Positions 1 through 64,000 of a DNA stretch of 64,000 nucleotides are shown here, one piece after another; position 1 is the stretch's first letter; each line of letters opens with the position of its first letter. This DNA is from an uncultured Clostridia bacterium (lineage in GTDB: Bacteria > Bacillota > Clostridia > TANB77 > CAG-508): contig CAKOSX010000002.1 in assembly GCA_934119935.1 (NCBI GenBank), positions 44,294-108,293 on the forward strand. The letters run 5' to 3'. Below the pieces are notes generated by a model. That model saw only the letters and a list, made by a program, of their open reading frames with translations. It was not told the DNA's origin and did not search any database. Both the position numbers and the translations under genes were made by a program.

Positions 1-13
1 GAAAGGAGAAATG

Positions 14-742
14 CTAAAATAGCTTTTCAAATTTATAATCTTTATCTAAATTCTTATTTAAATACAAACTGCTAATTATTTGCAGTTCTTTTTTTGATTC
101 ATCAGATACGTTGAATGAATATATTTTTTTTGCAGGTGCTGTACATATATATTTTAGAGCATCGAAAGTATCTTTAGTAATTTGAATTGCAGATTTATCC
201 ACTCTTCCACAGTTGTTACATAAAAAACCACTATGTGCTATGCTAAAATAGCAGATATTTTCTGAAGAGCCACAGCTTACACATTTTCCAAGCCTTGGGG
301 AATAGCCGAGCAATACCATAAGACGTAATTCGAAAACAGACAGTATAAAATCTTTGTCCACGTCTGTTTCTGAGATTATATATAATGTATTTAATAACAA
401 TTGAAGTATCTTATACGTGTATTGGTTTTCGTCGGTAACATCATATACAAGCCTTGAAATAAAAGAGGCATATGTTAGCTTGTCTAAGTCTTTACGAATA
501 TTGTAAAAAACTTCGATAGGCTCGCATGAGTTTAGATTATAAGAATTTACGCCACTATATACAACTAAGTCACTAAAACTTAAAAATTGGGTGCCAGCCA
601 TAAGAGGGCTCTTAGGTTTTCTGGCCCCCTTTGCAGCACAACCAATTTTACCAATATCAGGAGTTAAAATTGATACCATTTTATCAAAATCTCCCATGTT
701 ACTTTCTAAAAGAATTATTCCCTTTGTCTTTATTATTCCCAT
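14..742 (-). CDS. recO: DNA repair protein RecO
   Basis: 242 aa; N-terminus aligns with the RecO OB-fold (TKGIILL...DKMVSIL..IGKI); C-terminal Cys4 zinc motif CVSCG..CNNCG; AGAAGGA RBS 5 nt upstream of the ATG at 742; conserved era-yqzL-recO order. Confidence 0.75.
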   Translation of the reverse strand: MGIIKTKGIILLESNMGDFDKMVSILTPDIGKIGCAAKGARKPKSPLMAGTQFLSFSDLVVYSGVNSYNLNSCEPIEVFYNIRKDLDKLTYASFISRLVYDVTDENQYTYKILQLLLNTLYIISETDVDKDFILSVFELRLMVLLGYSPRLGKCVSCGSSENICYFSIAHSGFLCNNCGRVDKSAIQITKDTFDALKYICTAPAKKIYSFNVSDESKKELQIISSLYLNKNLDKDYKFEKLF

Positions 743-884
743 AAATATCCTTCTCGTAATTTATTTGATTATTTAGTGTGTTTTTTTGTAAATCTCTTTC
801 AACATTTTCTACTTCCATTAATTCTAAAAAAGTATTGATATTACCTGTATTTTTAAAAGTATTCCATGCTAATTTTTTTATCAT
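699..884 (-). CDS. YqzL-like small protein (start taken at the internal Met)
   Basis: Sits between era and recO as in Bacillus; the motif LAWNTFKNTGNINTFLEL resembles YqzL; AGGAGG RBS 10 nt upstream of the ATG at 884; overlaps the recO start by about 44 nt. Confidence 0.4.
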   Translation of the reverse strand: MIKKLAWNTFKNTGNINTFLELMEVENVERDLQKNTLNNQINYEKDIYGNNKDKGNNSFRK

Positions 885-961
885 ATAATGTAATCCTCCT
901 ATGTACAAAAACATACTAGCTGATTTTATCTTTTGCTAATTTAATTTTTTTATACTAATAA

Positions 962-1870
962 TTATTGTAATTTAAATTTTTTTACAAGAGCAGTGTCATT
1001 TAGCCAGTCTTCTCTAACTTTAACCCACAACTGCAAGTTTATTTTAGTATCAAGCATTTTTTCTAGGTCTTCTCTTGCATAAGTACCAATCCTTTTAAGC
1101 ATTTGACCTTTTTTACCAATAATTATTCCTTTATGAGACTCCCTTAAACAATAGATGGTAGCAGAAACATCATAAATTCCTTCGCCAGTCTTAGTTTTTC
1201 TAAATTTCATTTTATCTGTTTCAACGTAAATTCCATGAGGAACTTCGTCATCTAATAATTTTAATGCTTTCTCTCTTATTGTTTCTTCGGCAAGTTGCCT
1301 TAGTGTCTGATCAGTATATTCCTCAGTATCATAATATGCAGGACCAGGTTTTAAGTGTGCTTCGATTTCGTCTAATAGTGCATCCAAGTTCTTATTTTTA
1401 GTTACAGAAATAGGAATGACTGCTTGAAAATTATATTCATTAGAATATAATTCGATCAATTTTGCAATTTTGGCTTTATCTACTAAATCGATTTTATTAA
1501 TTACAAGAATGCATTTTTTCTTAGATTCTATTATCTTGTCTAATATAATTCGATCACCTCTGCCAATTTCCTCAGAAGTTGCATCAATAACGAAAACAAT
1601 TATATCAACATCTAAAGAAGCTCCGAAAGCTGTTTCAACCATTACATTGCCAAGCTTAGATTTTGGCTTATGAATTCCAGGCGTATCTACGAAAATTATT
1701 TGAGAATTAGGACGGTTTACAATTGCCCTAATTGCAGTTCTTGTAGTCTGAGTTTTATTTGCAACCGCTGCAACTTTCTCGCCGACTAAGGCATTTATAA
1801 TACTAGATTTTCCAACATTTGTTCTGCCTAACATAGAAACAAAGCCAGATTTAAAATTTGAATTTTCCAT
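962..1870 (-). CDS. era: GTPase Era
   Basis: 302 aa; G1 motif GRTNVGKSS, then DTPG and NKID motifs; C-terminal KH domain. Confidence 0.9.
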   Translation of the reverse strand: MENSNFKSGFVSMLGRTNVGKSSIINALVGEKVAAVANKTQTTRTAIRAIVNRPNSQIIFVDTPGIHKPKSKLGNVMVETAFGASLDVDIIVFVIDATSEEIGRGDRIILDKIIESKKKCILVINKIDLVDKAKIAKLIELYSNEYNFQAVIPISVTKNKNLDALLDEIEAHLKPGPAYYDTEEYTDQTLRQLAEETIREKALKLLDDEVPHGIYVETDKMKFRKTKTGEGIYDVSATIYCLRESHKGIIIGKKGQMLKRIGTYAREDLEKMLDTKINLQLWVKVREDWLNDTALVKKFKLQ

Positions 1871-2005
1871 AACTTACTCCATTTATATTATAACCTATCT
1901 GAAATCAATTTTTTGTAGAAAACAGTAGATTAAAAAAATTATTAATTATTTTGCAAATTATAATGCTAATCAGAAATAATTTATGTTTTTGAAAAATTCA
2001 ACTGG

Positions 2006-2050
2006 AAGCTCGCCTTTTGAGGAGTCCGAAGGAGCTCCGACCAAGAGCGA
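2006..2050. repeat. Dispersed intergenic repeat, copy A (core GCTCGCCtTTTGAGGAGTCCGAAGGAGCTCCGACCAAGAGCG)
   Basis: Near-identical 40-45 nt core found again at 6098-6144 and, reverse-complemented, at 28735-28790 and 28863-28917; GC-rich relative to the AT-rich surroundings. Confidence 0.6.
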
Positions 2051-2199
2051 CATGTTGAATTTAAAAAAACAAATTATTTCTAATTAATATTAATATAAAA
2101 TACTAATCATATTGCAATGGAATTATATAATATTTTTTGCAATGTGTCAAAATTTATGCTATACTATCAATTGAAATTTTTGAAAAAAGAGGAAAAATT

Positions 2200-2757
2200 A
2201 TGTATCTAATAGTAGGGCTTGGAAACCCAGAGCCAGAATATTCTAAAACAAGACATAACATGGGTTTTGATGTAATAAATAAATTATCTGAAAAATATAA
2301 AATAGAAGTAAAAAAAGAAAAATTTGAGGGACTGTATGGAACTGGTATAATAGAGGGAGAAAAAGTTATATTGTTAAAGCCTCAAACATTTATGAATGCT
2401 AGTGGAGAAAGTGTGGAAAAGTTTGCTAAATTTTATAAAATTGATGCAAAAGATATACTCGTAATATTTGATGACATAGATATAGAAACTGGAACTATGA
2501 AAATAAGAAAAAAAGGCGGAGCCGGTACTCATAATGGCATGAAATCTATGGTAAAAGAGCTTAATACGACTGAATTTCCACGTGTTAGAGTTGGAACAGG
2601 AAAACAAGAGAAAGTAGCTGATTTAGTCGATTATGTCATAGGAAGAGTTGATGACGAGGAATATAAGAAACTAGAAATTGGTGTGGAGAAAGCAGAGGTT
2701 GCAGTTGAAGAAATTCTGAAAATAGGAATAGATAATGCAATGAATAGATTGAATTAA
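2200..2757 (+). CDS. pth: Peptidyl-tRNA hydrolase
   Basis: N-terminus MYLIVGLGNPEPEYSKTRHNMGF is the canonical Pth signature; the tracked ORF begins 21 codons upstream in non-conserved sequence. Confidence 0.9.
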   Translation: MYLIVGLGNPEPEYSKTRHNMGFDVINKLSEKYKIEVKKEKFEGLYGTGIIEGEKVILLKPQTFMNASGESVEKFAKFYKIDAKDILVIFDDIDIETGTMKIRKKGGAGTHNGMKSMVKELNTTEFPRVRVGTGKQEKVADLVDYVIGRVDDEEYKKLEIGVEKAEVAVEEILKIGIDNAMNRLN

Positions 2758-2771
2758 AGGGACATAACAAA

Positions 2772-3977
2772 ATGAAAGATATAATAATTAATAAAAATGA
2801 ATATGGTAGTAATTTAATAGCATTAGTTGAAAATGGTAAGTTAATTGAGAAATATGATGATGACGAATCTATTAAAGCTAATGAAGGAAATATTTATTGT
2901 GGAATTGTGAGAGACCTTTTACCAGGAATGCAGTCGGCTTTTATTGATATTGGAGAAGATAAAAATGCTTTTATACATATAAAAGATGTAATACCAAAGG
3001 TAAGTAATGTAACAGGAAATAAAGACGAAAATCTTGAAAGATATAAAATAAAAGACTATTTAAAAGTAAATATGCCAGTACTGGTACAAGTAAAAAAGAG
3101 CGAGGAAAACCTAAAAGGGGCAAGAGTATCAACACATATTAGCATAACTGGAAGATTGTCTGTATTAATGATAAATGTGGATTTTATAACAATTTCTCAA
3201 AAGATTGAAAACAAAGAAGAAAGAGCTAGACTAAAAAAGCTAGCCTCTGAAATATTAAGTGAATTAAATGAAAACAGTAAATACGGACTAATTTTAAGAA
3301 CATCAGCCGAAGGCAAGGAAAAAGCTGAAATAGAAAAAGATGTTGCGGATTTAATAGAAATATGGAAAAAGATAAAGGCATCATACGATGAAAGTTTGAA
3401 AGATAAAAGACCACAACTAATTTTTCAAAATTATGATGTAATATCAAAGTTTTTAGTAAGTGTATTAGAAACTGATGTAGATAGAGTAATTGTTAACTCA
3501 AAAAATACCTGTGAAACAATATTAGAATATTTAAAGAAAATTGGAAAAGAAAATGTCGAAGTTGTTTTAAATGAGAATGAGGATTTAACCAAAATGCATG
3601 ATATAGCTGGGCAAATAGAAGAAATGAAAGAGAGAAAAATATGGCTAAAATGTGGAGGCTTTATAACAATAGATAAAACAGAAGCACTAACAGCCATAGA
3701 CATAAATTCTGGAAAATTCACAGGAAAGAAAAATTCAAGCAAGGAAAATACAATATATAAAGTTAATCAAGAAGCAACAGTGGAAATAGCAAAACAATTA
3801 AGGCTTAGAAACATAAGTGGAATAATCGTAATAGATTACATCGATATGGAAGAAGAGCAAGACCGTAAAAATATAATGAATTTACTAGAAAAAGAGTTGA
3901 AAAAAGATAGAAGTAAAACGCAAGTAATGGGCTTTACAAAGTTAGATTTATTAGAAATGACAAGAAAAAAACTATAA
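2772..3977 (+). CDS. rng: Ribonuclease E/G family protein (RNase G-like)
   Basis: S1 domain GNIYCGIVRDLLPGMQSAFIDIG, then ILRTSAEG, then GGFITIDKTEALTAIDINSG (DNase I-like catalytic core); 401 aa is short for the family. Confidence 0.65.
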   Translation: MKDIIINKNEYGSNLIALVENGKLIEKYDDDESIKANEGNIYCGIVRDLLPGMQSAFIDIGEDKNAFIHIKDVIPKVSNVTGNKDENLERYKIKDYLKVNMPVLVQVKKSEENLKGARVSTHISITGRLSVLMINVDFITISQKIENKEERARLKKLASEILSELNENSKYGLILRTSAEGKEKAEIEKDVADLIEIWKKIKASYDESLKDKRPQLIFQNYDVISKFLVSVLETDVDRVIVNSKNTCETILEYLKKIGKENVEVVLNENEDLTKMHDIAGQIEEMKERKIWLKCGGFITIDKTEALTAIDINSGKFTGKKNSSKENTIYKVNQEATVEIAKQLRLRNISGIIVIDYIDMEEEQDRKNIMNLLEKELKKDRSKTQVMGFTKLDLLEMTRKKL

Positions 3978-3980
3978 ACA

Positions 3981-4009
3981 TTGACAAGAACAAATTTATG
4001 TGATAAAAT
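3981..4009 (+). promoter_or_regulatory. Sigma-A type promoter (TTGACA-17-TAAAAT) for rplU-rpmA
   Basis: Exact -35 TTGACA, 17-nt spacer, -10 TAAAAT, about 115 nt upstream of rplU. Confidence 0.55.
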
Positions 4010-4123
4010 TATAGCCTGTAAGCCGCCTGAGTCGGGCCACTAAATGCTAGATTATAAAAAATAAGCTAGATGCCTTGTATTTTATGCTTAGCGAGTATAC
4101 ATATAAAGGGAGGTGTACAATTA
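4010..4123 (+). promoter_or_regulatory. Putative L21-leader-like structured 5'UTR of rplU
   Basis: About 115-nt leader between promoter and RBS with local hairpins (CCGCCTGAGTCGG; GCTAGAT direct repeat); ribosomal-protein leaders are known upstream of rplU in low-GC Gram-positives; consensus match not verifiable by eye. Confidence 0.3.
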
Positions 4124-4462
4124 ATGTACGCAATAATTGAAAGTTGTGGAAAGCAATACAAAGTAGCAGAAGGTGATGTTGTATTCTTCGAAAAATTAGA
4201 TGCTGAAGAAGGAAAGAAAGTTTCTTTTGATAAAGTTGTTTTAGTATCTGATGACAAAAAAGTAGAAGTTGGAGCTCCTTATGTTAAAGGTGTAAAAGTT
4301 GAGGGAAAAGTATTAGCTAATGGAAAAGGTAAGAAAATAGTTATCTACAAATACAAAGCTAAGAAAAATGAAAGAAGAACTCAAGGACATAGACAACCAT
4401 TCACAAAGGTTGAAATAACATCTATAAAAGTTGCTGCAGAGAAGAAAGCAGAAACAAAATAA
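4124..4462 (+). CDS. rplU: 50S ribosomal protein L21
   Basis: [20 protein letters not shown]...; GGGAGGTG RBS 8 nt upstream. Confidence 0.93.
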
Positions 4463-4505
4463 TAATTATATAGAGAATATAAAAACATGAAGGGAGTGAA
4501 ACATA

Positions 4506-4883
4506 ATGGCTCATAAGAAAGGTCAAGGTAGTGTTAAGAACGGTAGAGACAGTGAGTCAAAGCGTCTTGGACTAAAAAGAGCTGATGGTCAAGTTGTTCC
4601 AGCTGGAAACATTCTAGTAAGACAAAGAGGAACAAAATTCCATCCAGGAAAAAATGTTGGCATAGGAAGCGATGATACTTTATATGCAAAAGTAACAGGA
4701 ACAGTTAAGTTCGAAAGACTTGGAAGAGATAAGAAACAAGTTAGTGTATATACTGCTGAGGAATTAAAAGCTATGGCAGCTAAAATAGAAGCTCCAAAGG
4801 CTGAAAAAGTAGAAAAGAAAGTTGAAAAGAAAACAACAACTAAAAAAGCTACTACAAAGAAAGCAACAGCAGAAAGCAAATAA
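4506..4883 (+). CDS. rpmA: 50S ribosomal protein L27 with about 40-aa Lys/Ala/Thr-rich C-terminal extension
   Basis: [22 protein letters not shown]...GTKFHPG core matches L27; no N-terminal propeptide; C-terminal tail [28 protein letters not shown]. Confidence 0.9.
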
Positions 4884-4887
4884 TGTG

Positions 4888-4927
4888 AAATCCTAATGTT
4901 GGAGAAATCCGATGTTAGGATTTTTTG
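4888..4927 (+). terminator. Rho-independent terminator after rpmA
   Basis: Imperfect hairpin AAATCCTAA...TTAGGATTT followed by a T6 run. Confidence 0.5.
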
Positions 4928-5045
4928 AATATATAAAAAATATTCTAGAAAAAATAATAGGATTTTGCAGAAGTATTGTAAAATTAAGGCAAATCCTATA
5001 TAATATATGGAGCAAAAAAATAAATGAACAGAACGGGAGGACAAT

Positions 5046-6059
5046 ATGGAAAAAGTAAAAAGAATTTTAACAGGAGATAGACCAACGGGAAGACTTCATA
5101 TAGGCCATTATTTTGGCTCTTTGCAAAAAAGAGTAGAGATGCAGAACTCAGGTTTGTATGACCCATATATTTTGATTGCCGATGTGCAAGCATTAACAGA
5201 TAATTTTAATAATCCAGATAAGGTAAGAAAAAATGTAAGAGAAGTTGCAATGGATTATTTATCTGTTGGAATAGATCCTGAAAAGACAACAATATATATT
5301 CAGTCTATGATACCAGAAGTTGCTGAACTTACAGTGTTTTATTCTAATTTAGTAACTATTGCAAGACTAGAAAGAAATCCAACCGTTAAAACCGAAATAG
5401 CTCAAAAAAGAGATATATTCGGAGAAAGTGTTACATATGGATTCTTAGGATATCCAGTAAGCCAAGCAGCTGATATAACATGCTTCGAAGGAGAATTAAT
5501 TCCGGTTGGAGAAGACCAATTACCATTAATCGAACAATGTAGAGAAATTGTTAGAAAATTTAATTCTATATATGGAGACGTTTTAATAGAACCAGAGGCA
5601 GTTTTGTCATCAGCTAAGAGAATAAAAGGCTTAGACGGAAACGAGAAAATGGGAAAATCTCTTGGCAATGCTATATATTTATCTGATAGCGAAGAAGAAA
5701 TAACAAGAAAAGTTATGAGTGCTGTAACAGATCCAAAGAGAATAAAAAAAGACGATTTAGGAAACCCTGATGTATGTATGGTTGCATACTATCACAATTT
5801 ATTCTCAACAAAAGAAGAGTATGAAAACGTATGTGCAGAATGTAGAGCAGGAAGCCGTGGCTGTGTAGCTTGTAAGAAACAATTAGCACATAACATAATA
5901 GAAACTTTAAGACCAATTAGAGAAAAGAGAAAATATTATGAAGATCATCCAGAAATAGTAGATAAAATATTGATGGAAGGAACAGCAAGGGCACAAAAAG
6001 TTGCACAAGAGACAATGAAAAAAGTAAAGAAAGCAATGAAATTAGATTATTTTGAATAA
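5046..6059 (+). CDS. trpS: Tryptophan--tRNA ligase
   Basis: Class I aaRS HIGH-like motif TGRLHIGHY and KMSKS-like KMGKS; typical TrpS length (337 aa). Confidence 0.9.
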   Translation: MEKVKRILTGDRPTGRLHIGHYFGSLQKRVEMQNSGLYDPYILIADVQALTDNFNNPDKVRKNVREVAMDYLSVGIDPEKTTIYIQSMIPEVAELTVFYSNLVTIARLERNPTVKTEIAQKRDIFGESVTYGFLGYPVSQAADITCFEGELIPVGEDQLPLIEQCREIVRKFNSIYGDVLIEPEAVLSSAKRIKGLDGNEKMGKSLGNAIYLSDSEEEITRKVMSAVTDPKRIKKDDLGNPDVCMVAYYHNLFSTKEEYENVCAECRAGSRGCVACKKQLAHNIIETLRPIREKRKYYEDHPEIVDKILMEGTARAQKVAQETMKKVKKAMKLDYFE

Positions 6060-6097
6060 ATTTAATAATAAAAAATAATTTCCATTTTTAAAAATAA

Positions 6098-6144
6098 GGT
6101 CGAGCCCGCCTTTTGAGGAGTCCGAAGGAGCTCCGACCAAGGGC
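6098..6144. repeat. Dispersed intergenic repeat, copy B
   Basis: GGTCGAGCCCGCCTTTTGAGGAGTCCGAAGGAGCTCCGACCAAGGGCG plus a shared 3' flank TACCGAAaTTTtTAAAAATTGAAATTG also seen in copies C/D. Confidence 0.6.
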
Positions 6145-6202
6145 GAAATACCGAAATTTTTAAAAATTGAAATTGTTTTATATATAAATAATTGTAAAAT
6201 AG

Positions 6203-7495
<1,293 letters not shown>

Positions 7496-7516
7496 TTTGA
7501 AAAAATTACAAAATTA

Positions 7517-7537
7517 CAAACTTCTGTTTGACAAACG
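7517..7537. promoter_or_regulatory. Putative LexA operator (SOS box-like CAAAC-N4-GTTTG overlapping GTTTG-A-CAAAC)
   Basis: Two overlapping perfect palindromes of the degenerate Gram-positive GAAC-N4-GTTC type, overlapping the -35 of the lexA promoter. Confidence 0.45.
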
Positions 7538-7556
7538 CCTTTTTTTATGATAATAT
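7528..7556 (+). promoter_or_regulatory. lexA promoter (TTGACA-17-TAATAT)
   Basis: -35 TTGACA at 7528-7533, 17-nt spacer, -10 TAATAT. Confidence 0.5.
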
Positions 7557-7587
7557 AGTTGCAGAAATTATTTTAGGAGTGATTAAT

Positions 7588-8247
7588 ATGGCTAGAAAAA
7601 GAGATCCTTTAGAGTTAAATAAAAGAGAAAAGGCTATTTTAAAATTCATTGAAAAGGAACTAAATGAAAATGGATATCCACCTTCTGTAAGAGAGATAGG
7701 AAAAGCAGTTGGATTAAAATCTACTGCAACAGTACACTCTTACCTTGGAAGGCTTGAAGAGGGAGGATATATTTCAAGAAAAGATAAAAAAGGTAGAACT
7801 TTGCAACTTATAAGAGGCGGAAAACCATATAAACCAGCATCTTACGAAGATAAAAGTGTATACTCTGGAAAAGAAATGGTGGAGGTTCCTGTAATTGGAA
7901 GAATAACTGCTGGAGCACCTATATTGGCCGTAGAGAATATAACAGATACATTTCCTATACCTTTAGATTTTATTGGAAATAGCGAATGCTTTATGCTTAC
8001 TGTTAGAGGAGAAAGTATGATAGAAGCAGGAATAATGAATGGAGACTATATTCTTGTAAAGAAGCAAAATACTGCAGAAAATGGCGAGATAGTTGTAGCT
8101 TTAATTGATGATGAGGCAACCGTAAAAACATTTTATAAAGAGAAAGACCATATAAGATTACAACCTGAAAATTCAACAATGGACCCAATAATTGTACCAA
8201 CTTGTGAAATATTAGGAAAAGTTGCAGGTGTATTTAGAAAATTATAA
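7588..8247 (+). CDS. lexA: LexA repressor
   Basis: N-terminal wHTH (PSVREIGKAVGLKSTATVHSYL), C-terminal S24 peptidase with VRGESMIEAGIMNGDYILV and the Ser/Lys dyad region; AGGAG RBS. Confidence 0.9.
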   Translation: MARKRDPLELNKREKAILKFIEKELNENGYPPSVREIGKAVGLKSTATVHSYLGRLEEGGYISRKDKKGRTLQLIRGGKPYKPASYEDKSVYSGKEMVEVPVIGRITAGAPILAVENITDTFPIPLDFIGNSECFMLTVRGESMIEAGIMNGDYILVKKQNTAENGEIVVALIDDEATVKTFYKEKDHIRLQPENSTMDPIIVPTCEILGKVAGVFRKL

Positions 8248-8291
8248 ACAACTGATAAAGATATTTAGAGTTATAATTGGAGAAGCATATT

Positions 8292-8795
8292 ATGGGAAGA
8301 TTAAAAACATTTGGAAAATACATATTGATGATAGTAGCATTCTATGTATTTTCAACAATAGTATCAGCAGGTTTTATAAGAGGAACATATGCAGATATGG
8401 GAGGAAAAGTATATCAAGGAAGCAACCTCTCAGTTCATGTGGATGAAGCAAAATCATCTTTTGTAAATGGACATATTAAAGGAAATATAACAAATAATTC
8501 TAATGAAAACATAACATCAAAGTATGTAAAAATAGAGCTTATTTCCCAAAAAGGCAATAATATATTAAATAAGTATATTAAGATTGACGAATTAAAAGCT
8601 GGAGAAACAAAGAATTTTACAATCAATTTTGAAGCTGAAAATATAAAAACATTTAATATAAGCATTTCAGATGAGTATGTGGATGAAGAATCAAATCTAC
8701 ATATAATTAACTTAGAAGATGCGGAAAATGAAGAAATAAAAAATATATCAATATTCTTAGCAGTAGTAATATTATTAAAATATGTAATTTTATAA
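8292..8795 (+). CDS. Hypothetical membrane-anchored protein
   Basis: GGAGAAG RBS; N-terminal TM helix (ILMIVAFYVFSTIVSAGF) and a C-terminal hydrophobic segment; no recognisable domain. Confidence 0.45.
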   Translation: MGRLKTFGKYILMIVAFYVFSTIVSAGFIRGTYADMGGKVYQGSNLSVHVDEAKSSFVNGHIKGNITNNSNENITSKYVKIELISQKGNNILNKYIKIDELKAGETKNFTINFEAENIKTFNISISDEYVDEESNLHIINLEDAENEEIKNISIFLAVVILLKYVIL

Positions 8796-8825
8796 AGAAT
8801 TAATTGTAGTAAAAAATGTAGTAGA

Positions 8826-8856
8826 AAACAAAAAGTTTTAACTTTTTGTTTTTTAT
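8826..8856 (+). terminator. Rho-independent terminator
   Basis: AAAACAAAAAGTT-tta-AACTTTTTGTTTT hairpin with a T-run. Confidence 0.5.
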
Positions 8857-8921
8857 TGTATAATAAAGAGAGAATCACTTGAAAATTAAAAGTATTATTT
8901 TTAGAAAATCAATAAAAAAGT

Positions 8922-8950
8922 TTGAAATTTACTCTAAGGTGTAATATAAT
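8922..8950 (+). promoter_or_regulatory. Promoter TTGAAA-17-TATAAT upstream of the mreB-like gene
   Basis: Consensus-like -35/-10 with 17-nt spacer. Confidence 0.5.
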
Positions 8951-8993
8951 TGTAACAGTTTCGCAATAATCTTAGATTGAAAGGGAGAGGCAA

Positions 8994-10004
8994 ATGCTAG
9001 AATTTGGACAAGATATAGGGATTGATTTAGGTACAGCTACTGTTATCGCATATGTAAAAGGAAAAGGAATTGTTTTGAGAGAACCATCTGTAGTTGCTGT
9101 TGATAAAGATACTGGTAGTGTATTAGCCGTTGGAAAAGAAGCAAGAAGAATGCTAGGAAGAACTCCTGGAAATATAATCGCTACAAGACCATTAAGAGAT
9201 GGAGTTATATCTGATTATACTGTAACTGAGAAAATGTTGAAATATTTTATAAATAAAATATGTGGAAAATATATATTTGCACCAAGAATAATGATATGTG
9301 TTCCATCTAGAGTAACAGAAGTTGAAAAAAGAGCTGTTATAGATGCTGCAACACAAGCTGGAGCAAGAAAGGTGTATCTAATCGAAGAACCTTTAGCTGC
9401 AGCTATAGGAGCAGGATTAGACATATCTAAACCATGTGGAAACATGGTTGTAGATATTGGAGGAGGAACAACAGATATAGCAATAATATCATTAGGAGGA
9501 ACTGTAATTAGTACATCAATAAAAGTCGCAGGAGACGAATTTGATGAAGCGATTGTTAAGTATGTGAAAAAGAAACACAATATAATAATTGGAGAAAGAA
9601 CAGCAGAAGATCTAAAAATTAATATTGGATGTGTTTATCCAAAGATTCAAGACGTAGAAATGGAAATAAGGGGCAGGGACTTAATAACCGGACTTCCAAA
9701 AACAATTACAGTATACTCAAGTGAAATGTTAGAAGCGCTTACAGAATGCGCTGAACAGATAATTGAAGCTGTTCATTCAATACTAGAAAAAACACCACCA
9801 GAATTATCTGCAGATATAGGAGACAGGGGAATATATATGACTGGTGGAGGCTGCTTAATTGATGGACTTGATAAACTATTGCAGGAAAGAACAGGAATTC
9901 ATGTAATGGTCGCACAAGATTCTGTATCATGTGTAGCGCTTGGAACAGGAAAAGCCTTAGAAAATATGGATATATTAGCTGGAAAAAACAAGAGTGTAAA
10001 ATAA
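8994..10004 (+). CDS. mreB: Rod shape-determining protein MreB/Mbl family
   Basis: Actin-like ATPase motifs IGIDLGTATV, DIGGGTTD; 336 aa. Confidence 0.88.
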   Translation: MLEFGQDIGIDLGTATVIAYVKGKGIVLREPSVVAVDKDTGSVLAVGKEARRMLGRTPGNIIATRPLRDGVISDYTVTEKMLKYFINKICGKYIFAPRIMICVPSRVTEVEKRAVIDAATQAGARKVYLIEEPLAAAIGAGLDISKPCGNMVVDIGGGTTDIAIISLGGTVISTSIKVAGDEFDEAIVKYVKKKHNIIIGERTAEDLKINIGCVYPKIQDVEMEIRGRDLITGLPKTITVYSSEMLEALTECAEQIIEAVHSILEKTPPELSADIGDRGIYMTGGGCLIDGLDKLLQERTGIHVMVAQDSVSCVALGTGKALENMDILAGKNKSVK

Positions 10005-10091
10005 ACTGACTATATGTTCGAATAATGTTGCATTAAATAACAAAAATATAGTATAATTCCATGTAGATTATGTTGAATAAAGGTGAAATAA

Positions 10092-10664
10092 ATGAATAAG
10101 ACAAAAAGAAAAATATTTGAAACATCTATGAAATTATTTGCAGAAAAAGGATATGATGCGACGAGTATTGAAGACATAACTGCTGAAGTAGGTGTAGCAA
10201 AGGGAACATTATACTATCATTTTTCAAGCAAAGAGGAGATATTTGAATTTTTAATTGAAGAAGGAGTTAAACTTCTAAAAAATAGTATAGAAATTAAGAC
10301 AGAAAAACTTGAAAATTCTATAGATAAAATAAAAGCAATTGTATTGATAGAAATTAAAGTTCTTGTTAAATATGAGGATTTTATGACAATTGTTTTAAGT
10401 GAGATATGGAGGAGCGGAGCTAGAAGTTCATTGTGTAAAAAACATGTGTTTGAATATATCAAAATGATAGAGCAGATTGTAGAAGAGGGCATTAAGAATA
10501 ATGAAATAATTAATGGGGACAAAAATGTTATTGCATCTGGAATATTTGGGTTTACATGTTCAAGCTTAATATACAAAATGAGGACAGAAAAAGAAATAAA
10601 TGTACTGGACCTGTATTCTGAAATAGAGAAAACATTTATAAGAAAATTAAAGAAAAACAATTAG
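10092..10664 (+). CDS. TetR/AcrR family transcriptional regulator
   Basis: N-terminal HTH KRKIFETSMKLFAEKGYDATSIEDITAEVGVAKGTLYYHF is the TetR_N signature. Confidence 0.8.
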   Translation: MNKTKRKIFETSMKLFAEKGYDATSIEDITAEVGVAKGTLYYHFSSKEEIFEFLIEEGVKLLKNSIEIKTEKLENSIDKIKAIVLIEIKVLVKYEDFMTIVLSEIWRSGARSSLCKKHVFEYIKMIEQIVEEGIKNNEIINGDKNVIASGIFGFTCSSLIYKMRTEKEINVLDLYSEIEKTFIRKLKKNN

Positions 10665-10695
10665 ATATTTATATTTATATTGTGGGAAAGGAGCA

Positions 10696-10711
10696 AGTTA
10701 GAAAACTAACT
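10696..10711. promoter_or_regulatory. Perfect palindrome AGTTAG-AAAA-CTAACT, candidate TetR operator
   Basis: 6-4-6 inverted repeat between the tetR-family gene and the downstream acyl-CoA synthetase start. Confidence 0.35.
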
Positions 10712-10725
10712 TCAGAGCTAATAAG

Positions 10726-12597
10726 ATGAGAATAATAAGAGATTTTAAAATACCAAACTTTAAATTTAATAAAATAGAAATGAATGATATTCCAAATGTT
10801 GAGGATGTAAAAGTAGATTATACAAAAGTGAAAGAGGCTGAAGAAAAAAAGAACAAAAAGCATCAACCATACCCTGCAACCGAATATAAAACAGTAAAGG
10901 AAATATTTATTCATTCTATGCAAAATTATGCTGATGAAACTTTGGTCCTTCAAAAGCCAAACCACAAAGAGCCATATAAGGAAATAACTTATAAAAAATT
11001 TGGAGAGGATGTAGTAGCGTTAGGTTCAAAACTAATAAAGATGCTTCCAAAAAATGCAAGAGTTGTTGTTGTAAGTGAGACGACATACGATTGGTACGTC
11101 TCTTATATGACAATGCTTTGTGGAGCTGGAATTTTAGTACCAGTCGATAAAGAACTTCCAGAAAATGAATTGGAAAATGTAATAAATAGATCAAAAGCTA
11201 CAGCTGTTATTTATTCTGCAAAGAAAAAAGATGCAATAAAGAAGATAGAAAATTTAATACCAACAGTAAAATATTTCATAGAGATGGACTCTGATGATCA
11301 TATTGTTGATAAGCATATGGGATTCAATTATTTGATAAATGAAGGAAAAGAAATAATTGAAAACGGTGATAATTCATATATGGATATAGAAATAGATCCT
11401 GAGGAATTCAAAATGTTAATATTTACATCAGGCACCACTTCTAAATCAAAAGGAGTTATGATTTGCAATAGAAACCTTGCTGCAAATATAAATGCAGTTT
11501 CTGCATTTGTAAAACTATCTCCATCAGATAGATTATTCTCAGTATTACCATTGCACCATACATATGAATCAACAATAGGCTTTTTGTTGCCATTTGCCTG
11601 TGGATGTTCGGTAGCAATATGCGAAGGATTAAGATATATTGTTCCAAATTTACAAGAATCAAAACCTACGGCCTTATTGGCAGTTCCACTACTAATAGAA
11701 AGCTTGTATAAGAAAATAAATGAAACAATTCATAAGAGCAAAAAAGATGGAATTGTCAACTCAATGATTCACGTTACAAATCTATTGAAGAATGTAAATA
11801 TCGATATAAAAAGAAAAGTATTCAAAGAAATATTAGATAATCTTGGCGGAAATATTAGAATTATAGTTTCTGCTGCAGCTCCAATTGATGCAAAAGTTGC
11901 AAAATGGGTAGAAGATATTGGAATTAAATTTTTACAAGGATATGGACTTACAGAAACTGCTCCAATAGCAGCTTTAACGCCAGAATATGAAGCTTCTAGA
12001 TATGCTTCTACTGGTATTGCAGTTAAAGATACAGATATAAAGCTTAGAAATGTTAATGATGCTGGTGAAGGTGAAATCTTGATAAAAGGACCCACTGTAA
12101 TGTTAGGGTATTATGAAGATGAAGAAGCAACAGCAGAAGTTATGGAAGATGGATATTTCTGCTCTGGAGATATTGGAAAAATTGATTCAGATGGCTACAT
12201 TTATATTACAGGAAGAAGCAAAAATGTAATTGTAACTCAAAATGGTAAGAATATATATCCAGAAGAAATAGAATTGATGTTAGGGGAAATACCAGAAATT
12301 TCAGAATGTATGGTATATGGAAAGAAAGAGTCTGAAACGGATGCTCATGATAAAGAATTAATAATAACAGCAAAAATAATACCAAATTATCAAAAAATTG
12401 AAGAACTATATGGCAAAGATTTATCAGATGATGAAATATACAAAATAATATGGAATAAGGTAAAAGAAAATAATAAAAAACTTACATCATATAAAGCCGT
12501 AAGAAAAATTGAAATAAAGAAAGATGAATTTGAAAAAACTACGACTATGAAGATAAAAAGGTTTGCAGAAATAAACAAGGATAATGCAAAGAAATAG
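10726..12597 (+). CDS. Long-chain fatty acid--CoA ligase (AMP-binding enzyme)
   Basis: AMP-binding motif IFTSGTTSKSKGVM, GYGLTE, C-terminal lid with K; start uncertain (alternative Met at 10780). Confidence 0.8.
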   Translation: MRIIRDFKIPNFKFNKIEMNDIPNVEDVKVDYTKVKEAEEKKNKKHQPYPATEYKTVKEIFIHSMQNYADETLVLQKPNHKEPYKEITYKKFGEDVVALGSKLIKMLPKNARVVVVSETTYDWYVSYMTMLCGAGILVPVDKELPENELENVINRSKATAVIYSAKKKDAIKKIENLIPTVKYFIEMDSDDHIVDKHMGFNYLINEGKEIIENGDNSYMDIEIDPEEFKMLIFTSGTTSKSKGVMICNRNLAANINAVSAFVKLSPSDRLFSVLPLHHTYESTIGFLLPFACGCSVAICEGLRYIVPNLQESKPTALLAVPLLIESLYKKINETIHKSKKDGIVNSMIHVTNLLKNVNIDIKRKVFKEILDNLGGNIRIIVSAAAPIDAKVAKWVEDIGIKFLQGYGLTETAPIAALTPEYEASRYASTGIAVKDTDIKLRNVNDAGEGEILIKGPTVMLGYYEDEEATAEVMEDGYFCSGDIGKIDSDGYIYITGRSKNVIVTQNGKNIYPEEIELMLGEIPEISECMVYGKKESETDAHDKELIITAKIIPNYQKIEELYGKDLSDDEIYKIIWNKVKENNKKLTSYKAVRKIEIKKDEFEKTTTMKIKRFAEINKDNAKK

Positions 12598-12636
12598 TAT
12601 AATACATGTACATAATATAAAAAAATATAAGCAGAA

Positions 12637-12678
12637 AATATTACAGTAATTGGTTATAAAACTACTGTAATATTTTTG
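12637..12678 (+). terminator. Rho-independent terminator
   Basis: 12-bp stem AATATTACAGTA / TACTGTAATATT followed by a T-run. Confidence 0.5.
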
Positions 12679-12797
12679 TAACAAAAGTGTTAGCAAAGTG
12701 TAATAAAAAAACGGGCTATTTCTATTGTTTTTTTTTGTTGAATAATATATAATTATTGTAAATTATAGCGATACATATGAAGAGGAGGAATTTTACA

Positions 12798-13670
12798 ATG
12801 TCTAGATCTGGCATAGTAAATGTAAGAATGGTAATAACAGAGGAAAAGATACTATCAAACATATCAAAAGTGCAAAGAATGATAGACCCTAATAGTAAAA
12901 AACAAATCATACAATTAGAAGATGATGCGTTTTTTAAAGACTTGGTAGAATCTATAAAAACATATTTAATTGAATATCCAAAAAAGAAAAATTTTCCTAA
13001 GAGTGTGTATGATGCAGCTTATGGATTGGTTGAATTTGCAACTAATGAATTTGAAGAAAATACTAAGCAAATTGAAGAACTAATTAGGCAGAGAGAGAAG
13101 AATATTGCACTTTCTGGTGAACTTAAAGACATTCTATCTGTTGTAGTTAATAAAGAAGAAGGCTGGAAGGAAGCGGTAAAAGAATTATCTTCAGATTTTT
13201 CAGAAGATATTTTAGATACTTTAGGAGTAATAGGAAGAGCAAAATCAGATAAATCGCAAAATTATCAAGATGCATTAAAGCTAATAAATGCAAGAATTGC
13301 AAATCTTGAATCAAATTTACATATAGAGATTGATATGGAGAGAATTGAAGATAGATCAAAAGCTTTAAGTTACATTGGAATAGAAGTTGCAGATGCATTA
13401 AAATTAATACCTGCTCCACAAGTAAATGCAAAAGAAGCTGTTAAGGAAAAAACAGAACAAGTTGAAAATGTTGAACAAATTGTTAATGAACAACCTGTAC
13501 AACAAGAACAAGATACACAATACTATGAAACAACAAGGGTTGAAGTAAAACCATCATTATGGCAAAGATTTAAACAAAGCAAATTTGTTAGAACTATTAA
13601 ATACATTATGAAGATAAGAATTGTTCTTGACGTACCAGCATTACCAAGTGCTGATGAAGAAAGAAAATAA
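12798..13670 (+). CDS. Hypothetical protein (charged, Gln/Glu-rich C-terminal region)
   Basis: GGAGG RBS 9 nt upstream of the ATG at 12798; no recognisable domain; predicted helical / coiled-coil. Confidence 0.5.
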   Translation: MSRSGIVNVRMVITEEKILSNISKVQRMIDPNSKKQIIQLEDDAFFKDLVESIKTYLIEYPKKKNFPKSVYDAAYGLVEFATNEFEENTKQIEELIRQREKNIALSGELKDILSVVVNKEEGWKEAVKELSSDFSEDILDTLGVIGRAKSDKSQNYQDALKLINARIANLESNLHIEIDMERIEDRSKALSYIGIEVADALKLIPAPQVNAKEAVKEKTEQVENVEQIVNEQPVQQEQDTQYYETTRVEVKPSLWQRFKQSKFVRTIKYIMKIRIVLDVPALPSADEERK

Positions 13671-13805
13671 TAAAAAACACACTCAAAATGATTGAATAAA
13701 ATTCTACATTTTGGGTGCTTTTTTATTTGTTAAGTTGTGTTGGAAAAATCGTCCAGTCAACGTATTTATTATCATCCTTTTCGAATTTGATCAAAAAGCA
13801 AATAA

Positions 13806-13839
13806 AAAACAGTATCTATATTTCAAGATACTGTTTTTT
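13806..13839. terminator. Bidirectional terminator hairpin (A-run / stem / T-run)
   Basis: ACAGTATCT / AGATACTGT stem flanked by an A-run and a T-run; serves the + strand gene and the minus-strand tRNA transcript. Confidence 0.5.
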
Positions 13840-13925
13840 TGGTGGGCAGAGATGGATTCGAACCATCGTACCCTTACGAGAACAGATTTACAGTCTGCCG
13901 CCTTTAGCCACTCGGCCATCTGCCC
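13840..13925 (-). tRNA. tRNA-Tyr (GTA)
   Basis: Reverse complement reads GGGCAGATGGCCGAGTGGCTAAAGGCGGCAGACTGTAAATCTGTT...GGTTCGAATCCATCTCTGCCCACCA; anticodon loop CTGTAAA, long variable arm, encoded CCA. Confidence 0.85.
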
Positions 13926-13949
13926 ATTTAGCCATTTAAATATAATAAA

Positions 13950-14027
13950 TGGTGCACCCTCAAGGATTCGAACCTTGGACCGACCGGTTATGAGCCGGTT
14001 GCTCTGACCAACTGAGCTAAGGGTGCA
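13950..14027 (-). tRNA. tRNA with CAT anticodon (Met, or Ile2/lysidine type)
   Basis: Reverse complement TGCACCCTTAGCTCAGTTGGTCAGAGCAACCGGCTCATAACCGGTCGGTCCAAGGTTCGAATCCTTGAGGGTGCACCA; anticodon loop CTCATAA; overall resembles Bacillus tRNA-Ile2 (CAU). Confidence 0.8.
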
Positions 14028-14045
14028 TTTCTTAACGCAGTTAAA

Positions 14046-14074
14046 AGTATACAATATTTTTAGAAATATGTCAA
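14046..14074 (-). promoter_or_regulatory. Promoter for the tRNA pair (minus strand TTGACA-17-TATACT)
   Basis: Read on the minus strand: TTGACA tatttctaaaaatattg TATACT, about 11 nt upstream of the tRNA 5' end. Confidence 0.45.
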
Positions 14075-14231
14075 TACATTTTTAAAAAAATCTAAAAAAA
14101 CTCAAAAATAATAGCGTAGTCTGCATGATAAAGGAAAAAACTATTTACTTTTCGACAAAAAAGTGGTAAAATTAATAATACGAGAGATGGAACGACCATC
14201 TCGATAAACATTATAAGGGAGGCTGCATGAT

Positions 14232-14834
14232 ATGCGACCGTATATTGTTGAAATCTTGGGCACCCCCGAAGCGGGGAAAAGCACCAGCGTAAAAAACGTC
14301 AGACGAACGCTCTATGAGAAGGGCTACAAAGTCGGCTGGGTTCGTGAAGCTGGCGAAATCGTGCCTGATGCACTGAAAACGGGCAATGCATCAGGAAACG
14401 TCTGGATGACCATGAATGCACTTCAGGGCATCTGGGAAGAAGCCCATAGTGACCGAGACATTGTCTTGGTCGAGCGTGGGACGGTGGATGCTTCTTTCTG
14501 GAATCACTTGTACTCCAGTATGGGTGAGTTTTCGGAGGAAGAATGTTCAGCTTTTGAACACCTCTTCAAGGTACTCAAAGCTGAACCAGATTGCATTCTC
14601 TTTCTGACAGTTTCCGCAGAGGAAAGTATCAGACGGAGAGGTGGCGAGGGTCATCTTGTGACTAAAGCGTTCATTGAACGTTTTAACAACGAGATCAACA
14701 AATTCTTGCCTACGGTTCCCATAAAGCAGGAAATGCTTAATACTTGCGGTATGAGCACGTCGCAGGTACACGATTGGATGCTCGAGACGATTGAAAGTGG
14801 TTATTCTGCTTTCAAGACCCAGATGAAGGGTTAA
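14232..14834 (+). CDS. Deoxynucleoside kinase-like P-loop kinase (dNK/dGK family), horizontally acquired
   Basis: Walker A GTPEAGKST; ER(S)-like motif LVERGTVDASFW; Arg-rich lid SIRRRGGEG as in dCK/dGK; 200 aa, same size as Bacillus Dck/Dgk. GC about 50% versus about 30% for neighbours, with foreign codon usage (CTG, GGC, CGC); GGGAGG RBS. Confidence 0.6.
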   Translation: MRPYIVEILGTPEAGKSTSVKNVRRTLYEKGYKVGWVREAGEIVPDALKTGNASGNVWMTMNALQGIWEEAHSDRDIVLVERGTVDASFWNHLYSSMGEFSEEECSAFEHLFKVLKAEPDCILFLTVSAEESIRRRGGEGHLVTKAFIERFNNEINKFLPTVPIKQEMLNTCGMSTSQVHDWMLETIESGYSAFKTQMKG

Positions 14835-14842
14835 ATTCAACA

Positions 14843-14877
14843 ACGGGTGGCGGGGGATATGTTACGTATCCCCCGTT
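14843..14877 (+). terminator. GC-rich hairpin downstream of the kinase gene (putative terminator)
   Basis: CGGGGGATA-tgttacg-TATCCCCCG, 9-bp GC stem; no clear T-run. Confidence 0.4.
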
Positions 14878-14908
14878 ACCTGTATAAATTTAAAATTTGG
14901 AGGAAAAT

Positions 14909-15304
14909 ATGAAGATTTCAACCAAGGGAAGATATGCATTAGCAATAATGCTTGATTTAGCTATGTATAATTCAGATGAATATATATCATTGAAAGACAT
15001 CGCAACAAGACAAGAGGTTTCAATAAAATATTTAGAGAGGATAATAGCAATATTAAATAAAGCTGGATATGTTAAAAGCTCTAGGGGAAATGCTGGAGGC
15101 TATAGACTCACAAGAAAGCCGGAAGAATATAAGGTGGGAGATATTTTAAGAACGGCTGAAGGTGATTTGGCACCAACAACATGTGTTCAAGAAGGATGCC
15201 ATAAGCAAGATATCTGCTTAACATATTCTTTCTGGCAGGGGTTAGATAATGCGATTGAAAACTATGTTGATAGTAAAACTTTAGCGGATTTGATAAAAAA
15301 ATAG
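14909..15304 (+). CDS. Rrf2 family transcriptional regulator (IscR/CymR-like, Cys-containing)
   Basis: MKISTKGRYALAIMLDLA... wHTH; three Cys (CVQEGC...C) positioned like IscR Fe-S ligands; GGAGG RBS. Host-like GC. Confidence 0.8.
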   Translation: MKISTKGRYALAIMLDLAMYNSDEYISLKDIATRQEVSIKYLERIIAILNKAGYVKSSRGNAGGYRLTRKPEEYKVGDILRTAEGDLAPTTCVQEGCHKQDICLTYSFWQGLDNAIENYVDSKTLADLIKK

Positions 15305-15307
15305 ATA

Positions 15308-15346
15308 AAAGACGAACTCTTATTTTTTAATTAAGAATTCGTCTTT
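15308..15346. terminator. Bidirectional terminator between convergent genes
   Basis: AAAGACGAA ... TTCGTCTTT 9-bp stem with an AT-rich loop. Confidence 0.4.
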
Positions 15347-15431
15347 TATCTTGGAAAAATGTACATTTTTTTCTCCGACCCCAGTTTGTATCTTTTATCT
15401 TGGAAAAATGTACATTTTTTTCTCCGTCCCC
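15343..15431. repeat. 49-bp tandem direct repeat x2 containing the palindrome AAAATGTACATTTT
   Basis: CTTTTATCTTGGAAAAATGTACATTTTTTTCTCCG(A/T)CCCC occurs twice, 49 nt apart, with one mismatch; further AATGTAC(A/C) motifs at 15435-15457. Confidence 0.6.
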
Positions 15432-15457
15432 GAAATGTACCAAAATGTACAAGTGTG

Positions 15458-16171
15458 CTACCATTTGGCGTTTGTTATTTCTTCGTTTAGTACATCTGAC
15501 TGTTCTTGAGTTATGTACTTGTATTCTAACATTGATGAAACGACTTTACGTTGTCTGCTCTGGGTCAAATTGAAATTTACTGTAGGAGCATATACGCTTG
15601 GTGCATTTGGAATTCCGGCAAGCATTGTGGCATCGTAAAGAGTCATGTCTTTTGTTTCTTTTTTTAGATAGCCTTCGCAGGCTTCTTTTATTCCATAATA
15701 GCCGTTTCCAAAGTATATTGTGTTTACATATAATTCTAAAATGTCGTCTTTCGAGTAATCTTTTTCGAGTTTGAAACTTAGAATTACTTCTGCTACTTTA
15801 CGACTTACAACATCATCTTCAGATATGAAGTATAAGTTTTTTGCTGTTTGCTGAGTAATTGTGCTACCACCTTCTTTAAATTCTTTCTGCTTTATGTTAC
15901 TGACTATTGCACGAGCTAGAGCAATTGGATCGAGTGCTCCATGATTGTAATATCTGTGGTCTTCAACTGCAATTACTGCATTTTTGTAATAGTCTGGTAA
16001 ATCTTTTAAAGATACGAAGCTTTCATCTGATTTTATAGATGAAATTTTATCTTCAAGACTTATTGATGATAGTCTTGAGTCATACAACTTTTTTCCATTC
16101 ATATAGAATACACTGCACACAATGATAATGATGATTAATAAAAATAATAAAAGTCTTCTTATAAATTTCAT
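15458..16171 (-). CDS. Monofunctional peptidoglycan glycosyltransferase (GT51, MtgA-like)
   Basis: N-terminal TM anchor; GT51 motifs AVIAVEDHRYYNHGALD and GGSTITQQ. Confidence 0.75.
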   Translation of the reverse strand: MKFIRRLLLFLLIIIIIVCSVFYMNGKKLYDSRLSSISLEDKISSIKSDESFVSLKDLPDYYKNAVIAVEDHRYYNHGALDPIALARAIVSNIKQKEFKEGGSTITQQTAKNLYFISEDDVVSRKVAEVILSFKLEKDYSKDDILELYVNTIYFGNGYYGIKEACEGYLKKETKDMTLYDATMLAGIPNAPSVYAPTVNFNLTQSRQRKVVSSMLEYKYITQEQSDVLNEEITNAKW

Positions 16172-16437
16172 ATAAAATTCATTCCTTTCAAAAAATGTTA
16201 AAGGTTTTACTAGTTAAAAAAACAAGCGTTTTTAACTAAATACTTTAAGCAAAGAGTTCTTTAATGTTAATTTTTACTAACAATATTATAACATATAGAA
16301 GATGAATTTAAAGTGACTTTATAAAAAATAAAAATTTTGTCAAAAAGGTTTGACAAATTTGGTTTGTTAATACATAATATAGAATGATGATATTAAACGA
16401 TGAGATGAATTTGATAAGTTACGAAGGAGGAATTTTA

Positions 16438-19008
16438 ATGTACGTATTTAATAAAATAACAGTAACTCCACAACTGCCAGAAAGAATTAATAAGTTGTCT
16501 GAAATTGCAGGAAACCTATGGTGGGCTTGGAATACAGATTTCTTAAAATTATTTAAGATAATTGATGGTGATTTATGGGAGACTGTTGGAAAGAATCCTG
16601 TTAAGTTTTTAAAACTTGTTTCACAGGAGAGATTGGAAAATGTAGCCGAAAATCCAGAATTTTTGAAAGAATATGATAAAATTGCAAATGATTTTTATGA
16701 CTACATGAACAGCAAGACAACATGGTTTAAGAAAAATTATCCAGATAATAAGAATGATTTGATTGCATATTTTTCAGCAGAATATGGATTAGACCAAATT
16801 TTATCAATATATTCTGGTGGACTTGGAATTTTATCAGGAGACCACTTGAAGTCAGCAAGTGATTTAGGTATATCACTTGTGGCTGTTGGATTATTATATA
16901 AAAAAGGATTCTTCCATCAAATTATAAATGGTTATGGACAACAATATGAAGAAGATAGAGAAAATGATATAGATACTCTACCAATATATCCTGTAAAAGA
17001 TGTAGAAGGTAAAGATTTATTAGTGTATGTAAATATGCCTAAAAAAAGAGTTTATCTAAAGGTTTGGCAAGTTAATGTTGGAAGAGTTAAACTATATTTA
17101 ATGGATTCCGATATAGATGCAAACATTCCTGAATACAGAGGTATAACAGCTCATTTATATGGTGGAAACCAAGAAATGAGAATCCAACAAGAAATTGTTC
17201 TTGGAATGGCTGGAACAAGTCTTCTAAAAACTTTGGGATTAAATCCTACTGTATACCATATGAATGAAGGACATTCTGCGTTCTTAATATTAGAATTAAT
17301 GAAGAATATTATTAAAGAGAAACAAGTAAGTTTCGATATGGCAGAGGAGATTGTTGCTGCAAAAACAGTATTTACAACGCATACTCCGGTTCCAGCAGGA
17401 AATGATATATTCCCATTATCTTTAGTTGAAACATATTTTAAAGATTATTGGAATAGATTTTCTATTACCAAAGAAGAATTTTTCAGATTAGGAATGAAGC
17501 CAAATGCAGATTTATCTAATACTGGATTTAACATGGGAATTCTTGCACTAAAATTCTCTGGAAAGAAGAATGGAGTAAGTAAATTACATGGTGCAGTTTC
17601 TAGAGAATTATTTGGAGAGGTATGGCCAAACATAGCTCCAAATGAGGCTCCAATAGATTATGTAACAAATGGAATTCACACTTGTACATGGCTTGCACCA
17701 AATTTAAAGAGATTATTTAATGAATATTTAAAACCATATTGGCAAGATGATATTAAGAATGACACAACCTGGCAGAAGATTGCAGACATTCCAGACCAAG
17801 AATTATGGAATGCTCATATGGAAAGAAAAGTTAAGCTTTTAAAATTAGTAAAGGAAAATATAACAAATAGATTAAAAAGAGAAGGATATCGTTATAGTGA
17901 TATAAATGATATTACATCAAAATTAGATCCAAATGCTTTAACAATAGGATTTTCTAGAAGATTTGCTACATATAAGAGAGCTACTTTAATATTTAAAGAT
18001 TTAGAGAGAATAACACAAATACTAAATGAGGCTGGAAAACCAGTTCAAATAATATTTGCAGGAAAGGCGCATCCATCAGATAACGGAGGAAAAGATTTAA
18101 TAAGATATATTCACGAATTATCTATGAAGCCTCAATTTAAAGGTAAGATTTTCTTACTAGAAAACTACAACATAGGTATATCTAAATATTTAGTAAGTGG
18201 TGTTGATGTATGGCTAAATAATCCAAGAAGACCAATGGAAGCATCTGGTACATCAGGACAAAAGGCAGCTGTAAATGGCGTTATAAACTTTAGCGTGCTT
18301 GATGGCTGGTGGGCAGAAGGATACAACCAGAAAAATGGTTGGACAATAGGAACCAATGCCGAATATTCTTCTTATGAAGAACAAGATAATGCTGATAGCG
18401 AGAGTATTTATCAAACATTAGAAAATAAAATAATTCCAACATTCTTCGATAAAGATGAAAACGGAATATCTAAGAGATGGATGGAAATAATGAAGCAATC
18501 TATAATGTCTAATGCCGGAAGATACAGCACTGCTAGAATGCTTATAGATTATACAAATAAATTCTATATGCCACTTTGCAATTTGTACAACAAATACTAC
18601 ACAGATTTATCATCAGTTGCAGAATTTAATAGTTGGAAAAACAATTTATATTCGAACTGGAATGATATAACGATAAAACAAGAAAAGGGTAACTTAGATA
18701 ATATCACAGTAGATGCTGGAAACAATATTACAGTTAGATGTAAAGTATATCTACCAAACATTGATAAAAACTCTATAGAAGCACAAGTTTACTACGGGCA
18801 AATAATGGAAAATGGTATAGTAGATAAAATTCAAATAATACCAATGAATTTAATAGGCAGTGACGATGAAAAGAGAGAATATGAGTATGAAGCAACAGTT
18901 GAACTTACAACTGGCGGAAACTATGGTTATACATTTAGAGTAATGCCTAAAAATGAAATGTTATTAGACCCAGCAAACTTGGATTTAGTAAAATGGATAA
19001 CAAAATAA
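16438..19008 (+). CDS. glgP: Alpha-glucan phosphorylase (GT35, GlgP family)
   Basis: 857 aa from the ATG at 16438 (GAAGGAGG RBS); GT35 core with the pyridoxal-phosphate region GKAHPSDNGGKDLI. Confidence 0.85.
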   Translation: MYVFNKITVTPQLPERINKLSEIAGNLWWAWNTDFLKLFKIIDGDLWETVGKNPVKFLKLVSQERLENVAENPEFLKEYDKIANDFYDYMNSKTTWFKKNYPDNKNDLIAYFSAEYGLDQILSIYSGGLGILSGDHLKSASDLGISLVAVGLLYKKGFFHQIINGYGQQYEEDRENDIDTLPIYPVKDVEGKDLLVYVNMPKKRVYLKVWQVNVGRVKLYLMDSDIDANIPEYRGITAHLYGGNQEMRIQQEIVLGMAGTSLLKTLGLNPTVYHMNEGHSAFLILELMKNIIKEKQVSFDMAEEIVAAKTVFTTHTPVPAGNDIFPLSLVETYFKDYWNRFSITKEEFFRLGMKPNADLSNTGFNMGILALKFSGKKNGVSKLHGAVSRELFGEVWPNIAPNEAPIDYVTNGIHTCTWLAPNLKRLFNEYLKPYWQDDIKNDTTWQKIADIPDQELWNAHMERKVKLLKLVKENITNRLKREGYRYSDINDITSKLDPNALTIGFSRRFATYKRATLIFKDLERITQILNEAGKPVQIIFAGKAHPSDNGGKDLIRYIHELSMKPQFKGKIFLLENYNIGISKYLVSGVDVWLNNPRRPMEASGTSGQKAAVNGVINFSVLDGWWAEGYNQKNGWTIGTNAEYSSYEEQDNADSESIYQTLENKIIPTFFDKDENGISKRWMEIMKQSIMSNAGRYSTARMLIDYTNKFYMPLCNLYNKYYTDLSSVAEFNSWKNNLYSNWNDITIKQEKGNLDNITVDAGNNITVRCKVYLPNIDKNSIEAQVYYGQIMENGIVDKIQIIPMNLIGSDDEKREYEYEATVELTTGGNYGYTFRVMPKNEMLLDPANLDLVKWITK

Positions 19009-19126
19009 TTAGACCAAAAGAAAAGCCTTGACGCACAAGGCTTTTTGTAATATAATGGTTACATAATTTTAAAGAGAAAATGCAAAGTTTTGGAAAAGCT
19101 TTGTTTTTTAGAAAGGGTTGTTAAAT

Positions 19127-20617
19127 ATGGCAGACATAAAAGAATTAATGCAAGTACGTAGAGACAAAATGCAAAAGTTAATAGATAATGGTGTAAATGT
19201 ACACCCAGAGAGATATGAGAGAACACATCAAATTAAAGAAGCAAGAGAATTACCAGATGGAACAAAAGATGTTTCGATTGCTGGAAGAGTAATGTCTAAG
19301 AGAAAATTAGGAAAAATAAGCTTCTTAGATTTAAGAGATTTAGAAGGACATCTTCAATTAGTTATTAAAAAAGAAGATTTGGGAGAAGATGTATATAAAT
19401 TCTTACACGAAACAGTTGATATTGGTGATTTCATTGGAGTAAAAGGAGAAATATTTACAACTCAAGCGGGAGAAAAATCACTTCAAGTTTATGAATATAC
19501 ATTCTTAGGAAAGGCAATTCGTCCACTTCCAGAAAAATTCCATGGTTTAACAGACCAAGATGCAGTATACAGAGAGAGACATCTTGATTTAATAATGAAC
19601 GATGATGCTAAAAAGAGATTTGTATTAAGAACAAAGTTTATCAGATTAATGAGAGAATTCTTAGATACACATGAATTTTTAGAGGTAGACACACCAGTTC
19701 TTCAAAATACAGCTTCTGGAGCAACAGCAAAACCATTCATAACACACCACAATGCATTAGACATGGACGTATATTTAAGAATATCTCCAGAATTAACATT
19801 GAAAAAGCTTATAATTGGTGGATTTTCAAATGTATATGAAATTGCAAGAGACTTCAGAAATGAGGGAATGGATGCAAACCATTTACAAGACTTCACAATG
19901 GTTGAAGGATACAGTGCTTATTGGTGCTATAGAGATAATATGAAATTTTTAAGAGAAATGGTTATATATATATTATCAAAATTATTCGATGGAAACTTGA
20001 ATATCAAAATTGGAGAGCAAGAAATTGACTTCGGAGGAGAATGGCAAGTAGTATCATTCAGAGATTTAATACTTAAAGACTGTGGAATAGATATTGACAA
20101 ATTCGAAACAGCAGAAAGCTTACTTGCAGAGATAAAAGCAAAAGGAATAAAATTAGAGGCAGACAACTTAGAACAATTAGGAAGAGGAAATTTAATAGAT
20201 ACATTATACAAAAAGGTAAGCAGACCAAACATAATAAATCCAACATATCTAATTGAACACCCAATAGATTTATCTCCACTTGCTAGAAGCAATGATGAAA
20301 ATCCAAAATTGACAGATAGATTCCAATTAGTAGTAAATGGACAAGAAATAATAAATGGATATTCAGAGCTTGTAGACTGTGACGAACAAGAAAGAAGATT
20401 TATAGAGCAAGCTGAATTAAAGGCAAATGGTGATGAAGAAGCAATGAGCATAGACACAGAATATATAAGAGCTATGCAATATGGTATGCCACCAATTTCT
20501 GGTTGGGGACTTGGAATAGATAGATTCTTACAATTCTTAACAAACAGTGATAACATAAGAGATGTAGTTCTATACCCATTAATGAAACCAAGAGCAGCAG
20601 AAGAAAGCGAAGAATAA
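19127..20617 (+). CDS. lysS: Lysine--tRNA ligase (class II)
   Basis: N-terminal OB anticodon-binding domain; class II motifs FLEVDTPVLQ, RDFRNEGMD, GLGIDR. Confidence 0.93.
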   Translation: MADIKELMQVRRDKMQKLIDNGVNVHPERYERTHQIKEARELPDGTKDVSIAGRVMSKRKLGKISFLDLRDLEGHLQLVIKKEDLGEDVYKFLHETVDIGDFIGVKGEIFTTQAGEKSLQVYEYTFLGKAIRPLPEKFHGLTDQDAVYRERHLDLIMNDDAKKRFVLRTKFIRLMREFLDTHEFLEVDTPVLQNTASGATAKPFITHHNALDMDVYLRISPELTLKKLIIGGFSNVYEIARDFRNEGMDANHLQDFTMVEGYSAYWCYRDNMKFLREMVIYILSKLFDGNLNIKIGEQEIDFGGEWQVVSFRDLILKDCGIDIDKFETAESLLAEIKAKGIKLEADNLEQLGRGNLIDTLYKKVSRPNIINPTYLIEHPIDLSPLARSNDENPKLTDRFQLVVNGQEIINGYSELVDCDEQERRFIEQAELKANGDEEAMSIDTEYIRAMQYGMPPISGWGLGIDRFLQFLTNSDNIRDVVLYPLMKPRAAEESEE

Positions 20618-20626
20618 TAGATTGAA

Positions 20627-20658
20627 AGAGTGACTTAATTTTAAGTTGCTCTTTTTGT
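20627..20658 (+). terminator. Putative terminator after lysS
   Basis: Imperfect stem AGAGTGACTT / AAGTTGCTCT followed by TTTTTGTGTGG. Confidence 0.4.
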
Positions 20659-20725
20659 GTGGTATAATTGTTAAATAAATATCATAAAAATATTGTTGAA
20701 AAAAGAAAGTATCGGTTTGGAATTA

Positions 20726-20754
20726 TTGACTATGGCAACATAATGTTGTAAAAT
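20726..20754 (+). promoter_or_regulatory. Promoter TTGACT-17-TAAAAT upstream of the beta-CASP gene
   Basis: Host-like AT-rich consensus promoter about 70 nt upstream of the GC-rich ORF. Confidence 0.5.
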
Positions 20755-20826
20755 AAAAACATGAAATGTTTGCATAAAACATTTTAAAGCTAATTAACTT
20801 TATTATTTTTTGATTGGAGGATTATT

Positions 20827-22242
20827 ATGGGTTCAAAAGACCGGCTCTACGCAGACATCATGGCTGTGCATCCAGAGGTAACTGGCTCATGCAATCTGGT
20901 TATTGTAAAACAGCCAGATAATAGCACGGTCAAATTTGTTGTTGATTGTGGCCTCTTTCAAGAGAGGCAGTACAGCAAGAACAATGAGAGTTTGCCTTTC
21001 ATCCCGGCTAACATCGATTTTTGTTTGGTTACGCATAATCATGTGGATCATGTTGGTCGCTTGCCTTTTATGGTGAGTAAGGGTTACAACCAAGAGATCT
21101 ATATGACTGAGACAACTGCAAAGCTCTTGCCTTTGGCTTTGGAAGATAGCTATAAGGTGCTAAGAGATGTTGCAAAACGGCAGAACCATTCGCCGTTGTA
21201 CAGCGAGAGTGATGTGTCCCAAACCATGAGACTGATTCATCCTTGCAAGTATAATGAGACTATCCAGATTCGCCCGAATATTAAGGCAACATTCTTTATG
21301 AATGGCCACTTGATGGGAGCTTCTAGCATTCTCGTTCAAATCAGTTGGGAGGGATACGAAACAATTAATTTGTTCTTTAGCGGAGACTACAACAACAAGA
21401 ACATGTTCTTTGATGTACCAGACCTTCCGGATTGGGTACTTGACCTTCCACTTACGTTGGTTCAGGAATCCACTTATGGAAACATGGACTCCTATGAGGT
21501 TACGAGCTGCTTTAAGCAGAATGTACTGAGGTGCCTCGAACATGGTGGTACGATTGTTGCACCAGTCTTTTCGCTGGGACGTTCGCAGGAAATTCTGTAT
21601 GAGGTTAAATGCATGCAGGACGATGGCTCTTTGGATGTAAATGTGCCGATTTATTTCGATGGAAAGCTTGGCATCAGATATACCACGCTTTACTTGAAAG
21701 ATGGACTGGACATCAAGGAAGATATGAAAAACTTCCTTCCGAAGAACCTTACCTTTGTGGACAAGGTTAATCGTGGCGAAGTCTTGACGAGTACTATGCC
21801 TAAGATTATCCTTACCACTTCTGGCATGGGATCGTATGGTCCTGCACAGGTGTATATTCCAGAGTATTTGACCAGAAGAAATTCGCTTATCCACTTCACG
21901 GGCTATACCACAGAAGGTACGCTCGGTGCAAGACTTAAAGAGGCTGAAGTCGGCACGGCAGTTCAGATTGGTGGTACGCTTGTTAAAAAGTATGCACAGG
22001 TCGAATACACCACCGAATATTCTGCTCACGCAAAGGCAGATGAGATGATTGACTTCCTCAAGAAGTTCAAACACCTTAAGTTGGTCCTTGTGAATCACGG
22101 AGAGGCTGATACAAAGCAAATATTTGCAGAAAGGATTATCAACGAAGTTGACACTGAAAGGGTCGGAATTCTGGGAAGTGGTTACTTCTTCCGTGTGAAT
22201 CACGAAGGCCTTATCAAGAGCCTGTCGACAAAATTCGAATAA
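20827..22242 (+). CDS. Metallo-beta-lactamase fold beta-CASP family nuclease (RNase J / CPSF-like), foreign GC
   Basis: HxHxDH motif THNHVDHVGRLP; beta-CASP motif A (QESTYG) and C-terminal His motif (YSAHAKADE); 471 aa; GC about 44% with foreign codon usage; GGAGG RBS. Confidence 0.75.
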   Translation: MGSKDRLYADIMAVHPEVTGSCNLVIVKQPDNSTVKFVVDCGLFQERQYSKNNESLPFIPANIDFCLVTHNHVDHVGRLPFMVSKGYNQEIYMTETTAKLLPLALEDSYKVLRDVAKRQNHSPLYSESDVSQTMRLIHPCKYNETIQIRPNIKATFFMNGHLMGASSILVQISWEGYETINLFFSGDYNNKNMFFDVPDLPDWVLDLPLTLVQESTYGNMDSYEVTSCFKQNVLRCLEHGGTIVAPVFSLGRSQEILYEVKCMQDDGSLDVNVPIYFDGKLGIRYTTLYLKDGLDIKEDMKNFLPKNLTFVDKVNRGEVLTSTMPKIILTTSGMGSYGPAQVYIPEYLTRRNSLIHFTGYTTEGTLGARLKEAEVGTAVQIGGTLVKKYAQVEYTTEYSAHAKADEMIDFLKKFKHLKLVLVNHGEADTKQIFAERIINEVDTERVGILGSGYFFRVNHEGLIKSLSTKFE

Positions 22243-22263
22243 AATAATTCATACAACGTGCTG

Positions 22264-22286
22264 GGGCTCCCTTTTTGGGAGCCTCA
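22264..22286 (+). terminator. GC-rich hairpin terminator after the beta-CASP gene
   Basis: GGGGCTCCC-ttttt-GGGAGCCTC. Confidence 0.45.
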
Positions 22287-22345
22287 GTTTGTGCTATATA
22301 AGGAAAAATATTATGTAAATATTTATTAAAATTTGAAAGGATTCA

Positions 22346-22374
22346 TTGAAAATTGTAATTATAAATGATATAAT
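22346..22374 (+). promoter_or_regulatory. Promoter TTGAAA-17-TATAAT upstream of the PIN-PhoH gene
   Basis: Consensus-like -35/-10 with 17-nt spacer in the AT-rich spacer between the two GC-rich ORFs. Confidence 0.5.
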
Positions 22375-22398
22375 ATAAGAAGTTCGAATACACACACA

Positions 22399-22424
22399 GT
22401 TCTGAAACATACTATTTTCAGAAC
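22399..22424 (+). promoter_or_regulatory. Perfect 9-bp inverted repeat GTTCTGAAA-N8-TTTCAGAAC in the 5'UTR of the PIN-PhoH gene
   Basis: Lies between the -10 element and the RBS; either an operator or a leader hairpin. Confidence 0.4.
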
Positions 22425-22450
22425 GCAATTTGCAAAGGAGTTATATACAA

Positions 22451-23812
22451 ATGAAAAAAGTATTCGTTTTGAGGACGGAAGCTTTGTTGGCATCTAAGGA
22501 TCCGACTTTGAGATTTGGCGACGACAATACTATTGTTGTGCCTATGGCAATTCTCCAGAACCTTTATCGGTACAAGGGTGTGCCGGAAAAGATGAGCATG
22601 GCAAGTAGGTTCGTAGAGTATATCGACAGCCTTCCCCAGAATGATTTGCTTTCCGAGGAAGGCTTCAAGCAGGAAAACGGTAGTTACCTGCGCATTGTGG
22701 ATAATGGACCTATTGAGCAGGAAATTGCTAATTTGGCAGATTTTTCGCGGCTTGACCATAGAGTTTTCCAGGTTTGTAAGGATTTGAAGAAAAAGAGCAA
22801 AAAGGTTATCTTGATTTCTAGAAATCCGAATATCCGTCTGAAGGGCAATCAGCTTGGAATTGATACTGAGCTGTTTAAAGACGAGATTTTCCCTAAACCT
22901 TGTGATCAATATAAGGGGATAGTCGAAGTTTTCATGCCTGGGAGCTCACTGGAAAAAATGTTCACCGATGAAAGAGGAGTTCCTGTAGAGGAAGTGTACC
23001 AGTATGAAAATTTCGACTGGATTGAAAACGAGTTCGTCGAGATTGTCAGTGACACTTCTAAGGCCATAGGACGTTATACCAATGGACGAATTGTTCGCCT
23101 TAAGTATGACAAGAGCATCCCGGGAGGACATAAGGCTCTCAATGTAGAGCAGGTTGTATTCTGGGAATCCTTGCTTATGCCGCCTGATATAGCACCATTG
23201 GTTGTTACGAAAGGTGTTGCAGGTACCGGAAAAACCTATTGTTCTTTGGCAATGGCATTGAATGCGATTGAAAAGAAAGGGGACAAGAAAAAGCAGACAT
23301 ATAAGCAGATTATTGTTGCAACTCCCACTGTCACGGTGGCAAACGAAGAACTGGGCTTTTTGCCTGGTGAAATCGATGATAAGGTGGGCCCGTATCTCGG
23401 CGGTATTGTTGATAATTTGAAGGAGATTCTCAGACCGAAATTTCCGGATTTCACAAATGCTGAGCTGAAGAAGAAGGCAATGGAATTCTTCGAGAGAGGA
23501 GACATCGAAATTCAGCCGATTGGATTCCTGCGTGGTCGCACAATTCCGAACACGGTGTTTATCATCGATGAAACGCAGAATATAAAGCCGTGCGATATCA
23601 AGGACATTGTTACGCGTTCTGCCGAAGGTTCGAAGTTCATCTTCTTGGGAGACGCTGACCAGGTTAACAATCCCGCGCTTAATTCGCGCTACAACGGTTT
23701 GGTGTACCTGAGTGAAAAGATGAAAGGCAACCCGCATACCTTCCAGATTACGCTTAACAGCAAGAAGTCTGTTAGAAGCAAGTTGGCACAGGAGGCACTT
23801 GACATTCTCTAA
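22451..23812 (+). CDS. PhoH-like ATPase with N-terminal PIN domain (YlaK-like), foreign GC
   Basis: N-terminal PIN-like fold (KVFVLRTEALL...NTIVVPMAIL); C-terminal PhoH P-loop VVTKGVAGTGKT, LGFLPGEIDDKVGPYL, IDETQN; 453 aa from the ATG at 22451 (AAGGAG RBS); GC about 44%. Confidence 0.75.
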   Translation: MKKVFVLRTEALLASKDPTLRFGDDNTIVVPMAILQNLYRYKGVPEKMSMASRFVEYIDSLPQNDLLSEEGFKQENGSYLRIVDNGPIEQEIANLADFSRLDHRVFQVCKDLKKKSKKVILISRNPNIRLKGNQLGIDTELFKDEIFPKPCDQYKGIVEVFMPGSSLEKMFTDERGVPVEEVYQYENFDWIENEFVEIVSDTSKAIGRYTNGRIVRLKYDKSIPGGHKALNVEQVVFWESLLMPPDIAPLVVTKGVAGTGKTYCSLAMALNAIEKKGDKKKQTYKQIIVATPTVTVANEELGFLPGEIDDKVGPYLGGIVDNLKEILRPKFPDFTNAELKKKAMEFFERGDIEIQPIGFLRGRTIPNTVFIIDETQNIKPCDIKDIVTRSAEGSKFIFLGDADQVNNPALNSRYNGLVYLSEKMKGNPHTFQITLNSKKSVRSKLAQEALDIL

Positions 23813-23893
23813 TAGACAGGAGAAGAGAAAAAATTAAAAAAGTAGAAAGTACAAGATTTTATTCTGGAAATCTGCTAAACTCCATAGCAAAGA

Positions 23894-23924
23894 AACAGGA
23901 GGCGAAATTTTCGCCTCCTGTTTT
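23894..23924 (+). terminator. Rho-independent terminator after the PIN-PhoH gene
   Basis: Perfect 14-bp stem AACAGGAGGCGAAA / TTTCGCCTCCTGTT followed by TTTTCC. Confidence 0.65.
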
Positions 23925-24062
23925 CCTATGATATTGAAAAATGTTTTAAACATAGAGAAGAAGCTCTTTTTAGAATAATTTTTTTGCCCTAAATGCTTGT
24001 ATTTTTGGGCTGTTTGTTATAAAATATTGTCAATATTATGTTAAAAAGATAAGGAGAAAAAT

Positions 24063-25754
24063 TTGAATAAAAAATGGGAATTAAACGAAGCAAATGATGC
24101 ACTGATTAACAAGATATCAGAAGAATTTAACGTAAGTAAATTGGTTGCAAATATTATTGCAAATAAAGGATTAACAAACAGTGATGAAATAGAAGTTTTT
24201 TTGCACCCAAGGAGGACAGATTTTCATGATCCGTTCATGATGCCTGACATGGAGAAGGCGGTAGATAGAGTCGTTAAGGCAATTGAGACTCACGAGAAGG
24301 TTGCAATTTATGGAGATTATGATGTTGATGGAATTACGAGTAGCACTGTTTTGAAGAGATTTTTAGCTGAGAGAGGGCTTGAAACAGATGTGTATATTCC
24401 TAATAGATTGCATGAAGGGTATGGATTAAATGAGAATGCGATAAGAGAAATTGCAGATACTAAACATACATTGATTATAACGGTTGATTGTGGAATTACT
24501 GGAAACAAAGAGATTGAACTTGCAAAGTCACTCGGAATAGATACTGTTGTGACTGACCACCACGAACCAACCGAAACATTACCAGATGCGATTGCGGTGG
24601 TTGATTGTAAGAGAAAAGATAATGAGTATCCATTTAATGGACTAGCCGGTGTAGGAGTTGCATTTAAATTAACTCAGGCTATTTCGATGAGGCTGGGAGT
24701 AAGAGAAGAGGAATATCTAAAATACTTAGACTTAGTATGTGTTGGAACAATTTCTGATATTGTTCCACTTGTAGACGAAAATAGAACTATATCAAAATTA
24801 GGATTGAAACTAGTTAGACAGACACGAAATATTGGTTTAAAAGTATTATTAGATAGTATTGGTTATAAAAAAATAGATTCTACGGCAATATCTTTTGGAG
24901 TTGCTCCAAGAATAAATGCGTGTGGAAGAATGGGACATGAGAAAGAGGCTTTGGAGCTATTTTTAACAGATAGCAAAGAAGAAGCTGAGAAAATAACACA
25001 GAATTTAAATGCGTATAACTTAGAGCGCCAAGAGATTGAAAAGAGAATATTTAATGAAGCTCAAAAGATGATGGAAGACCCAGAACAGCAAAAACTTCCA
25101 TGCATAGTATTAGGTGGAGAAAACTGGCACCATGGTGTTATTGGAATTGTTTCATCAAAGATTACAGACATGTATTTTAAGCCTAGCGTATTGCTTTGCT
25201 ACGAGGACGATTTAGCTCGTGGTTCTGGAAGAAGTATTCCTGGGTTTGACTTGCATGAGGCATTAGAAAAATGTAGTACGTACATCAAGCAATTTGGTGG
25301 ACACAGCATGGCAATTGGAATTACGATAGAAAAAGATAATTTTGAAAAATTTAAAAAAGAGTTTGAAGAATATGCTGAAAAATCTAATATTTCATCTATC
25401 GTTCCAGTAATTAAAATAGATGAAAAAGTACAATTACAAGATATCAGCATAAAAGATATAAAAGACTTAGAATTGCTAGAACCATTTGGAGAAGGAAATA
25501 AGATGCCATTGTTCCAGATTAGCAATTTAAAAATAACATCAATCAGAACACTTTCGGAAGGAAAGCACTTGAAAGCAATGCTTCAAGACGAAAACAAATA
25601 CATAGACACAATAGGATTTAATCTGGGAAATATATCTTCTGAATATGCGATAGGTTCAAAAGTAGATGTTGTAGGAAACTTAGAGATAAATAGTTATAAG
25701 GGAATGGAAAATATACAAATTAATCTAAAAGATATGAGACATAGCATAAGCTAA
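24063..25754 (+). CDS. recJ: Single-stranded-DNA-specific exonuclease RecJ
   Basis: DHH motif (VTDHHEP), DHHA1 domain, C-terminal OB; TTG start with AAGGAG RBS. Confidence 0.85.
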   Translation: MNKKWELNEANDALINKISEEFNVSKLVANIIANKGLTNSDEIEVFLHPRRTDFHDPFMMPDMEKAVDRVVKAIETHEKVAIYGDYDVDGITSSTVLKRFLAERGLETDVYIPNRLHEGYGLNENAIREIADTKHTLIITVDCGITGNKEIELAKSLGIDTVVTDHHEPTETLPDAIAVVDCKRKDNEYPFNGLAGVGVAFKLTQAISMRLGVREEEYLKYLDLVCVGTISDIVPLVDENRTISKLGLKLVRQTRNIGLKVLLDSIGYKKIDSTAISFGVAPRINACGRMGHEKEALELFLTDSKEEAEKITQNLNAYNLERQEIEKRIFNEAQKMMEDPEQQKLPCIVLGGENWHHGVIGIVSSKITDMYFKPSVLLCYEDDLARGSGRSIPGFDLHEALEKCSTYIKQFGGHSMAIGITIEKDNFEKFKKEFEEYAEKSNISSIVPVIKIDEKVQLQDISIKDIKDLELLEPFGEGNKMPLFQISNLKITSIRTLSEGKHLKAMLQDENKYIDTIGFNLGNISSEYAIGSKVDVVGNLEINSYKGMENIQINLKDMRHSIS

Positions 25755-25784
25755 AGTCTTTTAGATGTAAAGGGAGATGGTAGT

Positions 25785-27980
25785 ATGTCGGAAAACGTAA
25801 ATCACACCATAGAAGAAGTATTAGAAAATGCAAAAAAATCTAATAGAAGAGCAGATTTAAAATTAATAAGAAGAGCATATGATTTTGCAAAATCTAAGCA
25901 TGGAGAACAGTTGAGAAGGTCTGGAGAACCATATATAATACATCCGGTTCAAGTTGCATATATATTGTCTACACTTGGACTCGATGAGAGCACTATTTGT
26001 GCTGCTCTTTTACATGATGTAATTGAAGATACAGATGTAACTTTGCAAGATTTGTCTAAGGAATTTTCACCAGAGATTGCAGAAATGGTTGATGGTGTTA
26101 CAAAGCTTGGTAAATTAAATTATACGAGTGAACAAGAGCAACAAGTTGAAAACTACAGAAAAATGTTCTTGGCAATGGGAAAAGACATAAGGGTAATTCT
26201 TATTAAATTAGCCGATAGACTTCATAACATGAGAACATTAAAATATTTGGCTAGGGACCGTCAAATTGCAAATGCAAGGGAGACAATGGACTTGTATGCT
26301 CCACTTGCAAACAGACTTGGTATGTATTCTTTAAAATGGGAACTAGAGGATTTATCGTTTAAATATTTATATCCAGAGGAATATAGAGAGCTTGTTGAAG
26401 GAATAGACAAGAAGAGAGAAGAAAGATTGAAATTCATCGATCAGATTATGGACGAGATAAGAGTTCAATTAAAGAAGCAAAAAATAGAAGCGGAAATAAC
26501 AGGTAGAGCAAAGCATTTATATAGTATTTTTAGAAAAATGCAGAGAGACAATAAGACTCTGGACCAGATTTATGATTTATTCGCATTAAGAATTATCGTA
26601 AATTCTGTAAAAGACTGTTATGCTGCATTAGGTGTCGTGCATGAGCTTTATAATCCAATGCCAGGAAGATTTAAGGATTATATCTCGGTTCCAAAACCTA
26701 ACATGTATCAATCTTTACATACTACTTTGATAGGTCCAAAAGGAACTCCATTCGAGGTACAGATTCGTACATGGGATATGCATAGGATAGCCGAATATGG
26801 TATTGCTGCACACTGGGCCTACAAAGAGGCAAGCTTCATGGGAGGCAAGAAGGCAAATGTAGTAGTAAATCAAGATAAATTATCTTGGTTAAGGGAAACA
26901 CTTGAATGGCAAAAAGACATGCAAGACCCACAAGAGTTCTTAAATACATTAAAAACTGAATTATTTGAAGATGAGGTTTATGTGTTTACTCCAAAGGGAA
27001 AAATTCAAGTATTACCAAGAGGAGCTACACCAATAGATTTTGCTTACAGTATTCACGAAGAAATAGGAAACCATATGACTGGCTGTAAGATAAACAGCAA
27101 GATGATGCCTATTGTAACAAAACTAAAAAATGGTGATATTGTAGAGATTATTACATCAGATAAATCTAAAGGACCAAGTAGAGATTGGCTTAAATTTATA
27201 AAAAGTAGTACAGCAAAGACTAGAATACAACAATGGTTCAAGAAGAATGAAAGAGTAGAAAACATTGCAAGAGGAAAAGACGCTTTAGAAAAAGAAGTAA
27301 AGAAAATTGGAATGAGCTACCCAGAATTATTCAGACCAGAGTTTGTCGAGGCTGCACTTGAAAGATACAAATATAATAGTGCAGATGATATGTTCGCAAG
27401 TGTTGGATTTGGAACAATTACAGCAAATAAAATAGTTTCAAGAGTACTTGAAGAATACAGAAAAGTTCATAAAGAAGAAAATCTAGAAGAAAAAATAGAA
27501 GAACTTACAAAGGAAAAGACAAACAGCAAGCCATCAACAAGTGGTGTAATTGTAAAAGGAATAGACAACTGTCTAGTAAAACTATCAAAATGTTGTAACC
27601 CAGTACCAGGAGACGAAATTGTTGGATATATTACAAAAGGAAGAGGCGTATCTGTACATAGAAAAGACTGCAAGAACGTAAAAGACTTGGTATCTGAAGA
27701 AAACAGAATGATAGATGTTTCATGGTACACAGACAAACCATCGAGCTATAATGTTGATGTTGTAGTATTTTCAAATGATAGAGATGGATTACTTGCAGAC
27801 ATAATTGCAACAATAACTGCAGAAAAAACACCTATAATGGCTGTATCATCAAAAGTATCTAAAGAAAGAATAGTATTAACAGAATTAACACTAGAAGTAA
27901 GCAATATAGCACAATTGAACAGTGTTTTAAAAGCAATAAGAAAAGTAGACAGCGTATATGAAGTAAGAAGAAATAAATAA
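25785..27980 (+). CDS. relA: Bifunctional (p)ppGpp synthetase/hydrolase Rel
   Basis: HD hydrolase (HDVIEDT), synthetase motifs (RIKxxxSxxxK, DxxGxRI), TGS and C-terminal ACT domains; 731 aa. Confidence 0.92.
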   Translation: MSENVNHTIEEVLENAKKSNRRADLKLIRRAYDFAKSKHGEQLRRSGEPYIIHPVQVAYILSTLGLDESTICAALLHDVIEDTDVTLQDLSKEFSPEIAEMVDGVTKLGKLNYTSEQEQQVENYRKMFLAMGKDIRVILIKLADRLHNMRTLKYLARDRQIANARETMDLYAPLANRLGMYSLKWELEDLSFKYLYPEEYRELVEGIDKKREERLKFIDQIMDEIRVQLKKQKIEAEITGRAKHLYSIFRKMQRDNKTLDQIYDLFALRIIVNSVKDCYAALGVVHELYNPMPGRFKDYISVPKPNMYQSLHTTLIGPKGTPFEVQIRTWDMHRIAEYGIAAHWAYKEASFMGGKKANVVVNQDKLSWLRETLEWQKDMQDPQEFLNTLKTELFEDEVYVFTPKGKIQVLPRGATPIDFAYSIHEEIGNHMTGCKINSKMMPIVTKLKNGDIVEIITSDKSKGPSRDWLKFIKSSTAKTRIQQWFKKNERVENIARGKDALEKEVKKIGMSYPELFRPEFVEAALERYKYNSADDMFASVGFGTITANKIVSRVLEEYRKVHKEENLEEKIEELTKEKTNSKPSTSGVIVKGIDNCLVKLSKCCNPVPGDEIVGYITKGRGVSVHRKDCKNVKDLVSEENRMIDVSWYTDKPSSYNVDVVVFSNDRDGLLADIIATITAEKTPIMAVSSKVSKERIVLTELTLEVSNIAQLNSVLKAIRKVDSVYEVRRNK

Positions 27981-28042
27981 AACATATATGAAAAATATGA
28001 CTTGCGTATAAAACGAAGCCAAGGAATAAATAGGAGCAACAC

Positions 28043-28693
28043 ATGATTTTAAAAAGATTAAAAGTACAAACGACTTTAGGAGAAGCAACAAATTGTTACA
28101 TAGTAGAAGACGAAGAAACAAAAGAAACGATGGTTATAGATCCAGGTGGAGAAGCAGATAAAATTGTAGAAATGATAGATATATTAGAGGCAAATGTAAA
28201 ATACATTTATCTAACACATTGCCATGGAGACCACATTGGAGCCGTTTCGGAGGTAAAGAGCAAAAAAGGTGGAAAAATATTAATCCATAGAGACGATGCA
28301 GAAGGCTTAGATGACGAAAACATAAATTTAAGCGCATGCATTAACATGGGAGACATAGAGCTAGAACCAGATTCAAGAGTAGACGACGGAGATTTAATTC
28401 ATGTTGGAAGTCTAGAATTTAGAGTAATACACACTCCAGGACACACAAAAGGTTCTACTTCGTTATATTGTGAAAAGGAAGGATTATTATTTTCGGGAGA
28501 CACATTATTTAGAGGAACTTGGGGAAGAACAGATTTACCAACTAGTTCGTTCGTACAAATAATAGACTCGATTACAAAAAAATTACTTGTATTACCAGAC
28601 GAAACAATAGTATATCCGGGGCATGGAAAATCTACATTAATAAAGGAAGAAAAGCCAATTTATCTAGAACTAAAACCTCGTCAAGAATGCTAA
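28043..28693 (+). CDS. MBL-fold metallo-hydrolase (glyoxalase II-like)
   Basis: THCHGDHIG metal-binding motif; 216 aa. Confidence 0.7.
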   Translation: MILKRLKVQTTLGEATNCYIVEDEETKETMVIDPGGEADKIVEMIDILEANVKYIYLTHCHGDHIGAVSEVKSKKGGKILIHRDDAEGLDDENINLSACINMGDIELEPDSRVDDGDLIHVGSLEFRVIHTPGHTKGSTSLYCEKEGLLFSGDTLFRGTWGRTDLPTSSFVQIIDSITKKLLVLPDETIVYPGHGKSTLIKEEKPIYLELKPRQEC

Positions 28694-28714
28694 AAACTAA
28701 TTACTGCATTACCA

Positions 28715-28968
28715 ATTTTAATTTTTTTAAACTTCGGTACGGCGCTCTTGGTCGGAGCTCCTTCGGACTCCTCAAAGGGCGAGCTTGACCTTGTTTTGCA
28801 AAAATGAAAATTGGCATGCAATATAAAGGTATAAATAGCCAATTTAAATTTTTTTAAACTTTGGTACGGCGTTCTTGGTCGGAGCTCCTTCGGACTCCTC
28901 AAAGGGCGAGCTTGACCTTGTTTTGCAAAAATGAAAATTGGTAATGCAATAAATCTAAATTTTAATTT
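28715..28968. repeat. Tandem direct repeat (2 x about 127 bp) carrying repeat-family copies C and D (reverse orientation)
   Basis: AATTT(T/A)AATTTTTTTAAACTT(C/T)GGTACGGCG(C/T)TCTTGGTCGGAGCTCCTTCGGACTCCTCAAAGGGCGAGCTTGACCTTGTTTTGCAAAAATGAAAATTGG repeated with period 127 and 3 mismatches; occupies the hisS leader. Confidence 0.7.
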
Positions 28969-28997
28969 TGCCGTTTTGAGGCGAGAAAGGAGAAAAT

Positions 28998-30365
28998 ATG
29001 GGAAAGACAGAACCAAGAACTCTACCGGGTTTTATGGAACTTTTGCCAAGTGAGCAGATTTTATTTGATGATATGAAGCAGAAGATTGAAAAGTCGTATC
29101 AAAAGTTTGGATTTTTGCCAATAGATACGCCTATAATTGAGTATGCTGAAGTATTGCTTGCAAAGGCTGGTGGAGAAACAGAAAAGCAAATATACAGATT
29201 TGAAAAAGGTGATACGGATTTAGCTTTAAGGTTTGATTTAACTGTACCACTTGCAAAATATGTAGCAAAAAATTATGGAAATTTAAGTTTTCCGTTTAGA
29301 AGATATCAAATAGGAAAAGTATATAGAGGCGAAAAAGCGCAAAAAGGAAGATATAGAGAGTTTTATCAATGTGACATAGATATAATTGGAGATGAAACTC
29401 TAGACATTATAAATGATGCAGAGCTTCCGGCTGTAATTTACTCAACTTTTAGAACTTTAGGATTTGAGAATTTTACAATAAAAATAAATAACAGAAAAAT
29501 TCTAAATGGCTTATTTGAAGGGATTGGCCAAAAAGATAAATCTGTAGAAATCTTAAGAATAATCGATAAAATAGATAAAATTGGAGAGCAAGCTGTAAGA
29601 AAAGAAATAGCTGAGCTTGGAGTAGACGAAAAAATAGTAAATACAATAATAGATTTTATAAGAATAGACGGAAGTGCAGACGAAAAGATAGAAAAACTTG
29701 AAAAAATGGACTTATATAGTGCAAATATTGTGGAAAACGATAATCAAAATGCAGAAAATATGACAAATGCAATATTTACAAAAGGCGTAAATGAGTTAAA
29801 AGAAGTAGTTGAAAATATTAGATTATTTGGAGTGCCAGATAAAAACTTTACAGTTGATCTTACGATAGCAAGAGGTTTAGATTATTATACAGGAACTGTA
29901 TATGAAACATTCTTAAATGACTATAGAGAAATTGGAAGTGTTTGCTCTGGAGGAAGATATGAAAATTTAGCAGAAAATTACACAGATAGAAAACTTCCAG
30001 GAGTTGGTGTATCAATAGGTCTAACAAGATTATTCTACAAATTAAATGAATTAAATTTAATTAAAGCAGATAAAAAATCAATTTCTGATGTATTAATAAT
30101 TCCAATGACAGAAAATAAAAAAATTCCATTAGAATTAGCAACAAATTTAAGAAATATAGGTATAAATACAGAAATATATTTGAATAATAAAAAAATAAAA
30201 GCAAAAATGAAATATGCAGACAAGCTTGAAATTCCATATGTAATAGTAATTGGCGATGATGAAATTGCAAACAATACAGTAAAAGTAAAAAATATGGAAA
30301 CAGGAGAAGAAAAATCAACAGATTTTAATGCAGAAAGCGTTAAAAAAGTGATAAAAGGAGAATAA
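28998..30365 (+). CDS. hisS: Histidine--tRNA ligase (class II, divergent N-terminus)
   Basis: Motif 2-like RRYQIGKVYRGEKAQKGRYREFYQCDIDIIG; C-terminal anticodon-binding domain; AAGGAG RBS. Confidence 0.75.
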   Translation: MGKTEPRTLPGFMELLPSEQILFDDMKQKIEKSYQKFGFLPIDTPIIEYAEVLLAKAGGETEKQIYRFEKGDTDLALRFDLTVPLAKYVAKNYGNLSFPFRRYQIGKVYRGEKAQKGRYREFYQCDIDIIGDETLDIINDAELPAVIYSTFRTLGFENFTIKINNRKILNGLFEGIGQKDKSVEILRIIDKIDKIGEQAVRKEIAELGVDEKIVNTIIDFIRIDGSADEKIEKLEKMDLYSANIVENDNQNAENMTNAIFTKGVNELKEVVENIRLFGVPDKNFTVDLTIARGLDYYTGTVYETFLNDYREIGSVCSGGRYENLAENYTDRKLPGVGVSIGLTRLFYKLNELNLIKADKKSISDVLIIPMTENKKIPLELATNLRNIGINTEIYLNNKKIKAKMKYADKLEIPYVIVIGDDEIANNTVKVKNMETGEEKSTDFNAESVKKVIKGE

Positions 30366-30369
30366 AAAG

Positions 30370-31719
30370 ATGAAAAATAAAAAAGTTTTAATTGTAATAA
30401 TAGTATTATTGATTATATTAACTGTTTGCGGAGGTGCTTTCGCCTATGTGTACTTTGCAACAGATTTATTAAAAAGTAATTCACAAATGTTTTCTAAATA
30501 TGGAACCATGTTAAATATGGAATTATATAATTTCTTTTATGATGAAAACATAAAAACGTATTATACAAATAAGTCAGCCAATAATTATGAAAATACTGGA
30601 GCATTAAAAATAAAGTCGGATGGAAATACAGATGTTAATACAGATTTAAACCTTACTTTTAAAGGGGCAACAGACATAGATAATGATAATTTTGAACAAG
30701 AAATAACTATTAACTATTCGGATTCTGAAAAATTTGCATTTAAATTTGTAAAAAATAATCAGATGATTGCACTTGGCTCTGATGAAGTTGCTAATAAATA
30801 TGTAGGAATAAAAAACGAAAATTTAAGTGATTTGTCTAACAAATTAGGACTAGGAGAAGGTATAGAAATTCCAGATAGTATAGAATTAAATAAATCTGAA
30901 ATGACAATTCAAGATGTTAGAAGCTTGGTAATCAAATATATAGGAAAATTGGCAGGACAACTTTCAGAGTCAAATTTCTCAAAGAATAATAATACATCAT
31001 ACACATTAACAATTGAAAAAGATAATTTAAAAAATATTATAATATATTGCTTGAATGAGGCTAAGAATGATTCGGAAATTATTGAAATGTTGGGAATGAG
31101 TAACGATATATCTAAATACCAAGATAATATTGATCAAGCAATTAATAAATTAAATGAGCAAGATTTTTCGAATATATCTATCAAAATGACATTAACAAAT
31201 ACTGAAAATGGTGGAGAAGCTGATGTTGAGATAAACACAGATGGATATAGTTCAAAATCTTCTATAATATTAGAACAAGGAAATAACATAAAAATAAAAC
31301 AAACAACTACTTCATATGCATCAAATGTAATTACAGAAGAAACAACTTCTACTTCAAAGGAAACAGTATATACAATATCTAAAGAAGAATCTGCAAGCAA
31401 GAGCAAATACACAATAACAAGTATACAAGACAATGATTCACTTGAAATTGGGTTCGAATTAGATAATATTTCTAATAATGGCGCAACTGAAAAAGTTTAT
31501 GTAACATATGATGCTGATGATGCTAAATTTGATGCAGAATATAATAATGCAATAACATTTAAAGATGTAACGGTTACGGAATTAAATGGTAATAACAGTA
31601 TTGCATTAAACGATTACAACCAAGAAGAATTAGGAATCCTGCTGCAGCAACTATTTATACAAACTATTACTGTAAATTCTCAGAAAATGCAAAATGCATA
31701 TGGTGTTAGTTTGTTTTAA
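30370..31719 (+). CDS. Hypothetical membrane-anchored Asn/Ser/Thr-rich protein
   Basis: N-terminal TM helix (VLIVIIVLLIILTVCGGAFAYVYF), low-complexity extracytoplasmic region; no recognisable domain. Confidence 0.5.
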   Translation: MKNKKVLIVIIVLLIILTVCGGAFAYVYFATDLLKSNSQMFSKYGTMLNMELYNFFYDENIKTYYTNKSANNYENTGALKIKSDGNTDVNTDLNLTFKGATDIDNDNFEQEITINYSDSEKFAFKFVKNNQMIALGSDEVANKYVGIKNENLSDLSNKLGLGEGIEIPDSIELNKSEMTIQDVRSLVIKYIGKLAGQLSESNFSKNNNTSYTLTIEKDNLKNIIIYCLNEAKNDSEIIEMLGMSNDISKYQDNIDQAINKLNEQDFSNISIKMTLTNTENGGEADVEINTDGYSSKSSIILEQGNNIKIKQTTTSYASNVITEETTSTSKETVYTISKEESASKSKYTITSIQDNDSLEIGFELDNISNNGATEKVYVTYDADDAKFDAEYNNAITFKDVTVTELNGNNSIALNDYNQEELGILLQQLFIQTITVNSQKMQNAYGVSLF

Positions 31720-31811
31720 TGAGTAAAAACTATAACAAATTAAAAAATTCATTACGAAGTTATATATCGTAATGAATTTTTTTTATAAGTATTAAGAAAA
31801 AATCTGTTGTA

Positions 31812-32933
31812 CTAATTTTGAATCAAAGAAAGAACTTTTGCTAAATATTTCATACTAGCCATAGATTGTTCTAGGGTATTTCCTGTTGCACCAACTTCTA
31901 TTATACAAGCGGCTTTTCCTAATTGTTGGTTGTATCTGCTGTTTCGTAATAGGATAGGCCTAAATAAACCAGGGTATAATTCATTTGCTTTCTGTTGTAC
32001 TTTTATTGCAAATTGTAAATTCTTTTGCCAATCAGGATGCTCTAGTCCACCTCCATCGGTTCCAATTACAAACATCAATTGAGAAACGACTTCATCTCCA
32101 ATTTTTACAGATGGAGCATATGAAGTATCGGCAATAGCGTCTCTATGTAAATCTATAATAATATCTGTATTTGAATGTGAAATAAGTAAATTTTCAATTG
32201 TTGCCATAGACCTACCATATGAACCAGAATATGATGGATAATCGTGGTAAGTATTGTCATGTGTAACGGTAAAACCATAGGAGGTGAGTTGGTCAGAAAG
32301 AGAGTTCCCAACACGAACTACAGAATAGTTTAGGTCTGTGGTTCTAAAAGTACCGCTCTCCTCATAAGAGAAATTTTCAGTAGGAGTATAACTTTCGCAT
32401 GTATGGGTATGAAAAATAATAACATTGGATGTATTAATTTCTAAATTATCATAATTTAACATATCGTCAGTTAAAGTGTAATTTGTGCCATTTTTAATCT
32501 CTACGCCTCGATAATCATTTGTAAATTTGTTTGGAACATTTGATGCAATAACTTGAGTTTCAAGATTTGTGCCAACATGCTCAACATTTGTATTATTATC
32601 AGTGTTTTCTGACGCAATTACAGGAGTATCAGAAGAAGGTTCTTCATTTTCGTGTGTAGCAAGTTCAATAGAAGACATTATAGGAAGCTGTGAATTAAGT
32701 AAAAATTGTAATGGGCTTTTTGATTCAATATAGGAAGTCTCTATTGCTGGAAAATCTGAATTGTTTGCTATACCTATGCCTGGAATAGTTTTACTTAGAA
32801 TAAAAGGAGAAAAGGCAAATTTACTTAAGTAAGATGGTAAGTTCTGCATAAAATAAATTGTACAGATTACAATAAATAAATAGAGTAGGCATTTTAGAAT
32901 TTTTTTTATGTTTATAACGGCTACGTTTAGCAT
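31812..32933 (-). CDS. spoIIP: Stage II sporulation protein P (SpoIIP) family
   Basis: N-terminal TM anchor; conserved amidase-like core IIFHTHTCESY...IIDLHRDA...GTDGGG; AAGGAG RBS. Confidence 0.72.
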   Translation of the reverse strand: MLNVAVINIKKILKCLLYLFIVICTIYFMQNLPSYLSKFAFSPFILSKTIPGIGIANNSDFPAIETSYIESKSPLQFLLNSQLPIMSSIELATHENEEPSSDTPVIASENTDNNTNVEHVGTNLETQVIASNVPNKFTNDYRGVEIKNGTNYTLTDDMLNYDNLEINTSNVIIFHTHTCESYTPTENFSYEESGTFRTTDLNYSVVRVGNSLSDQLTSYGFTVTHDNTYHDYPSYSGSYGRSMATIENLLISHSNTDIIIDLHRDAIADTSYAPSVKIGDEVVSQLMFVIGTDGGGLEHPDWQKNLQFAIKVQQKANELYPGLFRPILLRNSRYNQQLGKAACIIEVGATGNTLEQSMASMKYLAKVLSLIQN

Positions 32934-33084
32934 GTGAATCTCCTTAATTATATTTTTTAATAAGGCTTGTCGCCTATAATAAATGTATGCAAGTATTACA
33001 AAAATATTACTAAAACACTTGAAACAAATGAAAAATTAATATATTATAAGTACTGTAAATATAATAAACAAAGGAGTGAATGAT

Positions 33085-34395
33085 ATGGTAGGAATAAAAT
33101 TGGATATTAAAAATTCAGGTGTGGCTGAAGAAGATATTTTTAAGTATGGAAAAGAAGTTGCTAAAATTCACGATAAACTACATGAGAAAAAAGACGATGA
33201 AAAAGAATTTTTAGGATGGCTAGAACTACCAACAAAATATAATAAAAAAGAATTTAAAAAAATAAAAGAATGTGCACAAAGAATACAAAAAAATTCAGAT
33301 GTATTGCTTGTAATAGGAATTGGTGGATCATATTTAGGTGCTAGAGCAGTTACAGAGGCTTTAACAAACTCTTTTTATAATTTGCAGGATAAAAAGATTA
33401 GAAAATTACCACAAATAATATATGTTGGAAATAATTTAAGCTCAAATTATATAAACGATGTAATAGAATTAATCAGTGACAAAGATTTTTCTATAAATGT
33501 AATTTCAAAATCTGGAACCACGACCGAACCTGCTATTGCATTTAGAGTATTTAGAGAATTATTAGAAGCTAAGTATGATTTAGAGGAGGCTAGAAGCAGA
33601 ATTTATGTCACAACTGACAAAGAAAAAGGAGCATTAAAGCAATTAGCAGACAAAGAAAAATATGAAACATTTGTTATACCAGATAATGTTGGTGGTAGAT
33701 ATTCCGTTTTAACTGCAGTCGGACTTTTGCCAATTGCTGTAGCTGGTATAGACATAGATAAACTTATGAAAGGTGCGAGATTTGCACAAGATAAGTATTG
33801 TGACTCTGATTTAAAATATAATGAGTGTTACAAATATGCTGTGGTCAGAAATATTTTGTACAAACAGGACAAAAATATTGAAATATTGGCTAATTATGAA
33901 CCAAAGATGCATTATATGACAGAGTGGTGGAAACAACTATATGGAGAAAGTGAAGGAAAAAATGGCAAAGGAATATTCCCAACTGGGGTTGACTTCACAA
34001 CAGATCTACACTCATTAGGACAATATATTCAAGAAGGAAGAAGAAATTTATTTGAAACAGTAATACGAATAGAAAGACCTGAGACTAACATCTCTATTAA
34101 CATAGATGAAGATGATTTAGATGGGTTAAATTATTTGGCTGGTAAATCATTAGACTTTGTTAATAAAAAAGCCATGGAAGGCACAATAGAAGCACATGTG
34201 GATGGAGGAGTACCAAACATATTGATTACTATACAAGAGCTAAATGAAGAAATGGTTGGTCAATTAATATATTTCTTCGAACTTGCATGTGCAATGTCTG
34301 GTTCAATACTTGGAGTAAATCCATTCAATCAACCAGGAGTTGAAAAATACAAGAAAAACATGTTTAGATTACTAGGAAAACCAACTAAAAAATAG
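33085..34395 (+). CDS. pgi: Glucose-6-phosphate isomerase
   Basis: SIS-domain motif [13 protein letters not shown]; about 437 aa Firmicute-type PGI; ATG at 33085 sits 8 nt after the AAGGAG RBS. Confidence 0.88.
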
Positions 34396-34404
34396 AAATT
34401 TGTA

Positions 34405-34433
34405 TTGACATAACACAAAAAAAGTACTATTAT
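34405..34433 (+). promoter_or_regulatory. thrS promoter TTGACA-17-TATTAT
   Basis: Exact -35, 17-nt spacer, near-consensus -10. Confidence 0.6.
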
Positions 34434-34439
34434 AAGAAT

Positions 34440-34656
34440 ATGTAAATAGATAAGCAATGAGAAAAAGTAAAATAAAGGTTACTTTTAGAGAGGAATTGCC
34501 ATAGGCTGAAAGCAATTCTAAGCAAACGTATTCGAAAAACTACCTCACAGAAAACTCTGGCGAAAGCTTGCTTAGTAAATTAAGTAAAAAATTAGGATGG
34601 AACCGTGCATATATGCACTCCTAAATGTTAAAAGCATTTGGGAGTGTTTTTGTTTT
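34440..34656 (+). promoter_or_regulatory. T-box riboswitch leader (Thr-specific) controlling thrS
   Basis: Conserved T-box sequence AAATTAGGATGGAACCGTG at 34588-34607; terminator CACTCCTAAATG / CATTTGGGAGTG plus T-run; candidate ACC/ACU specifier in AAAACTACCTC. Confidence 0.75.
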
Positions 34657-34680
34657 CCAGATGCAAAAGGAGGATTTTTT

Positions 34681-36606
34681 ATGATAATTACATTAAAAGA
34701 TGGAAGCAAAAGAGAAGTACAGGAAGGTATTTCTGTAATAGACCTTGCAAAAGAAATTAGCGAAGGTTTAGCAAGAGTTGCAACTGCAGGAAGAGTAGAT
34801 GGAAAGGTTGTTGATTTAAGATACAACTTAAACAAAGACTGCAATGTAGAAATTTTAACATTTGATGATGAAGATGGAAAAAAAGCATACTGGCATACAA
34901 CATCTCACATAATGGCACAAGCTATCAAGAGATTATATAAAGATGTTAAGCTTGCGATTGGACCAGCTATAGATGACGGATTTTACTATGATTTCGACAC
35001 AGAATACAGATTTTCAGAGGCTGATTTCGAGAAGATAGAAGCTGAAATGAAAAAAATTATAAAAGAAGATTTACCAATAGAGAGATTTGAACTTCCAAGA
35101 AGCGAAGCTATCAAATTAATGAAAGATGCAGGAGAAGATTACAAGGTAGAATTAATAGAAGACTTACCAGAAGACGAAGTTTTATCATTCTACAAACAAG
35201 GTGAATTCACAGATTTATGTGCAGGACCTCATTTAATGAGTACTGGAAAAGTAAAATGTGTTAAGTTATTATCGACTTCAGGAGCTTACTGGAGAGGCGA
35301 CGAAAAAAATAAGATGCTTCAAAGAATTTATGCTATATCATTCCCAAAGGCAAGCTTGCTTGAAGAACATTTAGCAAAATTAGAAGAAGCAAAACAAAGA
35401 GACCACAGAAAATTAGGAAAAGACCTAGAATTATTCATGACACATAAATTAGTAGGTTCAGGACTTCCAATGTATTTGCCAAATGGTGCAACAGTAAGAA
35501 GATTACTAGAAAGATACATTCAAGACAAAGAAATAAGAATGGGTTACAAACACGTATACACACCATCACTTGCAAACGTTGAACTATACAAAACATCAGG
35601 ACACTGGGATCACTACAAAGAAGATATGTTCCCAGTAATGAAAATGGACAACGAAGAATTAGTATTAAGACCAATGAATTGCCCACATCACATGTTAATA
35701 TTCAAGAGCAAAATGCGTTCATACAAAGATTTACCAATAAGAATTGGTGAATTAGCACATGACTTCAGATATGAAGATAGTGGTACAGTTTGTGGTATTG
35801 AAAGAGTACGTGAAATGTGCCAAAATGATGCTCACTTATTCGTAAGACCAGACCAAATAAAAGATGAAGTTGGAAAAGTTGTAAAATTAATACTAGACGT
35901 TTACAAAGATTTTGGATTTAAAGATTATAAATTCAGATTATCATTAAGAGATAAAAACGACAAGCACAAATATTTTGACGATGACGAAATGTGGGACAAG
36001 GCAGAAAGTCAACTTCGTGAAATATTAACAGAATTAGGATTAGACTTCTACGAGGCAGAAGGCGAAGCAGCATTTTATGGACCAAAGCTAGATGTACAAT
36101 TAAAATCAGCAATAGGACATGATGTAACAGTTTCAACTTGCCAATTAGACTTCTTATTACCACAGAGATTCGAGCTAGAATACATTGGTGAAGATGGAAA
36201 AGCTCACAGACCAGTTGTAATACATAGAGCAATACTTGGAACACTAGACAGATTTATGGCATTCTTAATAGAAGAAACAAAAGGAGCATTCCCAACATGG
36301 CTTGCACCAGTACAAGTAAAAGTACTTCCAATATCAGACAAACACTTAGAATATGCAAACAAAGTTAAAGAAGCATTACAAGATAAAGAAATAAGAGTAG
36401 AAGTAGACGATAGAGCAGAAAAAATCGGATACAAAATACGTGAAGCACAACTTCAAAAAGTTCCATACATGCTAGTTGTTGGAGATAAAGAACAAGAGGC
36501 AGGAGAAGTCGGAGTTCGTAACAGAAAAGACGGAGACGTTGGAGCAATGAAGCTAGAAGACTTCGTTGAAAAAATAGATGAAGAAATAAAAACATTTGCA
36601 AAATAA
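34681..36606 (+). CDS. thrS: Threonine--tRNA ligase
   Basis: TGS N-terminal domain, class II catalytic core, C-terminal anticodon-binding domain; AAAGGAGG RBS. Confidence 0.93.
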   Translation: MIITLKDGSKREVQEGISVIDLAKEISEGLARVATAGRVDGKVVDLRYNLNKDCNVEILTFDDEDGKKAYWHTTSHIMAQAIKRLYKDVKLAIGPAIDDGFYYDFDTEYRFSEADFEKIEAEMKKIIKEDLPIERFELPRSEAIKLMKDAGEDYKVELIEDLPEDEVLSFYKQGEFTDLCAGPHLMSTGKVKCVKLLSTSGAYWRGDEKNKMLQRIYAISFPKASLLEEHLAKLEEAKQRDHRKLGKDLELFMTHKLVGSGLPMYLPNGATVRRLLERYIQDKEIRMGYKHVYTPSLANVELYKTSGHWDHYKEDMFPVMKMDNEELVLRPMNCPHHMLIFKSKMRSYKDLPIRIGELAHDFRYEDSGTVCGIERVREMCQNDAHLFVRPDQIKDEVGKVVKLILDVYKDFGFKDYKFRLSLRDKNDKHKYFDDDEMWDKAESQLREILTELGLDFYEAEGEAAFYGPKLDVQLKSAIGHDVTVSTCQLDFLLPQRFELEYIGEDGKAHRPVVIHRAILGTLDRFMAFLIEETKGAFPTWLAPVQVKVLPISDKHLEYANKVKEALQDKEIRVEVDDRAEKIGYKIREAQLQKVPYMLVVGDKEQEAGEVGVRNRKDGDVGAMKLEDFVEKIDEEIKTFAK

Positions 36607-36665
36607 AATATACAATGGAAAAGCAACAATATATCGAACAATATTGTTGCTTTTTTATAATAAAA

Positions 36666-37553
36666 TTATGCATTTTCATCAATAATTTTTTGAACATCAG
36701 CCTCTGACATTTCAACTGCTTTAGCAATCTGCAAAACTGTAAGGTTCATAGAGTGCAAATTTTTTATTATTTGAATTTTCCCTTCTTTTTCACCACGAAG
36801 TCGACCAGCTTTGTAAATAGCTTTTTCATCCATTATAGCTTTTTCTTTTAATTCTGCGAGTCTTCTAAGTTGTTCATCTTTACTTCTTTCATGAACCTCT
36901 ATAACAGCATCTTTAATATCATTATTCTTTTCCATAATCTCTTTAACCTCCCTAGAATTAGGGTCATCTAAAAATAACATCCACTGTGCCTTTTTATCAA
37001 GCTTATTCTTATAGTATGTATTTTTAACCTTATCTAGTTCTAGTATACAAATTTCAATTGCGTCTGTCAATACTAAATCTGGATGATTTTTTTCGCAAAG
37101 TTTCCATACAGTTTCCATTTCCGAAATTGTTTGAGTAAGTTCCAAAGGATAATCAATTATTGCTATTAATATTACTTTTTTAGCTTCAGTGTAGTTGTCA
37201 CCACGTTTGATTTCAGAAGCATACAACCTTGAAAAATAAAAAAGTAATCGTTCAGCAAAGTTTGCTCTTTCGATGAGCTGAATTTCAACATCAACTTTTT
37301 CACTATTGTTGATGTCTAGTTCTAAATCTAAAATGCCAAGTTTGTCACCAGGAGCATCACGAACTAAAATTTGATCACTATTAATAATCATTTTTGTGAT
37401 TTTCTCGTCGAGTAAGGCTTCAACAAAGGCTTTGGTAATTCTTTCGTTATTTTGATTGAATATGCTTTGAAAAACGACGTCATTCTTTGGTTTTAAGAGT
37501 TTCTTTTCTTCTGTTTGAACTGGTGAATTATTCTTCTTCAATAATTGTCCCAC
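36666..37553 (-). CDS. Rpn family recombination-promoting nuclease / putative transposase (PD-(D/E)XK)
   Basis: N-terminal VVFQSIFNQ motif, PD-(D/E)XK-like core LGILDLELD...VDVEIQL, C-terminal EGKIQIIKNLHSMNLTVLQIAKAVEMS typical of this family. Confidence 0.6.
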   Translation of the reverse strand: MGQLLKKNNSPVQTEEKKLLKPKNDVVFQSIFNQNNERITKAFVEALLDEKITKMIINSDQILVRDAPGDKLGILDLELDINNSEKVDVEIQLIERANFAERLLFYFSRLYASEIKRGDNYTEAKKVILIAIIDYPLELTQTISEMETVWKLCEKNHPDLVLTDAIEICILELDKVKNTYYKNKLDKKAQWMLFLDDPNSREVKEIMEKNNDIKDAVIEVHERSKDEQLRRLAELKEKAIMDEKAIYKAGRLRGEKEGKIQIIKNLHSMNLTVLQIAKAVEMSEADVQKIIDENA

Positions 37554-37857
37554 CTTTCAAATTGAATTTTATAGTGCAAAGAATAAAATATTAAATTATT
37601 AATTTGAAAATGTAAAAGAAAATAAGGGCTAAGAAATAAAATAATAGAAAAAATATTCATGACTATAATAAAAATATTATATGCTGAAAGTACTGCAAAT
37701 GCAAGAAAAATCGTACGCCAAAAAACGACAAAATTGTGTTGGAAAATGTAACTAGACATTTGCTTTTTTTATTATACAATAAATTTTTATAGCATTATTA
37801 ATAAAGTTGTGATATACTAATTCAGTAATTTAATTTGCAAAATTTGGAGGAGCAAAT

Positions 37858-40194
37858 ATGCCAAGGAAAGTAGTAAAAGGTACAACAGAAAACTTAAATA
37901 TGTTAAGAGAAAAAGTAGACTATATTGGTTTTGAACTAGGAAAGGTCCCAGAATTTTTAAAGGATTTTGAGCCACTTGAATATAGAGTACCAAAGGTTTA
38001 CGACGAAACTACATATAAAGTTTATAAGTACGTAAAAATAAAAGATATTGAAATATTAATCACACCAAAGGACAGACTAGATGATTTAGAGGAAAGGTAT
38101 AAACTTGCCAGCCCATTATTTACATATATGAAGCCAGAGGCAAACGAAAATCTTGAGAAGTATGCCTATTTTTTAAAAATGATAAATCAGACTAGGGTGT
38201 CAGATATTCAAGAAATAGAAAAGGAACAAGAAGCTTTTCAGAAAGAGATTCCATTTGATGTGAAATTTGCTAATAATTTTAAGTGGCAAATATTTTATTC
38301 TGATTATGCAGATAAATATTTTATGCTTGCTTCTACAAACGAAACAGACAATTCACAGATGTTTTATTTATTGAAAAGGAAGATTGAAGAGAATAAAAGT
38401 AAAAAGGAAAGTACTATTTTTGTGCCTATCAGTAATGAGGAATATTCTGAAGTAATATTAAAAAAATCAGAGATAGAGGATTTAGAAAATTATTTGTGGT
38501 TTTTCACTAAAAATTGGCCTTCTATATATGAAATAGAGGATGAAGATGGAAATATTCAGTTACAAATAGTTGGAGAGACTGTTATATACGACAAAATGAC
38601 AAGCCAATATAGAATTATTCTCAAAGATAAAAAGGAAGCTTCAAAATGCTATAAATTAATTAAAGCATTATTCATTTTAGCATATGATTTAAGAAAAGAT
38701 TATCAATTTCAAATAAAGATTGGTGAAAATGGTGGTCTGGATTTCTATTATAATGATGAAAAAATTGAATATGATACTCTACCAGAGTTCTTGAAGAAAG
38801 AGTCAATTTCCAAGATAAAAGAAAACGAGAGAGTTAAAACTGAGACTAAGGAAGTAAAAGCAGATATCAAAGATTTACAAAAGCAAGAAGAACAGAAGAA
38901 TCTTGAATATCTTAGAAAAGAGAAAGAGATTGTTACTTTCTTAGAGTGCAAGAAAACATTTATGGGAAGAATAAAATATTTCTTTAAGGGAAAGAAAGGT
39001 AAGAAAGACGAAGAAGTTTCGGAGCATTCTGCAAGTAAAGAAAGATTAAAGGATATTTTAAGTCAAGACAAAGAGAATATAGAACATTTTAAAGATGATG
39101 AATTAGAATCTAAGAGTTATACTGTTGAAGACATTATTAAAATTGGCAAAGAGCTTGATAATAATGTAAAAGACAACAAGAACGCAAAACTAGATCTAAA
39201 GGCTTTACAAAACAAGGTTGATAATATTGATAAAAAATTAAAGAATGCAACAGAGTTTTTAGAAGAGATAGATGAGCATAAGAAGAGTATATTCGAATTT
39301 TGGAAATATGCAAACAAAGATGAGTCAAAAATGCTTGCCGAAGGTGAAGTAGAAGAGGAAGAAACAACGAGCACAGGTCTTAGAAAAACCTTTGATTATG
39401 AAGAAGATATAGAAAATTTTGCAAGTAAGATAGATGGCCAACAAAGAGAAAAATTAACACATAAAGAACAAGACGCTCTGTTTGCATCAAATTTTGTACT
39501 AGATGGAATAAACATAGTATCAAAAGAAAAATTACTAAAAGATGATGAAAACAAGATAGCAAATTTATTACAACAATTAAAAGACGACTACAAGAAAGAT
39601 ATTGATAAAATTCAAGAAAAAGACTTTGATATTTTCGGAAATATCAGCCAAGACAAAACAAAGATAAAAACACTAAAAAATAATCAACATAGAGAAGCGG
39701 AAAAAGATAAGTACAAAGTTTTAAATGTAAATTTAAATACAGAAATGGATGTATTTATAGAAAAATTAAAAGAACTTAGACAAATTCTTATAGATGAATC
39801 TGAAAAGATAGAAGTTCCATATGATATATCTTTGTACAAGGCTAGCAACGAAAAGATTGATCCAGATGGATTTGATAAATTTAGCGTAAATCCATTCGAA
39901 ACTCTGGATAATTTAGAAAAAACTTCTACATCTAAAGAAACATATTTATATAAAATCAATGTTCCAGAAAATACAAAATTAGTATTTTATTCGAATATAA
40001 CATTCTTTGAAAATAACAACCAAACACTTCCTTTAGGAATGGACATATCTCAAGAAGGGCTTATAAACATGGATAAATACAAGCTTGAACTAAAAGGAAA
40101 AGACGAATTTAATATAAATATTTTCAAGAACGAATTCGATAATTTTGTAAAGAATGTTAAGGTTTATGAGTATGATTTAGTAAATAAAGATTAA
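37858..40194 (+). CDS. Large hypothetical protein (778 aa, highly charged, C-terminal half predicted coiled-coil)
   Basis: GGAGG RBS; no TM segments or recognisable catalytic motif; K/E/D-rich with long heptad-like regions. Confidence 0.6.
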   Translation: MPRKVVKGTTENLNMLREKVDYIGFELGKVPEFLKDFEPLEYRVPKVYDETTYKVYKYVKIKDIEILITPKDRLDDLEERYKLASPLFTYMKPEANENLEKYAYFLKMINQTRVSDIQEIEKEQEAFQKEIPFDVKFANNFKWQIFYSDYADKYFMLASTNETDNSQMFYLLKRKIEENKSKKESTIFVPISNEEYSEVILKKSEIEDLENYLWFFTKNWPSIYEIEDEDGNIQLQIVGETVIYDKMTSQYRIILKDKKEASKCYKLIKALFILAYDLRKDYQFQIKIGENGGLDFYYNDEKIEYDTLPEFLKKESISKIKENERVKTETKEVKADIKDLQKQEEQKNLEYLRKEKEIVTFLECKKTFMGRIKYFFKGKKGKKDEEVSEHSASKERLKDILSQDKENIEHFKDDELESKSYTVEDIIKIGKELDNNVKDNKNAKLDLKALQNKVDNIDKKLKNATEFLEEIDEHKKSIFEFWKYANKDESKMLAEGEVEEEETTSTGLRKTFDYEEDIENFASKIDGQQREKLTHKEQDALFASNFVLDGINIVSKEKLLKDDENKIANLLQQLKDDYKKDIDKIQEKDFDIFGNISQDKTKIKTLKNNQHREAEKDKYKVLNVNLNTEMDVFIEKLKELRQILIDESEKIEVPYDISLYKASNEKIDPDGFDKFSVNPFETLDNLEKTSTSKETYLYKINVPENTKLVFYSNITFFENNNQTLPLGMDISQEGLINMDKYKLELKGKDEFNINIFKNEFDNFVKNVKVYEYDLVNKD

Positions 40195-40263
40195 ATAGTT
40201 GAAGAATGATTACAATTTTGACGTAGCCGAAATTATGATTATTTGCCAACGGAAAGGAAAAGT

Positions 40264-41442
40264 ATGATAGATAGAGTAATCATAATGGTACTTGACGGCT
40301 TCGGTGTAGGAGAAGCTCCAGATGCAAACAAGTATGGAGATGAAGGAAGTGACACACTTGCTGGGATATACAATAATACGACTTTAAATATTCCAAACAT
40401 GGCTAAATTAGGACTATATAACATAGACGGAGTTAAGGTTGGAGAAAAACAAGAAAAGACAATCGGAGCATATGGAAAGGCACAAGAACAGGCTGATGGA
40501 AAAAATAGTCCAGTAGGGCATTGGGAGATGTCTGGTTATATTAAGCATCCAGCTTTTACAACATATCCAAATGCATTTCCTAAAAAGTTGATTGATGAAT
40601 TTATAGAGAAAACTGGTGTAAAAGGAGTTTTATGCAATGAAGTTGGCTCTGGAACAGAAATTTTAAAACGCTTCGGAGAAGAACACATAAAAACAGGATA
40701 TCCTATAATATACACATCAGCAGACAGTGTATTTCAAATAGCTGCTCATGAAGACGTAATTCCGGTTGAAAAATTATATGAGATTTGTAGAATTACAAGA
40801 AAAATTCTAGATAACCCAGAATACAATGTTGGAACTGTAATTGCAAGACCATTTGTTGGAGATAAGGCAGAAAACTTTACAAGAACGTACAATAGAAAAG
40901 ATTTTGAATCTAATACTTTTGGCAAAACAATGTTAGATGTAATGCATGAGAATGGTACAAACGTTGTAGCAATAGGAAAAATAGAAGATTTATTTAGTGG
41001 CAGAGGAATAGACAGTGCAATACACACAAACGGAAATGCTGATGGAATAGAAAAGACGATTGAAGAAATAAAGAAAGACACTAAGGGATTGGTATTTACA
41101 AACCTTGTAGATACAGACATGTTATATGGACATAGAAATAATATTGAAGGATATGCAAGAGCACTAGAATATTTTGATTCAAAATTACTAGAGATAATGA
41201 GCAACATGAAAGAAAATGATATGCTTATTATAACAGGGGACCATGGAAATGACCCAAGCACTCCAAGCACAGACCATTCTAGAGAATATACTCCAATATT
41301 GGTATATGGAAAGAATATAAAAGAAAATGTGAATCTGGGAATAAGAAGCACATTTGCAGATATTTCCGCAACAATATTAGATATGTTAAGATTACCCAAG
41401 CTTGAAAATGGTATAAGCTTTAGAAAAGAAATAGAAAAATAA
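40264..41442 (+). CDS. deoB: Phosphopentomutase
   Basis: MIDRVIIMVLDGFGVGEAPDA... alkaline-phosphatase-like metalloenzyme signature; TGDHGNDP. Confidence 0.88.
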   Translation: MIDRVIIMVLDGFGVGEAPDANKYGDEGSDTLAGIYNNTTLNIPNMAKLGLYNIDGVKVGEKQEKTIGAYGKAQEQADGKNSPVGHWEMSGYIKHPAFTTYPNAFPKKLIDEFIEKTGVKGVLCNEVGSGTEILKRFGEEHIKTGYPIIYTSADSVFQIAAHEDVIPVEKLYEICRITRKILDNPEYNVGTVIARPFVGDKAENFTRTYNRKDFESNTFGKTMLDVMHENGTNVVAIGKIEDLFSGRGIDSAIHTNGNADGIEKTIEEIKKDTKGLVFTNLVDTDMLYGHRNNIEGYARALEYFDSKLLEIMSNMKENDMLIITGDHGNDPSTPSTDHSREYTPILVYGKNIKENVNLGIRSTFADISATILDMLRLPKLENGISFRKEIEK

Positions 41443-41492
41443 TAAAAAGCTGATATATGTTACTAAAACAATATATCAGCTTTTTTATGAAT

Positions 41493-42344
41493 TTATTTTA
41501 TATCTTCTTTTACAACTCCTGGTTGTTCCAACAATTCTGGCTTCTTTAAATATTTAGACAATTGCTTAAAAGAAGTTGCATAATAATAGCCATCGCAAAT
41601 TCTTTCATCACCAACAAAGGCTATGGTAATACATTTTTCTTCGTGCATTTCATCATCATCATAAATATAACTTTTCTTCTTTTTACCCATAGCAAAAAAT
41701 AAGCTGGTAGTACCAAAATTGTATAAATGATGATAAATGCTATCAATTCCCAAAGAGCCAACATTAGTTAAAAATACGCTAGTATGAAATGGACTCGCTG
41801 AAAGGATTGCCTTTGGCACTGCACCATGCTTGTCTAAAAATTTGATAAATTTAAAAGCAGCTCTAATAAATCCATTTGGAACAATACTAAAGGTTTTTGC
41901 TAATGCATCTGTATTATTAGATGTACTGTAATCTTTGTTTTGTTCTATTGCTTTGTCTAATTTTTCTTTTATTTCGAAAATGTTTTCAGTTCCTGTAAAA
42001 GGCAATTTTATTGTTGTTTCTTGTCCTTCATCAGCAAAGCTTTTCTTTATTGCTAAAGAAACAAATATTTGATTTCTAGCATATAGGCTACCATTCATTG
42101 CAAACCTATTTAAATAAGGCCTTTCGGCAATTATTCTTACTATAGCTGCATAAATTATATTCATGTAAGAAAGCTTAATTCCTTCTTTAGCCTTTCTATC
42201 AATATATTCGTCTAATTCCTTTAATTTAATATCTTGCTTAAAATAAACTTGTGCATCGTCTCTTTCCAACATTACACAAGGTATAACTCTAAAAAACGGT
42301 GGAACAGTTTTTAATTTCCTGCCGTCACTTCTGTGTCCAAACAT
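41493..42344 (-). CDS. 2-oxoacid dehydrogenase acyltransferase (E2 catalytic domain / CAT-like) family protein, catalytic His replaced
   Basis: CAT-like fold; motif AFVGDERICDGYYYATSF aligns to the E2 DHRxxDG motif with His replaced by Glu. Confidence 0.5.
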   Translation of the reverse strand: MFGHRSDGRKLKTVPPFFRVIPCVMLERDDAQVYFKQDIKLKELDEYIDRKAKEGIKLSYMNIIYAAIVRIIAERPYLNRFAMNGSLYARNQIFVSLAIKKSFADEGQETTIKLPFTGTENIFEIKEKLDKAIEQNKDYSTSNNTDALAKTFSIVPNGFIRAAFKFIKFLDKHGAVPKAILSASPFHTSVFLTNVGSLGIDSIYHHLYNFGTTSLFFAMGKKKKSYIYDDDEMHEEKCITIAFVGDERICDGYYYATSFKQLSKYLKKPELLEQPGVVKEDIK

Positions 42345-42499
42345 TATATTTCTCCCCTTTATCTTATATATCCATTTTACGCTGAATGACGAAAAATGTC
42401 AAATAATATTGAATTAAAAATTTGATAATTGAAAATTGACAAATGGGGAGGAATGGTTTATTGTAGTATTAGTTTGAACTTAAAATGGAGGAATATAAA

Positions 42500-43384
42500 A
42501 TGTTAGAGGAACTAAGACAATGTGAAGTTTGTCCTTTTAGATGTAAAGTAAATAGATTGGAAGGAAAAATAGGAAAATGTGGTTGTAATGATAAGATAAA
42601 AATTGCGTTAGCATCATTACATTATTATGAAGAGCCATGTATAAGTGGAAAGAATGGTTCAGGAACAGTGTTCTTTTCAAACTGTAATTTGAATTGTTTA
42701 TTCTGCCAGAATTATAAAATAAGTCAAGAAGGAAAAGGTAGAGAAATTACTATAGAAGAATTAGCAAATATCTTTCTAGAGCAACAAAAAAATGGAGCAA
42801 ACAATATTAATTTAGTAACTCCTACAATGTATGCATATCAAATAATAGAGGCTCTAAAAATTGCAAAGGGCAATGGTCTTAATATTCCAATAATATATAA
42901 CACGAATGGTTATGAAAATGTGGAAACAATAAGGGCATTAAAAGGCTATATAGATGTTTATTTGCCAGATTTAAAATATTATTCAGATGAAATTGCTATA
43001 AAATATTCGAAGGCACCAAATTATTTTAGTGTAGCTACAAATGCAATTTTAGAAATGATTAATCAGGTAGGAAATCCTGAATTTGATGAAAATGGAATGA
43101 TAAAAAGAGGAGTAATAATAAGACACTTAGTACTTCCAGGGCACATTCAAAATTCAAAACACATATTAAAATGGCTAAAGGAAAACGTAAATTCCAAAGC
43201 ATATGTTAGTGTAATGGCACAGTATTTTCCAACGTATAAGGCTAAAGAAGATAAATATTTAAACAGAAAATTAACAAACAAAGAATACTCAGAAATAGAG
43301 CAATATTTGTATTTGCTAGATATAGAGAATGGATATATGCAAGACCTTGGAAAACATGAGGAAGAATATGTTCCTGATTTTTAG
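42500..43384 (+). CDS. Radical SAM protein (PflA/PflX-like activase family)
   Basis: N-terminal Cys cluster CEVCPFRC...CGC and canonical CNLNCLFCQNY (CxxxCxxC); GGAGGAA RBS precedes the ATG at 42500. Confidence 0.65.
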   Translation: MLEELRQCEVCPFRCKVNRLEGKIGKCGCNDKIKIALASLHYYEEPCISGKNGSGTVFFSNCNLNCLFCQNYKISQEGKGREITIEELANIFLEQQKNGANNINLVTPTMYAYQIIEALKIAKGNGLNIPIIYNTNGYENVETIRALKGYIDVYLPDLKYYSDEIAIKYSKAPNYFSVATNAILEMINQVGNPEFDENGMIKRGVIIRHLVLPGHIQNSKHILKWLKENVNSKAYVSVMAQYFPTYKAKEDKYLNRKLTNKEYSEIEQYLYLLDIENGYMQDLGKHEEEYVPDF

Positions 43385-43472
43385 CTTATAAAAATCATTT
43401 ATTTTGGTTGAAAATAATCATTTTATGCAATATAATATCAGTTATATTAAAATATTAGAAAGAGGCAGAAAA

Positions 43473-44198
43473 ATGGCAATATATACATGCAAGGAAAGAA
43501 TAGATTTAGAAGATGTTGGCTATTCAAATAAAATAACTAATAAGGCAATATTAAAAATATTAGAAAATGCAGGAGCTAGGCAATCAGAGACTGTACATTT
43601 TGGATTGAATGATATGGAAAATGTAGGTTTTAGTTGGATTCTACTAGGCTGGAAAGTACAAGTTCTAAAAAGACCTATATATAATGAAGAATTGACTGTA
43701 AAAACCTGGGGAAGAGATGCTAATAGAATTTTTACGTATAGAGATTACGAAATATATGATGAAAACAACGAATTATGCACAATTGCTACAAGCAAATGGG
43801 CTATTGTAGATATAAAAACAGGAAAGTTAAGAGAATTAACATCAGACATTATAGGAAAATATCAGTGCGAGACGAAGAAGGTTTTTGAACAAGATTATAC
43901 ACTAAAATTAAAAGAACCAGAAACAGTAATTAATAAACAAATTCATAAGGCACAAAGAAGGGACATAGATATTAATAAGCATATTCACAATTTATGCTAT
44001 TTGGATTATGCATATGAGGCTTTACCTGAAGAAATATATGAACAGAAGGAATGCAATAACATAGAAATTATGTACAAAAAGCAAATAAAATTAGGTGATG
44101 AGTTTGAGTGCATGTATACAATGGAAAATAATGAGAATATTATTACTCTGAAATCTGCAGATGAAAACATATTGCATGCAATTGTAAAATTATATTAG
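43473..44198 (+). CDS. Acyl-ACP thioesterase (hotdog fold)
   Basis: DVGYSNKITNKAILKIL...FGLNDMENVGFSWILLGWKV matches the acyl-ACP thioesterase N-terminal hotdog; AAAGAGG RBS. Confidence 0.6.
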   Translation: MAIYTCKERIDLEDVGYSNKITNKAILKILENAGARQSETVHFGLNDMENVGFSWILLGWKVQVLKRPIYNEELTVKTWGRDANRIFTYRDYEIYDENNELCTIATSKWAIVDIKTGKLRELTSDIIGKYQCETKKVFEQDYTLKLKEPETVINKQIHKAQRRDIDINKHIHNLCYLDYAYEALPEEIYEQKECNNIEIMYKKQIKLGDEFECMYTMENNENIITLKSADENILHAIVKLY

Positions 44199-44214
44199 AG
44201 TGTGAGGAAACAAT

Positions 44215-45357
44215 ATGAAGACAAAAGATGAAAAGCTGTACATAGTCATAAATGTTATTTTGATGTTAATAATACTAGTTTTAGGAATATTTATATATGT
44301 TGTTATTAGGTCAAATAGAAAAGAAATAATAACAGGATATGAACAAAGCATTAATATGATAATTTCAAGTATGCATGTAGAAAAAATGAATATGGCAACA
44401 TCAGGCATAGTAATTGATAATGCAAGCCTGGTAATTCCGATAGAAGATGACGTAGATAATTTTACAGAATATAAATTTGCAGAGACAAGGAACAACAAGT
44501 ATTATTACAATCAATTGAATGACAATGCAAAAATAATTTATGATGACATAGAAGCCAATTTAGTAAATATGACATCTGGTAAGTACGAAATAAAATTATC
44601 GAATAATATTGCAAATATATTATTTGATGTAGATGGAGAAAACCAACTTGATAAGAATTTTCAATCTGCATGGGATGCAATAATGCAAGACCGAACAGAT
44701 ACATTTTTTATTGATGTTACTAAAATAAATTTAAAGATTAGAAAAACAACATATGGGAATAATGTTTCATATTCTTTATCAATTGTTCCAAAAGATGACA
44801 ATGGATATTTAGAGCAAGGCTTGATGAATAAAGATATGGTAAATGCGACACTTAATAAAGTGAAGAATGTAAGGGATGCTATTGCTACAAATTTGCATGG
44901 AAGTGACTATGATAAAATAATGATGGCACACGATTGGATTATTGATAATCTGGAGTATAGCCAAGAAATTGAGAATAATAATGTGTACAATTTGTATGGA
45001 GCATTAATAGATAGAAAAGCAGTATGCGAGGGGTATGCAGAGGCATTTAAGTACATCATGGATGCAATAGAAATTCCTTGTATACTTGTTAGCGGAACTG
45101 CAACAAATTCTGAAGGAACAACAGAAAATCATGAATGGAATTATGTGCAATTAGATAAAAAATGGTATGCTGTTGATACGACATGGGATGATCCAATTGT
45201 AAGGGGAACAGGAAAATTAACGAATTCGGTTAAACATAAATATTTTTTAGTTGGTTCAAAATTATTAGAAGAAAATCATTTTGCTAATGGAAAAATTACA
45301 ACAACAGGTCAGGAATTTATATATCCAAAATTACAAGAAGAAAATTATAAAAAATAA
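44215..45357 (+). CDS. Transglutaminase-like domain membrane protein
   Basis: N-terminal TM helix; C-terminal Cys-His-Asp core (KAVCEGYAEAF...NHEWNYV...DTTWDDP). Confidence 0.6.
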   Translation: MKTKDEKLYIVINVILMLIILVLGIFIYVVIRSNRKEIITGYEQSINMIISSMHVEKMNMATSGIVIDNASLVIPIEDDVDNFTEYKFAETRNNKYYYNQLNDNAKIIYDDIEANLVNMTSGKYEIKLSNNIANILFDVDGENQLDKNFQSAWDAIMQDRTDTFFIDVTKINLKIRKTTYGNNVSYSLSIVPKDDNGYLEQGLMNKDMVNATLNKVKNVRDAIATNLHGSDYDKIMMAHDWIIDNLEYSQEIENNNVYNLYGALIDRKAVCEGYAEAFKYIMDAIEIPCILVSGTATNSEGTTENHEWNYVQLDKKWYAVDTTWDDPIVRGTGKLTNSVKHKYFLVGSKLLEENHFANGKITTTGQEFIYPKLQEENYKK

Positions 45358-45392
45358 AGAGTAATTTAAATTACCCTTTATTTTTTTATAAA

Positions 45393-46781
45393 TTATTTTC
45401 CTATTATTTTTGGTCCAATATTAGTTACTGTTCCAGCACCAATAGTAAGAACTATATCATTTGGCATAACTCTATCTCTAATATATTTAGCAATTTCATC
45501 AAAATCTGACATATATAAAGCTTTTTTACCTACACGATTGATATTAATCTGATCAACTAAATTTTGAGATGAAATTCCCAAAGTATCAGATTCTCTTGCC
45601 GCATATATATCTGTAACAATAATATTATCAAATCCAGAAAGAGCTTGTGCAAAATCAGTTAATAAATTTTTTGTTCTGCTATAAGTATGAGGTTGGAAAA
45701 CAACCCAAGATCTATTGAATTTTTTCTTTTTCATTGCGTCATATACAGCTTTAATTTCTGTTGGATGATGTCCGTAATCATCATAAACATTAGCACCATT
45801 TGTACTTCCAACGAATTCGAATCTTCTGTGAGCTCCAGTATATTTTAGCAATCCTTCTTTAATGTCTTCTTTGTCTATTCCGTATTCATAGCATGTTGCG
45901 ATACAAGCTAAAGCATTGTAAACATTATGCATTCCAGGGACAGAAAGCTTAATACTCTTGAAAAATGTGTTATTTCTGTACACATCAAAAAGAGGAAAAC
46001 CATTATTGTCAAAAGTGATATTTCTTGCAATAAAGTTAGATTTCTCATTTTGAATTCCAAAAGTAACTATTTTTGCATTGGTATTTTTATATAAATCTGC
46101 AGAATTTGCATCATCAGCATTCAAAATCAATAAACCATCTTTAGGTAGTAATTTTACGAATTTTACGAATGCACTCTTTACATGGTCTAAGTCTTTAAAA
46201 TAATCTAGATGATCGTTATCAATATTTAATATAATTTCTGTTCTTGGATGAAATTTCAAGAAACTCTCTACATATTCGCAAGATTCTAATATAAAATATT
46301 CACTATTACCAACTCTATAATTTCCATCTATTTGCTTTAGAATAGCACCTACCTGTATTGTTGGATCCTTATGAGCCTCCATAAAACAAACTGAAATCAT
46401 AGAAGTTGTTGTTGTCTTGCCATGTGTTCCAGAAATACTAATTGTATCCCTATAAGCTTTTGTTATTATTCCAAGAAATGTTGATCTTTCCATTGTTTCG
46501 ATGTTTAATCTTCTAGCCTCTTGCAATTCTATATCGTCATGAGAAATTGCAGCACTGTAAACAACTAAATTTGCATTTCTTAAATTGTCTAGGTCATGGC
46601 CTATTACAACTGAAATGCCATTATCTCTTAATTTCTCAACTAATTCAGATTCATTTGCATCAGAGCCTGTAACATAAAAGCCCCACTTCTTTAGAATAGT
46701 GGCAATACCGCTCATGCTCGTTCCACCAATTCCAATCATATGTATATGTTTATATTGTTTTAATTCTTCTAAGTTAATCAA
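45393..46781 (-). CDS. murC: UDP-N-acetylmuramate--L-alanine ligase
   Basis: HIHMIGIGGTSMSGIA Mur ligase N-terminal motif; central and C-terminal Mur ligase domains; TTG start 8 nt after the AAGGAG RBS. Confidence 0.88.
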   Translation of the reverse strand: MINLEELKQYKHIHMIGIGGTSMSGIATILKKWGFYVTGSDANESELVEKLRDNGISVVIGHDLDNLRNANLVVYSAAISHDDIELQEARRLNIETMERSTFLGIITKAYRDTISISGTHGKTTTTSMISVCFMEAHKDPTIQVGAILKQIDGNYRVGNSEYFILESCEYVESFLKFHPRTEIILNIDNDHLDYFKDLDHVKSAFVKFVKLLPKDGLLILNADDANSADLYKNTNAKIVTFGIQNEKSNFIARNITFDNNGFPLFDVYRNNTFFKSIKLSVPGMHNVYNALACIATCYEYGIDKEDIKEGLLKYTGAHRRFEFVGSTNGANVYDDYGHHPTEIKAVYDAMKKKKFNRSWVVFQPHTYSRTKNLLTDFAQALSGFDNIIVTDIYAARESDTLGISSQNLVDQININRVGKKALYMSDFDEIAKYIRDRVMPNDIVLTIGAGTVTNIGPKIIGK

Positions 46782-47042
46782 TCTAAGCACTCCTTTACAC
46801 AGTTTAAATTATTACCAATATATTATATACTTAAAACCAAACTTTTTCAACAGATTTTACAAAACAAACAGCCATAAAAAGAACTTAATATAATATATTA
46901 TAATGTAAAAAATATATTCATAATAAAAAATGATAAATTTTTTAAAAAAATAGAAGGAAAAAAATATAAAATGGAGAATAATATAAATGTACATACTAAT
47001 AATTGTACAAAATAATAAAAAACATTGGAAGGCGGTGCTCTT

Positions 47043-47351
47043 ATGGAAATTACAGAAGTACGTATTAAAAAAGTTAATTCAGGAAATAGAGTGAAAGCAG
47101 TTGCTCAAATAACATTTGATAATGAATTTGTTGTTCATGAAATCAAAGTTAAAGAAAAATCAGATGGAGAACTATTCATAGCTATGCCTAGCAGACAAAA
47201 AAATGAAAGACGTTATGATATAGCTCATCCTATTAATCAAGATGTTAGAGATAGAATAACAAAAGCTGTATTAGATAAATATGATGAGATTAAAGATTTA
47301 GAACCAGCTGAACCTAAAACAGAAACAGAATCAGAAAGTGATGCTGAATAG
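47043..47351 (+). CDS. spoVG: Septation protein SpoVG
   Basis: MEITEVRIKKVNSGNRVKAVAQITFDNEFVVHEIKV...IAHPIN is highly similar to the SpoVG consensus. Confidence 0.85.
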   Translation: MEITEVRIKKVNSGNRVKAVAQITFDNEFVVHEIKVKEKSDGELFIAMPSRQKNERRYDIAHPINQDVRDRITKAVLDKYDEIKDLEPAEPKTETESESDAE

Positions 47352-47354
47352 AAA

Positions 47355-47380
47355 ATACCCTTTATGGGTATTTTTTTTTT
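47355..47380 (+). terminator. Rho-independent terminator after spoVG
   Basis: ATACCC-ttta-TGGGTAT followed by a T10 run. Confidence 0.6.
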
Positions 47381-47391
47381 ACAAAAGTACT

Positions 47392-47424
47392 CCCCCGAGC
47401 CTTATAGATAGACTCGGGGGAGTA
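47392..47424. terminator. Perfect 10-bp GC-rich hairpin (terminator of the minus-strand small ORF)
   Basis: CTCCCCCGAG-ccttatagataga-CTCGGGGGAG, immediately downstream (minus strand) of the ORF stop at 47431. Confidence 0.5.
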
Positions 47425-47430
47425 AGGAGT

Positions 47431-47646
47431 TTAGTAGCAGCTTATTGTGGCCTTTTGACCAAACATCTCCGCCACATCCCTTATGGGGTTACCCGCATAT
47501 TCGGTGCTGTCTCGCACCACAATGTAGGTGCATCCACTCGGAGTGGACTCGGCTCTGAAGTCGTAGCCTTGCAGCAATCCCTTCTTCTGGGAATATTCTT
47601 TTGTTGCCACGCAAAGCAACCCTTTTCTAGTGATTTTACCAATCAT
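47431..47646 (-). CDS. Small hypothetical protein (71 aa), GC-rich foreign-looking ORF
   Basis: ORF MIGKITRKGLLCVATKEYSQKKGLLQGYDFRAESTPSGCTYIVVRDSTEYAGNPIRDVAEMFGQKATISCY; own promoter and AAGGAG RBS on the minus strand; GC about 50%; no recognisable family. Confidence 0.4.
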   Translation of the reverse strand: MIGKITRKGLLCVATKEYSQKKGLLQGYDFRAESTPSGCTYIVVRDSTEYAGNPIRDVAEMFGQKATISCY

Positions 47647-47684
47647 TTTTTTGACAACTCCTTTTTTATATTGGTGTAAAATTA

Positions 47685-47713
47685 ATTATAGCACAAAAAT
47701 GATGAAAATACAA
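47685..47713 (-). promoter_or_regulatory. Promoter (minus strand TTGTAT-17-TATAAT) for the 71-aa ORF
   Basis: Read on the minus strand: TTGTAT tttcatcatttttgtgc TATAAT, about 35 nt upstream of the RBS. Confidence 0.4.
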
Positions 47714-47842
47714 TAAATTCCAATAAAAAAGTAAAAAAAAGCCAATTGCAAAGCTTGTCGTAATTTGTATTATAAAATTCCTTGAAAAAATGTTGAATAA
47801 GTGCTATAATTAAAGAATGCCAATGAGAAAGGTGGGAGAACT

Positions 47843-48544
47843 TTGAAGCAGATAGATGAAATGAGAAAAAGTTATAACTCATTTATAGAAAGACAACGTA
47901 AGGGATATGAAATGACTGCTGCAATGGTTGGCTATATAATTGAAAGAATGCAAGAAGCAGGAATGATATCAGAAGATGTATGTATATGTGGAAGAATAAA
48001 GAGTTTTAAATCGGCGTATGAAAATACAGGAAAGAAAGCAGTAGATGATTGCTTTGGACTAAGAATAATGGGATCGAAGGAAGATCTAGAAAAAATTGAA
48101 CAAGAGTTAAGACAAATGCTTATAGTAGATATTACGAAGGATCATAGAAAAAAGAAAAACACGTCTTATAATGCTATACATGAAATGGTTCATATAAGAG
48201 CAAAATATATGGGGGATAGTGGAATTGAACCAGAAACTTTCCCAGAAATAGAAGTTCAATATTGGAATGATGAAGTAAGAGAAAAATGTGTAGATGGCGA
48301 ATTATCTTATGCAAAATATAAGAGCAAAGATTTATTGGATATAATTGAAAGACTAAATACAAATAGAGAACAAACATTAAATGATTTACCGGTATTCTAT
48401 GAAATTAAAGGAAGAGAGATAAAAAAATTATCAAAGTTAGCAACTTTATACAAAATGTATCCAGAAATAAGACAGATGGAAGAAAGAAGAATGCTGGCAG
48501 TAGATGCTTCAGACCAAGATATGGAAGATGCAGCAAATAGATAA
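47843..48544 (+). CDS. Small alarmone synthetase (RelQ/RelP-like GTP pyrophosphokinase)
   Basis: Synthetase-domain motifs CICGRIKSFKSAYENTGKK and DCFGLRIMG (RelA/SpoT NT domain); 233 aa; TTG start with AGGTGG RBS. Confidence 0.65.
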   Translation: MKQIDEMRKSYNSFIERQRKGYEMTAAMVGYIIERMQEAGMISEDVCICGRIKSFKSAYENTGKKAVDDCFGLRIMGSKEDLEKIEQELRQMLIVDITKDHRKKKNTSYNAIHEMVHIRAKYMGDSGIEPETFPEIEVQYWNDEVREKCVDGELSYAKYKSKDLLDIIERLNTNREQTLNDLPVFYEIKGREIKKLSKLATLYKMYPEIRQMEERRMLAVDASDQDMEDAANR

Positions 48545-48655
48545 GAAGAGATAAAAACGTCATAACATGGCGTTTTTATCTCTTTATGTTTTTATAAAAT
48601 TATTAAATGTAAGTAAATTAAGACATAATTTCTGTAATAAAATTGTAAAAAAACG

Positions 48656-48684
48656 TTGACATTAACCTTATTTGGGTATATAAT
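48656..48684 (+). promoter_or_regulatory. S10 operon promoter TTGACA-17-TATAAT
   Basis: Perfect consensus -35 and -10 with 17-nt spacer, about 290 nt upstream of rpsJ. Confidence 0.6.
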
Positions 48685-48977
48685 AGTAAAGCATGTAAGA
48701 TAGCGAAGAAGTGAAATGTGGCTACAACCATACAATTAACCAAGGTTGGAGGGAACTTTCATGGAGCATGTCATGGCTGAGACCAGGCGGTAAGGTTAAG
48801 GTATCCGTAAGAGATTTTGCGGGTAGCTTATGCATACTGAAAAGTATGTATTAATAAATGTACACTTTATCCCAAGATAATCATGCAAAAACTTGGGCTT
48901 TTATATTGGTAATATTTAGAACACCAGGGTGCGTTTATAACTTCCGACCAAAAAAATATTTAAGGAGGGAAAATTAC

Positions 48978-49307
48978 ATGGCAAAGAAACAAACAACAGA
49001 AGTAGCAAATGGTAAAATCAGAATAAGATTAAAAGCTTATGATCCACAACTTTTAGAACAGTCTGCTGATAAGATAGTAGATACTGCTAAAAAAACTGGA
49101 GCAAAAGTTTCAGGACCTATTCCATTACCAACAGAGAAGGAAATCGTAACAATACTACGTTCTCCACACAAACACAAAGATTCAAGAGAACAATTCGAAA
49201 TGAGAACACACAAGAGAGTTATTGATATTCTTTATCCTACACAAAAAACAGTTGAAAGTTTAACAAAAATTGAACTACCAGCTGGTGTAAATATAGAAAT
49301 AAAATAA
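48978..49307 (+). CDS. rpsJ: 30S ribosomal protein S10
   Basis: MAKKQ...[16 protein letters not shown]... ; AAGGAGGG RBS. Confidence 0.95.
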
Positions 49308-49404
49308 CAATAAGTTAAGGCAAAAAGTTAGAAACCTATAAAAATCTGACAAAAACCATGCTAGTGAAAAATCATTAGCCAATAGTTAGGAGGAAAATTT
49401 TAAA

Positions 49405-50034
49405 ATGAAAAAATCAATAATAGGAAAAAAAGTTGGAATGACTCAAATATTTGATGAAACAGGAAAAGTTATTCCAGTAACAGTTATAGAAGCTGGACCA
49501 TGTGTTGTTGCACAAGTTAAAACAAACGAGACAGACGGATATAACGCAGTACAATTAGGATTCGGAGATGTTAAAGAAAGCAAAGTTAACAAACCAGTTA
49601 AAGGCCACTTCGCTAAATCTAAATTAGCATTAAAGAAACATTTAAGAGAATTCAGAATGGATTCTGTAGAAGACGTTAAAGTTGGAGATGAATTAAAAGC
49701 TGATGTTTTCACAAAAGGAGACAAAGTTGATATTCAAGGAACTTCAAAAGGAAAAGGATTCCAAGGCGTTATAAAAAGACATGGTCAATCAAGAGGACCT
49801 ATGGGACATGGTTCTATGTACCACAGAAGACCAGGTTCAATGGGATCTACATCAACACCAGGTAGAGTATTCAAAGGAAAGAGACTTCCAGGACATATGG
49901 GAGCTAACACAATTACAATACAAAACCTAGAAGTTGTTTCAGTTGACTTAGACAAAAATGTAATATTAGTAAAAGGTAGCGTTCCAGGAGCAAACGGAGC
50001 AATACTAAAAATTAAACAAAGCGTAAAAGCATAG
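49405..50034 (+). CDS. rplC: 50S ribosomal protein L3
   Basis: [33 protein letters not shown]. Confidence 0.95.
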
Positions 50035-50050
50035 GGAAGGAGGAAAAAAG

Positions 50051-50674
50051 ATGCCTAAAATAGACGTATATGATATAAATGGAAAGAAAGTTAAAGAACT
50101 AGAATTAAATGAAGCAGTATTTGGAATCGAACCAAATGAAGCAGTTGTACACAGTGTTCTAGTTAATTTCTTAGCAAATCAAAGACAAGGTACACAAAGT
50201 ACAAAAACAAGAAGCGAAGTTTCTGGTGGTGGAAGAAAACCATGGAGACAAAAAGGTACAGGTAGAGCAAGACAAGGAAGTATAAGAGCACCACAATGGA
50301 TTAAAGGTGGTATAGCTTTAGGACCAAAGCCTCGTTCTTACAAATACACAGTAAACAAGAAAGAAAGACAATTAGCTGTTAAATCAGTATTAAGTTCAAA
50401 AGTTTTAGAGAACGAATTAGTTGTTGTTGATAGCTTACCATTAAATGATATAAAGACAAAAGAAATGGTAAAAGCTCTTTCAAACTTAAAAGTTGAAGGA
50501 AAAGCATTAATAATGCTTCCAGAAAAGAACGAAAAAGTTCAAAAATCAGCTAGAAATATTGAAGGTGTAAAAACAACATTAGTTGAAACAATAAATGTTT
50601 ATGACTTATTAAAATACAACAAATTAGTTGTAACAGAAGACACTGTTAAGAAATTAGAGGAGGTGTACGCATAA
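50051..50674 (+). CDS. rplD: 50S ribosomal protein L4
   Basis: Canonical L4 sequence and operon position. Confidence 0.95.
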
Positions 50675-51021
50675 TGAGACCAGAAGACATTATAATAAAA
50701 CCAATAATTACTGAAGAAAGTAATGCTGGAATACAAGAAGGAAAGTATACCTTTAAAGTAAACAAGAAAGCTACAAAAGTTGATGTAGCAAATGCAGTAG
50801 AAAAACTTTTCGGAGTTAAAGTATTAAAAGTAAATACTATAACAGTAAAAGGAAAAGAAAAAAGAGTTGGAAGAAATGTTGGAAGAACATCTGATTGGAA
50901 GAAGGCTATTGTTACAATAGATACAAATCCATCAGACAAAACATATCTTGCAAAAGGTGGAAAAGAGACAAAAATAGCTACAAAATACAAAACTTCAATT
51001 GATGAGTTTATGGGTGCGTAG
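50674..51021 (+). CDS. rplW: 50S ribosomal protein L23
   Basis: ATGA overlap with the rplD stop; L23 core; about 20-aa C-terminal extension. Confidence 0.92.
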
Positions 51022-51255
51022 TTAAATAAAAATAGCGAGAGATAACTCGGATAATAAAAAATATCTGCTTATGCGGGGCAGGAAAAAAAGAATACGTAAA
51101 TAAATATAAATAAAGTAGAAAATTCAGCAAAAACGAGTAATGCTAGGAAAGTGAGCGAAAAAAACGGAGGTGTACGTATTGTACATTGAGTATTTTTGAA
51201 GCGAAACTTGACAAAGCAGGACGAAGTTTTTCATGAATTTGAGAAGGAGAATAAA

Positions 51256-52080
51256 ATGGCAACAAAAAAATTCAATCCAGTAACTCCATCATTAAGAAAT
51301 ATGACAGTTTCTGATTTTGCTGAAATAACAAAAAAGACTCCTGAAAAATCTTTATTAACAGTAAAGAAAGAAAAAGCAGGAAGAAATAGTTATGGAAGAA
51401 TAACAGTTCGTCACCAAGGTGGAGGAAACAGACAAAAATATAGAATAATTGATTTTAAACGTCAAAAAGAAGATATGCCAGCAACAGTAGTTGGTATAGA
51501 ATATGATCCAAACAGAAGTGCAAATATAGCTTTAATTAAATATGAAGATGGAACATTAAGCTATATATTAGCTCCTATAGGATTAAAAGACGGTGACACA
51601 GTAATGTCAGGAGCAAATGCTGATATTAAACCAGGTAACTGTCTAAAATTAGAAAACATTCCAGTTGGTACTATGGTTCATAACATAGAAATAAACCCAG
51701 GCCAAGGTGGAAAATTAGTTAGAGCTGCAGGTCAAGAAGCTCAACTTATGGCTAAAGAAGGAAAATTCGCAAATTTAAGATTACCTTCAGGAGAAATGAG
51801 ATTAATAATGCTAAACTGCAGAGCAACAATAGGAACTGTAGGAAATGCAGAATATGAAAATATTAAACTAGGTAAAGCAGGAAAAACAAGACATCTAGGC
51901 AAACGTCCAGAAGTTAGAGGATCTGCAATGAACCCAGTAGATCACCCTCATGGTGGTGGTGAAGGAAAGGCTCCAGTAGGACACGCAGGACCAATGACTC
52001 CTTGGGGTAAACCAGCACTTGGATACAAGACAAGAAAGAATTCAAGAACTGATAAATTTATAGCTAAGAGGAGGAAATAA
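51256..52080 (+). CDS. rplB: 50S ribosomal protein L2
   Basis: [17 protein letters not shown]...; GAAGGAG RBS; the tracked ORF extends 20 codons upstream with no RBS. Confidence 0.95.
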
Positions 52081-52082
52081 TA

Positions 52083-52361
52083 ATGTCAAGATCTAGTAAA
52101 AAGAAACCATTTGTTGCTCCAGAGCTATTAAAAAGAGTTGAAGCAATGAATGAAAGTGGAAAGAAAGAAGTATTAAAGACATGGTCTAGAGCTTCTACAA
52201 TATACCCACAAATGGTTGGACACACAATAGCTGTTCACGATGGAAGAAAACATGTTCCAGTATATATTACTGAAGAAATGATTGGACATAAATTAGGAGA
52301 ATTTGCTCCAACAAGAACATTTAAAGGACATTCAGGAGATAAAACAACAACTACAAAATAA
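52083..52361 (+). CDS. rpsS: 30S ribosomal protein S19
   Basis: Canonical S19. Confidence 0.95.
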
Positions 52362-52389
52362 AAATTGATTAAGGAGGTAAATAAGAGCA

Positions 52390-52755
52390 ATGGAAGATAC
52401 AGTACAAAACGAAGTAGTACCATGCGCAAGTGCAACTCTAAAGTATGCTAGAATTTCAAGCAGAAAAGTTAAGATTGTAGCAGATTTAATAAGAGGAAAA
52501 GATGTTGATGAAGCATTAGCAATAGTTAAATTTACGCCAAAAGCTGCATCAGAGATCGTTGAAAAATTGCTTAAATCAGCTATTGCAAACGCTGAAAACA
52601 ACCATGGAATGAAGAGCAATAAATTATATGTAGCAGAAATATATGCAAATCAAGGACCTACATTAAGAAGAATAAGACCAGCTGCAAAAGGTTCAGCTGT
52701 TAGAATTAGAAAGAGAACAAGTCATATAACTATAGTTCTTAAAGAAAGAGACTAA
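52390..52755 (+). CDS. rplV: 50S ribosomal protein L22
   Basis: [25 protein letters not shown]. Confidence 0.93.
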
Positions 52756-52776
52756 GAGTAAGGAGGATAATAGAAA

Positions 52777-53439
52777 ATGGGACAAAAAATGAATCCAAAC
52801 GGACTTAGAGTTGGAATCATAAAAGACTGGAACTCAAAATGGTATGCAGATTCAAAGCATTTTGCAGATTATCTAGTTGAAGATCACAAAATCCGTGAAT
52901 ATGTTAAGAAAAAATTATACGCTAGCGGAATTTCAAAAGTTGAAATCGAGAGAACAGCAAAATTCGTTAAAGTTAACGTATACACAGCTAAACCTGGTCT
53001 AGTAATAGGAAAAGGTGGAAATTTAGCTGAAAGCTTAAAAGCTGAGTTACAAAAAATGATTGGAAAAGATGTAAATCTAAATATTGTTGAGGTTAAATCA
53101 CCAGATTTAGATGCACAATTAGTTGCTGAAAATATAGCAGGACAACTAGAAAGAAGAATTTCATTCAGACGTGCAATGAAACAATGTATGCAAAAAACAA
53201 TGAAGATGGGTGCTTTAGGAATAAAGACATCTGTATCAGGAAGACTTGGTGGAGCTGATATGGCTAGAACTGAGTTCTACAAAGAAGGTACAATACCACT
53301 TCAAACATTAAGAGCTGACATTGATTATGGATTTGCAGAAGCAAACACAACATATGGAAAAGTTGGAGTTAAAGTTTGGATATATAAAGGAGAAGTTCTT
53401 CCAGCTAAGAAGAAAGCAGTGGAAGGAGGAGACAGATAA
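52777..53439 (+). CDS. rpsC: 30S ribosomal protein S3
   Basis: [24 protein letters not shown]; KH domain. Confidence 0.95.
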
Positions 53440-53882
53440 TGCCATTAATGCCAAAAAGAACAAAATATAGAAAACAACAAAAAGGTAGAAATAGAGGAAA
53501 AGCAACAAGAGGTAACGTTGTAACAGATGGATTATATGGACTTCAAGCATTAGAAGCAGGTCAAATTACTTCTAACCAAATAGAAGCAGCCCGTGTTGCT
53601 ATGACAAGATATATAAAAAGAGGTGGAAAGGTTTGGATAAAAATCTTCCCAGATAAACCTATAACAAAGAAACCAGCAGATACTCGTATGGGTAAAGGTA
53701 AAGGATCAGTTGAATACTGGGTAGCAGTTATAAAGCCAGGAAGAATATTGTTTGAGCTTGCAGATGTTACAGAAGACGTTGCAAGAGAAGCATTAAGACT
53801 TGCTGCTAACAAACTATCTGTTAAGTGTAAATTTGTTAAAAAGGAAACTGAAGTAGGTGGTGAATTAGATGAAGATAAATAA
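53439..53882 (+). CDS. rplP: 50S ribosomal protein L16
   Basis: [20 protein letters not shown]; ATGA overlap with rpsC. Confidence 0.95.
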
Positions 53883-54195
53883 GATTAGAGAAATGTCTTC
53901 ACCAGACTTAGAAAAAGAATTAGGAGAATTAAAATCAGAATTGTTCAAACTAAGATTTAGCTTAGCAACAAACGGATTAGACAATCCTATGAAAATAAGA
54001 GAAGTTAAGAAAGACATTGCAAAAATAAAAACAGTTTTAACTGAAAGAGAATTAAAAGGTGAAGAACCAGTAGTTGTAGAAGAGCCAAAGAAAGCAGAAA
54101 AGAAAACTGCAAGCAAGGCAAAGAAAGAAGCTACAGAAGGAACAGAAAAGAAAGCTAGAAAAACAACTACAAAAAAAGAAAGTAAAGCTGAATAA
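53869..54195 (+). CDS. rpmC: 50S ribosomal protein L29 with about 40-aa Lys/Ala/Thr/Glu-rich C-terminal extension
   Basis: [31 protein letters not shown]29 core; tail [35 protein letters not shown]; 14-nt overlap with rplP. Confidence 0.88.
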
Positions 54196-54245
54196 TTTAT
54201 ACAACTAAAACGTTGTATTCCTTAGAATGTAGAAAGGAGAATATT

Positions 54246-54509
54246 ATGGAAGAAAGAAATCTTCGTAAAACAATGACTGGAATTGTTACATCTGATAAAA
54301 TGGATAAAACAGTTGTTATATCTGTTGTACAAAATGAGATGGATAAGACATATGGAAAAATAAAGAAGAGAACATATAAATTAAAAGCTCATGATGAAAA
54401 CAACGAATGCAAAGTTGGAGATAAAGTTAAAGTTATGGAAACAAGACCTTTATCAAAAGACAAGAGATGGAGAGTTGTTGAGATCGTAGAAAAGGCAATA
54501 ATAAAATAA
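54246..54509 (+). CDS. rpsQ: 30S ribosomal protein S17
   Basis: [22 protein letters not shown]... ; GGAGA RBS upstream of the ATG at 54246. Confidence 0.93.
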
Positions 54510-54548
54510 TAAAACATTAAAGAATGAAAAAAGGAGGTACTAGTTTAA

Positions 54549-54917
54549 ATGGTACAGCAACAAACAGTATTAAAAGTAGCTGATAATACAGGTGCTAAAG
54601 AAATAATGTGTATTAGATGTTTAGGCGGATCATACAGAAAATATGCTAGCGTTGGTGATATAATAATTGCTTCTGTTAAAACAGCAACACCAGGTGGCGT
54701 TGTAAAAAAAGGCGAAGTTGTTAAAGCAGTTGTTGTTAGAACAAAGAAACCTATAAGAAGAGCTGACGGATCTTATTTAAGATTTGATGAAAACGCAGCA
54801 GTTATAATAAAAGATGATGGAACACCAAAGGGAACTCGTATATTTGGACCTGTTGCAAGAGAATTAAGAGAAAAGGACTACTTAAAGATTCTTTCTCTAG
54901 CACCAGAAGTTCTATAA
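54549..54917 (+). CDS. rplN: 50S ribosomal protein L14
   Basis: [27 protein letters not shown]. Confidence 0.95.
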
Positions 54918-54965
54918 TTGAGATAAGAGCCCAATAAGTAAGAAATAAAGAGGTGAAAATATAAA

Positions 54966-55274
54966 ATGAAATTAAGAAAAGGCGATACAGTTAAAGTTTT
55001 ATCTGGAAATGATAAAGGAAAAACTGGGGAAATTCTAGAAGTAATACCAAAAACAGAAAAAATAATTGTTAAAGGTATCAATATTAGAAAAAAGAGTGTT
55101 AAACCAAGAAGACAAGGTGAACAAGGAGGAATTATTCCTTCAGAATTCAGCATACATAGCAGTAAAGTAGCTCTAGTATGTCCAAAATGCGGAAAAGCAA
55201 CAAGAGTTGGATATGCAGTTGAGAAAGACGGAAAAGTACGTGTATGTAAAAAATGTGGAGCAAATATAAAATAG
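54966..55274 (+). CDS. rplX: 50S ribosomal protein L24
   Basis: KOW motif MKLRKGDTVKVLSGNDKGKTGEI; C-terminal Cys4 (CPKCG...CKKCG) extension. Confidence 0.93.
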   Translation: MKLRKGDTVKVLSGNDKGKTGEILEVIPKTEKIIVKGINIRKKSVKPRRQGEQGGIIPSEFSIHSSKVALVCPKCGKATRVGYAVEKDGKVRVCKKCGANIK

Positions 55275-55300
55275 TGAAGGAAGGAGGTCTATAAAGACTT

Positions 55301-55840
55301 ATGGAAATATTAAAAGAACAATATGAGAAAGAAATAGTACCAGCTTTAATGAAAAAGTTTAATTATAAATCAGTAATGGAAGTTCCAAAGTTAGATAAAA
55401 TAGTTATCAACATTGGTTTAGGAGATGTAAAAGAAAATCCAAAGGATTTAGAGAACGCAATCAAAGATTTGGAACAAATTACTGGACAAAAGCCAATAAC
55501 TACAAAATCTAAGAAGGCTATAGCTGCATTTAAATTAAGAGCAGGAGTTCCAATTGGATGCAAAGTAACATTAAGAAAAGGAAAAATGTATGATTTTGCA
55601 AACAAATTATTCAATGTAGCTCTTCCAAGAGTTAGAGACTTTAGAGGAATACCAGCAGATTCTTTTGACGGTAGAGGAAACTATTCAATGGGTATTAAGG
55701 AACAATTAATATTCCCTGAAATAGAATACGAAAAAGTTGATAAAGTAAGAGGTATGGATATAATATTTGTAACAACAGCTAAGACTGATGAAGAAGCTAA
55801 AGAGTTACTAAAATTATTAGGAATGCCATTCAAAAACTAA
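55301..55840 (+). CDS. rplE: 50S ribosomal protein L5
   Basis: Canonical L5. Confidence 0.95.
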
Positions 55841-55884
55841 TTATCGTAAATTACTGAAAAGAGATATAAGAAAGGAGAAAGCTA

Positions 55885-56070
55885 ATGGCTAAAACGTCTT
55901 TAAAAGTTAAGCAAGCAAGACCACAAAAATATAAGACAAGAGAATATAACAGATGTAAATTATGTGGAAGACCACATGCTTATATTAGAAAATATGGAGT
56001 TTGCCGTGAGTGCTTCAGAAAATTAGCTCATGATGGCGAAATTCCTGGAGTAAAAAAGGCAAGTTGGTAG
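55885..56070 (+). CDS. rpsZ: 30S ribosomal protein S14 type Z (zinc-binding)
   Basis: 61 aa; [22 protein letters not shown]. Confidence 0.93.
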
Positions 56071-56127
56071 AATCCAATTAAAATTGTATATGATAGAAAA
56101 ATCGTGATAAGGAGGGAAAACAAGAAC

Positions 56128-56529
56128 ATGGTTACTACAGATCCAATAGCAGATATGCTAACAAGAATAAGAAATGCTAGCAGTCAAAAACATAAATCTG
56201 TTGATGTTCCTGCTTCAAAAGAAAAGCTTGCAATAGCTCAAATATTATTTGAAGAAGGATATATCAAATCTTTTGAAGAAATAAAAGAAGAAAATAATCA
56301 AGGTGTAATAAGAATTACATTAAAATATACAGAAAAAGGTAAAAAAGTAATAGATGGATTAAAGAGAATAAGCAAACCAGGATTAAGAGTTTACGCATCT
56401 AAGACAGAATTACCTAAAGTATTAAATGGATTAGGAATAGCTTTAATTTCAACATCTAAAGGAATAATGACAGACAAGAAAGCAAGAGAAGCTGGTTTAG
56501 GTGGAGAAGTTATAGCATACGTTTGGTAA
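56128..56529 (+). CDS. rpsH: 30S ribosomal protein S8
   Basis: [17 protein letters not shown]; AAGGAGGG RBS upstream of the ATG at 56128. Confidence 0.93.
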
Positions 56530-56559
56530 TAATTAAGACAAGAAGGAGGGAAAACAAAC

Positions 56560-57099
56560 ATGTCAAGAATAGGAAATATGCCTATTACAGTACCTGCTGG
56601 TGTTGAAGTTAAAATAGACGGAAACCACATTGCTGTAAAAGGACCTAAGGGAAGTCTTGAAAGAGACATTCATCCAAATATGAAAGTTGAATTAGACGGA
56701 AATGAAATAAAAGTTTCAAGACCAGATGATACAAACATGAATAAGAGTTTACATGGAACAACAAGAGCTTTAATACATAACATGGTTGAAGGTGTTGTTA
56801 ATGAATTCAAAGTAGAATTAGAAATAAATGGTGTTGGTTACAGAGCTCAAAAGCAAGGTAACAAATTAGTAATGAGTTTAGGATATTCTCATCCAGTAGA
56901 GATGGAAGCTCCAGAAGGAATTACTTTTGATTTAACAGATGCTAACCACATTGTAGTTAGAGGAATTGACAAAGAATTAGTTGGTCAAGTTGCTAACGAA
57001 GTAAGATCTAAACGTCCACCAGAAGTATATAGAGGAAAAGGTATTAAATATGCTACTGAACATATTAGACGTAAGGAAGGTAAAGCAGGTAAAAAATAA
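56560..57099 (+). CDS. rplF: 50S ribosomal protein L6
   Basis: MSRIGNMPITVPAGVEVKIDGNHIAVKGPKG. Confidence 0.95.
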   Translation: MSRIGNMPITVPAGVEVKIDGNHIAVKGPKGSLERDIHPNMKVELDGNEIKVSRPDDTNMNKSLHGTTRALIHNMVEGVVNEFKVELEINGVGYRAQKQGNKLVMSLGYSHPVEMEAPEGITFDLTDANHIVVRGIDKELVGQVANEVRSKRPPEVYRGKGIKYATEHIRRKEGKAGKK

Positions 57100-57277
57100 T
57101 TCTAAACTTCGTCTAACAGCGTTAACCTTTGCCTAAAAATATTATCAACGTACAACTTAGTACGCCTCAAATATTTTGGGCACGGTTGCCTTGTTATACT
57201 AGTTTACGATTATTTTACTATGAGTCGAAATCAGAACTAAAACTAATGCTGTTACATTAGTTAGAAAGGAGTAAAAA

Positions 57278-57637
57278 ATGGTTGGTAAGACAGATAGAAA
57301 AGCTGAGAGAGAAAGAAGACATGCTCGTGTTCGTACAAAAATAAGCGGAACAGCAGAACGCCCAAGATTATGCGTATACAGAAGTAACAAGAACTTATTT
57401 GTACAAGTAATTGATGATGTTAATGGAACAACTTTAGCTGCTGCATCTACATTAGATAAAGAAGTAAAAAATAAACATGCAAACAGCGAAGCTGCAAAAG
57501 AAGTAGGAGCTTTAATAGCAAAAAGAGCTCAAGACAAAAAAATAAAAACAGTAGTATTTGATAGAAGTGGATACCTATATCATGGAATTATAAAGGATTT
57601 AGCTGAAGCTGCTAGAGAAGCAGGATTAGAATTCTAA
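57278..57637 (+). CDS. rplR: 50S ribosomal protein L18
   Basis: [25 protein letters not shown]. Confidence 0.95.
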
Positions 57638-57719
57638 TAATTTTCGAGAAAGATACGAAACAATGCAGTGAATAACTGCATGAATCCAAAATAAAATACA
57701 TAAAAGGAGGTCAGAAGAC

Positions 57720-58211
57720 GTGCAAGAAGAAAATTCTACAGAATTAAAAGAAAAAGTAGTTGCCATAAATAGAGTTGCTAAAGTTGTTAAAGGTGGAAGA
57801 AACTTTAGATTTAGCGCAGTTGTTGTTGTTGGAGATGGAGCTGGACACGTTGGTGTTGGAAACGGAAAAGCAGCAGAAGTTCCAGATGCTATAAAGAAAG
57901 CTATAGAAGATGCAAAGAAAAATCTAATTGAAGTTTCTATAGTAGATACAACAATACCACATGAAATAATTGGAAAATTTGGAAGTGCAAGTGTTATGCT
58001 AAAACCAGCCAGTGAAGGTACTGGAATTATAGCTGGTGGTAGTGTTAGACCAGTTCTAGAACTTGCAGGTTACAGAGATATAAGAACAAAAATAATAGGA
58101 ACAAACAATCCTAGAAATGTTGTTTATGCTACTCTTGAAGGATTAAAGAACATGCAAACAGTAGAATCTGTAGCTAAAAAAAGAGGAAAAAAAGTTGAAG
58201 AAGTAATGTAA
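57720..58211 (+). CDS. rpsE: 30S ribosomal protein S5
   Basis: [28 protein letters not shown]; GTG start after an AAAGGAGG RBS. Confidence 0.93.
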
Positions 58212-58253
58212 TTACGATAAAAGAATAATAAAATTAGGAGGTGTAGTCACGAG

Positions 58254-58688
58254 ATGAAATTAGATGAATTAAAACCAGCACAAGTAAACACAAAAAGAAC
58301 AAGAGTTGGACGTGGCGTTGGATCTGGTATAGGCAAAACTTCTGGAAGAGGTCATAAAGGACAAAAAGCTAGAAGTGGTGGCGGAGTTAGACGTGGATTC
58401 GAAGGTGGTCAAACACCATTATATAGAAGATTACCAAAAAGAGGATTTACAAATATCCATGCTAAAAACTATACAGAAGTAACATTAACAATGTTATCTA
58501 AAGTAAAGAACGAAAACGTAACAGCTCAAAGCTTAGTTGATGAAGGAATCATTGGAAAAGTTAATGATGGAATAGTAATTCTTGGAACTGGAAAATTAGA
58601 CAAAAAAGTTAATGTAACAGCAGCAAGATTTACAAAATCAGCTAAAGAACAAATTGAAGCTTTAGGGGGAAAGGCAGAGGTGATCTAA
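58254..58688 (+). CDS. rplO: 50S ribosomal protein L15
   Basis: Canonical L15 Gly/Arg-rich N-terminus; follows rpsE directly with no rpmD between them. Confidence 0.95.
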
Positions 58689-60011
58689 TTGTTTAAGACC
58701 ATAAAAAATGCTCTAAAAACACCTGAAGTAAGAAAAAAATTATTATATACTTTATTGTTAATAGTAATTTTTAGATTAGGCTGTTATATAACAATACCTG
58801 GAGTTGATACTTTTAAATTAGCAGAAGAAATGAGTTCTGCAACTAATGGTGTAACGGGACTTATAGACACAATATCAGGAGGAGCTTTCTCAAGACTTTC
58901 TATATTTGCGATGTCTATAACTCCATACATCACAGCATCAATCGTTATCCAATTATTAGGAATGGTTATACCAGCATTGGAAAGATTAACTAAAGAAGGT
59001 GGAGAAGAAGGAAGAACAAAAATTAATAAGTATACAAAAATGCTTACAATTGTTCTAGCTTTAATCGAAGGATTAGGAATTTTCTTCTCATACAAATCTG
59101 CTGGAATATTCTTAAATACAAGCTTTATAGGAGGAGCGTTAACAGTTATTTCTTTAATGGCAGGAACAGCACTTTTAATATGGCTTGGAGAACAGATTAC
59201 TAATAAAGGTATTGGAAACGGAATATCAATGATAATATTTGTTGGTATTATATCAGGATTACCAAGAGGCATTACAGCTGTATGGGGCTTAATGTTCTCA
59301 GCTGGAACTTTTAGCACAGTTGGATTTATAAAAGCTTTGGCACTTATAGTTGGATTACTAGTACTAGTTGCAGGAGTTGTATTTATACAAATTGCTGAAA
59401 GAAGAATACCAGTACAATATGCTAAAAAGGTAGTTGGAAGAAGAATGGTAGGAGCTCAAAATACACATATTCCATTAAAGCTAGCAATGGCTGGAGTTAT
59501 GCCTATAATATTTGCTTCATCATTTATGACATTTCCAGCAATGATTTTACAAATATTTGTAAAAGACATTGCAACACAAACAGGATTCTGGGCAGGAGTA
59601 TATAGATTCTCTATTGCTTCATCAAATTCTAGTGTGGGAATAGGATATACAATCGCAAACGCAGTAGTATACTTACTATTAATATTAGGATTCACATATT
59701 TCTACACATATGCGATGTTCAACCCTGCAGAGATATCAGGAAACATCAAAAGAAATGGTGGATTTATACCAGGTATAAGAGCTGGAAAACCAACTACAGA
59801 TTATTTATCATCTGTAATATCTAAACTATCACTAGTAGGAGGAATATTCTTAGCAATAATAGCTATTCTTCCAATGATAGCAAACTTTACAAACTTAAAC
59901 ATAGCATTTGGTGGTACATCTATACTTATCGTAGTAGGTGTTGCACTAGAAACAATACAACAATTAGAATCTCAACTTGTAACAAGACATTACAAAGGAT
60001 TCTTAGAATAA
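58689..60011 (+). CDS. secY: Preprotein translocase subunit SecY
   Basis: 10-TM SecY; TTG start abutting the rplO stop. Confidence 0.93.
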   Translation: MFKTIKNALKTPEVRKKLLYTLLLIVIFRLGCYITIPGVDTFKLAEEMSSATNGVTGLIDTISGGAFSRLSIFAMSITPYITASIVIQLLGMVIPALERLTKEGGEEGRTKINKYTKMLTIVLALIEGLGIFFSYKSAGIFLNTSFIGGALTVISLMAGTALLIWLGEQITNKGIGNGISMIIFVGIISGLPRGITAVWGLMFSAGTFSTVGFIKALALIVGLLVLVAGVVFIQIAERRIPVQYAKKVVGRRMVGAQNTHIPLKLAMAGVMPIIFASSFMTFPAMILQIFVKDIATQTGFWAGVYRFSIASSNSSVGIGYTIANAVVYLLLILGFTYFYTYAMFNPAEISGNIKRNGGFIPGIRAGKPTTDYLSSVISKLSLVGGIFLAIIAILPMIANFTNLNIAFGGTSILIVVGVALETIQQLESQLVTRHYKGFLE

Positions 60012-60018
60012 GAAAATG

Positions 60019-60046
60019 GAGGCAGAGTAAAATCTGTCTCTTTTTT
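60019..60046 (+). terminator. Putative terminator after secY
   Basis: GAGGCAG-agtaaaat-CTGTCTC followed by a T6 run. Confidence 0.45.
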
Positions 60047-60093
60047 CGCCCAATAGGGACGCCACTTTTTGGGCAAAAAAAATGTTTAAATAA

Positions 60094-60122
60094 TTGACAA
60101 ATTGGGAAAAATAAGCTAAAAT
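60094..60122 (+). promoter_or_regulatory. Promoter TTGACA-17-TAAAAT upstream of adk
   Basis: Consensus -35, 17-nt spacer. Confidence 0.5.
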
Positions 60123-60211
60123 AAGTTTATAATTAAGAGAAAAACTTCGAGATTTTATGCCTCTAATATTGTATTAGGGGCAAAAAATGTTGAGTTCGAA
60201 AGGAGAAAAAT

Positions 60212-60880
60212 ATGTATTTAATAATGTTAGGTGCTCAAGGAACTGGAAAAGGTACAGTTGCAGGAATATTGGCAAAAGAGACAGGCTGGCCACAAATTTC
60301 AACAGGAGATATCTTTAGAGCAAATATATCAAATAACACTGAATTAGGAAAGAAAGCAAACGAATATATATCAAAAGGACAACTTGTTCCAGATGATATA
60401 ACGGTTCCAATGGTTATAAATAGACTAAGTGAAGATGATTGTAAAGATGGAGCTATATTAGATGGTTTCCCACGTACAGTTGAACAAGCAGAAAAACTTG
60501 ATGAAATTCTTGCTGGAAAGAATAAGAAGGTTGATTTAGTAATAAATTTAACAACACCAAGAGACGAAATTATTACAAGAATCTTAAACAGAAGAGTATG
60601 TTCAAATCCAGAATGCAAAGCAACATACAATATAACAATGCATCCATCTAAAGTTGAAGGAATATGCGATATTTGTGGTTCTAAACTAGTTCAAAGAGGA
60701 GACGACAGTGACGAAAAAGCAATAAAACAAAGATTGGCAATATATGATGAAAAAACAAGTCCATTAATAGATTTCTATACAAAGAAAGGTGTTTTAGTAA
60801 CTGAAGAAGTTAGTGAAAAAATAAATAGACTTGGAAAAGAAGCTGCAGAAGATGTATTAAATAAGATGAAAAATATGTAG
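60212..60880 (+). CDS. adk: Adenylate kinase (zinc-lid type)
   Basis: GAQGTGKGT P-loop; lid Cys4 CSNPECK...CDICG. Confidence 0.95.
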   Translation: MYLIMLGAQGTGKGTVAGILAKETGWPQISTGDIFRANISNNTELGKKANEYISKGQLVPDDITVPMVINRLSEDDCKDGAILDGFPRTVEQAEKLDEILAGKNKKVDLVINLTTPRDEIITRILNRRVCSNPECKATYNITMHPSKVEGICDICGSKLVQRGDDSDEKAIKQRLAIYDEKTSPLIDFYTKKGVLVTEEVSEKINRLGKEAAEDVLNKMKNM

Positions 60881-60903
60881 TTAATTAGAAGAAGGTAATA
60901 GAA

Positions 60904-61674
60904 TTGGTAAGTATAAAAAATAAAGAACAAATTGAAAAAATGAGAGAGGCTTGTAGAGTTGCAAACCTTGCTCAAAAAGCAGTAGAAGCTGCAATAAGAC
61001 CAGGAATTTCTACATGGGAGTTAGATAAAATAGCAGAAAGAACCATGAGAGAAAATGGCGCAATCCCAGCCGAAAAAGGATTTCCAAGTGGAGTAAAAGG
61101 AGTGCCAGCATTTCCCGGTTCAATATGTGCATCTGTAAATGATGTTGTAATCCATGGAATTCCATCGAAAAGAGAAATATTGCACGATGGAGATATAATA
61201 AGTGTAGATTTAGTAGCTTATAAAAATGGCTTTAATGGTGATTGTTGCAGAACATATTTCGTTGGAAATGTGAGCGAAGAAGCAAAAAGACTTACAGAAG
61301 TAACAAAACAATCATTTTATGAAGGAATAAAATTTGCCAAAAAAGGTTTTAGATTAGGAGATATTTGCCATGCTATTGGTGAATATGTTGAAAAAAATGG
61401 GTATAGTGTAGTAAGAGAATTCCAAGGACATGGAATTGGAGAAAGTATGCACGAAGATCCAGGTATTCCAAACTACGGTAAAGCAGGAAGAGGAATACGC
61501 CTTGAACCAGGCATGACTCTAGCAATAGAGCCTATGGTAATTATGGGAAAACCAAACATTTTAGAGTTGGATGATGGTTGGACTATAATAACAGAGGACG
61601 GAAGCCTTGCAGCTCATTATGAAAATACAATTTTAATTACAGAAAATGAGCCAGAAATATTGACATTATTATAA
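60904..61674 (+). CDS. map: Methionine aminopeptidase type I
   Basis: Pita-bread fold metal ligands (D, D, H, E, E); probable TTG start. Confidence 0.9.
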   Translation: MVSIKNKEQIEKMREACRVANLAQKAVEAAIRPGISTWELDKIAERTMRENGAIPAEKGFPSGVKGVPAFPGSICASVNDVVIHGIPSKREILHDGDIISVDLVAYKNGFNGDCCRTYFVGNVSEEAKRLTEVTKQSFYEGIKFAKKGFRLGDICHAIGEYVEKNGYSVVREFQGHGIGESMHEDPGIPNYGKAGRGIRLEPGMTLAIEPMVIMGKPNILELDDGWTIITEDGSLAAHYENTILITENEPEILTLL

Positions 61675-61765
61675 AAATGTTATATACTATATAAGCTATT
61701 ATGTATAAAATAGCTTATATTGTATTTTAAAAATGAGATACAATAGAAGATACGGAGGGAAAATA

Positions 61766-61984
61766 GTGTCAAAAGAGGATGTTATCGAAGTTGAGGGAAC
61801 TGTTGTAGAAACATTACCCAATACAAATTTTAAAGTAGAGTTAGAAAATGGTCATCAGATATTAGCTCACATCTCTGGAAAGTTAAGAATGAATTACATC
61901 AAAATTCTTCCTGGAGATAAAGTTAAGGTGGAATTATCACCATATGACTTAACAAGAGGAAGAATTACTTGGAGAGCAAAATAA
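61766..61984 (+). CDS. infA: Translation initiation factor IF-1
   Basis: [40 protein letters not shown]; GTG start after a GGAGGG RBS. Confidence 0.93.
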
Positions 61985-62030
61985 TATCTAATACTAATAT
62001 ATATAAAATTTTGTTAGGAGGTGCAGAATA

Positions 62031-62144
62031 ATGAAGGTTAGACCATCAGTTAAAAAAATGTGTGACAAATGCAAAGTTATAAAAAGAAAAGGTGTCATCA
62101 GAGTAATATGCGAAAATCCTAAGCATAAACAAAGACAAGGATAA
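62031..62144 (+). CDS. rpmJ: 50S ribosomal protein L36
   Basis: 37-aa [40 protein letters not shown] (below the ORF-track length cutoff); GGAGGTG RBS. Confidence 0.9.
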
Positions 62145-62419
62145 TTAAAAAATTAGATATTAACACAAATCGAGATTGGCGGCTGTTGAAAGTAGTTTAG
62201 GCTATAATCAATAAATTAAAGGTTTGTGTTTATATATATGCTTATAAAAAAGTTAAAGACCGGTTTAAAAAACTGTAAATTACAAGAATATTATAGGATA
62301 CCTCTAAAACTATAATAAGAATGTAGATTTAAAAGAATTAAATTGGCACATTTCACCTTTGACAATTTTAGGAAGCAGTAAAAAACAAAATAATAAAAAT
62401 AACATTTGGAGGTGCAAAA

Positions 62420-62785
62420 ATGGCTCGTTTAGCAGGAGTTGATTTACCTAGAGAAAAGAGAATAGAAATAGGACTTACATACATATATGGAATAGGTTTA
62501 GCTCGTTCTCAAGAAATATTAAAAAAAGCTGGAATAAATCCAGACATTAGGGTAAAAGATTTAACAGACGATCAAGTACAAGCAATAAGAAATGCAATGG
62601 AAGGTTACACTCTAGAAGGTGACTTAAGAAGAGAAGTTGCATTAAACATAAAAAGACTTACAGAAATTGGTTGCTACAGAGGAACTAGACATAGAAGAGG
62701 TCTTCCAGTAAGAGGACAAAGAACAAAAACTAATGCTCGTACAAGAAAAGGACCAAGAAAATTAGTAAGCAAGAGCAAGAAATAG
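62420..62785 (+). CDS. rpsM: 30S ribosomal protein S13
   Basis: [26 protein letters not shown]. Confidence 0.95.
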
Positions 62786-62840
62786 AAATTAAGAAACTTC
62801 GCTTCAAATAGCTAAGTTAAAGAGGAGGGAAAACTTAAAA

Positions 62841-63239
62841 ATGGCTACAAAGAATTTAGCAAAAAAACCAACTAGAAGAAGAGATAGAAAAAATATCGAA
62901 AAAGGTATGGCTCATATTCACTCTAGTTTTAATAATACAATAGTTACAATAACAGATACACAAGGTAACGTATTATCATGGGCAAGTGCTGGAGAACTTG
63001 GATTCAAAGGTTCTAGAAAAAGCACACCATTTGCTGCCGGAGAAGCTGCTGAAACAGCTGCTAAAGCTGCAATGGAACATGGTTTAAAAACTGTTGACGT
63101 ATTTGTTAAAGGACCAGGTTCTGGACGTGAATCTGCAATAAGATCATTACAAACAGCAGGACTTGAAATAACATCAATTAAAGATGTTACTCCAATACCA
63201 CACAATGGTTGTAGACCACCAAAAAGAAGACGTGTATAA
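62841..63239 (+). CDS. rpsK: 30S ribosomal protein S11
   Basis: Canonical S11. Confidence 0.95.
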
Positions 63240-63313
63240 TTTTTTATTATGCGACACGAGAATATAATATAAATCGATAGATTGAGAAATAATTAAGGAA
63301 GGTGAAATATAAA

Positions 63314-63940
63314 ATGTCAAGATATAAAGACGAACAATGCCGTATTTGCCGTAGAGAAGGACAAAAATTGTTCTTAAAAGGCTCAAGATGCTATTCTGAC
63401 AAATGTAGCATAACAAGAAGAAATTATGCACCAGGACAAAATGGTCAAAAGAAGAGCAAAATTTCTGAATATGGTACTCAGTTAAGAGAAAAACAAAAAA
63501 CAAAAGCTTTCTATGGAGTAGGAGAAAAACAATTCAGAAGATACTTCGATATGGCTTCAACTAGCAAGGGAAAAACAGGTGAAGTATTACTTCAAATACT
63601 TGAAAGCAGATTAGATAATGTAGTATATAGATTAGGATTCGCAAGCTCAAGAGCTCAAGCAAGAATGCTTGTAACACATGGTGCTTTTGAAGTAAACGGA
63701 CAAAAAGTTGATATACCATCATACTTAGTAAAAGCCGGAGATGTAATCGCCGTAAGAGAAATAAGAAAAGACAATGGAGCAATAAAAATTGCTGTAGAAG
63801 AAAATGGAAGTAGACCAGTTCCAGCTTGGTTAGAAAAAGACCAAGAAAAATTAAGTGGAAAGGTTGTAACATTAGCAACAAGAGAAGATATTGACCTACC
63901 TGTTGAGGAACATTTAATAGTAGAGCTTTACTCTAAATAA
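63314..63940 (+). CDS. rpsD: 30S ribosomal protein S4 (zinc-finger type)
   Basis: [31 protein letters not shown]; S4 RNA-binding domain. Confidence 0.93.
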
Positions 63941-64000
63941 TAGGTTATTTTAATATAAAAGTTGTAAATATATGAATCCAGTATATTTATATTAGGAGGT

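Follow-up and report, generated by a model that had tools for sequence, protein, structure and literature searches.

Two adjacent genes separate lysS from recJ in an uncultured Clostridia bacterium, and the question that they raise is whether they form a single RNA-targeting system or two unrelated genes. A preliminary description of the window (the whole stretch of 64,000 nucleotides analyzed here) had interpreted them as a candidate two-component system that entered the genome as a single block by horizontal transfer. The anatomy of the locus, the domain identities of its products, their distribution, allele history, and composition were all observed directly. With moderate confidence, we consider that the two genes are independent single-gene units of RNA metabolism, and that they are chance neighbors in a single AT-rich genus of gut Clostridia.

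Anatomy and identity of the two genes

Both open reading frames (ORFs) lie on the same strand between lysS and recJ, as first described, and the features of this interval are summarized in Table 1. The gene-level GC content was 0.439 for gene 1 and 0.441 for gene 2, whereas the 43 other ORFs of the window had a mean of 0.319 (sd 0.036); the GC3 values were 0.496 and 0.504, respectively, against 0.200 in the other window genes. Relative to the seven flanking genes, the pair made little use of TTA (0.00 vs. 0.56), ATA (0.08 vs. 0.54), and CAA (0.19 vs. 0.83), and the frequencies of CTG, CTC, CGC, and GGC were raised. The compositional break noted earlier (approximately 44–45% GC, with G/C-ending codons) stands. 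The accompanying statement that every flanking gene is approximately 30% GC was too broad, because the gene at 14232–14834 is also foreign in GC and the other window genes are therefore not all at this level. This third foreign-GC gene of the window encodes a P-loop protein. The genes annotated within 10 kb of the pair were housekeeping genes with no defense island, and no integrase, repeat, or CRISPR features were found around the pair in the window.

Table 1. Features of the lysS–recJ interval, with positions counted from the first nucleotide of the window.
Feature	Position	Strand	Description	Basis
Promoter-like site of gene 1	20726..20754	+	TTGACT-17-TAAAAT	Consensus scan
Leader hairpin 1 of gene 1	20762..20786	+	UGAAAUGUUU / AAACAUUUUA	Predicted by folding
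Leader hairpin 2 of gene 1	20790..20820	+	3' arm UUGAUUGG overlaps Shine-Dalgarno GGAGG	Predicted by folding
Gene 1	20827..22242	+	TTHA0252/CPSF73-type β-CASP metallo-β-lactamase ribonuclease, 471 aa	Pfam/PDB/Foldseek
Hairpin after gene 1	22256..22292	+	Probable terminator	Folds at -27.1 kcal/mol, z -6.2
PIN–PhoH unit with own promoter and terminator	22289..23978		Present/absent segment	Absent from L266/L020/L024/L263
Promoter-like site of gene 2	22346..22374	+	TTGAAA-17-TATAAT with TG	11/12 consensus positions
Leader hairpin of gene 2	22399..22424	+	GUUCUGAAA / UUUCAGAAC	Predicted by folding
Gene 2	22451..23812	+	PhoH2-type protein, 453 aa	Pfam PIN_4 + PhoH, alignment, model
Terminator hairpin after gene 2	23892..23924	+	Perfect 15-bp stem; inverted repeat I9	-27.4 kcal/mol, z -7.5

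Gene 1 matched the Pfam domains Lactamase_B, Beta-Casp (67.5 bits), and RMMBL (36.9 bits), the latter two above the cut-off. It contains metallo-β-lactamase (MBL) motifs 1–4 (D, HxHxDH, H, D) and β-CASP motifs A (D/E), B (H), and C (H). Residues D40, H70, H72, H75, H161, D187, E214, H401, and H424 were invariant in 19 homologs, and D74 was retained in at least 90% of homologs; the zinc and β-CASP motifs recognized earlier are thus intact. The PDB sequence matches included Cas14 (E 2.7e-43) and TTHA0252 (phmmer, E 2.8e-41 over residues 17–428). When the AlphaFold model (pLDDT 87) was compared with known folds using Foldseek, the best match was TTHA0252 (TM 0.78–0.87 over 451–468 columns), on which the core-only architecture of gene 1 can be superposed. 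Gene 1 is the stand-alone zinc-dependent β-CASP ribonuclease of this lineage, of the TTHA0252/CPSF73 type, and by homology it would act on mRNA as both a 5'-to-3' exonuclease and an endonuclease.

Other assignments of gene 1 were rejected. The first description had called it "RNase J / CPSF73-like"; the CPSF73 part of this label and the absence of an RNase J C-terminal domain were borne out, but the RNase J models scored only 15.3 bits (TIGR00649, cut-off 400) and 16.6 bits (NF047419, cut-off 820), and no RNase J structure occurred among the top 50 fold matches. The aCPSF1/FttA model TIGR03675 (cut-off 580) scored 197.5 bits, and aligned at profile positions 185–617 only, after the KH region. 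The type VII Cas14 model NF045584 (cut-off 800) scored 237 bits, and the neighbors of the gene are lysS and recJ. No CRISPR-like repeat array was found in the window, and there were no cas genes among those annotated within 10 kb.

Gene 2 consists of a PIN fold (residues 1–140) and a PhoH P-loop ATPase (residues about 227–453), and PIN_4 (43.7 bits) and PhoH (150.3 bits) both exceeded their Pfam cut-offs. The conserved Walker A motif (GTGKT), DETQN, and LGFLPGE are kept. The AlphaFold model (pLDDT 84) matched PhoH 3b85, SF1 helicases, and the PIN domains 3ix7 and 2hwx in Foldseek, and the YlaK-type domain call made earlier is upheld by Pfam, the model, and the fold matches. PhoH2 is an RNA helicase coupled to a PIN RNase (PMC7390352). 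When aligned with canonical PhoH2 (VLDTN, LEELD, DH/DN, TKDIN), the PIN domain of gene 2 reads VLRTE, LQNLY, LDHR, and SRNPN, i.e., three of the four catalytic acids are lost and one is kept. The same three losses occurred throughout the gene 2 subfamily, down to about 38% identity. The degeneracy that had been suspected is therefore real, and it is wider than was first seen. Gene 2 is a PhoH2-type PIN–PhoH ATPase with a degenerate PIN domain. The PIN ring keeps its fold; the protein most likely still binds RNA and moves along it, but has ceased to cut it, and would be an accessory, optional, hexameric RNA-dependent ATPase/helicase.

It might be supposed that the locus holds an ordinary RNase J ortholog and an ordinary YlaK/PhoH2 protein, and that only their composition is unusual. 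Both proteins do belong to widespread RNA-metabolism superfamilies and lie among housekeeping genes. Nevertheless, this explanation is scarcely tenable in view of the RNase J scores and fold matches given above, the score of gene 2 against the PhoH2 equivalog NF053827 (138.9 bits, cut-off 680), and the loss of PIN catalytic acids across its subfamily.

Each gene has its own promoter-like site, as had been reported, and both sites were found by consensus scan. The site of gene 1 is kept within the genus (L019, L020, L024), with the family-wide form TTGACATAA-N15-17-TGATAAACT; the -10 box and the leader hairpin of gene 2 are conserved in L019. The claim that each gene also ends in its own hairpin terminator held in part: both hairpins fold strongly, but the first has no clean T-run and was not called by the terminator scan. 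This first hairpin is kept directly 3' of the gene in L266 and L019. Gene 1 and gene 2 are separate transcription units, and gene 1 would be transcribed from the conserved promoter. Additionally, gene 2 was considered as the PhoH2 of a PhoAT–PhoH2 toxin–antitoxin pair, and this was rejected: the sole plus-strand small ORF in 22243–22450 has 23 aa and runs across the upstream terminator hairpin.

In the leader of gene 1, hairpin 1 has compensatory changes in L020 (ATGTGTT..AACACAT). A stem near the Shine-Dalgarno sequence with a score of at least 7 was detected in 82% of 73 loci, compared with 45% of shuffles. For hairpin 2, 97.4% of the cells pair in a model-fitted alignment, which leans towards structure; compensatory changes occurred in four of its eight pairs, a result reached by 0 of 500 shuffles, with the same leaning of the fitted alignment. 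An Rfam search with this leader gave no match. As far as sequence comparison in a structure-leaning alignment indicates, the hairpin beside the ribosome-binding site of the β-CASP gene is conserved and covarying. We infer that it masks the ribosome-binding site and so probably regulates translation, by feedback as known for other RNases.

Linkage and allele history of the two families

Among AT-rich gut Clostridia, 197 species carried the β-CASP gene, in housekeeping contexts. To describe its linkage, we used 80 species-level loci, the best 80 of the 197 species matches (at least 56% identical), together with as much as 10 kb of sequence to either side of the match. PIN–PhoH adjoins the nuclease in only 2 of these 80 loci (L018 and L019), both in the window's genus, and no other of them had PIN–PhoH within the sequence covered; in L017, of the same genus, the contig stops at the nuclease stop codon. 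Elsewhere, the neighbors of the nuclease are peroxiredoxin, smpB, fba, a ClpX-like ATPase, and uvrA. Four congeners (L020, L024, L263, and L266) carry the nuclease without PIN–PhoH, either alone between lysS and recJ or, on a short contig, directly upstream of recJ. The flanks of L266 are 93–97% identical to those of the window, yet PIN–PhoH is absent. PIN–PhoH homologs at 52–65% identity stand alone beside thrS/rimP, mutS2, or uvrC, and among approximately 160 PIN–PhoH loci (metagenomes and viruses), only one outside the genus has a β-CASP gene nearby: in L099, of a second genus, both genes lie within 2 kb on one contig, with fba in between. Recurrent adjacency of the two genes across unrelated genomes was not found; they adjoined each other only in the window's genus. 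As a whole, the nuclease family has the pattern of a core gene passed on by vertical descent. The preliminary description had itself named a lack of co-occurrence in other genomes as a ground for refutation, and the acquisition of the pair as one horizontal two-component unit is therefore not supported.

We also compared the alleles in the lysS–recJ slot. Between the window and L019, the dS of the flanking genes was 0.12–0.21, whereas the nuclease was saturated (pS 0.75) and PIN–PhoH had a dS of 1.77. The dN/dS of the pair in this comparison was 0.03–0.07, indicating purifying, not diversifying, selection. A mosaic tract was present inside the nuclease gene of L009, and both genes are carried by window-type and CAG:245-type haplotypes. 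Because the adjacency survived saturating synonymous divergence, it is old within that sublineage. On our reading, the slot is a recombination-active site holding deeply diverged alleles that are exchanged between congeneric species, and PIN–PhoH has entered or left it without the nuclease.

These data bear on the possibility of a dedicated two-component RNA-targeting module (for defense, surveillance, or a toxin-like function), acquired horizontally as one unit, in which the ATPase would recognize or unwind a target RNA and the β-CASP nuclease would destroy it. Consistent with such a module, two deeply diverged haplotypes retain the adjacency, an unusual, foreign-looking composition is common to both genes (which also counts against their independence), L099 has both within 2 kb, and near-identical backbones carry different alleles, a frequent pattern for conflict genes. 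A trans-acting nuclease would make sense beside an inactive PIN domain, and a nuclease-less helicase beside a nuclease suggests cooperation. As had been stated, no described system that pairs a β-CASP nuclease with PIN–PhoH was found in PADLOC or the literature. However, gene 1 had no match in PADLOC-DB 2.0, gene 2 had weak helicase-core matches only (Nhi, 22.9 bits; AbiO, 20.6 bits), and the flanks are housekeeping genes free of integrase, repeat, or CRISPR features. Furthermore, the adjacency is rare and confined to one genus, four relatives (including a same- or sister-species strain) have the nuclease without PIN–PhoH, PIN–PhoH homologs stand alone elsewhere, the promoters and terminators are separate, selection is purifying, and the nuclease family is inherited like a vertical core gene. 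A dedicated module is thus very unlikely, and two independent units remain our preferred reading.

Origin of the GC-rich coding sequences

A GC3 excess over neighboring genes was found in both families across the lineage, also where they are unlinked. The nuclease had the highest GC3 among ORFs of at least 150 aa in 55% of the 80 loci, and its excess averaged +0.11. The PIN–PhoH homologs of this lineage were 0.15–0.44 above their neighbors, whereas distant PhoH2 genes had no excess. GC rises at the start codon and, a short distance beyond the stop codon and the terminator hairpin, is again that of the flanks; the non-coding parts of the cassette have a GC of 0.22–0.32. The fourfold sites of the deep alleles were saturated (27% identical vs. 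25% expected by chance); the fourfold G+C of these alleles was 0.42–0.51, compared with 0.09–0.14 in recJ and relA at equal divergence. GC-rich coding is a long-kept property of both families in the lineage, rather than the waning signature of a transfer that recently brought in both genes.

One or both genes might instead have come recently from a mid-GC Firmicute, their amelioration towards AT being incomplete. The codons of the pair (CTG/TTG, CAG, AAG, CCG, ATC, GCA retained) presumably resemble those of mid-GC Clostridia, which we counted in favor of this origin. GC at codon positions 1 and 2 tracked GC3 over 79 alleles (r 0.79, slope 0.21), the expected product of residence in a GC-richer genome, and the alleles have clearly been replaced through recombination. 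However, the fully saturated alleles all hold a fourfold G+C of 0.4–0.5, against about 0.1 in control genes; the promoters, leaders, and spacers diverged together with the alleles, yet stayed at the low GC given above; the GC step is bounded by the start codon and a point just after the stop codon; and elevated GC3 spans whole clades. Additionally, flank GC is 0.24–0.32 in the contigs of all 80 best species-level homologs (at least 56% identical), no homolog above 33% identity was found on known phages or plasmids, and the window clade is nested in a family whose sampled members (best 80 of 197) all have AT-rich hosts. We therefore regard a recent transfer as doubtful.

It is also conceivable, although distinctly unlikely, that gut Clostridia of a large and very AT-rich clade actively keep a small group of RNA-handling genes rich in GC at synonymous sites, and that this set serves one trans-acting pathway. 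The β-CASP RNase and the pseudo-PIN PhoH2 helicase would belong to it, perhaps together with the P-loop protein of 14232–14834. Part of this proposal is the observation that GC-richness is confined to coding sequences and has outlasted complete synonymous turnover. If true, it might mean compositional self-immunity or a private expression channel for the mRNAs of the decay machinery, which would avoid A/U-rich features attacked by their own machinery or a stress nuclease, or alternatively would rely on a tRNA or codon regime of their own. Both proteins would then belong to one pathway despite their unlinked genes, and the dead-PIN helicase would hand RNA to the β-CASP nuclease.

Comparison with known systems

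Cas14 of type VII CRISPR-Cas (PDB 8YHD, 9J9E) was the best sequence match of gene 1 in both PDB and NCBIfam, but gene 1 lacks its C-terminal extension of about 140 residues and scored far under the cut-off. Archaeal aCPSF1/FttA and eukaryotic CPSF73/IntS11 share the catalytic core with gene 1 (PDB matches E 1e-29 to 1e-38), which differs from them in having no N-terminal KH domains or partner subunits. Mycobacterial PhoH2 and Bacillus YlaK resemble gene 2 in their two-domain architecture and length, conserved Walker A/B and arginine motifs, and PIN fold (by structure prediction); in contrast, the PIN acids of the gene 2 subfamily are replaced (D to R, E to Q, and D to N), the equivalog score is low, and a phoAT-like small ORF is missing upstream. 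Should the two proteins act together, they would be analogous to the degradosome pairs RNase E–RhlB and RNase Y/J–CshA, in which an ATP-driven RNA unwinder feeds a nuclease; the two genes are, however, unlinked in nearly all genomes examined, and cooperation is hypothetical here. For gene 1, TTHA0252 of Thermus thermophilus (PDB 2DKF, 3IEK) is alike in its MBL, β-CASP, and RMMBL domains with no extra domains, its superposition over the whole length (rmsd about 3 Å, 26–27% identity), its full set of zinc and β-CASP motifs, and its status as a single gene outside any dedicated operon. The gene 1 protein differs in that it exceeds TTHA0252 by about 40 residues and has a small β extension at its C-terminus in the model, and in belonging to a tight Clostridia-specific family (56–99% identity among the best 80 of 197 species matches) with a conserved putative regulatory leader and an anomalous codon composition.

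Layout of the cassette and distribution of its two genes

The two genes lie between lysS and recJ as adjacent ORFs on the same strand, and in this respect the preliminary description was accurate. The start of gene 2 was placed at the MKK of position 22451 by homologue alignment, and a TTG at 22430 was rejected because the homologues begin at that MKK. It had also been claimed that each gene has its own promoter and hairpin; a consensus-like promoter indeed precedes each gene, and folding places a very stable hairpin (−27 kcal/mol) 3′ of each, with z-scores of −6.2 for gene 1 and −7.5 for gene 2. Since the 209-nt spacer between the genes contains a stop signal and a new start signal, they constitute two transcription units. 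Long antisense ORFs were present inside both GC-rich genes (21160–22203, minus strand, 347 aa; 22946–23737, minus strand, 263 aa). These are best explained as by-products of the GC-rich codons, whose use eliminates stop codons from the opposite strand, and were treated as such.

Coordinates of the cassette, its neighbours and other features in the window
Feature	Position	Strand	Remarks
Third foreign-GC gene	14232–14834	+	200 aa; GC 0.48; GC3 0.53
lysS	19127–20617		Upstream neighbour of cassette
Leader element	20762–20820		Predicted by folding
Gene 1 (beta-CASP nuclease)	20827–22242	+	471 aa
Gene 2 (PIN-PhoH)	22451–23812	+	453 aa
recJ	24063–25754		Downstream neighbour of cassette

The nuclease was surveyed using one genome per species, which yielded 197 relatives, and the best 80 of these (56–99% identity) were all from uncultured, AT-rich gut Clostridia and one MAG labelled Erysipelotrichaceae. 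Among the homologous loci compared with the window (designated L), a PIN-PhoH gene adjoined the nuclease gene only within the window's genus, i.e., in L018 and L019 (the Clostridium sp. CAG:245 locus) at the species level, and in L009 and L097 in other look-ups; the L017 contig stops at the nuclease stop codon. All loci whose nuclease had an identity of ≤ 68% were without PIN-PhoH, lysS, and recJ within 10 kb. The neighbours of the nuclease gene in other genera were genes for a peroxiredoxin, a ClpX-like ATPase, and formate-THF ligase, together with smpB, fba, and uvrA, the commonest being found in no more than 16 of 83 loci. Within the window's genus, the nuclease gene was alone between lysS and recJ in L020, L024, and L266, and the short contig L263 has the order nuclease–recJ–relA without PIN-PhoH. 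The flanks of L266 are 93–97% identical to those of the window, and exactly 22289–23978 is missing. PIN-PhoH homologues with 52–65% identity were single genes beside thrS/rimP-nusA, mutS2, or uvrC, and in approximately 160 further PIN-PhoH loci, a beta-CASP gene was nearby only in the window's species and on the short contig L099. The latter was considered as a second operon and rejected, because fba separates the two genes and the N-terminus of the beta-CASP ORF is missing through truncation.

The preliminary description had interpreted the pair as a candidate for an undescribed RNA-targeting system of two components that was horizontally acquired as one cassette, and had proposed recurrence across unrelated genomes as a test. 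The adjacency is limited to one genus, four loci of that genus have the nuclease without its neighbour, and L099 is the sole vicinity outside the genus, so the hypothesis of a two-component system fails its own test. The PIN-PhoH gene has been inserted or deleted independently, as a single gene, next to a nuclease gene that occurs throughout the lineage. The suggestion of a defence system fared no better: PADLOC gave no match for gene 1 and weak helicase-core matches for gene 2, and we found no CRISPR repeat array within the window, no integrase near the cassette, and no direct or inverted repeats bracketing the cassette or the PIN-PhoH unit. A literature search found no published description of a beta-CASP and PIN-PhoH pair, as had been stated. 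The claim of a new defence or RNA-targeting system should therefore be downgraded, and the pairing regarded as a local accident of gene order; a partnership of the two products in trans is possible.

In other genera, a ClpX-like AAA+ ATPase (∼356–397 aa, without the zinc-finger domain) was encoded next downstream of the nuclease in 9–10 loci, among them L011–L013, L064, and L082, and the gap in L011 was 46 nt. A ClpC/ClpB-like ATPase was encoded at this position in four more loci. An ATPase thus follows the nuclease in several clades, and these ATPases belong to three different families.

We also analyzed the history of the slot between lysS and recJ. The DNA identity between the window and L019 was 94–96.5% in the flanks but only 75–77% in the cassette, and the break points were just past the lysS stop codon and just ahead of the recJ promoter. 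The dS values were 0.12–0.21 for the flanking genes and 1.77 for PIN-PhoH, the nuclease was saturated (pS 0.75), and dN/dS was 0.03–0.07. The cassette genes are not fast-evolving, but old alleles swapped in by recombination and subject to purifying selection; positive selection as the cause of the allele divergence was rejected (dN/dS 0.03–0.14). Furthermore, the nuclease gene of L009 carries a mosaic tract of 400–700 nt (window 20900–21300 versus L009 8075–8475, 64–75% DNA identity), the rest of the gene being 92–99% identical, and gene and flanks together 92–100%, a sign that divergent alleles have recombined within the gene. Between species (window versus L020 and L024), the lysS protein is 98–99% identical, and the dS of lysS (0.26–0.52) is far below that of glgP, recJ, and relA (1.3–1.8), suggesting that recent inter-species recombination tracts reach into lysS. 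Between species, the nuclease has diverged about as much as recJ, consistent with ordinary introgression between congeneric species.

In the window, 1.9 tandem copies of an intergenic GC-rich element lie upstream of hisS (28712–28951); the element is ∼127 nt long and its ends are inverted (CCAATTTT...AAAATTGG). L019 has one copy between lysS and the beta-CASP gene (9746–9859), where the window has none. The element had no match in Rfam, and resembles a small, MITE-like mobile repeat.

Extent and possible causes of the compositional anomaly

The compositional discontinuity reported in the preliminary description was confirmed. The GC content of the cassette genes was 0.44, compared with 0.319 ± 0.036 for the 43 other ORFs of the window, and their GC3 was 0.50, compared with 0.20. 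The anomaly lies mainly in the third codon position, the GC content at positions 1+2 (0.41) being within the native range. The A-ending codons favoured by the host are avoided in the cassette (cassette versus seven flanking genes: TTA, 0.00 versus 0.56; ATA, 0.08 versus 0.54; CAA, 0.19 versus 0.83; and CCA, 0.17 versus 0.81). A special signature, in which A-ending codons other than GCA are avoided, was rejected because the Ala codons also shift to GCC and GCG in a wider sample; the codon pattern is a general GC3 shift. The GC content rises at the start codon and returns to the flank level shortly past the stop codon, beyond the terminator hairpin, and the promoters, leaders, and spacers, which diverged along with the alleles, have a GC content of 0.22–0.32.

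The GC contrast had been described as a property of the cassette, but a third foreign-GC gene lies in the window. It is just downstream of tRNA-Tyr and tRNA-Met (13840–14026, minus strand) and encodes a P-loop (GTPEAGKST), with weak AAA_28 and thymidylate-kinase matches only. As in the cassette, its alleles are deeply diverged although the backbones are near-identical, those of L017 and L019 (GC3 there 0.36) having an amino acid identity of 55–56%.

The anomaly is a trait of the family. Across 80 loci, the GC3 of the nuclease gene exceeded its neighbours' mean by 0.11; it was the highest among ORFs of ≥ 150 aa in 55% of the loci, and z was > 4 in one third. The unlinked PIN-PhoH homologues of the lineage also exceeded their neighbours (GC3 0.33 versus 0.16, 0.62 versus 0.18, and 0.32 versus 0.15), whereas distant PhoH2 genes had a GC3 equal to their neighbours'. 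The enrichment was specific: GC3 outliers accounted for 68 of the 1,077 ORFs of ≥ 120 aa in these loci, including 28 nuclease and 6 PIN-PhoH genes, and the background among the other ORFs was ∼3.5%. The most extreme anomaly seen was the PIN-PhoH homologue of L260 (8001–9401, 57% identity), with a GC3 of 0.62 and a positions 1+2 GC of 0.48; the other genes on that contig have a GC3 of 0.18.

Recent transfer from a GC-richer source might explain the GC3 excess: GC3 tracks the GC content of positions 1+2 across alleles (r = 0.79), and the cassette has a codon pattern that we take to resemble that of a generic mid-GC Firmicute. However, no such source was found for the nuclease alleles among the best 80 homologues or in phage and plasmid collections. 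All of these 80 species-level homologues are on contigs with a flank GC content of 0.24–0.32, and alleles of 70–88% identity occupy the same slot or other AT-rich contexts. Viral contigs contained a single beta-CASP relative (26% identity) and only canonical PhoH2 or PhoH (≤ 39% identity), and nothing above 33% identity was found in the phage and plasmid collections. Moreover, the window and L020 nuclease alleles are fully randomised relative to each other at fourfold sites (27% identical versus 25% expected by chance), yet their G+C content at these sites is still 0.42 and 0.51, compared with 0.09–0.14 in recJ and relA at equal divergence. If the alleles have lived in AT-rich genomes, neutral amelioration cannot account for this pattern. 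We consider it more probable that the GC3 excess is maintained in situ than that it stems from a recent transfer. Translational selection for high expression was rejected as the cause of the excess, because the ORFs of an apparent ribosomal-protein region (49–64 kb) have a GC3 of only 0.14–0.19; a compositional force on the whole gene, either an unsampled GC-richer pool or a gene-specific bias, is possible. A GC3 excess that is limited to the CDS and outlasts synonymous saturation, in genomes with ∼10% fourfold G+C, contradicts the rule that atypical GC content indicates recent transfer. If selection is the cause, this would be an unusually clean bacterial case of gene-specific selection on synonymous sites.

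A candidate leader RNA of the nuclease gene

The nuclease family has a common promoter, TTGACATAA-N15-17-TGATAAACT, followed by a leader of ∼60 nt that folds into two overlapping hairpins; hairpin 2 abuts or overlaps the Shine-Dalgarno sequence. Promoter and leader are conserved across genera (window 20726–20826; L017–L096). The hairpin arms vary by clade yet remain complementary (CATTGAAT/ATTTAATG, CCTTGAATAAA/TTTATTCTAGG, CTATAAATAAA/TTTTATTATAG, and TTAAGTT/AACTTAA), and a stem scoring ≥ 7 was found in 82% of loci versus 45% of shuffles. When one clade was used to build a covariance model, nearly all of the model's matches were immediately upstream of a nuclease gene. Pairing was observed in 97.4% of cells, and four of eight pairs had compensatory changes, in an alignment that was model-fitted and leans towards structure; none of 500 shuffles reached this level, and slid registers paired at 22–54%. 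An Rfam scan of 12–31 kb with E up to 1 returned two tRNAs and chance hits, and matched neither gene's leader. The nuclease leader is a candidate for a new type of cis-regulatory RNA controlling an RNase gene, and occlusion of the ribosome-binding site by such a switch would be in keeping with RNase autoregulation.

A leader motif common to both genes was rejected, as there was a single weak PIN-PhoH match and the other PIN-PhoH leaders differ. This match (L258 6151–6219, E 0.49) lies immediately 5′ of an unlinked PIN-PhoH gene and has two hairpins resembling those of the nuclease leader (ACAATCA..TGATTGT and CATAGAATT..AATTCTATG); it may be due to chance.

Two features merit further work, namely the leader RNA and the GC3 excess, which is gene-specific and has long been maintained.

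Comparison of the two proteins with known enzymes

Gene 1 contains Lactamase_B, Beta-Casp, and RMMBL domains, and in 19 homologues, the catalytic residues D40, H70, H72, H75, H161, D187, E214, H401, and H424 are invariant and D74 is kept in at least 90%. The beta-CASP domains and motifs assigned to it previously were thus correct, but the likeness to RNase J was not, as RNase J models scored only 15–17 bits. By sequence, its nearest relatives are Cas14 (type VII CRISPR), TTHA0252 of Thermus, and CPSF73-type enzymes of archaea and eukaryotes. The structure model is confident (pLDDT 87), and its best superposition, over the whole length, is with TTHA0252 (TM 0.78–0.87), a stand-alone bacterial RNase with 5′–3′ exonuclease activity, the loss of which shifts global mRNA levels (PMC4229858). 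A core-like RNase of the TTHA0252 type is the best account of gene 1.

Gene 2 was correctly described as a PIN domain fused to a PhoH ATPase: it has PIN_4 and PhoH domains, i.e., the architecture of PhoH2, in which an RNA helicase is joined to a PIN RNase and which is believed to form hexamers (PMC7390352). The model retains the PIN fold (pLDDT 84; structural matches to PIN 3ix7 and 2hwx) and also matches PhoH 3b85, and the ATPase motifs are intact. Dozens of canonical PhoH2 proteins were taken from loci in metagenomes and viruses and aligned with gene 2; their PIN motifs VLDTN ... LEELD ... DH/DN ... TKDIN corresponded to VLRTE ... LQNLY ... LDHR ... SRNPN in the window protein, so three of the four catalytic acids have been lost. 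The suspected degeneracy of the PIN domain is therefore real, and is a trait of the entire subfamily, down to ∼38% identity. No phoAT-like ORF was found upstream of gene 2, which is best accounted for as an optional, helicase-only PhoH2.

The cassette would then comprise a core-like RNase and an optional helicase-only PhoH2, which became neighbours in a single genus at a slot where recombination is active. The nuclease leader, absent from Rfam and located on a TTHA0252-type enzyme of uncultured gut Clostridia, could be a new cis-RNA of RNase autoregulation. Compared with canonical PhoH2, the dead-PIN subfamily represents a separation of helicase function from nuclease function in a poorly understood protein family.

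Follow-up and report, generated by a model that had tools for sequence, protein, structure and literature searches.

The window analysed here, a 64-kb stretch of DNA from an uncultured Clostridia genome, carries a dispersed repeat at three intergenic sites: the divergent spacer between era and pth, the spacer between trpS and obg, and the spacer between the gene for an MBL-fold hydrolase and hisS. The last of these holds two copies in tandem. The features that concern the analysis are as follows.

1961-2092, plus strand: copy A, a hairpin in the era/pth divergent spacer, arms 1961-1993 and 2060-2092
6068-6183, plus strand: copy B, a hairpin in the trpS-obg spacer, arms 6068-6095 and 6156-6183
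25785-27980: relA, upstream of the MBL-fold hydrolase gene and hisS
28043-28693: gene for the MBL-fold hydrolase, upstream of hisS
28697-28984: 288-nt segment missing, by alignment, from the empty site of a close relative (L040)
28712-28951: 127-bp tandem duplication, 1.9 units (TRF, 95% matches)
28712-28814, minus strand: copy C, first tandem unit, MBL hydrolase-hisS spacer
28839-28941, minus strand: copy D, second tandem unit, MBL hydrolase-hisS spacer
28998-30365, plus strand: hisS, downstream of the tandem repeats

The 27-nt core, TTTGAGGAGTCCGAAGGAGCTCCGACC, has four exact matches in the window and none in 100 shuffles. These lie at 2016-2042 (+) in copy A, 6112-6138 (+) in copy B, 28750-28776 (-) in copy C and 28877-28903 (-) in copy D, and a covariance model of the repeat matches the same copies at 1987-2072 (87.5 bits), 6085-6168 (109.6 bits), 28720-28803 (104.9 bits) and 28847-28930 (97.1 bits), respectively. 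A scan of the window with this model, filters off, returned copies A to D and nothing more. The sequence-only reading had described the four cores, a flank common to copies B, C and D (TACCGAA.TTT.AAAAA.TT.AAATTG) and the intergenic position of every copy, ahead of pth, obg or hisS; all three descriptions hold. Its unit of about 85 nt was too short, as the arms had been overlooked. Each copy is one long imperfect hairpin of approximately 105-150 nt, with the core as its tip.

The hairpin and its covariation

The outer arms are AT-rich and differ from copy to copy, while the tip is 66% GC in a window of 32% GC. On the strand with GAGGAGTCC, the hairpin consists, from base to tip, of the AT-rich arms, a 3 bp helix P0 (GGT/ACC in window copies B, C and D), an internal loop, a 4 bp helix P1 (GCTC/GAGC or GCCC/GGGC), a GCC bulge, a TT/AA step, a 4x4 internal loop with TTGA opposite GACC, and an apical hairpin, P3, of 7 bp with one bulged base (GGAGTCC-GAA-GGA(G)CTCC). 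The constant internal loop thus has GCC-TTTTGA on one side and GACCAA on the other. The minimum-energy fold over all copies has a median of 38 base pairs around the core and spans some 146 nt. Compared with shuffled sequence, the folds are clearest for copy A (z = -4.3) and copy B (z = -5.8).

The arms belong together within a copy. An arm forms a duplex of -18.1 kcal/mol with its own partner and of -8.0 kcal/mol with the arm of another copy (means), and the own partner is the top-ranked duplex in most copies. The arms of copy A are 33 nt long and 82% complementary; those of copy C lie at 28712-28731 and 28795-28814, and the left flank of copy C, GCATTACCAATTTT, finds its best pairing partner in the right flank of copy D, AAAATTGGTAATGC. 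Between sites the arms are approximately 70% identical, although some kinship can still be recognised, for example between L008a and L008b and between copy C of the window and L025. The highest identity between the arms of two sites is about 86%, which suggests that the family is old and not currently bursting; judged by these arms, there is no sign of very recent transposition.

A covariance model was built from 18 copies, and 91 matches, 72 of them distinct, were aligned to it. Standard pairs fill 93.6% of cells; shuffling the columns lowers this to 85.2%, and sliding the partners to 50% or less. Two-sided changes occur in 10 of the 16 pairs, including every pair of P0 and P1, these counts being drawn from a model-fitted alignment that leans towards the structure of the model. 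An independent RNAalifold analysis of a plain MAFFT alignment also found two covarying P1 pairs. This analysis, made on 140-nt segments, recovered P1 and P3 only, because indels in the arms break the alignment. P3 is likewise kept by compensatory changes: GGGG/CCCC at two sites (L101:7935 and L115:1078), GGCT/AGCC at L046:687, and GGAGC-loop-GCTCC at L025:4382. Throughout, and in these variants as well, the unpaired bases TTGA...GACC(A/T)AG stay constant.

Constant unpaired bases within covarying stems suggest that it is the folded strand that is recognised. Selection on an RNA hairpin would, however, be expected to leave the same covariation. It must also be considered that the loci were collected by exact match to the core, and the invariance of the core is therefore partly a sampling effect. 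Most of the extra copies inside the collected loci have variant cores, and a profile search found approximately 10 variant or decaying copies there. On this evidence the canonical subfamily is only part of a larger and more diverse family.

Which strand is read makes little difference to the fold. The core alone folds equally well on either strand, and fold energies show no preference overall for the sense over the antisense strand. One strand of the element is slightly more stable (63 against 33 unique copies), and arm G-U pairs number 130 against 100. A strand-specific RNA function was rejected, since the fold energies have no sense preference and the core is strand-neutral.

Distribution, orientation, gain and loss

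A scan for the exact canonical 24-mer, with one genome per species, found 25 loci in 6 assemblies, all from uncultured Clostridia or Clostridium sp. CAG:245. One fragmented metagenome-assembled genome holds 11 copies of the exact core and another holds 8. When metagenome contigs were scanned with the loop and the bulge left free, at least 120 loci were found, and among the matches listed, wherever the record name gives a source, that source is the human gut. The family is confined to a single uncultured genus of Clostridia from the human gut, the lineage of Clostridium sp. CAG:245. It is also previously undescribed and uncatalogued: the literature, searched without the name of the lineage, yielded no published description, and Rfam holds no match for the element at gathering thresholds or at E<=10, which removes the known RNA families as candidates. 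The two outcomes that would have told against the sequence-only reading, fragments of a known ncRNA or riboswitch and a lack of further copies beyond the window, were thus both answered in its favour.

Two other Rfam matches in the window fell below threshold. At 48698-48793 (+), a match to the S10-Clostridia ribosomal-protein leader scored 34.0 bits, against a gathering score of 35.1, and adjoins the 5' side of a ribosomal-protein gene cluster. At 13952-14026 (+), a 'Plastid-ycf2' match of 43.7 bits lies antisense to a tRNA-Met and is an artefact of the structure of the tRNA itself.

In total, at least 162 copies are present at approximately 50 intergenic sites. Strict clustering, in which both flanks must match, gives 56 site clusters, of which 22 were sampled more than once; looser clustering merged sites through chimeric contigs. 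The flanking genes are housekeeping genes, among them era, pth, trpS, obg, plsY/gpsA, a methionine gamma-lyase gene and a murD-like gene. There are no matches to the element in viral contigs, and a phage origin was discarded on that ground. At one locus (L075), two copies seemed to flank a mobile gene, but what lies between them appears to be an ordinary open reading frame of 145 aa, next to a murD-like gene.

The sites are usually just 3' of a stop codon and include spacers inside operons. In these short spacers the element is found either complete, with both arms, or not at all. Copy B is absent from CAG:780-like relatives, and in relatives with TrpS approximately 90% identical trpS and obg are separated by 57-60 nt that contain no long hairpin. 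Comparison of filled with empty sites at hisS and trpS-obg found no pre-existing hairpin. Nor was a direct-repeat target-site duplication, for which the sequence-only reading had proposed to look, found in these two comparisons, which were made between species so that short duplications could be blurred, or at the boundaries of the flips described below. Ordinary terminators of the window resemble the outer arms, and insertion of a small module into the loop of an existing terminator was considered for that reason. The empty hisS and trpS-obg sites, which hold no hairpin, and the recognisably related arms at different sites (L008a and L008b; copy C and L025) both speak against it.

Copies also decay. 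In a Hamming-distance scan, the copy at L022:4746 has 10 changes towards AT in 30 nt relative to its orthologue at L008:5072. This site (L008:5045-5128, L084:6518-6601, L022:4746) decays in different lineages, with the bulged G changed to A in one lineage and TCC changed to TCA in another.

By class, 22 of the sites lie between tandem genes, 9 between convergent and 3 between divergent genes. At the tandem sites the upstream gene reads one strand of the element at 10, the other at 8, and either at 4, and the orientation relative to neighbouring genes is thus unbiased. Copies are also flipped in place. Between copy B and its orthologue in L013, the flanks are collinear and the central 100 nt or so are reverse-complemented. 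Both orientations are present at 7 of the 22 sites sampled more than once, with no conflicts (both flanks matched; different samples), and the flanks of flipped pairs are 87% to 99.6% identical. The mismatches of the arms flip along with the core, which places the breakpoints in the outermost 6-15 perfectly paired bases. Breakpoints at that position rule out both a de Bruijn-graph artefact and independent insertions, and assembly error was rejected because paired outer stretches of approximately 6-15 nt are far shorter than assembler k-mer sizes and the mismatches co-flip. The many further copies, the unbiased orientation, the flips and the empty sites together bear out the earlier argument, made from non-constant orientation in the window, for an element that acts at the DNA level rather than as a cis-regulatory RNA.

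The hisS spacer

The tandem units upstream of hisS differ at three positions over the 103-nt hairpin part (28719, 28735 and 28745) and diverge after 28815, so that the period of 127 nt and the three mismatches first reported are both reproduced. The pair is also present in four other independent metagenome assemblies that encode an identical HisS and is therefore not an assembly artefact. The spacer varies in copy number between relatives, a point that the earlier reading had proposed to check: there are two units in the window, one in the sister lineage L032, where HisS is 95% identical, and none in L040 or L039. At the empty site of L040, the stop codon of the MBL hydrolase gene is joined to the hisS ribosome-binding site through TAAAAA-T-GAAAGGAG, and the coding sequence beside it is still closely similar. 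More distant relatives (L035 and L036) have a plain spacer of 66 nt. These alignments show the hisS repeats to be a lineage-specific insertion into a once-minimal spacer.

The element would have entered this minimal spacer as a single unit and later have been duplicated. The 127-bp duplication is bounded by short AATTTTAATTTT-like repeats at 28714, 28841 and 28958, and these, together with the single unit in L032, fit slippage or unequal exchange as its probable route.

It had been supposed that the repeats stand where a T-box would be expected. Of this, the lack of a T-box is borne out, with Rfam finding neither a T-box nor any other family in the hisS spacer, even at E<=10. The expectation itself is not, since the MBL-hisS spacer of relatives is only approximately 17-66 nt and holds no leader. 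This suggests that hisS in this clade is probably cotranscribed with relA and the MBL hydrolase gene and that the repeats displaced nothing. If hisS is affected at all, this would follow incidentally from the placing of two stable hairpins in the transcript.

The gene for threonyl-tRNA synthetase, thrS, does have a T-box, as had been noted. A targeted scan of 400 nt placed it at 34448-34625 (+) with 49.1 bits and E=6e-10, which is less than the 93 bits that Rfam sets as gathering score. ACC (Thr) is a plausible specifier, and a clean terminator, CACTCCTAAATG...CATTTGGGAGTG then TTTTTGTTTT, extends to approximately 34660. The method that gave no match in the hisS spacer is thus able to detect a T-box in this window. 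Whole-window Rfam scans failed to report it, which indicates that their filters hide divergent T-boxes in this AT-rich genome.

Other palindromes have also been found between the MBL hydrolase gene and hisS. Those at L034:100-215 and at L037:1345-1480 and L038:1345-1480 (HisS 89% and 77% identical) are unrelated to the repeat. One begins with a REP-like GTAG (GTAGGGACATACCTTA...TAAGGTGTGTCCCTA), and the other is a hairpin of approximately 125 nt with arms GATTGAAAAATAATTGCTTTTTGGC and GCCAAAAGCACAATTTTTTTCCAATC. From these sequences, different hairpin families seem to have settled in this spacer repeatedly.

Two further observations concern annotation here. A minus-strand open reading frame at 28690-29016 (108 aa, TTG start) spans the tandem repeats and could be annotated by gene callers; it is almost certainly spurious, a stop-free stretch that arises from the duplicated sequence. 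Directly after hisS, at 30370-31719 (+), is a gene for a 449-aa DUF6583 protein, which keeps this position in the closest relatives and is absent where HisS is 77-80% identical. In many Firmicutes, aspS directly follows hisS.

Affinities and upkeep of the element

The repeat had been called REP/MITE-like, a label that applies only in a loose sense. What stands of this is a dispersed hairpin DNA element with copies present in some relatives and absent from others; what does not is the GTAG head of REPs and the conserved terminal repeats and target duplication of MITEs. The REP, BIME and REPIN elements of enterobacteria and pseudomonads are likewise GC-rich imperfect palindromes, extragenic and numerous in a genome, that form hairpins with conserved bulges. 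They share with the present family the lack of target-site duplication, occasional tandem clusters, a species-specific sequence, and a tendency to lie 3' of genes and in convergent spacers. REP/BIME/REPIN elements are mobilised by RAYT tyrosine transposases. Here, in a Clostridia lineage, the alignments have no GTAG at the foot of the hairpin, TTGA and GACCAAG being the constant unpaired bases, and tblastn with two transposase sequences as queries, a weak test, found no RAYT or IS200-type transposase in 1.27 Mb of collected sequence. The conserved part is also a different one: the tip of the hairpin is conserved and the arms vary, whereas REPINs have conserved REP arms and a variable spacer. 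REPs are not known to flip in place as whole elements.

With the Correia/NEMIS elements of Neisseria and RUP, BOX and SPRITE of the pneumococcus, the repeat shares a length of 100-150 bp, the lack of coding capacity, one long stem-loop, an intergenic location and presence or absence between related genomes. Unlike bacterial MITEs, it has terminal repeats that are complementary within a copy and only approximately 70% identical between sites, no known parent insertion sequence, and no direct-repeat target duplication at hisS or trpS-obg, where filled and empty sites were compared. No insertion sequence came to light, and the neighbours of the copies examined are housekeeping genes.

Stem-loops derived from IS200/IS605 ends are present at the 3' ends of Borrelia lipoprotein genes (PMC3184786). 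These too are orphan hairpins without a transposase gene that undergo compensatory base changes, but they are 32-51 nt and traceable to a known insertion sequence, whereas the repeat described here has no known source element. Template switching is documented to make the arms of inverted repeats alike and to invert the spacer between them (PMC8604942), and it can maintain the pairing of a hairpin and so mimic compensatory evolution (PMC8794818). The present repeats match these outcomes in arm homogenisation, in apparent compensatory substitutions and in spacer inversion; template-switch quasipalindromes (PMC8604942, PMC8794818) are single loci, however, and this is a dispersed family with a conserved asymmetric core, which template switching by itself would be expected to erase. 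The repeat behaves most like REP/REPIN elements and MITEs such as Correia and RUP, and it fits none of their definitions.

Taken from sequence comparison, the evidence points to the repeats probably being a REP/MITE-like family of non-coding, structured palindromic DNA, of which one member was inserted upstream of hisS and then duplicated. The element would persist as a DNA palindrome, with template switching between the arms during replication keeping them complementary and now and then reverse-complementing the whole palindrome in place. Template switching alone should perfect the palindrome, and the persistence of the asymmetric loop and bulge would therefore point to recognition of the folded single strand by a putative trans-acting protein. 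The likeliest candidate would be an enzyme responsible for copying or moving the repeat, of the kind known from the REP/RAYT and IS200/IS605 systems.

The hairpins might instead be useful to the host as RNA, either as bidirectional intrinsic terminators or as stabilisers of the 3' ends of upstream mRNAs, with the stems kept by selection. Fold stability is very high, the median distance from the upstream stop codon to the core is 66 nt, there are 9 convergent spacers to 3 divergent ones, and in the orientation seen upstream of hisS the inner stem ends in ...GACC and is followed by UUGUUUUG. REP elements are similarly biased towards convergent genes (PMC3184786). Against this, a consensus scan found no terminator-like sites in the hisS spacer, and a T-tract follows the outermost stem at only 12 of the 47 sites when one strand is read and at 15 of the 47 when the other is, with none at 21 of 47. 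The ordinary terminators of the window are short hairpins with A/T tracts. Orientation to the upstream gene is without bias, copies stand within likely operons before essential genes (plsY-gpsA, MBL-hisS and trpS-obg), and close relatives are hairpin-free at the same sites. Termination, moreover, needs no constant unpaired bases. We consider this explanation unlikely, and the element is, from its sequence, probably not a canonical intrinsic terminator. It may nonetheless provide some attenuation or protection of mRNA ends, given its position after stop codons, the excess of convergent sites and the UUGUUUUG that follows the inner stem.

Protein recognition could also be part of an undescribed hairpin- or cruciform-specific DNA transaction in Clostridia. 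A protein would read the folded tip, that is, the TTGA/GACCAAG loop and the bulged hairpin, cut at the base of the palindrome, excise or copy it, and reinsert it either way round. Such an activity would explain gain and loss as a block without target duplication, breakpoints of flips at the foot of the hairpin, and the conserved asymmetric core. It is a speculative proposal, and one that we hold to be rather doubtful.

The asymmetric tip could also be a domesticated DNA site, bound as duplex or cruciform by a factor concerned with the nucleoid or with topology; BIMEs, for example, bind IHF and gyrase. The canonical 24-mer is unchanged at at least some 47 sites in at least 6 species, with arms approximately 70% identical between sites, and the 66% GC of the tip stands out in a 32% GC genome. 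A function independent of orientation would also fit with the flips. That the copies are gained, lost and decaying between close relatives does not favour this, the invariance of the core is in part due to how the loci were collected, and a site bound as duplex needs no covarying stems. A domesticated protein site is accordingly improbable.

The presence of both orientations at 7 of 22 sites, some with flanks at least 99% identical, recalls phase-variable invertons, in which regulated inversion would switch a downstream gene in its expression. Each site has its own arms, however, and there is thus no common recombinase site; no invertase gene adjoins any copy examined, the segment is only approximately 110 bp, and by consensus scan no promoter-like site within the spacer faces hisS. 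Regulated inversion is very improbable. A cis-regulatory leader RNA that serves hisS in place of a T-box, suggested by the position of the element immediately upstream of hisS and by the T-box of thrS in the same window, is hardly tenable, as no T-box, riboswitch or other Rfam model matches even at E<=10, the same element is found before or after unrelated genes in both orientations, and it is absent from the orthologous spacers of relatives with near-identical hisS starts.

Recognition of the hisS repeats as palindromic DNA removes a tempting mis-annotation, that of the hisS 'leader' as a regulatory RNA, which it is not. A working covariance model now defines the family in a common, uncultured lineage of the human gut. 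Approximately one third of the repeatedly sampled sites carry either orientation, the stems covary and the asymmetric core stays, and this natural data set lets template switching be weighed against selection or enzyme recognition in the upkeep of a hairpin, a question that REP-like elements also pose. Copy number and orientation could also act as strain markers.

The family has a practical consequence as well, since it breaks or mis-joins metagenome assemblies. In a number of contigs (L003 and several metagenome loci, represented by the unique sequences u30, u50, u58, u63, u70, u78 and u80), the left half of one site is fused to the right half of another precisely at the core, through either chimeric assembly or real recombination between copies. 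In scaffold L026, a gap of 100 N (2663-2762) lies inside the core of a repeat.

Follow-up and report, generated by a model that had tools for sequence, protein, structure and literature searches.

The hok and aapA1 mRNAs are stable and compact, with paired 5' and 3' ends and a hidden ribosome-binding site (fold-back inhibition), and the staphylococcal agr and pneumococcal comC genes are multi-allelic specificity loci bounded by conserved flanks. In S. aureus, the 5'-UTR of the icaR mRNA base pairs with its 3'-UTR (PMC3868564). The toxSAS modules are defined by conserved bicistronic, often overlapping loci (PMC7229694). Their known antitoxins are small and non-homologous between groups, with ATfaRel2 having 73 residues (PMC7229694, PMC11782079), and the fold of ATfaRel2/pZFD runs beta1-beta2-alpha1-beta3(-beta4-alpha2) and includes a YXXY motif (PMC11782079).

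We compared these systems with a small gene on the minus strand of a 64-kb stretch of DNA (referred to here as the window) from an uncultured Clostridia bacterium. As a whole, the locus is probably best explained as a monocistronic small-protein gene with a folded mRNA, in which the Shine-Dalgarno (SD) sequence is paired, and which is carried as a multi-allelic cassette.

Coding evidence for a small gene next to spoVG

We observed that the GC content was 0.48-0.54 per 100-nt window over about 47400-47620, against 0.12-0.36 in the flanks and 0.319 for the whole 64-kb window, in agreement with the GC-rich patch that had been reported within AT-rich DNA. The neighbours were also as reported: spoVG was recognised by its PF04026 match, and the RelQ-like gene is a RelA/SpoT-type small synthetase. 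The 71-aa ORF was found on the minus strand, and its translation was exactly as quoted. The features of the locus (positions are those of the window) are the following.

spoVG: neighbouring gene, PF04026, E=2.7e-30
47381..47424, minus strand: intrinsic terminator, hairpin UACUCCCCCGAG...CUCGGGGGAGUA (47424-47388), then CUUUUGU
47422-47413 and 47399-47390, minus strand: hairpin arms CTCCCCCGAG/CTCGGGGGAG, from reading the sequence
47424..47429, minus strand: anti-Shine-Dalgarno CUCCUU in the 3' UTR, one base past the stop, complementary to AAGGAG
47431..47646, minus strand: 71-aa coding sequence (MIGKITRKGLL...ATISCY), from the ORF list, homologues and coding signature; GC3 0.57
47647..47678, minus strand: predicted 5' UTR, its start inferred to lie about 7 nt past the -10
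47663-47658, minus strand: Shine-Dalgarno AAGGAG, 11 nt upstream of the ATG
47685..47722, minus strand: promoter, from reading the sequence, comprising an upstream TTGGAATT (conserved), -35, spacer, extended -10 TG and -10
47713-47708, minus strand: -35 hexamer TTGTAT, followed by a 17-nt spacer
47693-47692, minus strand: extended -10 TG (TGn motif)
47690-47685, minus strand: -10 hexamer TATAAT, perfect consensus
47843..48544, plus strand: RelP/RelQ-like small alarmone-synthetase homologue, 233 aa, divergently transcribed; possible partner

The minus strand of the patch folds strongly (MFE -105.9 kcal/mol; z=-6.27 against dinucleotide shuffles), and the other frames are also stop-poor in this one sequence, so a non-coding RNA was a fair suspicion. 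When the homologues were examined, only sense frame 0 was stop-free in all of them (14/14). The dN/dS values (Nei-Gojobori) were 0.03-0.33, indicating purifying selection on the protein, substitutions were enriched at third codon positions, and the single indel kept the frame. A 113-aa ORF on the plus strand was considered as an overlapping antisense gene and was rejected, since it contains stops in most homologues.

A known ncRNA covering the patch was sought with the Rfam covariance models, which placed nothing there on either strand. At the gathering threshold the whole window gave only two tRNAs, both elsewhere, and the region 47300-47800 at E<=10 gave only chance matches (9-22 bits versus gathering thresholds of 43-141). 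Five related loci likewise showed no Rfam family at the element. With RNAalifold, run on both codon-aware and MAFFT alignments, we observed no internal helix common to the subfamilies; what survived was the SD pairing, the terminator and a tiny hairpin or two. As no helix is conserved between the subfamilies, they would share no ncRNA-like architecture. The structured ncRNA offered in the original prediction is thus contradicted by the empty Rfam searches and by a substitution pattern typical of a translated gene.

We also considered that the transcript might primarily be a structured regulatory RNA, with the ORF fortuitous, or else a dual-function RNA whose C-rich 3' end (CUCCUU, CUCCCCC) would act on the Shine-Dalgarno regions of other mRNAs. 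C-rich motifs of this kind are reminiscent of Firmicute sRNA seed regions, the patch is both GC-rich and strongly folded, and the promoter and terminator are better conserved than the transcript body. However, the protein-level conservation, the low dN/dS and the frame-specific openness argue that the ORF is translated, and on these grounds the purely non-coding version appears to be essentially excluded. With the Rfam results and the lack of internal helices conserved across subfamilies also against it, we consider a regulatory RNA of either kind quite improbable.

The original prediction had called the ORF an orphan, and had suggested profile searches and a look for the same ORF in other genomes. 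A word-indexed search gave four close alleles (71-72 aa), and when 1.84 billion representatives were searched exhaustively with HMMER, only six true relatives emerged, all of 68-71 aa. The profile search, in turn, yielded 66 clusters (90% identity), whose full-length members have 65-72 aa; all 66 are unnamed and of metagenome or MAG origin, so the ORF is not an orphan. The four alleles and the 66 clusters all preserve the reading frame. Loci found through the neighbouring gene (in Clostridium sp. CAG:245 and related MAGs) had the same ORF in the same place. A scan of metagenomes with the promoter pattern gave 120 matches, mostly chance, and among them 17 further ORF-bearing loci, including three truncated or frameshifted copies. 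In every species examined the gene occupied one fixed chromosomal site adjoining spoVG. Judged from these sequences, the family appears to occur only within a narrow clade, namely AT-rich Clostridia of the gut that are relatives of Clostridium sp. CAG:245.

The small protein did lie outside any described family, as had been proposed: no match was obtained in Pfam, NCBIfam, PHROGs, PADLOC, or the sequence and profile searches of the PDB. The AlphaFold2 model, built from a 37-sequence alignment (pLDDT 86.2, pTM 0.70), has the order beta-alpha-beta-beta-alpha-beta, and the fold is confidently predicted to be ferredoxin-like. This fold is a common one, found also in the ACT, PII-like PstA/SbtB, CutA and NikR C-terminal domains, none of which the protein resembles in sequence (1-17% identity to the structural matches). 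Neither a family signature nor the ligand-binding loops of the ACT and PII-like domains (T-loop, Gly-rich beta1-alpha1 loop) were seen; with 71 aa the protein is too short for a T-loop, and it has no known ligand motif. When per-site entropy was mapped on the fold, the helices were only slightly higher, and there was no clear variable surface patch. The open frame, the dN/dS values, the homologues, the AlphaFold fold and the empty family searches together provide in silico support that the patch is a genuine protein-coding gene of an undescribed family.

Transcription signals and folding of the mRNA

A near-consensus TTGTAT-17-TATAAT promoter had been described upstream of the ORF. The promoter is present and has a perfect extended -10, but its -35 hexamer matches TTGACA at only 3/6 positions, which is why it is absent from the promoter-scan list. 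The pattern TATTGTATTTT-N9-TGTGNTATAAT occurs once in the window (0.03 expected), and the promoter is kept in at least six related species and is invariant within the species. Its predicted strength is that of a perfect -10 with an extended TGn, together with the cross-species conservation. The AAGGAG ribosome-binding site was also found. The original prediction took it as a plain ribosome-binding site, and its pairing with the conserved CUCCUU of the 3' UTR was overlooked.

Past the stop, the arms of the perfect hairpin could be located, and the terminator scan called 15 pairs over 47424-47388, followed by CTTTTGT, although the U-tract behind the hairpin is weak in the window's species. All 14 sequences had the terminator stem fully paired (100%), and one compensatory change replaced a G-C by an A-U pair. 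Promoter, SD and terminator are conserved across species whose flanking-gene proteins share only 57-68% identity, and the suggestion of an isolated transcription unit therefore holds.

The anti-SD (CUCCUU, UCCUU, UUCCUU or UCCU) was conserved in 16/16 homologous transcripts, and in the MFE structure it pairs with AAGGAG. The GGAG of the SD was predicted to be paired in 14/14 transcripts, with P(paired) of 0.75-1.00; for the window transcript this value was 1.00, of which 0.99 was with the 3' UTR spacer. Eleven other genes of the window, used as controls, had a mean P(SD paired) of 0.36 and none of them reached 0.75. In the CAG:245-type alleles the predicted partner is split between the 3' UTR spacer and a CCUUCUUUU tail past the terminator. 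In the alignment 86.6% of the cells of the SD helix were paired, and the SD helix and terminator together had 94.3% of cells paired, compared with 46-71% when the 3' partners were slid by 1-3 columns. Covariation support for the SD:anti-SD helix is weak, since the helix is almost invariant. As the SD is paired with the post-stop CUCCUU (and with the tail in some species), the transcript closes in silico into a 5'-3' panhandle.

This resembles the icaR mRNA, where a C-rich anti-SD in the 3' UTR complements the SD of the same message and the ends of a monocistronic transcript are predicted to pair; in the small-gene transcript also, the 3' UTR has an anti-SD complementary to its own SD and the pairing is favoured. 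The icaR 3' UTR is several hundred nt long, however, whereas only 6-15 nt separate the stop from the terminator across the homologous transcripts here. The coding region here is also GC-rich and structured throughout, and the encoded protein is unrelated. In icaR-type control such pairing lowers translation or triggers RNase III cleavage; in the small gene it may repress translation or stabilise the mRNA.

The likeness to hok and aapA1, in the stable compact mRNA and the pairing of ends that hides the ribosome-binding site, raises the possibility of a type I toxin-like gene, with a locked stable mRNA folded back in the manner of hok and a harmful protein released on 3' processing. The predicted 5'-3' pairing over the SD, the strong promoter and the highly structured mRNA would all agree with such a gene. 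We nevertheless consider it very improbable, since neither a hydrophobic membrane peptide nor an antisense RNA was found. The protein is predicted to be a soluble, folded alpha/beta domain of the ferredoxin-like type, not a hydrophobic peptide. No plus-strand promoter is placed to drive an antisense RNA (the promoter-like sites on that strand only point away, towards the synthetase gene), and no antisense RNA gene is evident. The locus is moreover a fixed chromosomal one in several species, with no mobile-element association.

The anomalous composition that had been noted was confirmed at the level of codons. The GC3 of the ORF was 0.47-0.59 in seven homologues from several species, as compared to 0.08-0.20 in the neighbouring genes and a window median of 0.18. 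We further estimated the folding energy of the coding sequence as a z against synonymous-codon permutations, which preserve both the protein and the codon usage. The mean z was -2.31 for the small gene and its homologues (n=13), -0.48 for ordinary AT-rich window genes (n=22) and -1.54 for three other GC3-rich window genes (n=14 segments). High GC3 is not unique to the small gene, these three genes (14232-14834, 20827-22242 and 22430-23812) being at ~0.5, and as they also fold better than their permuted controls, part of the composition may reflect gene class or foreign origin and not a structure particular to the small-gene mRNA.

Allelic diversity at a fixed chromosomal site

Within species, the ORF was 59-85% identical, while the flanks were about 96-100% identical. 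When the window was compared with L001, a metagenomic contig of identical gene order, identity was 97-100% per 100-nt bin over 6 kb and 73-82% in the ORF; in an 18-kb comparison the two ORF bins were the second and third lowest of 176. The promoter, the first 17 nt and last ~12 nt of the ORF, and the terminator are invariant in the window's species. In a second species, L009 and either L078 or L037 were 59-75% identical in the ORF and 96-100% identical in the flanks, a few hundred nt away and beyond. L037 and L086 likewise had a downstream flank that was 99% identical and an ORF that was 61% identical. Between species, the ORF was 58-67% identical as against 83-88% for spoVG-murC. The dS of the ORF was 0.3-0.8 in the window's species and saturated in the second species, with flanking genes at 0.05-0.07. 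This hyper-polymorphism within species had been missed by the original prediction.

Strains with the same allele differed by 0-0.46% in the ORF and by 0-1.8% in the flanks. As the ORF divergence does not exceed that of the flanks, there is no ongoing hypermutation. The set of proteins is visibly mosaic. In L013 the cassette is precisely absent, leaving a junction of ...ATTTTACGACA with CAAAAAAATACCC..., and at this empty junction L010 has ~370 nt comprising promoter, ORF and terminator. The alleles are thus discrete, old and mosaic, and the gene is a discrete cassette of ~370 nt. A DGR target, or another form of hypermutation, was also considered and rejected: there was no template-like repeat (no second copy or template repeat of the ORF within the 64-kb window), the substitutions were of all types and not confined to adenines, and same-allele strains had no excess divergence.

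Recently acquired foreign DNA, for example a phage moron or a mobile cassette, would have the GC of its donor. Such an origin could explain a composition alien to the genome, the precise presence or absence of the cassette, and the other GC3-rich genes in the window. We give it very little credence. IMG/VR, the INPHARED phages and the PLSDB plasmids contained no relatives of the ORF, PHROGs gave no match, and neither mobile relatives nor a mobile context were found. The gene is at its site beside spoVG in all species, has a high GC3 in all of them, and is served by a host-like AT-rich promoter and UTRs, which together tell against the phage-derived moron that had been proposed. Since synonymous sites are saturated between alleles while GC3 stays at ~0.5, the sequences suggest that the GC-rich synonymous composition must be maintained and is not the legacy of a recent donor.

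The agr and comC loci are similar: there too, near-identical genomes carry a short segment whose alleles are discrete, deeply diverged and recombining. They differ from the present locus, which has no secretion signal, no adjacent co-varying receptor or processing gene, and a dN/dS well below 1. A dN/dS in this range does not point directly to diversifying selection on the protein. Mosaic imports also occur elsewhere (in its r-protein operon, L143 shares only 88% identity with the window), and therefore recombination without balancing selection could explain some of the divergence. We infer that balancing or frequency-dependent selection maintains the alleles.

The neighbouring synthetase gene and the function of the locus

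The main rival reading is a toxSAS-like two-gene module, in which the small protein would be an antitoxin or regulator of the adjacent synthetase, binding it and blocking its nucleotide site, and in which an arms race with phages would account for the variable sequences of both genes. The fold of the neighbour is that of an RSH synthetase and its catalytic motifs are conserved, as expected of a toxSAS synthetase domain, and in most genomes the two genes lie side by side and are transcribed divergently. The CAG:245-type synthetase also has two alleles, 80% identical in protein and with near-identical flanks. The known antitoxins, too, are small and differ between groups without homology, and the likeness to ATfaRel2 extends to the length of ~70 aa, the compact alpha/beta build and the place, in a gut Firmicute with AT-rich DNA, beside a small synthetase of the RelA/SpoT-homologue type.

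The organisation of the two genes is, however, different from that of toxSAS loci. They lie on opposite strands with ~195 nt between them, have separate promoters and terminators, and do not form a bicistronic operon. Neither strict co-occurrence nor cognate specificity was seen: L013 and L012 have the synthetase without the small gene, and L140 has the small gene at a site with RNase J, a tRNA, the ORF and spoVG and no adjacent synthetase gene. The alleles of the two genes assort freely, as A+1, A+2, B+3 and B+1 were all seen. Strains of the window's species have synthetases that are 98-100% identical, against 68-83% for the small protein.

The predicted topology is also unlike that of ATfaRel2 (PMC11782079). 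The YXXY motif was present in no family member of the small protein, and 8PU2 was not matched in the PDB profile search. The synthetase model was nearer to RelP/RelQ than to FaRel2, and PADLOC gave no match. Together, these results have led us to regard a toxSAS-like module as distinctly unlikely. An antitoxin or regulator role towards the RelP/RelQ-like synthetase is possible, with organisation, co-occurrence and allele assortment against it. The protein may be a toxin, an antitoxin or an immunity protein, the antitoxin version being weakened.

A small protein gene with 3'-UTR control and a multi-allelic cassette are already known kinds. What is new here is the SD:anti-SD panhandle, the maintained GC-rich and over-structured coding sequence, and the deep mosaic allelism within species. 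As a monocistronic small-protein gene, the locus would encode a small cytoplasmic ferredoxin-like protein of 66-72 aa, with a strong, conserved extended -10 promoter giving a transcript of ~290-300 nt that would end at a strong hairpin terminator. The SD pairing may keep translation low and/or stabilise the mRNA, in which case post-transcriptional events such as 3' trimming, RNase cleavage or melting would control protein output. Several old mosaic alleles are swapped by recombination between invariant flanks, and selection of a balancing or frequency-dependent kind, acting on how the protein interacts with a variable partner, may preserve their diversity.

It is also conceivable, although we think it unlikely, that the locus represents an unrecognised kind: a hyper-polymorphic small-protein cassette with frequency-dependent alleles, panhandle-gated synthesis and selected GC-rich synonymous sites. 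Such a cassette might be, for instance, a phage-sensing factor, a phage-targeted factor or a strain-recognition determinant.

These findings will be of modest practical use until the protein's function is established. If correct, they would add a new, unannotated small-protein family in uncultured human-gut Clostridia, and a compact natural case of 3'-UTR/Shine-Dalgarno pairing within a whole mRNA of ~300 nt. They would also mean that a GC-rich island in an AT-rich genome is not necessarily an ncRNA, and that codon bias in a translated gene can give way to selection on mRNA structure. For the organisms themselves, the sharply bounded multi-allelic locus would mark a strain-level interaction, with phages, competitors or a nucleotide-signalling enzyme.

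Box at the cassette edge and transcription around the small ORF

The cassette of about 370 nt carries the small 71-aa ORF with its promoter and terminator, and is precisely absent in the related locus L013. We observed that the left edge of its insertion site is marked by a conserved box:

47756-47763, (+), box TGTCGTAA / TGTCGGAA (TTTACGACA on the opposite strand), directly upstream of the promoter of the divergent RelP/RelQ-like synthetase gene

This box, which is similar to a Spo0A 0A box, was kept at the equivalent place in L009, L010, L012, L013 and L014. In one relative (L140, 3754-3826), a tRNA gene and RNase J lie ahead of the small ORF, replacing the synthetase gene.

At the other end of the small gene, the terminators of spoVG (plus strand) and of the small gene (minus strand) are convergent (window 47354-47424). 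Since only a few bases separate them, a spoVG transcript that ran past its terminator would be complementary to the small gene's mRNA.

Alleles and frameshifted or truncated copies

We found two alleles of the synthetase gene in the CAG:245-type species, a second species related to Clostridium sp. CAG:245 (L009 versus L037/L061). The allelic stretch begins some 200 nt before the small ORF on its upstream side and extends to about 1000 nt; in the window, the synthetase gene occupies 47843-48544. The alleles had a DNA identity of 69-86% and a protein identity of 80%, while the surrounding flanks were 97-100% identical. The small-ORF alleles and the synthetase alleles assorted independently in this species.

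In several metagenome sequences (L072, P0061, P0066, P0067), the small gene carried a frameshift or truncation near the C-terminus. These copies could be pseudogenes or assembly errors.

Other GC-rich features of the window

Three further protein genes were GC3-rich:

14232-14834, (+), P-loop kinase-like protein
20827-22242, (+), beta-CASP metallo-beta-lactamase RNase
22430-23812, (+), PIN-PhoH protein

Their GC3 was about 0.50-0.53, against a genome median of 0.18, and the folding of their coding RNA was also stronger than in versions with permuted synonymous codons (mean z -1.54). These genes may constitute a special class or be of foreign origin.

A patch of about 45% GC (window 48684-48849) was also seen within the leader that precedes rpsJ (S10 operon). 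No Rfam match was found for this patch, which may be an unmodelled r-protein leader.

Mosaicism elsewhere in the lineage

The ribosomal-protein operon (window 51254-57116) was only 88% identical in L143, a metagenome contig that is near-identical to the window outside this operon, whereas the identity with another contig, L142, was 99.5%. Between the window and L142, more bins of low identity (0.48-0.89) were observed at 40145-40345 and 42745-43045; these are located around the end of a 778-aa ORF and the start of a 399-aa ORF, and within a 299-aa ORF. The disparity between L143 and L142 in the ribosomal-protein operon suggests that this lineage has imported large segments in a mosaic fashion.
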